NCBI GenBank assembly: GCA_965202585.1
Contig: OZ241826.1
Span: 29,760,001 to 29,824,000, forward strand
DNA: 64,000 nucleotides
Reading direction: 5' to 3'
Origin: Thalia democratica
Lineage: Eukaryota
Shown: piece after piece, positions 1 to 64,000 of the stretch
How the letters are laid out: each line of letters begins with the position of its first letter
Numbering within the stretch: position 1 is the stretch's first letter
The notes under the pieces: model-generated
What the model was told of the DNA's origin: nothing
The model's database searches: none
What the model saw: only the letters and a program-made list of their open reading frames with translations
Position numbers and translations under genes: made by a program

Positions 1-469
1 AAAGTCTTCTTATATTAGCCGACAAACCGTCGTTTGTCAGTTTTAGCTTGCTGTTTTTTTCATGCAAGTTTTTAACTTCTTTATAGAAACCTTTTAAAAA
101 TACCTTTCACACCATGTATCTTTTATGGTTGTTTTTGTAAGTTTCCCTGAGACTAATATTTTCTTTATCTAGCTTTTTAATGATTTTTAAGATTGTTATC
201 TTCTTTTCTGTTTCTTGTTGAACTATATCTTCAAAAAACTTCACAGTTTCACTAGAACAGTCACTGTATTCAAGCTCATCAAAAACATCAAAGTGAATTT
301 TTTTTAATTCATCCTCCGCACAGTCGGCTATGCAATTGGGGCATTCTTGTTTATTTTTTATTGCCTTCGATATGCACTTTTTGTGAAAGCTATGACCGCA
401 CGGTGTGAGATAAACTTCTGTGTCAGCTGTGAATAATCTATCAAGGCATAAACAGCATTTATACTCAAT
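1..469 (-). pseudogene. RING-H2 E3 ligase-like gene followed by coiled coil (TRAIP-like layout), intronless here, damaged; runs off the window edge
   Basis: Manual translation from 469: IEYKCCLCLDRLFTADTEVYLTPCGHSFHKKCISKAIKNKQECPNC (C3H2C3), then ...KKIHFDVFDE...EKKITILKIIKKLDKENISLRETYKNNHKRYMV*KVFLKGFYKEVKNLHEKNSKLKLTNDGLSANIRRL. The start position reads ATT (TAA two codons upstream) and there is one in-frame TGA at 107-109. Not in the supplied ORF track. Confidence 0.8.
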
Positions 470-599
470 TATTTAGCGCTACTTTTTAGCTTTAAACTGT
501 AAAATGTGTTAGAAAATTTTGATGTAAATTTCAAATTGAAAATTAAAGTAAAAAAAAATGGGAACGGGTCTAAATTGCACGAGGTTACTTAATTGCACT

Positions 600-993
600 A
601 GGAAATTCTGATTATATTCCAGGTTTTATAAAGTACATGTTTTTGGGTCTGTTTTTAGCTTAAAGCTAAGTTTAAGGTTAACAACTGTGCTGAGTAGTAC
701 AACAACATTAAAAAGATACTGTAAAGCTAGTTTAAACCCGTTTTTTAATTGAAAAACTTTAGATGATGACAAAAAACTTTTATCTGTATGGTAGATTTTT
801 CGTTTCAAATAAAAATTTTTACTTAATACGTAAAAATTAGTAAAACTTCCAGGTTTTTCTCTGATTTTTTAGTAATTTTTGTTTAAAGTTCCACGGTTGT
901 TTCAAAATTTTCAAATTCCTAGTATTACCAGGTTTTTTAGTATAAATTGTAAAACTTCAGCTTTTCAAGGATTCCAGGTTTTTGGCAACCCTG
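600..993 (-). mobile_element. Partial MITE of the CAGGGTTGCCA-TIR family (one end truncated)
   Basis: Ends in TGGCAACCCTG at 983-993. The body is the reverse complement of the full copy at 43200-43622; spurious ORFs 626..808 and 43380..43607 align (KIYHTDKSFLSSSK vs KIYHINKIFLSSSK). Left boundary approximate. Confidence 0.75.
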
Positions 994-2055
994 TTACAAA
1001 AATTATTTACTTGCAGCCCACAACAAAAAGTCCTTCCCAGTGTATAGTGTTTTATTTTACTTTAAATATTAATATCAAAGTATAAGAGAATTTTTTTTAT
1101 GTGATAATCATAAGTTGTCAGCATAATTTTATAACTTTTTATTATTACAAGCTTGAACTTTTTTTTACTTTATTAACTGTTTTTAATTAGCGAGCTGCAG
1201 TTTGCCAAACTTTATTTTATTAGTTGAGGAGAACTTTTAAAGCCTTAATTTGTACTGAAAATATTTTTTTTATTGTGACAAGAATAATTATTAAAATACT
1301 CAGCCACTATCTTTCATAAAAATTTAAATAGAGTAGCCTTATCAGAATGAAACCATGAGAAAACTTAGTTTGCTATTCATTGTACAAGTGAAAACTTATG
1401 CATATATATATTTTTTTTTAATTCTTAAAAAAACAAAACAATTAGTCTTAAAACTTCTACTTTGGCTGCGTTATTGAATGTTTTTAGAAAGACCCATAAC
1501 TATGATATATCAAACGAAGTTTTACATTTCTAAGTGTAAAATCATATAGTGTAGTAAATTAACTATTTATAGTTGTATACAAAAACTAAATAGAAACAAA
1601 TAATTAACTTTCAAATGAATTAATTGCACCACAGCTATATAGAAAGAGTTGTTATATATTTATTAAAAAAAATAACAGTCTTGTAAAAACTTTTATAAAT
1701 CATTATAACCTATTAAACAAAAAAAAATATGCATATAAACTAAACTAGTCTTTTATAACAAACCTACATTATACAAAATAACAATTGAAGGTATACTATT
1801 AATTAATATATCAAAATATAATTTTAAACTGCTAACTCTAAACTATAATTTTCGCAACACAAAAAGTAGTTTACTTGTTAATAATTATCTTACAAATATG
1901 TCTTTTATCAATATAAGAACATTAACAGTTAGTGTAAAGAAGTATATCAAAGAACAGAATAAACAAAAAAATAAAATCAAGAAAAACATCGATGAATGCA
2001 GAGCAGAAGTCTAGACTTTCATTTGCCGTAAGACAAGGTCAAGTTTTACAAAGCA

Positions 2056-2178
2056 TTGACCATTCCAATTTGATCATCATACCACAAGCTATCGGTAGAC
2101 AGATGAGTCCTAATAAGGACGAAACCGGTCTCAGTCTACCGAAAGCTTGTGGTCTGATGATCAAATCGGCATGATCAA
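2056..2178 (+). ncRNA. Type I hammerhead-ribozyme-like motif capping a 45-bp hairpin; 5' half of the core damaged
   Basis: (C)AGATGA 2100-2106, stem II GTCC-taataa-GGAC 2107-2120, GAAA 2121-2124, palindromic stem III ACCGGT, GTC cleavage triplet ending 2130. Arms 2056-2100 and 2134-2178 pair at 40 of 45 positions. Confidence 0.75.
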
Positions 2179-5100
2179 CCATTTGTTAAAAAATTTAATT
2201 GAAAGTTTTCAATTTTTTTATACTTAAATAAATTAAAAATCGAGATTTTATTTTATTCAGTCTCAAGTTATAAAAATTAATATATGAACAAAATCATTAT
2301 AAAACAAAAAACTGATATATTAGAAAAAATAAGACATAAACTACGATTAAAAGCTTTATAATATTTAACCATAATGATATTATAGTCTTTAAAGTTTTTA
2401 TAGCAACTAAACATACTATATTGCATTTTGTATGAAAAAAAGTCTCAAGCTCTATTTTTTATTCAGTTTTCAAATAATTCTTAAAATCGTACAAAAATGT
2501 AGTTAATTTTATTAAGTTCAAACTAAATCAACTCACTTCAGTAGTGTTACGTTTTTTAATCTCAATGTACTATTTTCAAAGATAGTGCAATTTTTTAATT
2601 ACAAGCAACTTAGTAGGACCAAAATACACCCTACTGAAATAGTTTGGTTTCCTGAACAAAAAAAAAACGCTCAAAATATTTGGTCCAAGGACCTGGTGAA
2701 CGAAAAACCTAGTAGATAGTTTGTTTATTTTAAGCAATAGAAAGCAAACATGGCTTTATAATAGTTTAAATTCATTTTCAGGTGTACTACAAATCGTTTA
2801 AAACTTTGACGTTTGTAAATTATAGATATGTATTTAAAATTTTTTAGTTTAACAAGTCATAAGTTCAACTGTTATCGCACTTTTAACTGTTGTGATAAAT
2901 TAGAATTACTTAGTTTTTATCTAAATATTTCTGTTTTCTAGAATCATACAAAAATTGATAAATATTACTATTCCTTTACCATAAGATTAACATTTTGAAA
3001 CTCATTTAAGATAAGCTTTGTAAAACGTGCTTAGGTAAGTTTTTAGTAGTCTTTGATAATTTTATACGTGTTTTATGCTTCAATATAAACTTTTAAAATA
3101 TACATTAAGCGCTTTAATAAAAAAGGTTTACAATCATATTCTTAGCATGTTTTTACTTATACTTTTAATTACAGACAGAATTCAAAAATAAATTTTAAAA
3201 CTGAACTCATGCCTATATATTACTTTCAAATAAACATTCTGAGAACGCAAACTATTCGTTATAAGTTACTTTTTTAAAGCAACTATAGAACTTTTTTTTA
3301 ATATGAAGTATTTTTAAGCTAAATACAGTTATTAAACTTAATATAGTATCGAAGTGAGAATTTTTTAATCATTTTTTTTTGTTATTCTCCATAGACAATG
3401 TAATTTCGTTAATAAATTAAATATTTGGTTTAATGATATTATTTTTCTTAAGTAATGTTTTATACTATTATAATTGGTTGTAACATAAAAATGTCAAAGA
3501 AACTAATGTTTCAGGGAAAAACAAAAAAGCACTAAAAATATTTTGTTCAATTACCTAGTTTACGAAAAAACTTTCGGTTATTGAGTCGTGCACTACTTGG
3601 ATACAGTTTAACGTTTTGTCCAGAATAAAACTATATTATTGAAAAATAATTTTTAAACCATATCCTATACTTCTGCTCCATCGTATGACCCAATACCATA
3701 ATTTTTATACATAAAACTATTTTAATAGTATATATATATATACATATTTATGTTGTATAGTCAATTATTTATATAACCATTATTTTATTAATATTTGTAT
3801 AAGAAATAAAGTTTTGTATAGACTTAACAATATATTAAACACTATTTCAACTGCTAATTGTTGAAACTTGCTAATACAGCGTAGTGATAGATTTAATTGT
3901 CAGTTTTAACATACTTAATATTGCAAAATAAAGGATAGTATAGTTCTGCTACCTGAGTTAAACTAATTTTTTTTGATGAAACAAATGTACGAGGTATAAA
4001 GAACTTTTTAAAGTGTTGATTTTTTGAAAGCTTAGTCACTATATTAATATTCATGTTTTTATTGTGTAAGTAAGCGGACATAGTTAACAGTTTAAAATAC
4101 AGAACTTACGATGTAGAAACTATTTCAATAAGAAACATTGACTTATATTACTTTTTAAAGTAAACAATTTTTTTCAAAGTTGTTAGAGCTTTTAGCTCAG
4201 TTAAAACTATAAACTTTTTTTACAAATTATTTAAGGAAACAGATCTAATCAAAGCCAAACAAAATATTTACCCAGTACAATAAAAAATAAAGTTTTGTTT
4301 GAGAAGTAGTAGTTTGTTCTTTTATTAGACCTTTAAATTATTAAATTTATTCATTTATCATCGAAAGAAATAGCTTACCTTATCGTTTATCACGACAATC
4401 AAAAGCTTTAAGTTACCTCTTCTTTAATATAAATCTTCAGTATGGAATTTAAACCTAATTTTTTTTTTCGCTTATTTATATTCGTAAAATTTGATTTTAA
4501 AAGTTTTACCATAACTTGCTTTGTATGTGAGTTAAACAGTCTTTATATCTTATAAATAAACTAATTATAAAACATTGTTTTATACAAGTAAGATACAGCA
4601 AATTTAGATAGAGTACCTATCAATGTCTAAATAATAAGACTTTCTTTTATGAAGTTCGTTCAATGTTTATTGTAAAGAAATAAATAAAACGAACAACGTG
4701 TAACCTGATTTATATTTGAAACTAGATATTTTTATTTTGTATTCATGTTTTTAACAAGTTAGATTTTACTTGAGTATGTTTTTATTATCAACTATTTATT
4801 CAACAAGCACACTTTTCAAGTTTTCAATAAAAATGTTTAGTAATTTTAGTTTAAAGCCAACTTTCAGTTCAGCAAACTGCGACCCAAATTCGGCCCTAAA
4901 AGCTAAAACCTGCGGCCCACGAGGTAACTTCAGCCACAACGTACTTTTTGAAAACAATTTAATGATTACACATTACTAGTGCTCTGCTTTTGCTTATATG
5001 AGAATACGTCATGATTTTTTTGTTTAATACTTTATTATTATTCTTGTTACTCCTTAAAATTTATGTTTTAAAACTATAAAACTTTCAAATACTACTTGTA

Positions 5101-5650
5101 AGAAAGTAGTTTTACACTGCTAACAATAAAAACAAACATACGACAAGTCTTCTCTTATAGTTATAAATCAAAATATGTCAAAATATGTTAATAAGCAGCT
5201 TTTTAAATTCAAATAATGCTACTGTCTGAAAATATGTTATACGTTTTGTATTTTAATAGCTGCCTTTTAATAATATACTCATAAGAACATGTCATTTTTA
5301 ATGCTATTTCTTCGGTATATAAATAGTTTTAAAAAGTATATTTGTATGTTTTAATAAACCTTTTTCTCAAACTTAAAATATAACTGTATGTTAACAAAAG
5401 CTTTAATGTCTATACAACTGTTCACTTCATTTTTATTTTTCATTTACTAAAATGGTTCAAAAATAGTTACAATAATAGAAACTTTATATTTATTATAAAC
5501 ATTTAAGCTACTTTAGTAAATATACATCTTAAGTTTTTTTTTCAATATACTAAAAAATCAAACTACTATGAATTTTACATGTAACATACAGGTTTATTAC
5601 ATTGAACATATAGTTTTCAATAAGAGTTGTTTTGGTGTTTGTGTGGAAAC

Positions 5651-8600
5651 TCAGTTTTCCACTCCAGTAGTGCCTTCAACTTTCAAGCTGCTCTTCCTTT
5701 CACAAGAAATTTTGTTGCTTTTTCTCTGCATGAAGTTGTGGAAAAATCCACGAACACCCTGTGAAGATTAGAATTTAATAATAATTTTTTATACTTAAAG
5801 GAAGCTAGTATTCCAGTAATTAACTTACATTGAATTTTTTAGAGCTAAAAGTTTTCTTCTTTTTTGTTTTTTCAAAAGCGTTCGAACTAGTTTTTGGTTT
5901 TAAACTTTTGTCTAGGTGGAGATTTGCTGCTTGATTAGACTTTTTCTCGCGAAAAATCTGCAGAGATGTAATTTCTAAAAAATAAATCAAAAACTTTAAA
6001 AAACAGTGAAATAAATAAGTAATCAATTACTTTGAAACTTTTAAAGCTTAAAAGTTTCTTCTGTTTTTTTGCTTTTATCAGCGTTCGAATTGCTAGTAGT
6101 TTCAGAACTTTCGTCAAGATGTAGGTTTCTGCTTTTAGTATGTTTCTGAAAGAACCCACTATACCCTGTGTTGACATAATTAATAACATATATTTAAATA
6201 CTTAAAAACATTAGTGTACGTAAAAACTAGAAAGTATGTTTGAAAATAATTTTTAACTTACCTTAAAACTTTTTAATAATTTTTAACTTAAGGTTTTCGT
6301 CTTTTTAGACTTCTTTTTAGCATTTGAAATACTGAATGTTTTCGAGCTTGTGTATTGTAAATTGAGATAGGAGCTTTGATTGAACATTTCAACGAGTTTT
6401 GTTAGACGTTCAGCAAACCTGCTCTCAGTTGATGCAAGATACTCTGTTATTTGGTCACAAGTAGAGGACAATCTGTGTTTAGAGGTTTGACCGTTAGAAA
6501 AACATGATGTTTTACTTTCTGGTACTCTTGAAATTTCGTTTAGTTGGAGCTTGGAGGGTTTAGCGTTAAAAATAATTGACTTTTTTGAACTTTCTGGTGC
6601 TGTTGAAGTTTCGTCTATATGGAGATTGGAGGTTTGACTAGACTTTTCTCCAAGCTGTACCAGACTTTGAGTGAATTTACTCTCAGTAGTTGCGGTATCA
6701 ACCTGCGTTATTTTGCCACAGTTTAAATGAGTTATTTGTACATCTTTATCTTCTTTTTGAACGCAGCCGAGTTCCGGTGCATCTTTAAAAGTTAAACCAT
6801 CGCTGTACGATTCAGTAAGTACAATAAATTCTGTTGTTTCAGTTGCCGTATCAACTAGCGTCACCCTGCCTCTCAATGGAGAGCTTTGAACACCCTTGTC
6901 TTCTTTTTGAATGCAGTCACGAAGTGGTTCATCTTCGAAAACCAAAGCATTACTGTAAGAGTCAAAACTCTGAACACTGAATGGTTTCTTTTCAATTATG
7001 TCCACATAAGGTGTCGGTTGTCTGGTTAGTGGTTCCTGTGGACTGTCTTGACATTCCGAATCTTCAGGCGAACAGAAGGCGATCGAGTCCAGAGAACTTT
7101 TGTCGTAGTCGACGGATCCGTGGGACGACTAGGAGGAGATCAAAGAAGACTGTGGAGAAACGTCCTCTTCGAAATCATCCTCGTAAAAGTCGCCCGCTTC
7201 GACTGCTTTAGACCCGTTCTCTTTATGGATCACATAAAATGTTTTATTCGGAGTTTTCTATGTTTAAAAAAAAGTTAATTTGGAAATATATATTTTTGGT
7301 AAATCATTTTAGTTTTGATTTATTATTTTATTAACAAAGACACAGTTTATAACTTAAAGTTTTTGTTTAGTATACTCAACTTACTTTTGTTTAATTCTGT
7401 CATCATCCCACTGCAAAACTGCAAATACTTTTTGAAAGTTTCTTTATTGTAGTCGGCAATAGAAGAAGCTGCTTCTTCCAAAGCTGTCTTCACGAAAAAT
7501 CTTCAAAGTTTGTATAAAATTAATTTATTAATAACATTAATTAATAACATGATTAACAATAAATAGCTTTATTTATTTTAACAGGTAAATAGCTTGATTG
7601 TTACAGATTTTCAAAATGCTCAGAATAAAACTAAAAAGTAAATATGATACTAAGTAGTTTTTTCAACTTCAAATCTTTTACACATGTAATAACTATAGTA
7701 AAGTATGCAATTGTTATCTATCTACATCTTATATTAAGCATGCTAACACTTTAATGGTTTTTACTTTACTATTAAAATTTTAAACATATATGATAAAAGT
7801 TATAACTTGAAGTTATTAATCTGTACGATTTTGAAAAAAAATTAAAAAATATTGTTAAAACGTAAAACTTTCGAAGTGAAACAAACTAAATTATTTTATT
7901 TTAAGACTTAAAACTAATAATTTATATAATTATTATAGGATTATTTGAGAAACATTTAAATAAAACTCACGAAGTGACTCGACTGTTGTTCTTTTCTATT
8001 ATTTTGTCTTCAAACTCTTCCAAGGGATCATAGAATTCCTTTTGGTATAACTTGTTAATTCTTTTTATGGCTTTATCATGGTTCATTTTTATGGCCGATT
8101 TGTGAATTCTTACCATCGAAGACACAACTTGACAGTCTGTCAGTTGTCGAGGCTGTAAATTATTTCAATCTATTACTGTATATTAAAATGGATATTATAA
8201 AATTATACGAACCACATAGCATTCTAACTTAATATTTTGTTACGCATACTGAAGTTTTCTTCTCATATTAACCCTTGAATTACAATTTGTGCTATTTAGA
8301 TCAAATCAAATTTGATTATAATTAGTTTTGAGTAACCAATATAATCCTTTATTTGTTTACAATAAAACAAAATCTTTATACTTTTGTTTATAAAAAAACA
8401 AATACAAGTTTTACTAAAGCAAAACTTGCTTGCTCAACAAGGGAATGTTGAACAAGACCAGATCCTCTCACGTCATTCAAGCTCAATTGAAGCACCTTAA
8501 AGTTTTATTTCATAAGTTGTAAAACAACAAACCAAAGTTTATACTCTATAAGTTTAATTTTTTTCTTTATTCTTGTGTAAAACAACATTAAAATGTACTT

Positions 8601-9056
8601 AATTCATTCTTAAATTAGCTAGAATTGATATTAGATACTTATTTTATGGTTAAGCTATCTGTATAATACAATAAAAAATTTAATAACAATTATTTCCTGA
8701 GCTTCAGTTTTATTTTGGTTGACTACAAAATATGCGTTAAACTCCAGAAGTACTTTTCCTATTTCAAACTAAATAGAAACTAGTTGGTTGTTTTAAAAGT
8801 ATTAAAATTACTTAACAATTAGTTAAAGACTTACACTGCGAAGAATACCCTTCATATCGTCTTCAAGCTGGATGTTATTCATCTTTTCTTCTTCTTCCAA
8901 ATCTTTCATTTCATCTTCTGGTATGTTCTTCATTCTATATTCTGGGATGTTGTTCATTCTATATTCTGGGATATTCTTCATTTTATGTTCTGGAATATCC
9001 TTCATTTTATATTCAAACTGCATTTTCAGCATGTTATCTCCAAATTGCATTTGCAT
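5651..9056 (-). pseudogene. Multi-exon lineage-specific gene of unknown function with duplicated exons; several stops/indels
   Basis: GT-AG exons read by eye: 9056-8835 (MQMQFGDN...GILRS), 8495-8426 (VLQLSLNDVRGSGLVQHSLVEQA), 8152-8114 plus ~8050-7971, ~7500-7385 (FFVKTALEEAASSIADYNKETFKKYL), a large exon ~7220-6262 (includes track ORF 6283..7005), ~6165-6031, ~5975-5828, and 5758-5651 (GVRGFFHNF...GVEN*), with AATAAA at 5593-5598. Several junction phases join in frame. In-frame TAG at 7129-7131 and TAA at 6283-6285. Confidence 0.6.
8916..9011 (-). repeat. Four tandem 24-nt coding repeats (8 aa: YKMKDIPE/HKMKNIPE/YRMNNIPE/YRMKNIPE)
   Basis: Plus-strand units start ttctgg at 8916, 8940, 8964 and 8988. 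Confidence 0.9.
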
Positions 9057-9647
9057 TATAGTTGCACTGATCAATACTCAATATGATTATCAAATTATCA
9101 ATATAAATGATTTTCGTCGTTTCACTGTTTGAGAGAAAAATTCAACAAAAATTTTTATTTAAAGTATAAAACTGCAAAACGTCATAATAGTGTTATGGCA
9201 AAAAAAGTTTCGAATTATTTTATAATTTCAACATAAGACATTTTATATGATAATTTTTGATAGATAAGTCTGAGATTTTTTTTTGTGAAGCTTTATATTT
9301 AATATAACTGTGATGTTGTACAAAAAAATGTTTTGTGAAATAAATCAGCGTAAAAAAGTTTTGCTATCTTTAATGATATTACTTTATTGTTATTAAAAGT
9401 AAATATTTGATTTAGGTAAGAACATTTTGTGTAGTCAGACACAAAATTGTTCTTTAAAGAGGAATCGATTCTCGGTTGAGAATTTAGGGTTATAATTGAG
9501 GTTTATCAAAATATTAAATAAAATATTTATTTTTATACTATAAGAGCAGTATAAGCTTTTTTAAATATATATTTAAAAGTTTTTGTTACTTATGAGTATA
9601 GATGACCTTTATTTAATTTCACACTGATCAATTTTATCTAAATCTTG

Positions 9648-9690
9648 TTACGCATAAAACGTTTCGCTTATATAGCTCATCAGTGCTTAA
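9648..9690 (-). ncRNA. Minimal type I hammerhead-like motif of the kind found in Penelope-like elements
   Basis: Minus strand: ttaagca-CTGATGA-gct(atata)agc-GAAA-cgttt-TA-tgcgtaa. Core intact, 3-bp stem II, stem I pairs 6 of 7, stem III irregular. Confidence 0.6.
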
Positions 9691-12600
9691 ATTAAAATTC
9701 TTATTCAAATAGAATAACTACGTAATTTCAAAACTTGTTTACTCAAAACAACACAACGTATAATGTATTTAATTTCATGAGACACAATTTTTTGTTTTAG
9801 AATGTCTTAGTTTATAAACCTTTTTTTGTCGAATAAAGAAATGCAGTAATATCTTTGTAAGTGAAAATTTCTTGTAAGTAGTTTCTTTTAAATGAATTAA
9901 AAATGTTATAAAGTGTAACAAAAGTATATGTTTGTCTCTTTTTAACGAAATTCGTTGTTATTTTTTTTTTAAATCAAATTTTATCAGTTCCAAAGCTAAA
10001 TAAAAATGTCTTTATACCCTAATTTATTTTTTTAAAGTGTCAAAAATATGTCTCTAAAAAATACACATCACTTGTTTTACACTAAGTCATGTAATTTTCG
10101 TTTGTAGTTCAATTTAACAATGCTTTGCGGTAATTTTTATGTAAATTAAGTACTCATATCTACATTAAATTTGTATTTTAATTAGTTTTATAGTATTTTA
10201 ATTTAGCTCATTGAAGCAGTTTAAATCTATTCCTACAGAACTTTTACATTTTTTGTAACCGTTGATTTTCTGTTTTACAAGTCAATTGTCTAGTACTCGC
10301 ACTGCGCTTACAGATAAAACAGTAACTTTCCATTTAATATATTAAATACATTGTAGAACATTTTATTAGTTCTTTGTTAAAAGTAAATATATATATAAGC
10401 TCTTGTTTTTAATTCTTCTATAAATAATTATACTTTTAGCAAAACTTATCAAGAAATTTTAAACGTTAAAAAATATCGAAGTTTTTATAATAAGTACATC
10501 AAAACTTTTGTTATTAGACAAAAAATTTATAAAATTTTAAGACGCTAGTTTGTCATTTTAAAAACGATAGCTTTACTTGTCTTTTAAATTCATTAAAATT
10601 TAAATCTTTTTTAGTTGTCTTTTTGTCTTAAATGTTAATTAAACTTGTTTGAACTTAATTTTTAGTACTATGTAATTTTTGTATCAACGTTTGCAGGTAT
10701 ATACTCTAAAGTCGTTAAACTCAAACCTTATGGTGCTTTTAAGTTATACATTTATGTTAAATATATTACAAATTAAATTAGAAAAGTTGTCAAGAAGTGT
10801 CTTTTATGAAATAAAATAAAACACATGTTTAAGATTGTAACATAACTAAGTGTTTAGAAAAAAAAGTGATAACATTATTACAGTTTGTAAAACCAATTGT
10901 TCCAAAAGTAAAAGATGTTTAAAATTTTATTAACTAGCAAAATATTTTTACAATATAAAAAAGTTGTTACATTAAAGAATACATAATACATTTTGTATAA
11001 GCTTTAGACTAAAATGTTAATAAACTAAACTTTTATTTTGAAACAAAATAGTTAGAGTTCCTCGTATCATGAACAAAACTTTTCATGCTGATATTCTATC
11101 AAACCAATTTTTGATGAAAAACAAGTTAATAAAACAATAAACTAAATGTACACTTTTAAAGTGATCTCAAATCTTAAAAGTAACTTTATGTTAATATGCA
11201 TTTCTTGAAAACTCAACAAAATCATTGAAAAATCACAGGCACTTGAAGGGGGGATGGATGATGTTATTGATACGTCATAAAACATGTTTGTGTGAATCAT
11301 GAATCTTGATTAATGTTGAAAACTAATAAGTGCATTAGTAAGAGTATCTTGTTGTAGGAATAAATTTTGTAAATTAGCCGTTGAGTTTTATATGTTGTTT
11401 TAACTAACTAAATACATAAAGGTTAATATAAAATCTTAAGGTAGAAAACATCAAATGTTCATTCAACAAACTCTTATATTTATAAATTTATTCTTAGATT
11501 ATTAAACACGAAGCTTCTACTTATAACAAATGTAAACTCTTTTTGTAACTTAATTATGTATTTTTTGTTTTTTAATAAATAAGTTTTCGATTACTTTTTT
11601 AAATTAGGTAATATTATGGTAATATTATATATAGTGCTAATTAACTGTATTTTAGATATAGTCATTCATTTTAGGTATTACACATTAAATTTGTTTGTAA
11701 TTAACAATTTTACTTCTAAAAATGCTTCTAAAACACAAAACTGTTATTTTTCTTAAAAGGCCTGATTGAATTTAAAGAAAAAGAAATTTGTTTTACAATG
11801 TTATGCAACATTTTTAATTTTCTTTTATCGTTGTAAGGTTTTGCTTTTTACTTATTTATTTTCCTTGACCATAACAACTCCTTTTATTATTATTTAACAT
11901 TTATTAATTTTTTTTATTCAATTTAAAAAAGTAACATTGTTTACATTTTTTTAACATGAAAAAATACAACCAAAACTTGTTCAAGCAACAATATTAGTAA
12001 ACTGAAGTTATAATGTCTTGATTACAAGCAAACACAAAAAAATGGCTTTCATGTTATAAAACACTTAAAAGGTTTAAGAGTCCGAACTAAGCTGAAACAG
12101 TCGAATTATTCATATATAAGTTTTAAAATTAGCTACTGAACAAAAGACATCCCTTTATCTGCCGCACTTTAATCGCTTTTCATAACAAAGAACCAAAATA
12201 ATACTTGTTGCCGTGCGGACAGAGATCAGGCCGGTATTCCGTAAAAATCGGTGTCCTTGTGACGTGACGATGATTCACTTGTTACGTCATAATGGCTGCA
12301 TTTGTTTGCGAACAATGTTGCAAATTGTTTTCATAATGAGACGTGATTAGAATGATGTTTATCGCGGTAACTTTACCGATACAAAATTTATTTACTCACA
12401 AATGTTAATTAGCAATTAATTTTACCAAAACAAAATACATTGACATAGTGCTCGAAAATATTACTTGTTTTGTAGATAATAATTTTTAAGTTTAAATGCT
12501 TTATATTTAGCTCATACTATGACATTAACTATAAGTTAAAAGCTAAATTATAAAAACTACCTTCAAATATTTCTTCGGACCGGATGTTGTACTTAAAACA

Positions 12601-14795
12601 TATTAAGTTAAGATTACTTATTTGTATTTCGGTTTTCAATTTATAAAATATTATTTACGCTGTTACATTTTTGAAAATACTTTTCAAGTGATGATAAGAT
12701 ATAAAAACTAATTCATTGTTAAAATCATGTTTTTAGCTTACTAAATGAAAATGTACAATTATATATATCTTTTTGACTTGATATGGACTAAATAAACTTA
12801 CTTTATGAAAATTTTTAGTCTAATTGATGTAGCATGTAATTTACAAAAGTTTTCACGCGGAGGAGAGCATAGTAAATAGTTGCAAAAATGATTACTTTTA
12901 AAGCAAAGTTTTGTAAGATTCTTAGGAATTCATAACTTTTTATGATAATAAAGTTGAATAAACTCAGTAGATAAAAGTTTTGAGAAATTAAACAGTTATT
13001 CTTTTAAGTACTTTGTATGTTTAATAATTTTTTTTCTGCTGAAACTTTTAAGAATAGGGGAAGTTGCACTGTTAACAAAAAAAAAATAATTTTCCTCACT
13101 ATTCTCCTTGGAAAACATAATGAAACACAGCTTCACTGCAGTTCTATTTAGTTGAACATCAAATAATATAAAATCAGTCAACCAGAAAGCAATTTGATTT
13201 GAAACAGGTTTACATTTCTAAGATGTAGCATATAAACCAGTCACAGTGTGGTTGCAGTGATGATCTAAACAAAACCTTCCAGATTTAGTTCCAGAACTAA
13301 ACTTAATTGTTATTTTACAGTTTTTTGTATGGTTCTTTTTTAAACAATGTTTTTTTTCTGATTATATTTCCAAGTAGTTTATTATATATCTAACTATACA
13401 GTCTTATAGTATATTCCTTTTAGATCATATCCTTGTGTAAAAGTTTTGACCACATCTAAAGTATTTTCTAAAGTTTATTATTTGTTAGTGTTTGCAATTT
13501 TTCTTTAACACAACATATGTTTGTTCACGTTATGTCTAGTTAAATTTTCATTAAGTATTATATATCATTTAGGTAAGTTAGTGTCATAATTAATTTTATA
13601 TGGTTTATAGTGTGGTTAGTAAATATATAATGACCATAAAATATAATATTTAAGTAACCTTCATTTATGGTTTAAAACCTGTTCAAATATAGTCATATAA
13701 TTAAAAGTCTTAAAAAAGGTTCTGCTCTAAAAGGCTAATAGCTAGAAAGCTTTTTTTTTCGTGTTCTCTGCTTATGTGATTTGCCACATACAAAAAAAAG
13801 CTAAGCAACTATAAAACTTTCATTTTTGAGGGCCAACAGATGCACCCTAATGCACATTTTAGAAAGAATTATGAAAACTTTAAAATGTTAAAAGTTTTTA
13901 AACAATTTACAAAAATAAACCCTGGAATTGTTTTAAAATAGCTACATATATTACACTTCTTCTTTCAACTGTTTTATAATCAAACATCAGGCTAGCTTTA
14001 CACTTTTCAGATTAAAGTGGTTACATGACAAATCAAGTTTGGACAACTCGAATTCAAGCAGTTCAAATTCTTTAAAAAAAATTTAAAAGACTGAATCTCA
14101 CACACTAGTATAAATTCGAAAAAAAAGTACATATGTAGATCTTATTAAAATCTACAAACCACTTTTAATTTTGTGCAAAATCTTAAAAAATTCTTAAGAT
14201 ATTTTAAAATCAATAATAATTTAAATGGATTTTACTTTATTCAAGCCATATTTAAAGTAACTATTTAATGTTTGCAATAAGAAAAGGCTTTTAGATATTA
14301 ATAGGAACTAGGTATGCATTTTTATGTTTGATAAATATACATTACTTTTTTAGTTGTGACCATTTAAATTTTTTCTTAACAATTTGAATTGTCTGAATTT
14401 GAATAGTCGTGCACATGATTAAAGTAGACTGGTTTTATATTTTGTCACACTTTTTAATGTATTATGCCGATGGTGGGCAATTTTTCTACTCAGTTGGATA
14501 ACTTTACTAGCAAAAAAGGAGCGGACTTGTAATAGATATCCCTACCTTGCTTAAATTTACAAAACTAAACTAAGAATTACCATTCAACTGTAAAACTGCA
14601 ATGAATTAATTTAAGCACTATGAATTATATAAGCACTATTGAAATTAAGTTTTTTTTATTACTCATTAACTTAACTTAGTAGTAAATATTTTTTAAAACT
14701 TGATGGAGTAAACCAAGCTATTTTTTCAATTTCAAATCAAGTTTATCAAATCATCTATGTTTTATGAAACTTTTTTTAGACTTAAAGTAGTTATA

Positions 14796-14996
14796 ATGAA
14801 AAATAACATGTCTAAACAAAACCAAGACTTACCAGCAAAAAGATGCGAGCTCGGTCACCTTGAAAAAGCATTTGTGGAAACAAATGGAAATTTACTCGAC
14901 TGTGGTAAAGCTAGGAGAAGGCCTGAAAACAATACTTATGTGAAATTGTGCAAGAGTAGTGCTGAAAAAGTTTTGGCGAAGAAAAAAATGGAAAAT
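14796..14996 (+). pseudogene. Degenerate protein-kinase N-lobe exon (subdomains I-II)
   Basis: The frame starting at 14881 reads QMEIYSTVVKLGEGLKTILM*NCARVVLKKF (GEG loop and VxxKKF resemble CDK/CDKL N-termini). The ATG at 14796 joins it only via a shift in an A-run; in-frame TGA at 14941-14943; donor-like GTAAAC at 14997. Confidence 0.45.
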
Positions 14997-17900
14997 GTAA
15001 ACAACGTTTTCGAAGCAGGTTGCGCTAGTTTGAAAACTTACCATTTTTATTTATTTTAGAGTTTCTATAAATATTTTCATAAAATATTATCGAGCTTGCT
15101 GATAATTGTATTGCTGATATTGTACTGCTATAGTCAAATTAAATTAAAAGAGTGGATTTTTTATGAGGTCTATTTATAAGATTCTTTATTTATGTCTATA
15201 GTTGCAGCAATTTTGCCAAAAAATAATGCTCCAATATTTTTACGACTTCATAAATTATTTAGGGTAAAAATTGCACAAAATAGTTGTAAAATAGTTGAAA
15301 AATTGAGGGTAGGAATCTTTATGGGTAGTTTTTTATGGAGCTGTACTTTTTATGTGTGTAACTGAAGCAATTTAGAAAGAAAAGGCTCCAATAAAATAAA
15401 AAATTTTGCTTTAAATAACTGTGGCCAGGTCCGTAGGAGTCCTAATGATTGCTTAAAAATAATTATAATTTAAAATTTTCAATGTACAATCTCAGTGGCG
15501 ACACATGTACAATAGTGATTTTGTATTACTATAAACATATCAATGTACTAATAGAGAGGAGTGATAATTAAACTGATGGTAAAAGTACTTTATTGAACTA
15601 TTGCTTACTTAGCTTTAAACATCACAAAGTGTAGAAATAATATTAAAAAATAGATTTAATTAAAGTGTACACTTTGTCTGTATACGTCAAATGGCCTTAA
15701 ACCAAATAGAAAAATTAAAAAAAGTTATATGATTTTCTGTACAATAACGTTTCTCTTAAATATGGAACCAAAAGCTATCAATATTGTATAATTAATAAAT
15801 TCTACTTAACTCTATGTGGCTACCACCAAAGTTTTAAGAAAAAAATGAATTTTTCTAAATTTTTGATATCTTAAAAACACAAGTTTTATTTTCTTTTAAA
15901 GAAACACAAGTGATAAAAATTTCAAATTTTATCATGACTTTTTTTTTCAAAATTACAATATTCCAATAAATATCAAGTTTTAATGGACACCCTCTTAGCT
16001 TTATTCTAAATTAAGAAATGAAATTGAAACTGATATTTTTTTTATAAATAGTTAAAATTTATTTTACGATTAAAAGCTACTAAAATGTATTATAAAAAAG
16101 ATAAAGAAGTTAATAGCTTTTATTGAATACTTTGAATTCATGTGAATTTTTGTGTACTAAATAGCAGATAAAACAAACACTATATACATATTACTTAAAT
16201 AATAAAAGAATGTTTAGTATTGCATATTTGTTTAATTCAGATTTTTTATTAGTTAGAAAAAAAAAACAAAGTAAATTTATAATAGGGCTAGACAACTATT
16301 ATGTTTTGTTTAAAAATTTTAAGCATAAAAATTACCCAAAATAAACTTAATGACGTCATCAAAATATTGTGTACTATTTACAAAATTGCTGTAATTGAAA
16401 GTACCAAATATTAAAAGTAACTATAAAAACTATTACTAAAAAATAAGTCATGCTGAAAAGAAAAATTGAATGACTTAAATTAAAAAAATGGCTCCATTAA
16501 TAGTCCTTCTGCTCATTTCTCGAGCTTTTTTTTGTTAAAATTCCAGAAAAAGCGTTTCGGCCTAAATGAAATGCACTTTGTTTGCGATCTTTATTTGTAA
16601 ACAAATGTTATTACATGCATACAAAAATTATACAAACTTTCTTCCCTGGTTTATTAGCCATAATAATATGTAATAACAATTATAAAATTGGTCGATCGAA
16701 AAATGTGTAATTCTATTTAAACTTTGGATAATTTTACAAACATTTTACTTTTTTTTTTACAATTACGGGAGAAAATAAATTTAATTAGTAATAAATTATG
16801 GTTTTGAAAACTATATCTTAAAAAATTACCTACAATGATATCATAGACGTTTACGATGTTATGATTATATTTTATAAATATGATTTTCTAATTCAAAACA
16901 CATTTGATAAATTAATAAAGTTATTAAAGGGATATGTTTAAGTAAGCAAAAACAAGGAAAAAGTATTAATTTAAGTTCAAACTGAACTTAACGAGTTTAC
17001 TCGCGTTTTGTTTAAAAACAAAAACTCCTTAAGCTTGTAAACTATATTTTAAGATTAATCTTAAGTTAATACTTGCTCTTATTTCAAGGTTCATTTTAAG
17101 CTATTAAATAATTAAATTACATTTGTTTGATTGCACATATTGTGTGTAGTGCAAAAACTAAGTCACTAAATACAATTTTTAATTGTAAAAATGTTTATAA
17201 CGAAATCTGAATTATTATCAAATAGTCTTCAATCACTTTTGTCACAAACAAGTACTAAGAGCCAAACAATTTTGTTAGTTTAGTAAGTACAGTTAGACTA
17301 CTTATTCGGGTACTTGTAATAATTGACAGCGATGATAAAAACGTTTCTTTCGATGATTTTCGAATTGTTTAGATGGTAGAAAACATAAAAGCGTTAATAA
17401 TAACTTAAAACTATAAGTACTAAAAAACGAAACAATGCTTGTAAGGCTCAACCATATCATTCAAGTGGTTACACAAAAAACTGTAAATGTAGAAAAGTAG
17501 TATGTTAGATAGTTTATATTTTTTATGAATGAAAAACGAGTTTTTCGAATTAAAGTTGGTTTATTATATATACTAAAGACAACTGACTCACAGCTTGATT
17601 TTATGATAAAGCATGGGACTCACAAATTTAGCTAGGTAAAACTTTTTTATACAATTATATTAGTGTAGGTAAATAAATTTACTTTTTAGCCTATAACAAA
17701 ATAGATTAATATAAGAAAATATGTTATTCTGTTTGTTTATCGAATAAGACAAAGCTGAAGGATACCTAAAGTTTTGTATAGAGAATTTAAATTTATTTTT
17801 AACTGCATAATAAATTATGATGTATATAATTTCATTATTTTACAGTTTAAACTTAGCTTTTAAATAAGAGCAAGTAAAAATTTCAGAAAAAATATATATT

Positions 17901-18846
17901 TTAGACCCCTTACGACCAGTTTTTAGGTTTAATTAAGTAAAGGTAATGAACAATTTCAAATACTTCAAAATTTGCTTTAAACAAAATGCGAGTATTTAGT
18001 TTTTAATAAAAATTCTTCGTACTCTAGTTTACCTAAACACATCTTTTTAATAACAATATTAATTAATTAAATATGATTTAATTAGAAAACGATACATACA
18101 AAATATGTTCAGAATATAGAAACAGCCTTATGGTATCATAATACAGGCTAAAATATCCCAAACTTTTTTAAGAGGCCTCCACTCAAAAAAAAAAAAAAGC
18201 TATGACCCACTCCTATACGCTTATGACTTTGTTTTTTGCTTTTTATCGACAACTCAAGGATATTTAGTGTACGTTTCAAAGTTTGGCCTAAAGGCCTCCT
18301 GTAAGCCTTTTACTGGTCACGACTCCTCTTTGGAACCCGCGGGCGTCATATGATCTACTTGGAAAAACTTTGGTGTAGACCTTAATATGTATTATAGACA
18401 AATTTAAAAAAAATAATTACAAAACTATTAGTAGTTATAAGTTAAATTTGTTTTCTTCTGTAATTTTAACTAATAAATAAAAAGTTTTTAAAAGTACGCA
18501 TAGTTTTGAAAAAATTAATCAATTTAAAATCAACCAATTTTATTATTGTTTTAACATTTTATTAAAATTTAGCATACAGTTATTTACAAAAAAAGATCAC
18601 AAACAAAGTGCATTTCTTTTAGGCCGTAACTCTTTTTCTTGTATGTTTATAAAGAAAAAAGCTATAAGAAACAGTATTAGGACTTTGAATGTAGTCATTT
18701 AATTTTTTTCATCTTTTTCGCGTGACTTATATTTGTAAACTATTTGTTTTGTAAAACGGCCAAATAGATATTATTTATTCAGAGAAAACTCTTACCAAGC
18801 TTAACAACAAGTGAGTTTGGCTTGAAAACTAAAGCGTTCAGCTGCA

Positions 18847-20319
18847 ATGAATTTAATTTCAAATATTTTCACAGGAACAACGGGATACGACCGGATCAAA
18901 ACGTTTCAGCGTTTCGAACCCGAAGATTTCATTTTAGACGAAAGCGTGAAACGAGACGTCGTCGAGCGCATGAGCAATAAAATGAGCGTCAAAAACGTTG
19001 CAACTTACCACAAGGTGGCGAAAACGTTCGGCATGCCCTCATTTTCAAAAGCGACTTTGCGCTGTATGGAGCGCTTCTTCGTCGCAGCTGCCAGAAGCCA
19101 AAACTTCCTGCACCTCGATTTCGCGCTGTTGAGGGCAATTCTGTCCAGTTCGAAGCTGAACGTCACGTCGGAGATGGAGGTGCTTCGCGTCGCCGACCGC
19201 TGGGTGAGCTTCGGAGGCGCGGAGAGGCGCAAGTATTCAAAGCGCCTTCTCACGAAAGTCCGTCTTCCTCTGCTTTCCAACCGTGAACTGGATCAATTTT
19301 TAAACGAGTCTTTGGCGTTTCAGAGATGCGACACTTGCTGCTCGCTGATCGACGACGTCTTGAAGGGGAAAACCCGAAACAAGGATATTGAGCCGAGGCG
19401 CTGCGACGACTTGGACCTGGTGGTCGTCGGCGGCAGGAATTTATGCAGCATGACCCAGCCCGTGCAGCGGATCAACGGAAGAAACGGCTCGGTGACGAAA
19501 TGCGCAGATTTGGAGTTTCCTCAATACCGGGAGTTCTGGATTTCAGCGTGCTTGGACGGCTGCGTTTACGTTTTCGGCGGCAGTGAAGACCACGCGCAGA
19601 ACGTCGCGGTGAAAAAGTTGCCGGTAGGTGGCCAAGAGTGGCAAGACCTGCCCGATCTGGACCTGTTTGCAACCTACTTCGGCTTGTGCGCCTTCATGGG
19701 CCACATCTACATAATCGGCTCTTGGATGTATAGTTATGACGATGACAATTCTGAGGAATGGTCAGAGGATCGCTGCGTCAGATTCGACGCGAAAACTCAC
19801 GGGTGGGAGGAAATCGGAGGGCTGCGCGAGGCAAGGACGCAAGCGGGAAGCGCGGTTTTCAGAGGCAAGGTTGTAGCGTGCGGCGGATTTCAAGATCGAA
19901 AACAGGAGAGCGTCGCAAACAGGAGGATTTTTTCGAGTGTGGAAGCGTACGACAGCGCAGCCGACGAGTGGGCTTTCATGCCGAGCATGATCGAGCAAAG
20001 AACGGACTGTCAGGTGGCGGCCATCGGAAACAAGTTGTTTGTGTTCGGCGGCGGGCCCGCGACCTGCGAGGTCTTTGACTACGTTTGCGATCGCTTCGTT
20101 TTTCTGAGAATGCCGCCCGCGGCAGTTGACCTCGATCGGTGTGCCGTTTCGGTTCAGGGAAGCAGAGTGGTTGTTTTCTTGGACGGCAGTGGGAAAAAGG
20201 CGGTTTACGACGCGGAAGCACGCGATTGGTCGGTTGAAAGTTGTGACGTTACAACCGAATATTCGAGGTACACGGTCGTTAAAGTTCCTGCGCCGTTTGG
20301 TGGCAAGAAAACTCAGTAA
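18847..20319 (+). CDS. Intronless BACK + Kelch-repeat protein (Kelch-like family) lacking a complete BTB domain
   Basis: 490-aa intact ORF. BACK motif FLHLDFALLRAILSSSKLNVTSEMEVLRVADRWV...RLLTKVRLPLLS. Kelch blades with GG/Y/W signatures (VVVGG, CVYVFGG, VVACGG, VEAYDSAADEW, KLFVFGG). AATAAA at 20457-20462. Roughly half G+C against about one quarter in the flanks (by eye). Confidence 0.93.
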   Translation: MNLISNIFTGTTGYDRIKTFQRFEPEDFILDESVKRDVVERMSNKMSVKNVATYHKVAKTFGMPSFSKATLRCMERFFVAAARSQNFLHLDFALLRAILSSSKLNVTSEMEVLRVADRWVSFGGAERRKYSKRLLTKVRLPLLSNRELDQFLNESLAFQRCDTCCSLIDDVLKGKTRNKDIEPRRCDDLDLVVVGGRNLCSMTQPVQRINGRNGSVTKCADLEFPQYREFWISACLDGCVYVFGGSEDHAQNVAVKKLPVGGQEWQDLPDLDLFATYFGLCAFMGHIYIIGSWMYSYDDDNSEEWSEDRCVRFDAKTHGWEEIGGLREARTQAGSAVFRGKVVACGGFQDRKQESVANRRIFSSVEAYDSAADEWAFMPSMIEQRTDCQVAAIGNKLFVFGGGPATCEVFDYVCDRFVFLRMPPAAVDLDRCAVSVQGSRVVVFLDGSGKKAVYDAEARDWSVESCDVTTEYSRYTVVKVPAPFGGKKTQ

Positions 20320-20662
20320 AGTATTTTTACAGTAATTTTTCCGCGCACGCTCGTAAACAAGTCTAAAACAGACAGTTTGTTAAGTGAAAGCCTCTATGTA
20401 TATTTTCGCTTGCCTAATTGATTAACTTTTTTTTTAATGTTTTGTTACAGTTGCTGAATAAAGTATTATTATGAACTAAAGTAACTATTTACTGTTTTAT
20501 AGTTTAATTTTCAAAAGTTTTATGCGTTATGCTGTTTTACAACTTTAATTGTTTACCATTAGGAAGCAGCAATAAAGTGTTGATACTTTTAGTGCTAAAA
20601 ATATTTGAATCAAAGCTGTAATATAAATGTATATATATATATTTATATACACATATAATTCA

Positions 20663-20829
20663 TTGAGAAAGTAAGATTTTAAAAATACTGGTACATATGT
20701 TTTATAAGACTAGACGCTTTAATCATCAGCCAGTTAAATTAAAAGATTATAAATTTAAGTGGCTGATGATTAAGGTGTCTAGTCTTATGAAACATATGTA
20801 CCAGTATTTCTAAAATCTTACTTTTTCAA
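20663..20829. repeat. Inverted repeat, 70-bp arms with 27-nt spacer (hairpin/MITE-like)
   Basis: Arms 20663-20732 and 20760-20829 differ at 5 positions, all transitions. Confidence 0.9.
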
Positions 20830-23242
20830 AAAAAATTTTAAAAGACTTTCAAGTTGGTTCAGTAGATGGTGTTCAACTTTAAATAACAACCCTATTATAT
20901 ACATATAAACATATATATATATATGAATATATTCTAAAGTTATAAATATATTGTTCGTTAAACAATAAAAGAAAAGCGCTCAAAATGTTTGGTATAAGGA
21001 TTTGGTGTAAAAAGAACCTTTTTGGTATCGAGTCGTACACCACATTTTCTTACAATTTCTTATAAGCTAACAATATTAAGTCTTTTAAATTTAAAGTTTA
21101 ACATACAACACAATTGATTAAAAAAAGAATAGAATACTAAACGAAAATTATTCAAGTAATTTGTTAACTTTAAAATGGTATACAAAGTGTACTAAAAAAC
21201 TTAACTAATAACATACAAATGAAAATAAAGTACAAGCTTTAAACTGAAAAAACTAAAATAAGTTGAAAAAAAATAGATCCAATTAAATATTATCTTTAAC
21301 TTATAAAACTAAATAAACAATAAATCCTAACAGCAAACATGAAATATTTGAAAATTGGTTTTAACTTTCTAAAGAAGATAAAAATTTAAAAAGCTGACAT
21401 GTATTAAGGTTAAGTTTTAAAAGTATTTTATGATAGTATTTTTACTATTCATTTTCTATTTACTAGTATAATTCAAATAGTTTAACGACAAGCAAAGTTA
21501 AGTGATACAGAGTAAAATAAAAAATAGGAATTTTGTTTTTACTTTTTAGATTTATGAATTTAACCATAAACTTAACTTAACAAAAAAGGATTTTGTATAC
21601 TTTTGAAAATAAGTACCGCAGAACTTACACACTATGGACTTAATAAAAAAAAGTTGCTAATAACAAAATGCCTTTTTTTCATAATTTGAATTTTAATATT
21701 TGAATTTTTTCTAAGCCTAAATATGCAAGTTCAACAAAAACATTTTTTTTTTGCAAACACAGTATTTTAATTTAAAGTTTATCTTTAAAAAAATCTAGGT
21801 TCATTTATTCTAAATTTACTTTAAATTGAAGTCTCAGCCTATCATTTATGAGCTTACCTCTTTGCACAATGATAGATCTATAACTAAATTTTAACATAGG
21901 CAAGCTAGTAATGAAAATCTTTATTAATATAATTAGAAGCTAGTTAAAAAAAGTAATCTCAATAAATAATCTAAATAAAAGCCAAATAAAATACCTGCAA
22001 TTTAGACTGAACCTCTGATATTGCACCCCTTCAAATCAATTTATGACACAAAACTTTTGGCTATAAATAAAAAACATTGGTGTTTTCCTTTAATAAAGGT
22101 AAGTAAAATGTTAGCAGTACTCACTTTTAACCTTGAAAAACGTTATTTGACAAAAAATTAAGTTTATTCTGGAACCTACCAAAATCAATTCGACTTTTTA
22201 AACATAATTGTAGCTCAGTCAATAATTTACTTCTTTGGTAGGCGAGCTAGTTATCATCACTGTTGTTGTTTATTGTAGGTAGGAAAAAGTTTGTTTCTAA
22301 AGACATCGTAAACTTATTTTGAATGATTTTAGTATATACTTTAAAAGAAATCATTATACTTAGTTAGTAACAAGTCATTCTCAAATTTAAACATGAACAA
22401 ACCTAATCATATAGATACAGACTTAAAACATTGGTATATATTATTTAACTTATCTTTATTATACTACCCTCATATTTTTTAAAATGTATGCATCTAAATG
22501 CTCTATTTATGAGAACATTGTTACCATTTATAAACTTTTTAATTTCTCTTATCCAGCACAACAACCAAAATCTAACATTGATCATAGACAAAGAATCAAA
22601 TATTATAGATATTGATATTTTAAAGAAATTTCTCGTTTTATGTAATACATCTAATATTTTTTGTAACTATGTTTTTATATGATCTATGTGTTCAGACCAG
22701 TTTAAATTTCTTTCTATAGTTATTCCTAAATACATATAAAAATTTGTATCTTTATATAAAAATCTTGTTATAAGTCGTACTTTTGAATGTTTAATATTCA
22801 CGCGTTCTACTAAAGACTTTATTTGTGTGATATTTTTTAATGTTAATATTTTCTAAAGTCGACATTTTTTAAAATATGAATAGGTGGTTCATAATATAAA
22901 AAAATGTATAAAGGTGACTCATAAATAATTTTTAAGCTCGGTTTTTATAGAGAAATAGGTTGTAATTAAAATAATAAAATTATTTTATTAAGTTTAACTT
23001 ATTAAGTATTTAAGAAAATACATATTTTAGTAAGACTTAAGTATATTAAACAATGTAAATTCTGTTGCAATAAATATTTATGTATTAAATAGACATTCTA
23101 AGTATAGCTAAAAGTCATTTAAAGTAATTAAGTGAATAAAAGTAAAACTATCTCTGATGTGACCAAAACTAAAACCAAAAGATTATTCAAATATCACTAA
23201 AACTAAAACTGTGACACGCGAAGATTTTGAAAACTTTAATTT

Positions 23243-23276
23243 TGGCCCGCGAGCACCAACTGCCTGCCGACCCCTG
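23243..23276. mobile_element. Isolated hAT-type terminal fragment
   Basis: tggcccgcgag...gccgacccctg is the reverse complement of CAGGGGTCGGC, a common hAT terminus with a GGCCCGCG subterminal motif. Partner end not found. Confidence 0.45.
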
Positions 23277-24400
23277 TCTTAAACCATTGATTTAGTTTGC
23301 GGTTTGTAGTTTATTCGTAGTTTGATTTGTAAGCAACACCTTCCCCTTATAGATCTTTAGTACTTTTAAGTTTTGATTTTTTGGCCGGTTTATTGTTAAT
23401 GTGCTTGGAGCTTTAGATTGTAAAATTATTGGATGCTCAGTTGATTTGTAAGCTAGATTTATAAATTGTTGCTACCACATATTTGAAGTAATTTTTAATT
23501 AAATTTGGTAAAACTTTGAAAACAGGATCAATAACGAATAATTTTTGAGATCAATACTCTAAAAGATGAAAATTTATATCTAAAATTAAAAATAAATGCC
23601 GTTTTGAATTTCTTATTTAATGAAGAATGGTTGACTTATATCTTCAAGATAGTTCCTAGAATTCCGAGCCAGATTCTGAAAAATTTTGACAAGAGGTGCT
23701 TATTTAAAAAAATATTCTTTTGAAATGCATAGATAGAAATTAGTAGCTTTGGAATTGTTTGAACATTTTAGTTATAAAAGTTTGAGTTTTTTCAGTTTGT
23801 ACCTTATATAAGATTTATGTTTATTTTAAGACGGTATTTTGTTTTTTTATTTTTATGTTAGTGTCTTTCAATTTAAGTGGCGTAGGTTTTAATGCCTAAG
23901 TCCTTCGTTTGACAATAAATTTCAACAATAACAAAAATAATAATGCATACAAAAATAGTTTTTTTTGTTTTTAAAGATTTTCTTGTTTTATGAATGGATA
24001 TTTAAAAGTTGCGGTGAATTTCGTTTTATCTTTACAAAAGTTTTAAAACTTTCATTTACAAAACAGCTGTATTAACAAATAACATAAATTAATTTTTTTT
24101 TGTCATTAAAGTATTCTATTTTTCAAATAAATTGTTATATCTAAAGAATTTACAAGATAGAAATACTTAAATAAAATTAAAAAAAATGTTTTGTATTAAT
24201 ATATTTCTAATTTATTTCAGTAATTGCTTTAGTAAACATTTAAAAGCTGTAATTATTAAACTGTGTGACAGGACCTAAACTTATTTCTTATATGCATTTT
24301 CGTTAAAAATATTTAAATTTTTATTGTACATAAAATTCTATAATATATACTTTTTTTTCAAGTAACAAATTTTAAACAACTATTAAGACATATTTAATAT

Positions 24401-24942
24401 GGGTAGGTGCAAAATATGCATGAAGACAATTTTAAACGGGTTGATTTTTAGATCCATTTTTTATAAAAAAAATTTATTTAGTATTTATTTTTACTATCAC
24501 TGTTACCCCTAACCCTTACCTCGGATGGTAACTTAGATTTACTTATTTTTTTATTTTTTTTATTTTTTTTCTTTCAGTTATAATTAATTTTTTTTTAACT
24601 ACTATTTTCTTGTTACTTTTGGTGTTATTCTTACCCCTAACTCTTACCCTCGGTAGGTACCTTTTTTATTTTTATTTCTATACTATCTATTTTTCACTAC
24701 CACTGTTACCCTAACTTTCGGTCGGTATCTTTTTTATTTTTTGCTTTTTAATTGTTGTTCATTTATTAATCAATTATTTTCTACTCTCGTGCAAAAATGA
24801 CCCTTCGTTCAAAATTGTTCTTCGTGCAAAAGTGTCTCCGTGGAAAAGTGTTTTGTGCAAAAGTGTCCTCGTGCAAAAATATCCCTTCGTACAAAAGTGT
24901 CTTCGTGCAATAGTGTCCCTTCGTGCATATTTGACCTGTTCC
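24401..24942. mobile_element. Non-autonomous element with imperfect terminal inverted repeats, TAACCCTTACCC-type units and a 16-17-nt tandem array (Helentron/HINE-like or MITE)
   Basis: Left end gggtaggtgcaaaatatgcatgaag versus the reverse complement of the right end ggaacaggtcaaatatgcacgaag. Three ttacc(c)ctaac...cgg units at ~24490-24725 and about nine tcgtgcaaaagtgtc-like units at 24789-24930. Related pieces at 560-600 and 50843-51210. Confidence 0.65.
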
Positions 24943-26413
24943 GTATAACATATCAATTAACCAACGAACTGTAAAAATTCTATTCAAATATTTTTATATA
25001 TATTTGTATATTTAGATTCTAAAGACCATAAAGTAACTATCGTAAGTTTTCTATCCACAGTTAAAGTATATACCAACAAAAACACTAAACACAACTGAAA
25101 ATAATTTGTTTCTATTTTTTTTATGGTATTAAGGCCTCGAAAAAATCTTTATATAAGTAGTTGATACTTAACTTATTCATTTTAAATTTGTTTCTGTTAA
25201 ACTCAACACTTTCTTCCTACTCAGCTATTCTATTACAATAATATTTGCATAAAAAAGCAACAAAAATGTGGACGGCGCGTTGACAAACGCATTAAATATT
25301 TATATGAGGGACTAGTAAACAAGAGCGTTCGTTACTTTTTACATCTGGTTACAAATATTTTATTTATTTATTTTTTGATATTCTAGTACAAATAGTTGAA
25401 AAAAATTTCAAGATGAATTATCTTACTTTAACTTATTTTTTTTGCTTTTTTAATTAAAATAGGTGTCGAGTTAGTGTTTTGATTATTAAAAGCATTTATT
25501 TTCATAAAATAAAACGAATAATGTAGTTTAAAAATCATTTATAGAAAAAATTAAGTATCAACCAAAAAGCAAGAATTAAGTAGTTCAACGAAAAGTTTTT
25601 AAACTAAATGCTGTAAATAAAAAAATATAAAACAATTTTGCTGAAACATATGAAAACTTTATGTATTATTTATACATTCTTTAAAATAAAGTTATTAAAG
25701 AACAAACTTAGGTTAAATCGAAAAAAAAACTTATAAATTTAAAGTTACAGAAATTTAAGAAGTAAAAACTTCCTTAATTTTACAGAATGTACATCATTTG
25801 CTAAAGTGGATATAGCTTTTTTTTTCTAATTTTTCTATCTTGATGTAGGCATAAGCAATAAAAAAACACTGGTCTTAATAACGTCTTACAAGCAATTACT
25901 CCAGCTATTATAAACAGTAAAAGTTAAAAAAAATCAATACTAAATACTAAATACTAAAAGTATGTAATTAAAAATTGTTTTACTTTCAATAAAAAAAAAA
26001 TATTAAAAAACTCGTAAGATAAGTGTACTTAGATTAAATCTTAATTAAACATTTACAAATACTTTTACATTACCAAAAGAGTATAATTATATGTTATATA
26101 GAAGTTTTTATATATTTCTATATTCAGAACTTTATTTATTCTATTTTATTTAATATAACACTTTGTAAATAACATTCAAGCTATTGTGTATGTATTCTAA
26201 TTGAGTAAGTGTTGCATACTTTTGTTATTTGAATTTTAATACTTAGATACAACGTTAATAATGCATTTTGTATTAATTAAAAGTTTAGTATTCAGTAATA
26301 ATTAAATTTCGACTAATTATTTCGTATAGATTTGCAATGATTATTTAGTGAAAATATCTCTAAAAATGCTTACAATTTTTTTAAAGATTAATAGTTTAAA
26401 ATTTTTTATCTAG

Positions 26414-27416
26414 TTATGTACGTTATTGAAAACCAGAATGAGCACGAAAAGCCCTGCCTTCTCCACATCAAAAGTCCAGCTTCAGTCGCTGAACTTCAGA
26501 TTTATAAATTTCCTGGGAACGAAATATTGTCATTCACCCAAGAATCGTTAATACTGACCTTTTCATGTCGCCAGAGCAGGTATCGTTATATTATAAAAAA
26601 AAATATTAAAAATTTTAGTAAATCATCTGTTATAATTCTACAGTAAAAACAGTTAAGTAGTTTTAAAGCAAAGTTAAATCTTAAACTTGCTTTTAATTTT
26701 TTCATATAAATACCTTTATGCAAATTCATGAGTAAAAACTTAATTCAGAACAAACCAAAGCTTCCAACTAATTTTAAATATTTACATATAAAACTTTTTA
26801 AAGTTAGTTATTAAAAAAATTGTAATAAGTAGTAATTTTTGTACAAAGCAAAATGTATCTTACGTATTATCACTAAAACTGTAATATTGACATGCAAAAT
26901 AATTATTTTTTTCAGAAAACGAGACAGTTTAGCAGTGCGGTCGACGTCTACTCAGGGTCGTTGACCGCACTTTTGCTGCTGGCGAGAACGAGGGATAATG
27001 ATACCAAAGCAGTTGTTGAAACTGCGAAATACTATAATAGGCTCCCTCTAGTATTTGCGGCAAGAGGTCTAAGATACTTGGTCAGTTTTTTGAGCTATTT
27101 TTATATTTAGCTTGAAATGGGCATCTTAACAACTTTTGTTTAGAATAGCTTAGTTTATATTTCTTTAATAACTTCTTTATTATGGTTAGCTCTACTTTTT
27201 ATTTTTTTTTATTTCTTTATAAGCTTTGTAGTGTTTGTTGTCAAATAGCTGTAATGTTGTTTCTAATTATAAGAATATTTACTGATAAAGTGCCTTAAAA
27301 TAGAAGTTAATGAAAGACCTACTGCAAATCGATTTCTTAATATTCTTAACTTCTACAAACCCCTTGTAAAACAAGAATGGATTACAAGAAACAAAACCAG
27401 CAGTAATTTGATTTAA
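26414..27416 (+). pseudogene. Spliced protein-kinase-like C-lobe exons (subdomains VIII-XI), degenerate
   Basis: Exon ending 26579 (NTDLFMSPEQ) splices in phase 0 to exon 26916-27066/27080 (KTRQFSSAVDVYSGSLTALLLLART). Exon 27274-27416 reads YLLIKCLKIEVNERPTANRFL...*, followed by AATAAA. Upstream of FMSPE the frame contains stops and no clean HRD/DFG. Confidence 0.75.
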
Positions 27417-27845
27417 TAGTAGTAAATGTCTTTAATAAAGTTAGAATTAGTTTTTTGTTTATTTTGAATAAAGTTGAAATTGTGTAAAATTTTTAAATAG
27501 TAAAGATACACAGGCAGTAACTTTTTTTTTCCTTTGAAAACTTACATACTTTAAAATGGTCTTATTGTTTTAGTTTTTGAATTCCGTTTTTGTTTTTGAT
27601 TAGAATTGGTAAAAGAAGACCTTAAAACTTTTAAATATCATTTAAAATTACACTCAAAACAACATTTTATTTTATAGTCATCCAAGTGTATATAAGTTTT
27701 TTAAAGCTTTATATGAAACAAATTAAAATAATTTGTAATTTAAATCATCGCTTTAGTATATACAAATGTATATAAATATAGATATATTAAAGGTTTTATA
27801 CAAAGTTCTGATCGATAGTGCTCGACAAATCAAATTGGAGCTTAA

Positions 27846-28047
27846 TATTTATTTATTTAATTATATAAAAAACTATAATTCAAACAGCTGTTTCACACAT
27901 TGAAATGTAAAATTTCATGTGATCTTCAGTGAGTTGTAGTTTATTATAATAGACTACAACTCATTGAAGATCACATGAAATTTTACATTTCAATGTGTGA
28001 AACAGCTGTTTGAATTATAGTTTTTTATATAATTAAATAAATAAATA
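27846..28047. repeat. 202-bp near-perfect palindrome with no spacer
   Basis: Centre between 27946 and 27947. 101-bp arms with only two mismatches (cagtg/caatg and gttta/gtcta). Confidence 0.93.
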
Positions 28048-30189
28048 AATATAGATATATATATATATAATTTTATGTGTGTTTAGTTTCATATCGCTTC
28101 TATAAAGTTTTGAGTGTTTTCGTTTTATGTTGTTAATTAAGCGTTATTATTTAACTATTGTTTACTTTAGAAAGATTTTTGAAATTAAAAATTTTTGGCG
28201 TATTTCATTGTTTTAGCTTTAAAAATTATTTTAGCTATAAACACATTATATCATATTTAATTTGTTGTAGAGTATGCTAAAATTAGTAGAATTTACAATA
28301 GTTTTTACATATCCTATGATATGATAGGATATTTACTTAACTTTTTAGTTTGTTTTATACAAAAGAAGTTTATTTGAATAAGTTACACACTGTTGTTTTT
28401 GTTTTCAATAATATATGATAAATCTAAATATGTAAGTTTACATGATTTGTTTGTAACAGTTGTTCCTATGATTTAAAATTTCATTCAAAAGAAAATTACA
28501 TTAAAGTTCCACAAACTAACTAAATTTTTATACATTAAAATAGAAAGTATTTAATTTTAATGTTTTTAATTTAAGTTCGCTGTTGTTCAGTGTAGTTTCC
28601 TAATTTTTTCGTTAGCTTTTCAACTTGTTTATTTTTATTTAGGAAATTTCCGTGAGTATTATAGCTGCTGTATAAAGTATGTATTTTATAATTGCTAAAC
28701 CTGGTTATGTGCTATTTAATTATTTTAATCTGTTTATACACTCTTTTTGTGGCTTAAGTTATTAAATATACTCCTAGCATAAACTTTAGATTATAAACTA
28801 GTGTAGCAGCAGCTAAATTTATTTCTATTAGGCAATTTTATTAGTAAATGTTTAACAAAGAGTTAGAGGTAACAGATGCTATATATTGTACTTTGTTTTT
28901 TTGTAGATAAATAGTTTTGTCAAAAAAATTTCGTTATTTTGTTTTGTTATTAAACTGAATTTCGTTATCAAATTTGTTTTTTAAATAGTAATTTATATTA
29001 ATTAAAATTCATAATGTTTATTAATTTAATAAAAATCAAATATAAAATCAGCTTTAAGCAATGATTTAGAAATTATGGTAGTCTTTATGTTTTCAATTAT
29101 GATATACAGTTAGTAGTTTTATTTTAAATGCTATAACACATTAACTAATGTTGAACAAAAAGTTTTATTAAAAAAGTTTTTTTATTAAACAAATTATAAT
29201 AAATTGAGATACATCTAAATTTAACTATTTTAAGAACACAACAGATCAATCAGAAAGTATAAAAGCATTTGCTCTATTTGCTTCTTCTAGAAGGTTGTAG
29301 TTAAGTTCAAAAAAGCTAGAAAATTATTAAATATTTTTAAGGCTTAAGTTTTTGATACTTAAACTTCAATTAGGCCTGTGATCAAATCGTAAACTTTTGT
29401 TCCTAAAATGTTACAAGATGACTTTCAGTTGTAAATGTTATCTGTTGCAATTAAAAATTGTTTTATAGTATATAAAACTAGATTCAAGTTTTATAAATTA
29501 CATTTTTTTACAGTTTTCTGTTAAGATTCAGTTGAAACAAAAAATTTTAAAGAAAAAATGATTTTGCTTTTAAAACTACTAGGGTAGAAAGTTTTATTTC
29601 TATTACTGTTATTTGTTCATTCTATTAAATATTTTAAGCTGTCTACAACAAGGGCAGAATATTATACATATTTATCTATTTATACATTATATTATACATA
29701 TTATACATATTTAACTGGTTTACTGTGCAACCCCTGAATTAAGAGCTAGAATAAACATACTGAAATGAGATTTAACATGATTTATTTCGAAACATTTTAG
29801 TTTAAATACATTTCTGCAAGTTAAATTATTAATATCAAATAAAGTTTTGTGCGCGGTGTTTAAAAAACTACGTGAAAAATTAAAAACTATATAAAAGTTT
29901 ATATTTACGAAAATTGCATAATTTTAAAATTATTTTTTTTTAATTAATTAAATGTGTTTAATTTTTATTTTTTTACAACACAAAGGATTTCATTTTAACA
30001 TTTGAAACATTTCACAAAATAGTATATAGAATTTATCTCTACAACATTAGAAAAACCATAGCTTTAAATTTCAACAAAGTTGTAATTTACTGTTAATCTG
30101 TTCTATTAACTAGTTTTAAAAAATATTGTTTGGTTTTTATTAAAATTAGATTGCTATCTTATTTATTTTGACTGAAACTGTTTAAAATT

Positions 30190-30604
30190 GAGCTCGTCTC
30201 CAGGTTCATTTCTTTCGTCTGTGTTTAATTTGTTTTTAAGCTCAGCAATTTCCTGGTTCATACAATGCTCGTGTGAGTTAATTCGCTTATAAATTGGTGG
30301 ACATTCCTAATTTCTAGTGTTTAATGAGTAACAGTTCAATTTACTATTATACTTACTCTTAATCCCAAATTCCATGTTACTGATTTCATTATTTAGTGTA
30401 TCCAATATAGTCTGTTGCTCCCTTGACTGTTTATGATGCCTTTTATTTAGTTTAATCTCATGTTTAGTTGCAGATATTTAATTTGTTGGTAATCCTTTTT
30501 GCATATTTTCTGACTGACTCAAATTTAGCTCATCTGGACCTATAACTTCTATAGACAGTCAACGAAGGTCAGATTTTTGTGTGGGTCGAGGACGCTATGT
30601 AACA
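30190..30604 (-). mobile_element. Possible decayed LTR-retrotransposon 5' fragment (LTR end, PBS-like site, gag-like remnant)
   Basis: Minus strand TGTTACA (30604-30598) is directly followed by TAGCGTCCTCG, matching the TGGCGTCCTC motif of the two Gypsy copies. Downstream stop-interrupted coiled-coil-like coding (MNQEIAELKNKLN). Confidence 0.4.
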
Positions 30605-33320
30605 TAAGGGAGAAGTGCCTAGGAGTGGTGGACACATTAGAGGCCATGCTAAATCGTGGGGAAGGTTTTCTACAGGGTAGCTTTGCTACATCTAGACTAA
30701 AGATTTATAGTTGGGTCCATGTTAAGTATAACTGAGATAGTTTCTATTAATAAATAAAGTCATTTAAAAATAATGAACTATTAAGCTTTAAAAATTTTGC
30801 AATGTATAGGTAATGCATCCCTGGTATTAAGTTTTGAATATCAAAATGAAACTGTACAGCCAAGCATAATCATAATTGTAAACAATCGTATAGTTTACTT
30901 TTTTCTAGTTAAAAGTGTCTATTACTTAAATTTAAGACTAAAATTACAAAGACAACTATAATCGTGAGAAAACTAACGAATGATTTTTTGATTTGACCGT
31001 TTAATATAATTAAAAACTTTACATTGTGTTTTTATTACTTTAAAACTTTTTTTTACATATTCAGAACAGTTTTTTGAAAAAAACTCATTTAGTCTAAAAT
31101 AATTAATTAAAACTAATTTTGAGCTTAAGCTAATTATTTTAAAATTGTAAAGAATTACAATTGAGCAGAATTTTTTGGTTAAAAACGCAAACTTAACCAG
31201 CAGTGCGACTCAAAATTGCAAAATAAAGTGAGTGTGCTAGTTACAGAAATGCGAACCCAGACTTTTAAATTTGGAAATCATAAGTACCTTAATAAACATA
31301 AGTATATTTTTTACAATTAACTTTTTAAAACTTTTTAATCACCTAAAAACTTATTCTGAATTGTTCTGCTCCGTTGCAAAATGTCTATTAGTATTTTAAT
31401 GAAAAAGTTTACTTTTAAAAATTTAAAGTTTGTGAGTAAAGCACTATACTATAACTTTTAAACAATAAGCTAAACTTTTAAACAGTGTTTATTGATAGTC
31501 AAAATAGAGTCTAACTCTTGAGCGACACTCTATGGTTAAAAATTGTTTTCGTCTATTTCCTAAAAAACTAGTAGAAGGGCAATCGATAGCTGAATAATTC
31601 TGGCAACTAACTCTAGTCTGAATCCAGCCTGCAAGATAGAAGTTTTTGACCTTGACGTAGTTTTAGCTTCTCTTGCAAAACAAACAAAAAATTTTTTGTA
31701 ACGGACAAGTGAAAACGTGGTATTAATCGCATTTTTAGTAATATACAGTAGTGATAATTGAAATATTTTGCTTACAATTTATATCTCAAAATATATTTAA
31801 CTTTTATTTATAACCTACGGCTTTTAAAGTTTTGCAGCACCGTAAGTTTTTTTAACAAGTCAGCCTACTGTTTTATACTCAATCTACCGGCTACAAAAGT
31901 TGCCAATCCGTAATATGAAAAACACTTTATTTAATAAAATTTTCGTAAAATATAACATTGTGTAATATATTTTTTGACATATGGCTAAAATTAGTTTTTA
32001 AATATAGTGATTATTTACTATTTCGAGAACTTATTTTAAATTAATTGTTTTTTTTATTATATTAATCTTAGTAATTAGACCTATATAAATAATTTTTTTC
32101 GAATACATATTACTTTTTGAGATGACGTCCTTAATTATTATTAAATTTACATTTTCATGCTATGTCAGCAATAAAATCATTATAAAACAGTCTGAAAACA
32201 CTCCTTTAAAAATACTTAAAAAAATGTTTTTCAAATGTTGTCTATCGTTTTGGTTTGACAAAACTAATCAACAAATTGAAACATTTGAAAACAACAAGAA
32301 GTTTGTATGTAAACTAAAGTATTTAAATCTTTAGATTTAAACTAAATCAACATACAACTTATATATATATATATATATATACCTCTATAGTTAAAGCTGT
32401 AGTAATAGTTAGATTACAGTATTAATTAATAATTTACCTTTAGAGGTAGCATAAAGTCTAATACTTTTTGTACCTAGTTTGATTTTAAACAAATAACTTG
32501 TGTACTATAAATAAGCTAATTAGCTTAACAAGTCTCTAACTTTTATGACTTGGTTAAACATTCAAAAGCAATTTACAATATATATCAAAAAATTTACCAA
32601 TCACTAAAACAAAAAATAAATAAACAACTTATTGAGATTTATGGAAGCTTTTCAAACATATTATTAATTGAAATAACTGTATAAGTTAACTTAAACTATA
32701 TAATCTTGTTTTTAATTTTTTATTTGTTAAAGCTGAACTAATAATTAAAACTATAAAAATTAGAGTCTATAATCCTGTTATTAGACTAAAAATATAAAAC
32801 TTTGATTTTTTTTTACAACAACAAAGATTTTTTGACTCAAAAACTATGGTAGAAAAAATAACTTAAGAGATTAAAATCAAAAAACAATAAGAGGTTTCAA
32901 ATTTAAATGCTAAATAGTCTCAGTGAAAAAAAGTTGAGTTAAAAATTAAGAATTTTAAAAAGATGTAGTTTTTATCAGTATTTTAATTATATTCTACATG
33001 AATTAGTTAGAGAAAAAAAAGATTAATAATGATCAAAATGTAAAGTAATAAAATCATTAATTATAAGTTATATAAACCAAGGTATTGTAATACATTTAGA
33101 ATATTTAAGTATTTTCAAGTTGCAATGTTAGAGTTGGTTAACTTTCTCCTGATTTTATTACTTCTTATGTTTAAATGTAAAAGAACTAGAAAATAACATC
33201 AACAGTAAATTTTTAAAACATTTTCTTCTAATTATTAAGATTGTATCGATTTTATGTGTTGTTAAATATGTTTATCTTTGTTAACTTGAATTTATTTTAC
33301 AGCAAATACAGTCAAGTAAA

Positions 33321-34891
33321 ATGATAAAAGTTTTACTTAAACTTGATGCCAGTTTTTTCAATTTGACCGTTGGTATTTTTTGTCTACTGTATTTGCTTTT
33401 ATTTGTTGGTTTGTCGGCAACATTTGGTGTTGTTTGTCATTTTTTTAAGACTACGAACAAATATACTGGTGAAAGATTTCATTCTAATCCTGTTGATGAA
33501 AATAGTGAAAAATCTACTTTTGATCATGAAAAGGTTTCTACTCCAAAACCACTCAACACAAAAACTGAATGTCATTCGGTCAATGCGATTAAGAAACATG
33601 CTAGTGAGCCAAACAAAAATGTGAGTGGACCAAAAGGAATTATTTCAAACAATTCTGTCACTAATAAAATCATAAACAGTGATAAGCATTTAGTTCACGC
33701 CTGTAATCAAAATAAACTTGTGTGCAATGAAGTTGATATTTGCGATAATACAAAAGATGATGAAGCGCAGAAAAGAATTGAAAATAATCAGAAATTAGTT
33801 GAAAAATTAGAAAGATATTCTGATGAGACTGGTTTTCCGGTTCAATGCTCCACAAAAAACACTGATTTGCAGGAAACTGATGCTTATAGAAAATATGATA
33901 GTCCTAAAAAAGTAGATGATATATCTCCTGACGAGACTGGTTCCACAGTGCAAAGCTCCAGAGTAAATTTACAGCAACTTAATGGCGAAGTAAATTTAGC
34001 TGATGACGTAGCTTCGAACGACAATACGGATGACTTGAGTCGTGAACAAGTAGCTTTTCGTGAAGTTAACAAACACTTGTTTATGATTAACTCAAGAGTT
34101 AACAGCACACAAAAAATATGATATCCAAGAAAAAGTAGATGATAGTCATGATGATATTGATTTACCAGGAAAAAGCTTCAGAGGAAATTTACAGCAACCT
34201 AATGGCGAAGAAAGTTTAGCTGATGGATTAAATGTAGCTCTAAACGACAACCCGGATAACTTGAGTCGTGAACAAGAGGCCTTTTGTGAAGTTGTCAAAA
34301 ACTGTTTTTCGGTCAACAAAATAGTAATGAAATCACAAGAAGTTTTAAACGAATGTATTCTTCCTTTATTTAATGAAATACGGTCAGGTGGCAGGGAAAT
34401 TGAGAAACTTATTGTAAAAACCATTAAAATGTTACGTACAGATATTAAAAACGATGAAGATCATCTTAAAAATACCCAATAGGACGATTTGGCCAACCAA
34501 AAATTGAAAAGTTTAGATTTGTTATTACTCGATATAAGAAAAGAATTTGTAACAAAGATAGATTCAGCTTCAAAAATAGATTCGAAATCAGAAAAAAAGT
34601 TTTGACAAAGTTGAGTCCGACTGTATTAAAGTTAAAGACTTCTTAACAAAATATTCTGACCAAATAAAGACTGCTACAGATGCATTAGAGGCAATTTTGG
34701 TAAAAGTCTACAACGATAAACTTGAATTTGATTCAGATAGAAGCAATTGGAACGAAGTTTTCTATGGAGTGATGAAACATACTGAAGCTTTACCCACAGA
34801 GATATTTGGCAAGGTCAAGACTGATAAAGTTATGAGGTCAGAGTCACAACTTAGTGAAAATACGAAGTTATTTATCATTAAAGAAATTTAG
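33321..34891 (+). pseudogene. Single-pass membrane protein with internal repeats and helical C-terminus, interrupted
   Basis: Acceptor TTTTACAG near 33302; hydrophobic segment LTVGIFCLLYLLLFVGLSATFGVV. Repeats DETG..VQ.S (x2) and NLQQ.NGE..LAD...ND..D.LSREQ.AF.EV (x2). Track ORFs 33321..34121, 34261..34482 and 34697..34891 join via a +1 in an A-run (~34110), an in-frame TAG (34480-34482) and a +1 in a T-run (~34600). Confidence 0.65.
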
Positions 34892-35331
34892 GATTATAAA
34901 TTATTGACAGTGAACTTTTTATTTCTACTTTCTATATTGAAATATATTTGTTTAATTGAAAGACTTATCAAGTCTTTATAAATGATTCTATGTTTATTTT
35001 AGTTGTGATTTTTGTATTAATTGTGTTTTATTGCTGTTAATAATGCAAAATAAAGAATAAATATCTGTGTTATTGTTTTCTATATTTAAAACTTGTAGAC
35101 AATACGGTTGATACTAATCATGAATCTCGACTAATTTTTGAAGCAGGTTCAGTAACATAATAAGATAAGTCAAAACTTTGCAGGTCTTCTTGATACTTGT
35201 GTATTAATATGAATTACTTTAGTATTAGTAATAATTACTTAGTTTTTAAAAACTTAAACTTATCTGTTTATTATGTTTACAATTTTGTTATAAAAGCTAA
35301 CTTCACTACAATTTAACAGTAACAAATAATA

Positions 35332-36170
35332 ATGAACTATAAAAATACTAAAGAACTTGTTGAAATTAAACTCACTACTAGAAATATAAGAAATACATTA
35401 AACTCTCTAGAAAAGACCATCAAATTGGTTTTCTATGACCACTTTGATTTTTAAGTTCACTAGCCTACTATAAATTTCACAATGCTGAGGACACTGATGC
35501 TTTGGAGGGAAAGTTTGAAAAATATATGAAAAAGTATAAAAATGTTTGCATGAAGTTTTCAAAGTTTAAAACTTTCAAAAAGTTTTCTTTAACGCTATCC
35601 CAAAATGATGTAAGTGAAAACATAGAGTTTGTTTTTAATCATGAAGAAAACGGAGAATTTATAGACAGAAGTAAAATAAACGAAGTCGTCGAAACCATCA
35701 CCAAATTTGGTAGAAATGTTCAAGTTAAATTTTCTTTCACTACTGAACCACACAAAGATTTTGAAAAACTCAAGAATGATGTGGATGACCTAAATGAAAA
35801 ACTAAATAAGGATAATGTAGACTCTAGTGAAATAAAACAATTGTTAAACAAACTGATCGAGTCTTGTCAAAACTATCAAATTATAGAACATTGTGATGAT
35901 TTAGCATTCTGTGGTAACATTCTAAACAACAAGCAAATAAAATATTCAAAAAAGTATTTGTACAAATGCGTATTGAAACAACAAACAGTTTTTGTTTATG
36001 AAGAAGCGTCAAATGATAATAAGGATTGTGCTGTTTGCTTGGAATATTTTAAACATGGAACCAAAGCTATAAAGCTGAAGTGTGGACATGCGTTTTGCAT
36101 TCAATGCATTGAAAAATGGCTGTCAAATTCTATTACGTGCCCCTGTTGTAGGCAAAGTCCTGAATTCTAA
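35332..36170 (+). CDS. Intronless C-terminal RING-HC (C3HC4) protein; one-base frameshift in a T-run near 35450 (pseudogene or assembly error)
   Basis: CAVCLEYFKHGTKAIKLKCGHAFCIQCIEKWLSNSITCPCCR in track ORF 35502..36170. ATG 35332 (MNYKNTKELVEIK...YDHFDF) joins LSSLAYYKFHNAEDTDALEGKF if one T is added at 35448-35452. Confidence 0.8.
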
Positions 36171-38216
36171 TTAAAAAGTAATAGAATTATTTACAACATG
36201 TGAATATTCAATCTGGTTGTATTAAAAGTGCAAAACTATAACATTTTAAAACAGTAAAAACTTTATAAAATATGTTGCTTGTTAGAAATGAGTTAACTAT
36301 AATGATTAACCATAGATTTTAAGTAAATGTTTTATTAAAAACAAATTAAGTTATTTGTAAATAACTAATCTGTAACTTAATAATATTTTTTTTTTTAGTT
36401 ATTTTAAAATTAGAAAATACGAAAGTTATTACAGGGGGGCTACTGGTTTTTGAGAAATGTATTCTAGGTTTTCTAAATTTCTTCAAGCTTTTTGAAAGTA
36501 CACGTTTTGTGGTATATTTTTAGTTTAAAGTTGAGTTTAAGTTAAAAATGTGTTACTAAGTAAAACAACATTTTAAAAATAGTGTAAAAATAATACAAAT
36601 TTGTTTTTAAAAAAAGTGTCAAACTAAAATTTTACTACTAAACATGTAAAATTTGTTTGAAATTCCAGATTGTTTTGTGATTTTTGTTCAAAATTGCTCA
36701 TATTTCAGGTTTTTTAGCCTAGTGTAAGCTTTGTTATCAAATAATATAAATGTAAAAAGTAAAGTGACATAAGTTTAGATAGTTACAAGCTCGTAAATAT
36801 AAACAACGTTTTATAGAGTATCATAATGAAGTAAGTTAAGTAATACAACAGATTAATAATATAAACATTCATATTTTTTTTTATTTATTATTCGCCATTT
36901 ATTTAATAGCATTTAATAGTTGTTATATAATGTTTTTAGAACAATTTAATCTCAAAAATAATGGAGGGATTTTTGCTTAGGATATTAAACTTAAATACAT
37001 ATATTAAGTTTCTCTACATTCGGGTGAGGCAATGAGTTTAGTCGGCGGGCAAGATTTGAAAATTACCGCTTAAGGGGCCTAATATTTCATTTAATGCTCT
37101 AAAATTTTTCAATTATTAATTCAACTTGCAAGCTGATTCAATATGAACACTGTTTTTTATTTTACCTTTAGTATAAGTCCCGTGAATTGTACCAAACTTT
37201 TTTTTTTGCTTAAAACATCTTGTGTAAGTAATATTTTGGTTAAATGGGCCAGATATAAGTGCTTGCGAGCCGCATATTTGCCTTTTGAGTACCGGGTTCC
37301 ACTTAAATTTGTAAAGTTTAGGGGTCGGTTATTTTTACTCCGCTAGCCAAATTGTGGTCCATCTCAATTCAACTTTTTCCTAGTTGTAATTACAATGCTA
37401 TATTATTTTTACAGTTTACTACAAACCCCATCGAATATTTAGAATAAGTAAGCTTAATTACCCACTAGCTTAATTTTACACCTTACTAGTAGTTAAGAGT
37501 CAAGTACTAAATATAGTAAAACTCTAAGCTAAATGTAAAAATATTACAACTGCTAAAACTTGTCCTCTTGCATTTTGCCACTTATATATTATTGTTACAT
37601 GACTTTCTAAAACCAAAAAAAAAGTTTTGGGAAACGCTTTAAAGGAAACACATATCTTAGTGACATTTTTATTATTCTAAATCAAGAAGAACTTTATATA
37701 TTACAAAATATACTTCATTGGGGAATAACGTGTATAAAATTGGTTACATTATAAGCAAACATTTGTAAGCAAAATTAAGTTATTCTCTGTTTTTTCCAAT
37801 AAGGGTTATTTTCGCAATGTAGATAATAAAGAAAAGTAGTTGAAGAAATAGTAAGTTTTTTTTAGACTTTTTTCAAATACGTGAAAATATGTATAAACTA
37901 TTATTTGGGACACTCACTAAACTTAGTTCATACTAAGTTTTATAATGTATAAAAGATTATAATGAGCCTGAACAAGAGTATTGATAAGTTTTACGAATAC
38001 AGTTTATTTACTAATATTAGTGACTAAACGCTAACCTCTTTTATAAAGTATTTTTATTGATTTTTTAAGTATAACAAAAAAGGAATATTAAATAGTATTT
38101 TATATAGTTAAATCTTTTTATAGACCTACTAATGACTCTTCTGCTCAAAACAACTTCTTTGGAGCATTTTGAAATTCTTTGTTACAACTTAATAATAATA
38201 AAGTAATAAAGTAATA

Positions 38217-40075
38217 ATAAATACATGTAAGTCCAGTTTAGGAATAATCAGTAAAAAAATACTGAATAACATTCTGCCTGTGATAAGATCTAAAACAGGA
38301 CTGCTACAGTGGAAAAATTCACTTGAAGTTCTTGAATGGTTTAATAATATCAAAAATAAGAAACTATACGCTTTCATGAAATTTGATGTCGTGGATTTTT
38401 ATCCTAGCATTTCTAAAGAACTCTTAACAAAGTCTATTCAACTTGAAAGAAAATATATTGATATTAGTAATGATCAAGTTGAAATTATTTTTCACTCATG
38501 TAAAACTATTCTATTTTTCAATAATGAATGCTGTATAAAAAAGAACTCTGCCCATGATCTTTTTGATATCCCAATGGGAAGCTTTCATGGAGCAGAGGTT
38601 TGTGAACAGGTTTGATTATTTATCCTAAATGAGATTATTAATGACAAAAAGATCGAAAAATCCAATTGTGGCCTTTATCGAGATGACGGTTTACTTATAG
38701 TGAAAAAACGATCACATAGATTTATTGAACAACTGAGAAAATCACTAACGAAAGTATTTCAGCAACATAACTTAAAAGTAACAATCGAACTCAGCACACA
38801 TAGGGTGGAATTTTTGGACATAACTATGGACCTAGAGAAAGACGAGTACCTTCCATTTAGAAAAGAAAATGCTAAGAATATTTATATGAACTTTAATTCA
38901 AATCATCTATACCCAATAAAAAAAGAAATCTACTAATGATACAAAAAAGTTATCATCACTATCCAAAACTAAAGACATATTGACAAGATAAAAGAGTAGT
39001 ATGAAAAAACCTTAGAAAATAGTGGCTTTAAAACAACACTATCATATGTTCACAGTAATTCTATTGGAAAAAGTAGAAGAAAATTAAGGAAAACGAAAGT
39101 TTTTTACTTCAATCCTCCTTTTAGTAATTCTATAAAGACGAATATTGGGAAAGAATTTCTAAAATTAGTATCCAGACATTTCCCTAAATCAGGCTTTTAT
39201 GATTCTATATTTATAAGAAATACAATTAAGATTTCATATTCTTGCATGCCCAATTTGGAAAAAGAATTGTCCAACCACAACCAGAAATTACTTCAAAACT
39301 CAAATGATACAACTGAAGAAAACCGCAAATTATGCAATTGTAGATTAAAAAATAATTGTCCAGTTAAAGGTGAATGTCTTACCAAAGGAGTAATATATAA
39401 AGCAACAGTCATGTATAACAAAAAAGAACATATTTACATTGGTTCAACAGGGAGACAATTTAAAAATAGATTTTACGAACATATACAATCCTTTAATAAT
39501 GTAAAGAAGAAAGAAAGCACAAGACTAAGTAGATTTATACACAAAATAAAAAATTGCAACCCTGTTTGGAGAAAAATGATTAAATGGGAAATTATTCATC
39601 GCAGCAACCAAAGTAAGCCCAGTAAAATTTGTTCCCTATGTAATTTGGAAAGACTCGAAAAATGCATTTGCAGATAAAAACAAACTTTTAAACTTGAGAT
39701 CAGAACTGGTGGGAAAATGTAGACATTTTACAAAATTTGATTTTAAGTCTTAATATGCTAAATTTAAGTTTAATCTACCTTTGTTTTCATTATATAGTTT
39801 TGTTTTGTCGTTTGATTTTTGTTATAATTGTATTTACGTTAATTTTAATTTATATTGCTGATTATTACTAAAATTCAATTAGTTAACCAATCACCTAATC
39901 AACTAATTACTTATTTAAAACTTTATAAAATTTTTGTCCGTTGCAACTTATTAGTTTATTTGCTTTTACTTGTGATCATCGCACTAGCGTGAAACAATTG
40001 TTAAGTGATATACTCTTTAACAATTTAACTTTGTCATTATTGTATAAAGGCTCCTTAATTGTGAAGCTCTCTAAA
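38217..40075 (+). mobile_element. Penelope-like retroelement, 5'-truncated and decayed: RT + CxC linker + C-terminal GIY-YIG endonuclease, 3' UTR/pLTR with hammerhead
   Basis: RT motifs KFDVVDFYPSI, PMGSFHGAEVCE, LYRDDGL, VEFLDITMDL. Linker YFNPPFS...IGKEFL...CNCRLKNNCPVKGEC. Endonuclease VIYKAT...YIGSTGRQFKNRFYEH. C-terminal CSLCNLE...LNLRSELVGKCRH (stop 39751-39753). Several stops/frameshifts. Begins after an (AAT/AAAGT)-rich microsatellite. 3' boundary approximate. Confidence 0.92.
39966..40008 (+). ncRNA. Minimal type I hammerhead variant with G3/C8 core (GTGATCA instead of CTGATGA)
   Basis: ttactt-GTGATCA-t cgc(acta)gcg t-GAAA-caattg-TT-aagtga. Stem I ttactt/aagtga, palindromic stem III ACAATTGT. 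It sits about 210 nt after the PLE ORF, where PLE hammerheads are expected. Confidence 0.75.
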
Positions 40076-40204
40076 AAAATTCATTTTTAAAACAACTTCA
40101 ATATAAACTTATATTAATTTGAAAAGATAACTTTATTTAAAACCTTTACTATGTACTTTCTTCAGCCTTATTTTTCTTTTATGTAAAAATATTCAATATT
40201 TTTA

Positions 40205-41957
40205 TGTCACGGGAACAGCATCAAAAAGTTCACACAAAGCAGAAATAATGTAACTGACTCAAATAGTTTGAATTCTTCTCTAGGGTTTTTCCCTTTAATT
40301 TTCCTAAACATTTGCTCTGGAAAACGAATTTATTGCCTTGAATTTTCTGTTTGGTGGAAGTTTTGATTCTCGGGCGAATATTCTTGATTGAAAGAAATAT
40401 AATTGCCATTAGTTTGATTTTAATTTCTAAAATATTCAGGATTTTTTTTTACTTTATTTTGGAGAATGTCGATCTGTCGTTTAAGCTGCTCAATAGTTAA
40501 GTTATTGCCGTAAATGTGATTTGATTTTCTGTAATTTGTTTGATCACAGTTTAAGTAAGAATTTAAATCTTGTTGAAGACAATATGGTTGTGAAAAATTG
40601 TCCAACGGTGTATTAATTGGGCTCATATTTGTAGTAAGGAATGTTTCTGTTTCAGATGTTACTGGGTAGCTGGATATTAGCGATGTTCTTATGTTTAGGG
40701 AATCTTGAAAGTGCGTAGGATTGTTGGCAGCCGTTGTTTTGGTCATCATATATTTACCGGCTGAGGGCGAGTCTGTCAAGTTTATTTGTGAATTAAAATC
40801 ATTAACTGAACTTACCACACTTCTTGCAGAGGTATTGATTGGTTGACTATTCTGTAAAGAGAGTGCTTTTAAAATTTCATCAAATTTATTTTCTACTACT
40901 TTAGTTAGCTCATTTATTCTTTTAGTGTTGTCTTCAATGGTTGGTGTGAATAGGCTGGAGAGGACGCCATTGATGTACTCCGAACCACTGCGGTCTCTAG
41001 CTTTGTGGGAAACCGCCTCTGTAACAGATTCGGCAGTTTCGACAGCAGCCAGATTAGCAGTAGCTTCGAAGCCATCTTTATCTTTAGTTGCTACCTCGGT
41101 CTGTGACCGAATGCAAGAGTGTGTAAAAGCTAATACTCTATTTATTTTACTTATAATTTAAGTTTAAATACAGACTAACAAGTATATATATGCTTTATTA
41201 TACAATACAATCAAAGTTTATTACTTGAGAAGGCTTCTTGCAGTTCACAATTTTAGTTGAGCTGTAACAAATGGTTGCTCGTACAGTTTACTGGTTCAGA
41301 AAGTAGGGACTTATACTTCCTCGTTAACACTGGATGTAGAGCGCGCGAGATAAAAAGATACAATATTTAAATAACGAAAACGAAAGATAAGAGTAATAAG
41401 TTGATGCCACCGAATGCGTGGGCTTATGGGTCGAGTTCAATGTTCAAAATTATCCAAACTGGAAGTTGTTGCTGCTTGTCTGCTGCAGTATGCGTAGGCT
41501 TATGAGTATGGCACGTTAACAACTTAAATCAAGTTGTACGCCCCGTCGACGTTGCTAAAGTAGGTATACAAAATGTATATAAAAAGATATAAAAACTACG
41601 AAGTTATGAAGTTAAGTACAAAGTAAATGTTTCAGACAAACAAACAAATACTTGAATAAGAATGTTTCACTAGAAATCATCTAGATTTTCCAAGATGGCG
41701 ACTTACACTCAGAGCGCCAAGAGAAGGTTTTCCGGGAGTTCAGCTATTTTTCCAAGATGGCGGCTTACGCTTCGGATTGAAAACTGGCGTAGTGGTGCTT
41801 CTTGTTAACGTCGAAATCCAAATGATCTGCTTTCTCGTTTGCTCTGCTGTTTATATACGTCTTTCTTACATAACAATCGCCTGGTCAAGACATGGTCGCA
41901 TGATGTAACATGCTGATTAAAGCATGAAACCCGGCGTGATCGGTAGTTAATTCTACA
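40205..41957 (-). mobile_element. gag: 5' fragment of a Gypsy-like LTR retrotransposon (LTR region, PBS-like site, gag start) related to the 54-59 kb element
   Basis: Frame open from ~41157 to 40420: RSQTEVATK...YINGVLSSLFTPT...IEQLKRQIDILQNK. Downstream KIKGKNPREEFKLFES matches RIEKLKNPRDVLGYFQE of the 54-kb gag. TGGCGTCCTC at 40969-40960. TATATAAA at 41857-41850 and TGTAG at 41957. LTR limits uncertain. Confidence 0.65.
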
Positions 41958-42180
41958 TAGCAAAAATGCGTCAACTAGCGGTTGTTGTTATTTTTTAAAG
42001 CAATGTTTTTAAAAACCAAAGTGTTTTTATCATTTAAAGATTTATTAAAAAGAAAAGGAATTAAATATGAAACTACTTATAAACTCAACTTTTTGACTAT
42101 CGAAGCGAAAATAATAAAATTTTCACGTCGATGTCCAACAGTAGTAGATGTATCAATGTTATCATGGTAGTAACTGCTAT

Positions 42181-42815
42181 TCATGAACTATGTAGTGAAC
42201 ATATACTTTACAAAATCAGCTTTTATCGCATTGATTTTGGGTTACTTAAGTGCTGCAAACTTTTAATTACTTTAGATTTATCGTATTTAGTTATAAGAAA
42301 GCAAATTTATTTTAGGATAATATTTTTTTAATAGATATTTGTTTTTTATGGCCAAACTTAGAGTAAAAAAAACCTTAATGTCACTTAAGCTATTTTTTTA
42401 GGAAACTAAAATAGTGCCACTTTAGCTTTTTCTTTAAGTTTAGTATTTAAATTTAGTTAAAAAAAGTTTTGTTTTTAATAGATACTAAAACTCTATAAGC
42501 ACTTATCATTGAGAGTTGGACATTCAGCCCTTGACAATTGAGAGCAATTGTCTAGGGCTTGAAAGAAAAAGAAAAATTTGTATTTAAAAAAGTATTTCAT
42601 GCAATAAAATTTGAAGATAAAGTAAACATTATTAACTACTTTAACCACAACAAGTTGCCAAAAAGCCAAAAAATCCTTTGCAAAATCCTGACACTTGCAA
42701 ATTTAGGCTAAAAAACCTGGAATTTGAGAAATTTTGAAAGAAACCAGGATAAACCTTGAATTCTGAACAGAAATCATTACAATACTTAAAACTAACTTGT
42801 ATTCTAATACTTAAA
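42181..42815. repeat. Dispersed direct duplication, copy 1 (copy 2 at ~44574-45350)
   Basis: Collinear blocks gaacta(t/g)gtagtgaacatatact, gaaagcaaatttattttaggataatatttt, gccactttagctttttctttaagtttagta, agcccttgacaatt-agagcaattgtct and the start of a CAGGGTTGCCA-family MITE. Copy 2 has an extra ~170 bp. Confidence 0.85.
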
Positions 42816-43199
42816 AAAAATACTTAATATATTTTAAGTTAGTTAGTTCATGTAACAATTCAGTAAAGAGTTTCAAAAATTTAAGTACACTCAAGATAAA
42901 TTAAGATAATTTAAGTTTTCGTAAGTTTTAAGATAACTTAGATAAATTGTTTTCAGGTTTATTTATTTTATATTTATAAAAGTAGCTGATATTTTTAATG
43001 TAAAGTTTATTTAAAAGTGGTTTTAGTTATATTTATAAGGAAACATTATTGAAATTGTTTTGTCATATATAAATAAAGTAAAACTAAAATAGCATACAGT
43101 TATTACAAGTTAATAATTACATAAGGTTTAGCTTATTTTCTAATTTATTTATCCTGGGAGCACGACAACTCAAATTAAAAAAAAAACATTTTAGAGACT

Positions 43200-43622
43200 C
43201 AGGGTTGCCATTTTACCTGAAAACTTGGAAAAACCTGGAATTTGATAACTTAGGCAAAAATAACCTTCAAAAACCTTGAATTTGAGAATTTTTGAAAAAA
43301 ACCTGGAAGTTTGATTAAAAAACCTTGAAAAACGTGGTAATTTTAATAATTTTAACATTTTCAGTAGTAAAATTCTGATTTGACACAAAAAATCTATCAT
43401 ATAAACAAGATTTTTTTGTCATCATCAAAAAAAATTTTTATTAAAAAACACATTAAAGTAACTTTACAGTATCTTTTCAATGTTTACATACTATTTAACA
43501 CAGTTTCTTATATTGAAATTTACTTAAAACTAAAAATAGACTCAAAACTGTGTACTTTTAAAAGACCTAAAAGAAATTTGGAAAACCTGGAAAACTTTTT
43601 GAAATAACGAATGGCAACCCTG
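43200..43622. mobile_element. Complete MITE with 13-bp TIRs (hAT-like terminus)
   Basis: CAGGGTTGCCATT (43200-43212) and AATGGCAACCCTG (43610-43622), flanked on both sides by GAGACT. Confidence 0.88.
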
Positions 43623-44573
43623 GAGACTATATCTAATAAAGTAAAATAAATTAGAAAATCTAAGAAATAGGCATGTAGGCATATAAATATCTACTAGCCT
43701 TTTTTTAACTTGCAAAATTATGACTTTTTTGTTGTGATTTGGTAAAAAAAAGTTTAAAAATAAAGTTATTTTAAATAACTTTAACTTATTTCAATTATAT
43801 AAGACTTTGCAATAAAAAAATTCCTTTTAGATATTAACAAAACCCACGTACATATTTTAAACTTTTTTCAAATCTATTTATTTTTATAATGATAGTCTTA
43901 ATAAATTTTTTTACAACTTGAGTTATTCGCTATTTGAGTTTTTTGAATTTAAATTGTCATGTAACCACCTATACCAAATTAAATATTTATAAAAATGAAA
44001 ATTTAGACTTTCGGAATCGTTTAAAGTCTTTTCATTAGTAAATAGATAAAGTTATTAGTTTCCTTACTTTATTTTTCTTATAACAAAAACTTATAGATTT
44101 ATTTAGTTATCAACTTGAAAGCAGAGTTGCTACAATTCAAAAATAAAGTGTTCTGAATGTTGAATAAACGTTTGTTTATATTAAAACATCAAATTTGGCT
44201 ATTTTTAATATAAATCTAGGACCTATGCTATTAAGCTATAAACTGCAACTTTATATAAGTTTTTATGACATTTTTATTGCAGTGTCGGCTCTAGAATGGT
44301 TTGCTACCCCTAAATTTATAAAATGAAATTTAAATAATTTATTTAAAGCATAATTCTCTTATTTTTTTTGTTTTTTTTTTACAACTTTGTTGCATTTCGA
44401 ACTTTTGTAAATGTGTGATACCCATGAAAAAAAAATTGAAAACTTTAAAAAAAAAATGTTACTGGTAACAGTAACAATAAATTAGAGTCTGAGTTGAATA
44501 TAAAAAATTGCATATGTTTGTCTAAACTTTTCACTTGAAAAAAGTAGATGTAATTTAGGTGAAATAATGCAAA

Positions 44574-45350
44574 GAACTAGGTAGTGAACATATACTTGAA
44601 AAAAAAAATATTTTTTATAATGTTGGGTTACTTTAGTGCTGCAATTTTTTTATTATTTCAGATTTATAGCATTTTATTATATGAAAGCAAATTTATTTTA
44701 GGATAATATTTTCTTAATAGATATTTGTTTTTTATGGTCAAAACTTACAGTAAAAAAACCTAATTATGCTACTTAAGCTTTTTTTAGGAAGTTAAAATGA
44801 TGCCACTTTAGCTTTTTCTTTAAGTTTAGTACCTAAATTGAATTTGATAAGTTTTGTTTGTAATAGATGCTCAAGTTCTACTAAAATTAAAACTATGTTA
44901 GAATGATACTTCTACTTTTGTTAATTAAATTAAAATTCAAAATAAAATAGATCATTAGCTTAAGATATATAATTGTAAGGAAAGTTAAAAGTTTATTCCA
45001 TGTTTTTATAATGTCACTATAGCAGCACTCTAAACTGTTAATAATTTTAATGACTAAAGCACTTATCGTTGAGACTTGGTTATTTAGCCCTTGACAATTT
45101 AGAGCAATTGTCTAAGGCTGGAAAAAAATAATTTGTATTTAACAGAGTATTTTATAGAATAAAATTTAAAGCTTAAGTAAACATTAACTATTTTAACCAC
45201 AACAGGGTTGCAAAAAGGCAAAAAAATCCTTTGAAAACCTGAAACTTGTAAATTTAGGCTAAAAAAACTTTGAATTTGAAAAAAAAAACAGGAAAAACTT
45301 TGAATTTTGAACAGAAATCATTAAAATACTTATAACTAACTTGTTTTTAA
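44574..45350. repeat. Dispersed direct duplication, copy 2
   Basis: Same collinear blocks as 42181-42815. Confidence 0.85.
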
Positions 45351-46593
45351 AAATTTAAAATCAGCATCATTTCAAGTACGTTTGTTTGGGTTGAGCTAAT
45401 ACAACAGTACTATTATTTTTAAGTGTAGTACTTTATTAGTACATCCAGTGTTGAATATTGTCTATATGTTTATGCCCTACTACTTTTTTTAAACAGAATA
45501 AACTGAGTCAGAAGTAATATAAAGAAAACAAAATATTGACACCAAAATACTTTGCTTCATTAGTTGGAATTTTAAGCTTAATACTTTTGAAATAAGACAT
45601 TTTTTCACTTTATGTGTAAAATAGTATTTGATTTTTTCTTTATCATGATTTCTAAAACTATTTTTAAGAAGCCCGCCTTCAAAAAAATTAAAAAAAAACT
45701 GTGGTCCACTAAAACAAGATAACTCGAAAAACTACCATTAAACTCTCCTAAAACCATTTTTATTTTGCTCATCATTGTCAGCTCTAGTGTAAGTTTTAAA
45801 ACTATGACCCTGTAGCTCCCCTTTTATAATTTATGACCCCCTAAAATTACTTACAGTTTCTATAATATTTAGTATAAGTTATTAAGACACTTATGTTTTG
45901 CTGTTGCTCATAAACTCCAGGGCATGTAGGTTTTAAATTGTGACCTAATGGCCCCTGTACCTCCTGTGCTGCTCATGTCCTCTCATTTGGCCCAATTGCT
46001 GAAGATGGCAGCTTGAATATCTGTAATAGTCCCCTTTGCCCATTTTATGAAACTCTGCTCTATATTTATTGTAATGTCAAAGCTTCAGTAAAGCTCAGGC
46101 TTTTTGCAGTTCTATGCAAAACTATGGTTAGTTTGAGTTATTTTCCTATACTTATGCTACTTTTTATGACCTTAATTTTATTTTACTTTCACAATCTTAT
46201 ATAAATAAAATGTTTTACATTGAACCTTTTTTTAATAAAAATAAAATTAAATTTTATGTTTATTAATTTACCTCTGTTTTTAGACCAAAAGTTTTAAAAT
46301 ACTAATACCCGTGTTTTGTTGTCATCGAAATTAGTCAACAAATCCTAGCCAAAGAAAGCGATTATATTCAATTTACACACAATTATTATGTTTCACCACA
46401 AAGCAACTTATTGTCAATGAAATCAGGTTGTTAAATTGTCATAAAACGTAAAAATTTACAGTAAAACTTGAAAATTATTTATTGATTGAAGAAATCTTAA
46501 ACTACAACTAATCGAAAAGTTTCAATAATTACCATATTTTACCATTAAGCTACTGGTTGTTAAAAATGTCAAATTGTTAACATGCTTTAAAAT

Positions 46594-47740
46594 CAGTGTT
46601 GCCACTCTACCTGGAATTTTGATAATACAGTATTATTCACTTATTCGGACACGTTGGGCAAGTTTTTTTGTAAACGTATCCGGATAACTAAAATTCCGGA
46701 TAAGTACAAAAAATCATTTTTTTTTCATTTTATAATATAATTGCTGTATATAATGCAATGCATAATAAAAGTTATAGGTAAATTAATTTATTTTTTTAAG
46801 GTAGAAAAACATCAGACTTACTAACCTTCTGCAGCGATATTCGGTTTTTGAGGGTCAAGCAAGTAAAATTCATCATTTGTAATTTCAACTGCCCTAACTA
46901 TTAATTTTAAAGAAAGATTAACTCTTGTTTAAGAAAAAAATTGAGTTTAAATCATCTTTAAAAACAAAAAATTATCTAAACCTATCTCTCTAAATTATTA
47001 AAAAAAACTTTTTTAACTAAGAAAAAATACAGACATAAAAAAAAACAAAAAAATTTGACTAAATTTAAAGTCAATTTAACTAAAACAAATCACTCCTAAC
47101 AAACTAGATTTTATTGGAAGTTTTAATAAAGTAAGAAAGAATAGACGTTTGTTTTATAGTTTTTTAACGTTTTTCAGCAGAAAGTTTGAAGATTTTAATA
47201 AGTTGTGAAACTTTTTCTGGCGTGTCCTCTGGCTAAAACCGTTAAAAACTTTAAAAATCATCTAATAACTAAACTAAATTTTGGATAACTCAACTTGTTC
47301 TGAAAAAAGATAGAATGTTATCTTTAATAGTAATATTACGTCGTAATAATGAACAAAGTTGAAGAATTTATAAAATTACTTAAATTTCTCTTACATCATG
47401 AAAGCTTAAATATTTGTATCATACAAAAATGTTAGTGTTTAATATTGAAAAATGTTTGAGTTTTCTTCTGGCCGAAACTGTCCGGATAAGTGAATAAGCA
47501 CTGTATAGGCAAAAAACCTGGAAAAACCTAGAGTTTAACAATTTTCACATGTACTGTAGTAAAATTTCAATTTGACTCAAAAAATCTGTCATATAAATAT
47601 AAAATTTTTGTCATCATTAAAATAATTTAATTAAAAAAATATTTAAAGTAGCTTTACAGTATCTTTTCAATGTTTTTAAACTATTTAAAGAAAAATTTTG
47701 AAAACCTTGAAAAATTAAGAAAAAATAAGTGGCAACCATG
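46594..47740. mobile_element. Same MITE family, interrupted by a nested insertion
   Basis: Ends CAGTGTTGCCACT (46594) and AGTGGCAACCATG (47740). The body matches 43200-43622 on both sides of the insert. Confidence 0.8.
46628..47503. mobile_element. Non-autonomous Tc1/mariner-superfamily (pogo/Tigger-like) element with TA target duplication
   Basis: TA|CAGTATTATTCACTTATTCGGACA ... TGTCCGGATAAGTGAATAAGCACTG|TA, with internal TCCGGATAA subterminal repeats. No transposase ORF seen. Confidence 0.85.
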
Positions 47741-49331
47741 TAAAACGTAAAAACTTGCAGTAAAACTTGAAAATTGTTCACAGACTGAAGAATAAAGTTT
47801 TCTTAAACTACAACTAATCGACAAGCTTCAATAGAAAAAACTTCTCAGATATGTACTAGTTTACCAGTAGCTTTGGTCATGTAATCAAAGTGGTATGATC
47901 AGTAATTTCCTTTTAAAAATTATAAGCATAAAAAACACATGAAAGTCGAGCTTCTTACTCTGATTAAGATTGCTAACATTTTTTTTTAAATTTTACCTTA
48001 AAATTGAATACTTTTTTTTAATGTACTAACTATTCTTCAACTTTATCAAAAGACTTGGCTGGTTTTTTTCATTTAAAGATTACTAACCCTGTGAACACTT
48101 TATTTTATATAGTTTTTACTGAAGTTTTAAATTCATTGATTTTTAGAAATTAGTTAAGCATGTGCTAGCCATAGTCGCTTTTGTTAAACTGCAGTTCTTA
48201 ATCGGTTTAGGTTGAGTGAGAATAGTTTTTTAACTGAACTTTTATACAAATCATTTCCGTACAACAGCATATTTTTTTATATTTTAGTTTTTTGTTAAGT
48301 GCATACTCATCTCAAGATGAAAATCTGCTTTTTTTTAAAACTAACAGTTTAATAAAACCTTTTTGTAAATATATATTGTATGTTTAGATTATGAATGGTT
48401 GACACTATTACTTAAATTGCTTATCAATTTTTTTCATAAATACCAAAACTTTAACTTGGTTTAACTGTGTCAATAATAAAAATAATAAACACAGAGTAAT
48501 TTTTTTTGAACACTTTATTTATGATAATCTCTAGTGTTTAATTAATCTTAATATTTTGTTTCCTCATAGTTTTATAGAATATGTACCTAAAGTGTTTTTA
48601 ATATTTCCCTTTAAAAATATATACAGGGTGGGCATATGTTCTTAGACTAATATAAGTCAAATCTTGTTTACTTTTGGACAGATGTTAGGTATTATTTATT
48701 TCATTTCTTGTAGGGAAGTGGCGAGAAACCATTTTTATTAATTCTATTCACTAAGATCACAGTCACACAAGGTATTTAGACATTTTCTATTCAGATCTCC
48801 TTGTACTTCTCTCACCTTTTTCCTGAACATATTTATTAATCTTTCATCGAAAAAAGCGTGTTCTTTTACTACTAAGGTAATGATTGGATGTGCAAATCTC
48901 ATCAGCCATTTTTAGAAAATGTTAAACTGCATAATCTACGGTTTTCATTAATTTAACCATGATAATGTCTTCTTAATTTTTCTTGCAACGCAACAAAATT
49001 GAACTAGTGTCACTTTTTTGGTCAGTTAAAATAAAAATTAAGATTTATTTTGAAAATATTTTAATGTTATTAAGACAAGTACCTACAAAGAACGCTCCTA
49101 TAGATAAATAAATATGAATATCAGCTGTATTACAATAATCATTTTTTTTTGAGTTGATGACTTTTCTAACTAAAGTTTAATTCTTTATTCAAAGATAATT
49201 TTGAACAAAATACTGGTGCAGATGTATAAACAAAGACACTATTTTAATGTTCGTTTTTTGTGCTAATTAATTAAGTTTATAGAAAAATAAAATTATTACT
49301 GTTTTAGACGTATAAAGTAGTAATATAAACT

Positions 49332-50186
49332 ATGGTTACAAGGAAAAATAATATTTTATGCTCCTCAAGTGATGAGGAAGATACGACCCGAGACCTTCCG
49401 ACCACAAAAAGCAAGCTTAAATACGAAATCATTAAGGAGGAAACCCCTCAATTCGACAATCTTTTCTCCGGGATAAAAGAAAATGAGTTCTTAAAGGAAG
49501 ACGAAAAATTAGACTGGCTTGAATATTTTAAAGAAAAACGTAAACTCTTGAAATGGCAAAGCAATATTCTTAACTGTCATGTCTTCGAAAAAGAAAGCGA
49601 GTATTTAAACATGAGCTATGCGGATCTCTGGTCGCTTGTGAACAATTCAGGCTGGCTGTCAGACGCCACAATAAACGCAATTCTCAATTTTCGTTGCAAG
49701 TACAGCAAGAATGTTGGCTACATAGAAACTAGCGTGTTCGAGTCGATTGAAAATCCTTTTCTTGTTCAAACAGTACCCACCCCTTTGAAAGACGATAAAG
49801 ACGGATATGTGGCTGTTAAAAACGCAGGCAGGTCTCACTGGGTCTTCGTGTACCTAAGTTTCAAGGACCAGACTCTTTACGTCGTGGACCCAAAATACAA
49901 CCAGACCGAATTAGGAATGAGAAAGATCTTTAATTCTCTGAAAACGTGCCATCACAGCGAGGAGAATTCAAAGAACGAGTCCAAGTGGAACTTGAAGAGC
50001 GGTGAGTGGAAGATGAAACAGATCGATCACACGCAGCAGACTGATTACCACAGCTGCGGCATGTTCTGCATCAAGTTCGCCTTTCAAGTGATGGAAACTT
50101 TTCCAATCACGCCCACAATGTTGCCAGTTGATAATTTGAACATTGCGAGGCAGAATTTTTTGGTGTTCATACTCAGCAATTCATAA
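49332..50186 (+). CDS. Intronless Ulp1/SENP-like cysteine protease (peptidase C48)
   Basis: 284-aa intact ORF. WLSDATIN, GRSHWVFV (His), YVVDP (Asp) and QQTDYHSCGMF (oxyanion Gln + Cys) in the canonical C48 order. AATAAA near 50266. Confidence 0.92.
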   Translation: MVTRKNNILCSSSDEEDTTRDLPTTKSKLKYEIIKEETPQFDNLFSGIKENEFLKEDEKLDWLEYFKEKRKLLKWQSNILNCHVFEKESEYLNMSYADLWSLVNNSGWLSDATINAILNFRCKYSKNVGYIETSVFESIENPFLVQTVPTPLKDDKDGYVAVKNAGRSHWVFVYLSFKDQTLYVVDPKYNQTELGMRKIFNSLKTCHHSEENSKNESKWNLKSGEWKMKQIDHTQQTDYHSCGMFCIKFAFQVMETFPITPTMLPVDNLNIARQNFLVFILSNS

Positions 50187-50842
50187 AGATTGCTAAATAC
50201 CACGTGACCGATTTCGATGAATTGGATTAACTTGAGCATTTTGTGCTAGTTTTTCTAAACAATTTAATAAAACACATTTCTCAAATACTACATGGTTTTT
50301 GATAATATAATACATACTAATTACTTACAAATATAATAATATATTTCAAAATATTTCAAATTCTACTAATTACACGATATTTTATATAACATTAATAGAA
50401 AACGAGAAATAGCTAACCTTAAAAAGTGTTTAGTACTTTTATTCGGCTAATTAACGAATGAATTTAAAAGCCTGTAACATAAAATGGAAAAATAAGTAGA
50501 ACAAAAGCAACTAAAAGAAAAACTTGTCGTACACTTAATCAGCGTTCCACAAGTAAGTAAAGAAAGAAAGTGAGTATTTACATGAACCATTGAAATCGTT
50601 ATAAGTAAACAGATATCTGCGTTTGATTTGTTACTGGAAAAGCTTTAACTTAGTCCAGTACTTTACATGTCACTTATTTTGCTGATGCGTCACTGTAAAG
50701 CTTTATTTTAAATTTTGAGGATATCAAGTTCTAAACTTAATGATTAAATAGTTATTGAGTAAAAAATGAATTAAATTTCAAAATTAATCTAGAAAAAAAA
50801 GCATAAAAGTAAAATAATATTCAAAAAAGAAGAAAAAATAAG

Positions 50843-51210
50843 TTACCGAGTGAGGGTAAGGGTAAGGGGTATACAAAAATTACTAATAAAAAACATTGAA
50901 AAAAAAAAAACAAAAATAAGTTTAAAAAAAGGCCGACCCAAGAAAAGGGTCGGGAGTAACAGTGATAGTAAGACATAAATAATAAGCAACTATTAAAGAT
51001 TATTAATAGAAAACCATAAAATATAAACTGTAAAAATAAATAAATTAATAAAACAGCAGAAAAGAAAAAAAAAGTTACTGACCAAAAGTAAAAGTTAGGG
51101 GTGACAGTGGTAGTAAAAAAAAAAGTTGAAATTATTATAAATTAGATTAAAAAATTTTAAGCCGTGTAAAAGTGTATTTGTGCTAAAGTGACCCTTCATG
51201 AAATCTTCGT
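50843..51210 (-). mobile_element. Second, inverted copy of the 24.4-24.9 kb element family
   Basis: gagggtaagggtaagggg, gtaacagtgatagtaa and gttaggggtgacagtggtagt are reverse complements of the 24.5-kb units. 7-bp GC stem-loop CCGACCC-aagaaaa-GGGTCGG at 50933-50953. Confidence 0.65.
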
Positions 51211-52009
51211 GAATTCTTAACTATATTTTAAATCTGATATCTTAAGTTAAAACTAAAAAGATACAAAAGTTTGTATTTAGAAACGTTAGAGTAAAATCAG
51301 AAAATCCACAGCAACCGAAAAACATTTGGTCAACAAGTCTCCCTTTGTTGTATATTTTTACAAGGATATTTTTAATTATATATTGTAAATTTTAGAAGTT
51401 GTTGTTAAGAGATGACTCATTATTATTTGCAGAAAACTAATAACAGAATAAATAATTAAAGAAGTAGTTTTGTAAAGTTTGTTATCAATTTTTAGTTTAT
51501 AAATACAAACAACTGATATTAAGAAAGGAGTTTTCAGACTTGCATAAAGAATTTTGCTTTAATAAAGCATTTCAATTGATATATTTTTTTTTTTAAACAA
51601 AAAACCACAAAAAGCTGGATTTTTAATTTATTTGGTTTAGTTTTTTCAATGGAAATAGAACATATTTAACAATTTTGACTGTTGATTGGTTAAAGCAAGT
51701 TTCTAAATTCTTTATTAAGAAAGGCTTAAGAAGCTGTTTAAAAAGTATGGATACTCTTTAAAACTTACGTCTATCTATTTTAAACTATAACTGTTTAAAA
51801 AATTTAACAATATTCTTTAATTAAACTATTAAAAGTTGAAGTTTACACGTTGTTTTATTTCTTTAACTTTTACACACAACTAAATTATATTTTAATATGT
51901 TCTGTAAATAAATAAATAACTCGCATACTAGTTTGACATTATGTTTACATTCAACTTAAGAAACTTAAGAATCGTAAGAAAACAGTAATTAGAAAACAGC
52001 TCTAAAAAT

Positions 52010-52270
52010 TTTAAGAATTACGGGAAGTCGCAGTAGTGTGGCAAAGTTACAGTCAGCGTAAATACTTTTGCTGAAGTATATGAGACTATAACTATACAGT
52101 TTTATTTTATAAGTAAGAATTTTAAACCTCGTTCTATGAACAAAAGAGCATATGTATTTTAAAATTAATCAAATCTTCAGTAGTATTTTATTAGTTTGAA
52201 TTCATACTAAACAGCATTATTCTCACAATGTTGTTATATACTTATTATATCGACCTACTTCTAACAAACA
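52010..52270. repeat. Direct duplication of ~260 bp (partner ~53540-53800)
   Basis: Shared caaagttacagtcag.gtaaatacttttgctgaagtatat...ataactatacagtttt...atactaaacag...acaatgttgtt...tacttatta.atcgac. Confidence 0.85.
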
Positions 52271-54099
52271 GACTTTTTTAATAAGCTGTGTTTTAGCTCA
52301 AACCTAAGAAAAATATTGGATAGAGTTTTATGCATTTTGAAAAATTATTCAAAACATTATGCACGCATGACAAATACTGAATAAACCAAAACTATTACAA
52401 AATACATTAAACAAGTTCAGAAATTCAAAATAAAACTTTTACTATTTTTTATTACTAATTTAGACTGTTTATGACTAATTTAGAAATAGTAAAACAAAAC
52501 TTTAACGATAAAACATATAAATTTGTAACTAAAAAACTTCTTCTGTGCTTAGACACTTTTCTTTATATTTTTTATAACTTATAACTTAAATGGTAATTTA
52601 TTCATATCTTTCGTCTTATAACAAAAAAAAAAGTTTCAAATGTATTAAAAGAAACTTTAATAATAAGAAATGAAAACACTTTTAATTTATATCAAATCAG
52701 AATTATCAGTATAAGGTAGAGAGCAACGTATCATCCAATAGTTTAATCCGAAAACCGAAAAAATTTTAGTTTTCGTAACAAGCACTTTGAAATGTAGTAT
52801 TCTTTTGTTTATTAGACCATAGTAGTTTTAAACATAGTTATCTCATCAATATTAAAAAAAAATCTTACTACTTTTCAGATAACCCTAACTTATTAATGTA
52901 GATTATGTAAGTTTTTGAAAGTTAAAAAAATACATATAAACAATTTATTTAATTACACAGTTACTTAAAGATAACTTTTATTAAGATTTAGAGACTAAGA
53001 ATGGTCGATAAAAATCAACAACTCGTTAGCTATCAAAAACATATATATACTAAATAACTATTAATTTTAAAATGTTTCAAAACGTAAAATAATAAAATTA
53101 TAGATTAAAATACACATAAACAAACTTATTATTATATAATAACAATATTTTAGTACTTTAAACTTGCATTGTTGAAGTTTATGTTTTTTTTTGATTACAT
53201 TAATTCTTCTTATGCTTAAAAAGTTAAAATTAAGTAGAAAAGTGAGTTCAACTGTTAGTTTTTAAAACATTTTTTTTAACTATTAACATTGTTTTGATTT
53301 TATATGAGATTGAAAGACAATAATCTCTGTTTTACAAAGCACTTAATTAGAATTTTTATGTTTTTAAAATCTATCCAACAGATAGCTCTAACTTACTTAA
53401 ATTTCTTTTGCAGCAGTTTCATAACTTTTCATAAATAATTCATACATCAGTTTAAGAATGTATTTACATTTTACTTCGGAAAATTAAGAACTGTAAAATA
53501 GTATTATTTTGGTCAGTGTTTGAAAATAAGTGTTAAAACTTTAAGACTTACAGGAAAATGATGTAGTGTAACAAAGTTACAGTCAGAGTAAATACTTTTG
53601 CTGAAGTATATTACACCATAACTATACAGTTTTTGTTAGTTAGGATTTTAAACTTCGTTTTATGAATAAAAGCGTTGTATTAATGGTGTATTTTTTAATT
53701 AATAAAAGCTTATTTGATACTTACCAGTTTGAGTTTATACTAAACAGAATTGTTTTTACAATGTTGTTTTATACTTATTAAATCGACTAACTAGTAACAA
53801 CTGAAATTTTTTTTCAAACTATAACAAGTAGTAGTTTACTACTTGTTTCGAGATGTACAATGAAGGAGTCAAATATAAGTTAAGTGGAAATTACATTAAA
53901 GGAGTCAAAGTTTTAAGTGGAAAATTACAGAAAGACTTGTGCGTGACGTAGTAAGTAGGGAAAAGAGTAAAAAAAATAAACAAGTTTTTCTTAGTGTGTT
54001 AAAAGGATGTTTGGTTGGTTGTGCGGGTGATGTTGACGGATCGGGCAAAAGGAATAGAAGCACTGCAAAGGATAGTAGAATTGCTTGAGTTTTGTAAAT

Positions 54100-54454
54100 C
54101 GTAACCAGCGTACAGCCACTAAGCTTAAGAAAACCTCGAGTCAGTTGTGGTAGAACTTCATCACGTTACTTTATCACAATGTCGTGTTTTGTTTTTAAAT
54201 GTATATTAAATCACCATTCACTTAAAGTTGTTTTCTAGAAACTAGATTATAAGTAAGCTCAATACATTAAAGTTATCGATCGTTCAATTAGAACGTTTTT
54301 ATAATATTATATATATATATAATTCAACTAAGATTATCCAAACGCTTATCGATGGACGACATAAAACGCATGACGCGGTCACAAACTAAGGCGAAAAGCT
54401 AAAATAAGCAATTTCCTAACCTAACTACGACCGAGCCATCGGTCAGTGGTTATA
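54100..54454 (+). repeat. Candidate 5' LTR (355 bp)
   Basis: Ends CGTAACCA and TGGTTATA are each one transition away from TGTAACCA...TGGTTACA. (TA)n TATA-like tract at ~54307-54321. Followed after 1 nt by TGGCG. Confidence 0.55.
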
Positions 54455-54455
54455 A

Positions 54456-54465
54456 TGGCGTCCTC
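54456..54465 (+). promoter_or_regulatory. Candidate tRNA primer-binding site TGGCGTCCTC
   Basis: Starts with TGG just after the candidate LTR end. The same 10-mer occurs at 40960-40969 (-) and a one-mismatch copy at 30588-30597 (-). Confidence 0.6.
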
Positions 54466-54783
54466 CCTACAAGCACAGATGTACCACCTTTCGATGAAAC
54501 AGCGAATAGCGGACCGAATGAAAGAAATGTTGAAATTCAGGGCGAAGAAGGTAAAAAACTGATACAGAAGGATATTCTTTTCAGTCAATACACCAACTTA
54601 TGACGAAGCTAGAACTTTATTTAATGATCGAATTATACAGGCAAATAAAAAAACACAAATGGATAAAATACCTTCGACGAAGTTAGAAAATGATCAAAAA
54701 AATTTTTTCAACAGAATAAAATTTCGACCCAGGATAATTTAAACATTATTAAGAAAACAGACTATGAAATACAAATAGAAGAA

Positions 54784-56574
54784 ATGAATAAATTACTTAA
54801 AATAAGCGAAGAAAACCTTAGAAGACAACAGGCGGAAGAAGAAATTCGTAGAATAAGGATGAAAATTTGTGAAAATAATAATAAACTGGAAAATCTGACC
54901 ACAAGTCAAAACTTTATACATACAGATAATAACATGACGCATCACATCAGTAATAACATGTATGCAAATAAAAACAACTTTTGCGATGAAGATTATATGC
55001 AGAACCAAAATATTTATAATAGAAATTTTGATAGTATTAACTCAAACCATACAGTATATGGAAAATATATGGAAATGGACAGATTAATAAAGAAATTCAA
55101 CAGAATAGAGAAACTAAAAAATCCTAGAGATGTATTGGGGTATTTCCAGGAAGAATTTCATCGACTTAACATACGTGATGATTACGTGAAGTATAACATA
55201 CTTATCGAAAAATGGCCAACTGAGGATGTTTCGAATTTTTATAGATTAGTGGACAGGGAACATCGAAACTTCGAATCATTCTGTGATTTTTGTGTTAATA
55301 GGGACGACTCTCTGAGCGAAATTCTCAGTAAGGTACCACAATATGAAGCTTCAACCCCGTTTGGCGTATTCCTCGCAGATGCAACCAAATTCGCAGAAAG
55401 CAGCAAAGTTGACCGCATAAAATTTTTCTGCTACTACTTAAGTCTACTTTCATTGAAAACAAAAATCAGAGAAAACTTTAATGAAAACTATGATATCTTC
55501 AAGAGAAGGACACAAGGTATTTGGAATTGTCAAGAGGATAAAATACCTTCCGATCCGGTAAATTGTGATAGAACGCCACGAACAAATCAAATTTATAGTA
55601 CAAATCCTAAAAGGTATAACAATCGAATTATCGGACATACAAACAATGATTTTAATTACAACAATAACAACAACGGAAGTTTTAGACCGTATCGAAATCA
55701 TCAGATTCCAGATTTTTATTCACACAATAAAAACAATAACAATAATTGGAATTATCAACAAACTAGTGCAAAACCAAATCCGTTTACAAACCAGGGTGAC
55801 TTATGCTATCAACATTGGCGATACGGAAAAGAGGCTTACTCTTGCAATAGAAAGGATTGTAAGATGAATCATCTAATTGCGAATCACCAACAACAGAAAA
55901 GTTGCAACGTTGCTGTTATACAAACAGACTTAACAAAGGACAAGGAAACTAAGTTATACGACGAAGATAATAAAAACTGCAGTTACAAAGCAATACCTGT
56001 GGATAACACAGTAAATAGTTTCATGAATCAAAAGGGCTCATTAACTGTAAGCATGAAAGGAACGAAAGAGAATAATATTCATGAAAGTACAATGCCTACA
56101 TGTTCGGGAAAGACAGATCAAATAAACAACAATCTAGAAAATATTTTGAAAAAGATAAACGAATTGGTTTTGGACAAAAGTAATGTTCCGGTTAAACAAT
56201 GCTCAGTTTTAGAAAATAAAACAGAAACAACCGATATAAAAAATCTTCCTAAAAACCTCCTATTCGCACTGGAAAAAAAATCGGGAGTCTTGTTATTGAT
56301 AGATTCAGGTAGTGAAGTGTCTATCTTACCGAAAATATTAACTAATGGAATAAACCAATATTTCCAACCAAAAAGTAAAACAATAAAGGGTTTGGGAAAC
56401 TCAACCATTTATCCAATAGGGAGTGTAGATGTGGACCTCAGCATTGGAAATATGCTTTTAAAAAAAGCCACATTTTGGGTTACCAAGGAATCGGGGGACT
56501 ATGGAATTATTGGATTAGATATACTCAAAGCTAACAAACTAATTATACTTCCGAAATCCTTGAATACAATTTAA
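54784..56574 (+). CDS. gag: gag-protease portion of the Gypsy polyprotein (continues upstream and downstream through frameshifts)
   Basis: 596-aa track ORF with a CHCC knuckle and DSG aspartic-protease motif. A one-base shift near 56558 leads on to LEYNLNRKARLYTAG...MEPDYNKPVKH. Confidence 0.88.
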   Translation: MNKLLKISEENLRRQQAEEEIRRIRMKICENNNKLENLTTSQNFIHTDNNMTHHISNNMYANKNNFCDEDYMQNQNIYNRNFDSINSNHTVYGKYMEMDRLIKKFNRIEKLKNPRDVLGYFQEEFHRLNIRDDYVKYNILIEKWPTEDVSNFYRLVDREHRNFESFCDFCVNRDDSLSEILSKVPQYEASTPFGVFLADATKFAESSKVDRIKFFCYYLSLLSLKTKIRENFNENYDIFKRRTQGIWNCQEDKIPSDPVNCDRTPRTNQIYSTNPKRYNNRIIGHTNNDFNYNNNNNGSFRPYRNHQIPDFYSHNKNNNNNWNYQQTSAKPNPFTNQGDLCYQHWRYGKEAYSCNRKDCKMNHLIANHQQQKSCNVAVIQTDLTKDKETKLYDEDNKNCSYKAIPVDNTVNSFMNQKGSLTVSMKGTKENNIHESTMPTCSGKTDQINNNLENILKKINELVLDKSNVPVKQCSVLENKTETTDIKNLPKNLLFALEKKSGVLLLIDSGSEVSILPKILTNGINQYFQPKSKTIKGLGNSTIYPIGSVDVDLSIGNMLLKKATFWVTKESGDYGIIGLDILKANKLIILPKSLNTI

Positions 56575-56720
56575 ATCGTAAAGCCAGACTATATACAGCT
56601 GGGGAATTAACCGCAGCTGCTGAGGGACCATGTAACAAACTCAAAATAACTAGTTACCAAGAGAAATCGGATGACAAAAACAATATAACAAGCATACTTG
56701 AGGAATTCAAAGAACTTACA

Positions 56721-59466
56721 ATGGAACCAGATTACAATAAACCAGTTAAACATGGACATTCACTGGAGATAAAAGTAAAAAATCTAGTACCAAGAATGAT
56801 TAAAGCACGTAAATGCAACGGAATGAGACGTAAAATAGTTGAGGAAAATTTTAACGATTTAATAATAAGAGGGGCAATGTCAAGAGGACAAGAAGCAAGA
56901 TATGTATCACCAATTACGATGGTACCAAAAAAGGATGGAAATATAAGAATCTGCATAGATTAGACAACCTTAAAAGCCCACACAAACCCAATCTCATACC
57001 CATTGCCTCGCATTGATGAGCTTCCTGAGTTTATTCCAAATGGGTTAAAAAATTTTTTCTGTCTTGACTTAAAAGAAGCGTACTACAGTCTTCCAATTCA
57101 CCCAAACTCTCAAAAATATGCTGCTATAATTGCTCATCATGGTGTGTTTATCCCTCATCGCACAACATTTGGCCTCATGAATGCGCCGATGCGTTTTCAG
57201 ATGATGATGGAAGATATTTTGACTCCTTGCACAGGTTTTGTTTATGTTTATCTAGATGACATACTTGTTTTTAGTGAAACTAAAAAAGATCACAAATTGC
57301 ATCTTAGAAAGGTGCTTCAAACATTACAAGATAGTGGACTGTATTTAAACGCTAAGAAGTGTATAATAGCAGAATCAAAAGTAGACTTTTTAGGACATTC
57401 AATTGGAGCCGATGGTATAGGTGTCATGGAAAGCAAAGTGGAAGCAATTATTAATTTACCAAGGCCAACAAAAAGAAAGGAACTAAAAAGATTCATCGGT
57501 TTAGTCAATTATTATTTCCATCACATTCAAAGATTATCTGAAATCACAGCACCATTTAACGAATTGTCTGGAGGACCCAAAGCTACTAACAAAAAACCAC
57601 TAAAACTAAATCAATTCCAAATTAATGCATATAAGGATACATTGAAGGTGTTGGCAAAGGCAGCAACCTTAGCTTATGAAGATCACAATAAACCATTAAT
57701 ATTATACTCAGACGCATCCGAAACTCATGTGGGGGCGGTGTTGGAGCAGGAAGGAATAAATGGAAATAAAAGGACTCTTGCGTTCTTTTCAAAAAAACTT
57801 ACTAGCCTTAAGAGATATAGATCTACTTTTTATAAAGAACTAAGTGCTCTGTATTTAAGTTTGAAACATTTTTAAAGTAGGATAATTGGTCGTGAACTTA
57901 TTATTAGGACCGACAGTCAGTCAGTAGAAAAAGCAATCACAAATTCAATTAAAGATCAGTCACCAATGGAACAACGCTACATCGCGGCAATCTAGGATAT
58001 TAACCCTTTTATAAAACATATAGCTAGTGCCGATAACATAGTAGCCGATATATTAAGCAGACCACCTCATAGCACATCCATGCACATAGCCTTACAAGAT
58101 AATGATCCAGACTATGTTCATAACTCAAACACAGATTTGAACTGTTCTGACACAGATGATGATCTGACTGAAAATGAAGAAGAGTTAATAACAGCGGCAT
58201 CATTAAATAAGTTAGGAATAGCCCAACTTCAAAAAAAACGAACCTTTATTATTAAAGAAAGCCAAAGAATTAAAAAAGGAAATAAAATATGTGGGATCGG
58301 AAGACTTAGCAGTAATCTAAGAAGGAGATAACCAACGTATAATCTTACCCTCGATATTACGTTTGACAGTATTTGAATTAGCTCACGGATATCTACATTT
58401 GGGAGTAGAAAGATCTATAATAGCGACTGCAAAGGATTACTGGTGGCCAACTTTGAATACTGACATAAAATATTGGTGTAAGAGCTGTGCCGAGTGCCAA
58501 GCTACTAAAACTTTTAGACACAATAGACCTAAAATAGGTCTGTATCCAAAGAATACAGAACGTTTCCAATTTATTCATGTGGATCTTATTGGTCCAATGA
58601 AAGTAATTTCAGATGATAACAAGTATATTACGACTATCAAAGACAGAGGTACCGGATTTTTGGTAACTACACCTTTACCTAATAAGAAAGCTCAGACAGT
58701 AAAAAATGCGCTGATACAATCGTGGTGCGGGATTTTTGGAGTACCACAAGTTATTGTCACAGACAATGGATGTGAGTTTACTAATAGCCTTCTTAAGGAA
58801 GTATTCCAACAATTAGGTATAGACCATCGATACGTACCACCTTATAGTCCGGAAAGCAATGGTTTTGTTGAAAGACAACACAGAAGTATTAATGTTGCAT
58901 TAAGAACGTTAGTCGATAAAGAGAAATGGTCTATGCTCTTACCTCTGATAACTACATCCATTAACAACTCGTTTATTGAAGGGAATCTGTTTACTCCGTC
59001 GCAATTAGCATTAGGAACGTGCACAAATATAAGTGGTAGGATATTTTTCAACAAGGTCAGCAACAACCATAAGGAGATTGACCTTTATGAAACAAATTTC
59101 TTCCTTCATACGATGTCGAATGCATATAGAAAACATAAATTCTACTCAGAAAAGCATACTTATTATGAGCCTGGTCTTTTTGACTGTGAGAAAGTGTGGA
59201 TTAGAAAAAAGAATAAATCACATCTGAGTGCACAATATCACGGCCCATACTTAATACTTTCCTATTCCGATCACTCCATGATCATAGAAAAAAATGGTAA
59301 ACCAATAAAAGTCTCATTAAGAAACGTAAAAGGGTATTTCCCTCGTGAGGAGCTCGACGCGGAGGGTAACAAATTGGGACCTACGGCTGCATACAATTTG
59401 AGGGAAAGAAGTATTGAACTAAACTACGCAGATATAGACACTACCACATACGAAGAATCCGATTAA
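56721..59466 (+). pseudogene. pol: pol (RT, RNase H, integrase), interrupted
   Basis: Track ORFs 56721..56963, 57003..57875, 58080..58331 and 58363..59466. Stops replace conserved residues (ICID*, LKHF*, AAI*). Confidence 0.92.
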
Positions 59467-61139
59467 AAATAAGTTTTGAATTGAGAGTAGGAATTAACAT
59501 TAATCAGATTGACATGTTCAAAATATTTTATTCGTACAATATTGTTTTAGTTAGCATGATATATAAAAATAATTTTAATATTAAAGTATAGCTGTGTGAT
59601 TCGTTACAATAAGCAATTGGGTGCGAAATACTTATTTATTTATTTTTTTTGTGTTAGTTTAGTAAGGCCTGTTTAATCTTAAACAAGCGATGGTAATCAA
59701 CTTGTTGTGTTACTTTTTAATTTTATTGCATGTAATTAATTTTTTATTCTGCTGTATTTAATTATGTAAATACAATAAAAAAAAATAAAATAAAAAATAC
59801 ATAAAAAAAAATATAAAAAAATAATAAAAAATTCCAAAAATTATAAAAATTATAAAAAAAAAAAAGTTTTTTGAATAATAATATTGTAAATTATTGAATT
59901 TTAGAATAATGTATTATATTATGTATTAACAGTATTTATAAATCTTGTATCGATGTTACGAGTATAAAGTATCGATGGGCATGTGTAAATAAATATTGTT
60001 TCAGATTTTATTTAACATATTATATAAATGCATAAGATGCTATAGTTTTCATTTAACAACTTTGTAATATGATATGAAACTTTTTGTCAATAGAAATTAG
60101 TAAAGCATAAGAATAAAAATTAACTTTTAATAAAAATTTGTTTTTAAATAAATTTTGTTAATAAGTCCAAACGAATATTTTAATTTTTTTAATATGCGAT
60201 GTTATACACAAAGCATTTGTATTCGAAGTTGTGACATTCAATTAACATGGGAACATAATTAGTGAAACAAATTTTTTAAATTTTGTTTGTAGGATTTTGA
60301 AAAATTTATGTTTTTATTTTATTTTATGTTGTAATAATATTCCCAGCTGATATATTATTTAGTATAAATTTTTAGCTTGTCGGTAAATAATTGATTAATA
60401 TTTGTAACTATTTAGATAAATAAAATAAAATAAAATTAAAAAAACGCGATACTTAAAAATAGAAAATGTTAGATTAATGAATATGTTTACACAAAACTTT
60501 TTAAATTAAAATATTTAAAAAGTTGTGGCATACATTTATTTTGCCAGCACTTGGATCATTTAAGAAGCAAAGGAAACTTGAGTGCTTTTATTAAGTTAAA
60601 CTTTTCAACTTATTCAAAATTGAATTATTTCAAGTATAGGAGTTAGGGGAATTCAATTGAACAAGAAACTGAAGATAATTAAATTTTTATCAAGTAGTTA
60701 CAATTTTGATAGAAGATATTTAAGATTTTTTTCTTTTGTTGTGATCATGTATATCTGCTTTTTAAGAAACATTAAAAAAACTCAACTGAAAGGAAAGCTC
60801 AGACTTCAATTTTTTTTTAGTTGCATTAGAATTATATGTAGCATACTGAGATTTTTTTGTGTTTTGTTAAATATGTATTATAATAGTAAAGAGTTAAATA
60901 TTATTATATTAATTTTTTTATATTATTACATATTTGTAAGGAAATCTCAATACTTATGTTAAATTAATTATTAATGATTTTAAAAATGTTTTAATCTATG
61001 ATAAGTTATAGTACCATAATTTAAATTCTCAAGTTGCGAATAATAATCAATTAATAAAATACGCGTTGTTTTACAACACGTCAATTTCATACTTCAATAA
61101 GGCAGTAGTTTTTACTTTTATATTAACTTTTATCCTTTC

Positions 61140-61365
61140 TTATCGTTGGGCCTAAAATGAGAACAAGGAAACTAAAATTATGGTGGATAAACATTTTTAT
61201 GTATTTGTTTGTTGGCCATATGAAGCTTAATGAAGTATAGAAAATGGACAGCAGAGCCTTACACTATTTTTAGAAAATCTATTCTAAGAAATTGGGAGAG
61301 GTCAAATACATTACTTTTTTTTTATCGTTAGACCTAAAATGAGAACATGGAAACTAAAAATTATG
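61140..61365. repeat. Two ~43-bp direct repeats (61140-61182 and 61322-61365)
   Basis: ttatcgtt(gg/ag)(g/a)cctaaaatgagaaca(a/t)ggaaactaaaa(a)ttatg. Confidence 0.8.
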
Positions 61366-64000
61366 CAGAGCCACAGTAGACTTAATGGGGAATAGTGTTA
61401 AATAGTTGATTATGAAACACTCAGGAAAATTTAAGCGATCGACAGGAAGCAGGACAAAATCTAGGATACTGACTGATTCTGCGCGTGAGAGAATATGAAT
61501 GGAAGGTCACGATGCAGACGAATAGGAATATCTTTAGACCAGTTTTGAAGAAATCTTGTTTCTACATAATTCAGCTCATTCGGAAGACATCAATTAATCT
61601 GTTAGTAACTATTTTATTTTTTCATTAATTAATAATTTTCTTTTTATTTTTTTTTAATCATTACTACTTGGTATTATAATTAAATAAACAATAAGTAGAG
61701 ATGTTGAAATTTTTATATTATTAAACAAATATATGATTGCTTAAATTAAAACTTATAATTCAAAGTTTGAAGCTTATATGTTATTATAGTATGTGGGTTG
61801 ACTAAAATTGAGTACTTTCATTTGAAAAAATAGAGAAACATTATTAGAAACACATTAAGACACATGTAACGTTATCCTACGTTTTAAAACAAATTACTTT
61901 TCGAATAATATTAACAGTTATGACTTCACTCAATAATTATTGTTATCAATATAGACTTCGATTCTTTAAACGAGAAATTTTTTTGATTTTTTTTTTTGAT
62001 GTTTTGTTATGTTTCACACCGTAACTATAAAATATTGATACGAGATATTAAAGATGATAATAATTAAACAGAACAGTGATGATATTTATAAAATGATTTT
62101 TTATATAATTTTGACATAATATATAGTTAGGTAACTTCGGATTTGCTTAAGTGCAAATTAATATTTATTAGATTCATTTTTGTTCAAAATATCAAAACAT
62201 TTAAATGTTTTTGTTTGTTACTACAACATAGTAATTTTTAAGTTGTTCTATTTTTCATATGTTTAGTTGGTAAAATAAAAAAATTAATATAAAAAGTACA
62301 TAAAATTAAAAGGTATGAAAAAAAAACCATAAAAAATTGCAAATATTATATTATAAAAAAATATAAAAAAGTTTTATTGTTTACATTTACAAACTAATTA
62401 ACTATGTCATGTGTATTATTATGTTGCTATTATTATTGTTAGTGTGGTTTTCATTAAGAATATAAGAAGTGTAGAATATTTTAGTATATTCTAACTACAA
62501 CTTATGTATAATAAACTACACAATACTTAATAACTTTAAAAATGTTTATTTTCAAACTTTAAATTATTACGATACAATCTTATAACCTAACTTTTAATTT
62601 TTTTAACAACTTGTTTTATTTTAAAGTTTGTGAACAACGGAAGGAGTTTAAATTATTTTAACTGCACCTGTTACTGATAAAATTCCCGTCGTATGAAAAA
62701 TCGAATTTGTTAAGATAAAATTTTAGCAGTAAAATTGTACTTTAATCATAAACAAATAGGAGTACTGGTTGACAGTATTTGAAAACTTTCACATAAAAAA
62801 ATTGTCAAAAATAATTTTTTCAAACAATAACAAAATAAAACTTGATATTTCGTTTTACAAGCATCTGATAATTTTTTATAGTTACTGTCGAAAAAGATAA
62901 ACTTTCTTATCAATTTAAATTTCAGTTGGATTTTATTTTTTTTATCGGTAAAATCTAAAACGTTAGGAGTAAATAACAATTGTTAAATTCTATAACATCT
63001 GGCTTTAATTTATTTAGTATGGCGTTTGACTATAAATCGATAACAAAACAGAACCTAAAAATACTATGAAGTTTTTCTTAACAAAACACTTTATTTTATT
63101 AATTAATTGTCTCATTGTTCTCTTGTAACATAGCATGAAAAAAATAAAACTTAATTAAATTCAATTGATATATTACGTCACATTGTACGGCAAACTTGTA
63201 GTTTAATAATTAGTTTTCTCTGTAGGTTTAAAATTATTTTAAATACTTATAGTGATTTATATCTATTGATAAAGTTATAATGATAATTCAGTAAAAAGTT
63301 AATTAATACATTTAATATTTAACTATTGATTGCTATAATGATACAAGAACTATCAAACATATTTCTGTGAACATAGATTAAAAAAAAACTGTTATCATTT
63401 AATTATTTTCATTAAATTATCTAAGTAATATAATAAATATTTTGCTTTAATAACTTATTAATTTAGTTTATTAAAATGAATTATAAAAAAATATAAAGTA
63501 TGAGTAGCTTTATCTTTTTTTTAACAATCTTACTTAATGCCTAAAAAATTACACTAATGTTTTCTTAAAAAGTGTATAAAAATAGGTATATAAACTTTTG
63601 ATTATAGCTTAACAAGCGGTGGTGATTTGTTGAGGTAACAGTAATGTTGATATTATGCATAGGGCATTTTATGGGTTTGAGCATCGATGGAGGACTTTCG
63701 TTGTCTTAAACTACAAATTACTTATTAAGTTTATTCTCTTTATGTCATGCTTAGAAGTATATTATGATTTATAGTTACTATATGTATAGTCTGTCTGTTG
63801 TAGTTTTCATATTACTTATCTTATTTTTTTTTTCTTGTATATATATATTGTTGATGTTATTTGGTTTTATAATAAAGAAATTTTGGTTTAAAAAAAAAAG
63901 CGCAAAGTTCTGGTCCTTTTTAAATTGCTAGTTTAACTACTTAACTCGTAAGCAACTTCGCATGGCATGTTAACAGTGAATTTTCAGCTTCTCTTAATGC

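Follow-up and report, generated by a model that had tools for sequence, protein, structure and literature searches.

Does the Penelope-like element (PLE) copy on the forward strand of the 64,000-nt stretch of Thalia democratica DNA analysed here (the window) carry a hammerhead ribozyme whose C3-G8 pair has been exchanged for G3-C8, or the decayed remains of one? The C3-G8 pair is a key contact that was revealed by the full-length hammerhead structure. The sequence itself reads as the original prediction described it, namely as a minimal type I hammerhead with a GUGAUCA core and a triplet ending at U40002 (Table 1). The three-helix junction is present: stem I is its open stem, and the other two stems are closed. 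Stem I of the window copy has six pairs, one being G-U, and the family consensus (TTACTT/AAGTAA) has six Watson-Crick pairs; stem II consists of 3 bp (C-G/G-C pairs) plus a U-U mismatch at 10.1-11.1, where the closing G10.1-C11.1 pair is absent. The helix III region, ACAAUUGU, is a perfect 8-nt palindrome, so that helix III could form between two copies. While the C3 and G8 required by the CUGANGA box are lacking, the G3 and C8 in their place still form a Watson-Crick pair, and the remaining core letters (U4, G5, A6, A9, G12-A14, A15.1-U16.1, and H17) are intact in both the window copy and the family consensus. Cleavage is predicted 3' of U17, between 40002 and 40003.

Table 1. Positions, in the window, of the PLE copy and of the parts of its putative hammerhead
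Feature	Positions	Strand	Remarks
Dead, 5'-truncated PLE copy	38215 to ~40105	+	full element ~2.6 kb, Hydra clade
Broken reverse-transcriptase (RT) remnants	38280-38936	+	ORFs 38280-38615 and 38700-38936; translations with FMKFDVVDFYPSI and FDIPMGSFHGAE
Endonuclease (EN) remnant	39246-39677	+	CxCX5C linker and GIY-YIG; premature stop; CNCRLKNNC ... VIYKATV ... IYIGSTGRQFKNRFYEH
Hammerhead stem I, 5' strand TTACTT	39966-39971	+	pairs with 40003-40008
Core box GUGAUCA	39972-39978	+	G3 = 39972, U4, G5, A6, U7, C8 = 39977, A9
Stem II T-CGC-ACTA-GCG-T	39979-39990	+	U10.1, CGC, loop ACUA, GCG, U11.1; 12 nt
Core box GAAA	39991-39994	+	G12, A13, A14, A15.1; no variation in alignment A4
Helix III CAATTG (C-AAUU-G)	39995-40000	+	followed by U16.1 = 40001 and U17 = 40002
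Hammerhead stem I, 3' strand AAGTGA	40003-40008	+	family consensus AAGTAA
3' terminal region downstream of the putative ribozyme	40009-40105	+	inverted partners end at ~40045-47, direct copies at ~40105-26

The proposal that the motif belongs to a PLE was borne out, as it sits in the 3' region (pLTR) of such an element, ~100 nt upstream of the 3' end. The window copy is ~7-8% diverged from younger copies and carries stops, and its 3' boundary is approximate (40103-40126, depending on the alignment). Its RT remnants match the open 716-aa ORF of the younger copies, in which YRDDG is also found. A natural tandem of the element (loci L004 and L015) has a repeat unit of 2575 bp with an open 716-aa RT-EN ORF, the ATG of which lies 174 nt after N17 of the hammerhead; the next hammerhead core follows 219 nt after the stop. 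This ORF, the single one of an element shorter than 3 kb, combines RT with a C-terminal GIY-YIG (GVIYKA...IYIGSTGRQFKYRFYEH) and contains the motifs ADKTDN (DKT), CNCRSKINC (CxCX5C), CTLCNLE (CxxC), and GKCRH (CxH); Pfam did not recognise the protein. Craig et al. 2021 (PMC8557442) name the DKT motif, the CxCX5C linker, and a CxxC and a CxH close to the EN core as marks of the PLE Hydra clade.

Hundreds of copies of the element, with a common 3' end and variable 5' truncation, are present in the genome (0.8 Gb, ~26% G+C here), and head-to-head inverted, 5'-truncated partner copies are frequent in the family. We thus find (i) variable 5' truncation, (ii) partial tandems (pLTR), (iii) an inverted 5'-truncated partner, and (iv) a tail at one end, all of which are PLE insertion signatures; the differing end points of direct and inverted copies look like the PLE 'tail' signature (PMC8557442, PMC11167929). 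As regards insertion into (TA)n, the individual sites inspected show copies that terminate in ...CAATATATA and a relative in another assembly (L081) that adjoins (TA)n. To judge from its ORF motifs, its size, and its insertion signatures, the element is a Hydra-clade PLE. All genomic copies reach 43-120 nt beyond the predicted cleavage site, so that the templates of reverse transcription had not been cut at this site, which also holds for other PLEs.

We asked how far the motif can be trusted on its own. Matches to a relaxed descriptor, which accepts any standard 3-8 pair, are not rare by chance, with 0.77 per 64 kb (both strands) in 300 dinucleotide shuffles of the window. A strict descriptor (6-bp stem I and perfectly palindromic helix III) gave 0.017 per 64 kb in 300 dinucleotide shuffles, and the corresponding expectation is ~6e-5 for the ~430-nt sense-strand stretch past the last open frame of this copy, the place at which one would look for a PLE hammerhead. 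From seven other hammerheads, none of them of the window lineage, we built a covariance model, which retrieved exactly 39966-40008, with 12.7 bits, an E value of 0.67, and rank 7 in the window. Rfam reported no hammerhead in the window at the gathering threshold, nor at 39800-40200 with E up to 10; this silence is uninformative, because Rfam (E up to 1) also missed the hammerheads of the canonical-core relatives described below. The relaxed-descriptor count, the covariance-model E value, and the silence of Rfam would all suit a chance resemblance within AT-rich repeat DNA, a reading to which we give hardly any credence: the strict form is too seldom expected, the motif is collinear with the canonical hammerheads of related elements, and its pairing covaries, so that chance is effectively refuted by the homologues. 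On sequence grounds, the motif alone is weak, and the case is solid through position and context, collinear homologues, and covariation.

These homologues came from the relatives of the element's protein, of which ~1,400, mostly 40-46% identical, were found in marine and other assemblies. Among the contigs inspected for twelve of them, canonical C3-G8 type I minimal hammerheads were present in L079, L081, L082, L084, L086/L087, L088, L089, and L090, the last being a contig from the bivalve Solemya velum. A further relative, L080, has a CCGAUGA core, a U4C variant, and the descriptors matched no hammerhead in L085 or in L083, the second contig of the L082 protein. For the closest protein relatives, P0001 (62%) and P0004 (79%), the contigs (L077 and L078) end before the hammerhead region, and no high-identity member of the L077 family was found in this genome. 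Where contig ends permit, the motif is seen to lie ~290-510 nt after the stop in most relatives, and 50-250 nt ahead of the next ATG; in L089 it begins 12 nt past the stop. The shared plan comprises a stem I of 3-8 bp, the 7-nt core, a stem II segment of 12-22 nt (12-14 in most relatives, and usually 12), GAAA, and a self-complementary helix III of 6-8 nt followed by U-H. In L089, stem II (U-CGC...GCG-U) is identical to that of the window family, but the core is CUGAUGA.

A first pattern scan of metagenomes gave no matches, and a looser scan gave 120 loci, nearly all of them chance matches in GC-rich prokaryotic DNA. The one real PLE hammerhead among them, L182, lies on a 2.6-kb contig ~170 nt upstream of an ORF for a full-length protein with 40% identity, and reads CCUGU CUGAUGA UCGCGUAAGCGU GAAA CUCGGAG UU ACAGG; its core and stem II nearly match the window motif. 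Another locus of the metagenome searches, L162 (GUGAGCA), was considered as a G3-C8 hammerhead and rejected, as it falls in a GC-rich, coding-like stretch and was taken as chance.

Alignment A4 was assembled from 14 hammerheads, including L089 and excluding L182. The window motif aligned to the relatives with few or no gaps, and with none to L079 and L081. Standard pairs were formed in 87.7% of the cells, versus 54% in shuffles and 31-52% with slid partners, and the covariation score was 0.85 versus 0.20. The 3-8 pair was standard in all 14 sequences (C-G in eight, G-C in four, and U-A in two), and the 10.1-11.1 position was G-C in five, A-U in two, U-A in two, and unpaired in five. These comparisons show that the window motif is genuinely related to PLE hammerheads and homologous to those with canonical cores. 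Given the collinear C3-G8 cores in relatives with 40-46% identity, the exchange at 3 and 8 is, on this alignment, covariation rather than decay or chance. The original prediction had favoured covariation for the double change, and the 14 of 14 standard pairs, the canonical collinear homologues, and the occurrence of G3-C8 in two families (see below) all side with it.

We further examined whether G3-C8 is the family state or the peculiarity of a single copy. GTGATCA was present in each of the 38 family copies inspected at their loci. A genome-wide pattern, in which the flanks were fixed and the seven core letters left free, matched 243 genomic copies, whereas the control pattern run alongside matched none. 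Among the first 100 listed of these 243 copies, 93 have GTGATCA and seven are single-base variants of it; CTGATGA does not occur among those 100. GTGATCA is hence the family consensus and not an outlier, which is what the original prediction had proposed to check. Its suspicion that the U-U at 10.1-11.1 might be copy-specific damage was not upheld, because the mismatch is fixed across the window family; it is seen in the canonical-core relatives L089 and L182 as well, and the sister family described next has U-A at this position.

A genome search for G3-C8 cores with an N7 other than U (GTGAVCA...GAAAC...GTH) gave 110 matches versus 101 in the control, which is chance level and means that G3-C8 motifs outside the window lineage show no detectable enrichment. 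Among these matches, a second, older family with G3-C8 surfaced. This sister family reads TTGCTT, GTGA(C/U)CA, UCGC GUAA GCGA, GAAA, CA(A/U)UUG, UA, AAGCAA and has 69-124 copies at up to three mismatches (controls, 0). Both families have G3-C8 and a CGC/GCG stem II; unlike the window family, the sister family forms a U10.1-A11.1 pair, and its loop is of the GNRA type. Between their stems I (TTGCTT/AAGCAA and TTACTT/AAGTAA) there is a compensatory G-C/A-U change. Intermediate subfamilies, with loop UUUA or AUUA and C at N7, are present too. One sister-family copy follows a same-strand EN-coding match at a distance of 225 nt and, by this placement, is at the homologous position. As two diverged families keep G3-C8 with the other core letters intact, active masters have handed it down while one family gave way to another.

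These observations bear on a second reading, in which the motif is an inactive relic that lost activity through two core transversions and the U-U at 10.1-11.1, and that persists as a passenger because self-cleavage is unneeded for transposition. The chance that two random changes among ~13 conserved core positions strike precisely 3 and 8 and leave them Watson-Crick paired is ~0.4% (1/78 x 1/3). Moreover, the other core letters are intact in the consensus of both diverged families, stem I changed in a compensatory manner between them, and helix III is still palindromic, none of which is what a relic would lead one to expect. The relic reading draws, on the other side, on the fact that insertions always contain the uncut site, on the proliferation of Naiad and Chlamys PLEs without hammerheads (PMC8557442), on the dispensability of cleavage for insertion in vitro (PMC11167929), on the merely partial activity of engineered G3-C8 cores (PMC11167929, PMC3884650), and on the folding predictions below, which speak strongly against the active fold in the window family. 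On balance, we consider a relic unlikely.

In the folding predictions for the monomer, the hammerhead fold has -1.3 kcal/mol versus -7.5 kcal/mol for the MFE, which is not a hammerhead (z -0.86); a non-hammerhead monomer MFE is expected for dimer-type minimal hammerheads. In the cofold MFE, the palindrome ACAAUUGU is paired between the two molecules. By nearest-neighbour folding, the double-hammerhead fold of the window family costs 7.5 kcal/mol more than the dimer MFE; the corresponding difference is 1.6-1.9 kcal/mol in the sister family and 0-5.6 kcal/mol in the canonical relatives. This gives the window family the poorest predicted active fold in the comparison. The window family's hammerhead, with its U-U at 10.1-11.1 and a stem I rich in A and U, probably has lower activity than that of the sister family. 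The competitor is a hairpin, UCA-U-CGC...GCG-UGA, which pairs C8 with G12 and A9 with U11.1 in both the monomer and the dimer MFE, and which is possible only with C8 plus U11.1.

A third reading takes this hairpin as the functional entity: UCAUCGC-ACUA-GCGUGA, whose 6-bp stem carries a single bulge, would be a hairpin or protein-binding signal for RT recognition or RNA stability, and the likeness to a hammerhead would be merely ancestral. Its use, including C8-G12 and A9-U11.1, in both predicted minima is in keeping with such a signal, as is the fact that PLEs start reverse transcription inside the RNA, not far from its 3' end (PMC11167929). However, the sister family cannot form the extended hairpin (U10.1-A11.1, with A9 and G12 unpaired) and yet keeps G3-C8 and the core, and the conservation of U4, G5, A6, stem I, and the palindrome would be left unexplained. 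We therefore hold this signal to be improbable, well behind the relic.

The explanation that we favour, and consider likely, is that the motif is the hammerhead of a young, abundant Hydra-clade PLE family in which C3-G8 has been replaced by G3-C8, and that it would act, like other minimal hammerheads of PLEs, as a dimer-type ribozyme. The window copy itself is a dead, 5'-truncated insertion that retained the motif. In tandem or pLTR-containing transcripts, two copies would pair via ACAAUUGU into a double hammerhead, in the active sites of which the G3-C8 pair would stand in for C3-G8; each site would then cleave after U17 (40002/40003), probably slowly and possibly with assistance from the element's own protein. 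We read the G3-C8 hammerhead of this lineage as a ribozyme that probably functions, though slowly and as a dimer, and the window family's version as a weakened one.

Several observations weigh against the dimer-type ribozyme. First, the predicted energy minimum is a structure other than the hammerhead, and the C8-G12 hairpin competes with the hammerhead fold. Second, assembled contigs of marine metatranscriptomes contain the element's 3' region and bridge the cleavage site, and contigs cannot show RNA ends; the 3' end of the element is the exact end point of one contig, other contigs enter different flanks, and DNA carry-over is possible. The genomic copies derive from RNA uncut at the site. 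Third, engineered G3-C8 cores are just partly active. Fourth, hammerhead-less PLE clades thrive (PMC8557442), and insertion in vitro proceeds without cleavage (PMC11167929). Finally, the covariance-model E value of 0.67 is poor support for the motif alone. A bolder form of the explanation, that G3-C8 is a fully functional, selected alternative core used by a whole Hydra-clade lineage in marine invertebrates and missed by CUGANGA descriptors and Rfam, is possible, but we hold it tentatively and at less than even chances. If it holds, the adaptation would include the lineage's avoidance of C17, a base that could mispair with G3.

Lunse, Weinberg, and Breaker reportedly listed, in 2017, ~150,000 PLE hammerhead candidates. 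In the literature searched, which lay outside these candidates, we found no report of a natural G3-C8 pair; the only G3-C8 cores there were engineered double mutants (PMC11167929, PMC3884650), and U3-A8 was the sole natural 3-8 covariant reported. Such a C3G/G8C double mutant was engineered by Martick and Scott (2006), as cited in PMC11167929. The single C3G and G8C mutations abolish cleavage, and the double mutation partly restores it, also in a protein-dependent PLE hammerhead (PMC11167929); the Anolis Poseidon PLE hammerhead needs its protein to cleave (PMC11167929). The core letters of the window motif are identical to those of the engineered mutants, but here they are fixed in natural families of hundreds of copies rather than in laboratory constructs. 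The original prediction was also right that natural 3-8 covariants exist elsewhere, U3-A8 hammerheads having been published by Perreault et al. 2011 (PMC3088659) and for the Cercyon PLEs of Schistosoma mansoni (PMC4209133). As in these, one Watson-Crick pair at 3-8 has been exchanged for another in a natural lineage; unlike in these, the purine and the pyrimidine have changed strands, which needs two transversions.

The remaining architecture resembles that of the minimal PLE type I hammerheads described by Cervera and De la Pena (2014, PMC4209133), with (i) a location in a terminal repeat, (ii) an open stem I of ~6 bp, (iii) no loop-loop tertiary contacts, and (iv) a very short palindromic helix III that implies a dimer. 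It departs from them in its core (GUGAUCA instead of CUGANGA), in the U-U at 10.1-11.1 where G-C is usual, and in its 3-bp stem II, which is ~6 bp in the 2014 description. Similarly, the element is like other members of the Hydra clade in being shorter than 3 kb, in having a single ORF with DKT and not DKG, in its aquatic invertebrate host, and in carrying its hammerhead in the repeat (PMC8557442). Canonical hammerheads have been called universal in this clade on the basis of CUGANGA descriptors (Craig et al. 2021, PMC8557442), which the core of the window lineage would escape.

Searches with descriptors fixed on CUGANGA thus under-count retroelement ribozymes, including those behind the claim of universality in the Hydra clade, and if the G3-C8 core is a fully functional, selected alternative, both the natural sequence space of the core and the number of retroelements with ribozymes have been put too low. 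The overall picture of PLE hammerheads is unchanged by this. A G3-C8 lineage with hundreds of copies constitutes a natural test of how exchangeable the 3-8 pair is, for which natural comparators are available in the sister family, with its paired 10.1-11.1, and in the canonical relatives with near-identical stem II.

Other hammerheads of the same genome extend the comparison. A foldback at 27877-28016 of the window was considered as a canonical-core twin of this architecture and set aside, given a stem I mismatch and an unclear context. The 328-bp non-LTR tandem retrozymes share the type I hammerhead and a palindromic helix III (ACCGGU) with the window motif, but they are non-coding tandem units with a canonical CUGAUGA core, G10.1-C11.1, and a GUC site. 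In a further abundant PLE family (L048-L076), the core is UUGAAAA, with a U3-A8 pair. With C-G in the retrozymes, G-C in the window lineage, and U-A in this PLE family, all three types of 3-8 pair occur within one genome.

The second abundant PLE family in the T. democratica genome (L048-L076, e.g. L048:2192-2239), which has open frames of up to ~900 aa and a Pfam GIY-YIG score of 32.7 bits, carries a hammerhead motif with a U3-A8 core (AGAA UUGAAAA U-GUUUGUU...AAUAAAC GAAA GAUC UA UUCU). The U3-A8 motif flanking one PLE copy at locus L012 reads UUUGC UUGAAAA GGU...ACC GAAA CCGG UC GCAAA, and has both G10.1-C11.1 and a GUC site. In a relative's contig from another assembly (L080), the stems of the hammerhead motif are perfect apart from the U4C change in the core, and the palindrome is present; CCGAUGA is a further natural core variant within the same PLE clade.

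Hammerhead-like motifs and neighboring features in the window and at other loci
Feature	Location	Strand	Details
Retrozyme-type hammerhead motif	2094-2136	+	Stem II GUCC...GGAC; helix III ACCGGU; core CAGAUGA
Canonical-core minimal hammerhead candidate	9649-9689	-	CUGAUGA; stem II GCU-AUAUA-AGC; G10.1-C11.1; GAAAC-GU
Pair of hammerhead-like matches	20686-20735; 20757-20806	-; +	CUGAUGA ... AAAAC AUAUGUA
Near-perfect foldback, ~150 nt	27870-28020		Both arms hammerhead-like
ORF with C-terminal RING-H2 finger	35502-36170	+	Pfam zf-RING_2, E 4e-12
Dispersed repeat, distinct from PLE	40253-42141		Directly 3' of the PLE copy
Unrelated hammerhead motif in flank of one PLE copy	L012:1185-1233	-	U3-A8 core
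Relative's hammerhead motif	L080:2499-2543		Core CCGAUGA (U4C); palindrome ACGGCCGU

Within the window, the top match of the hammerhead model (a covariance model from seven hammerheads, none of the G3-C8 lineage) was the retrozyme-type motif, with 25.3 bits and an E value of 3e-4, in whose core U4 is replaced by A; the canonical-core candidate scored 18.9 bits (E 0.014) in the same scan. The paired matches scored 18.7 bits (minus strand) and 17.8 bits (plus strand) with this model. Lying on opposite strands and spaced by ~20 nt, they resemble the short insertions in head-to-head inverted arrangement that are typical of elements mobilised by PLEs, and in the minus-strand member, G12 appears to be replaced by A in the model alignment shown. 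Both arms of the foldback read CUGAAGA-U-CACAU...AUGUG-U-GAAA-CAGCUG-UU, a hammerhead-like layout with (i) stem II flanked by U/U and (ii) an imperfect stem I.

At the 3' side of the PLE copy in the window (40009-40126), comparison with loci L005, L007, L020, L021, and L029 showed two 3'-end classes, the inverted partner copies ending at ~40045-47 and the direct copies at ~40105-26. Two internal reverse-transcription start sites and a 'tail' have been reported for a PLE (PMC11167929), and the two classes fit this description. Of the dispersed repeat downstream there are 40 or more copies, which are 90-94% identical; it also has a shorter form that starts at ~40970. The RING-H2 ORF is probably a host-gene exon.
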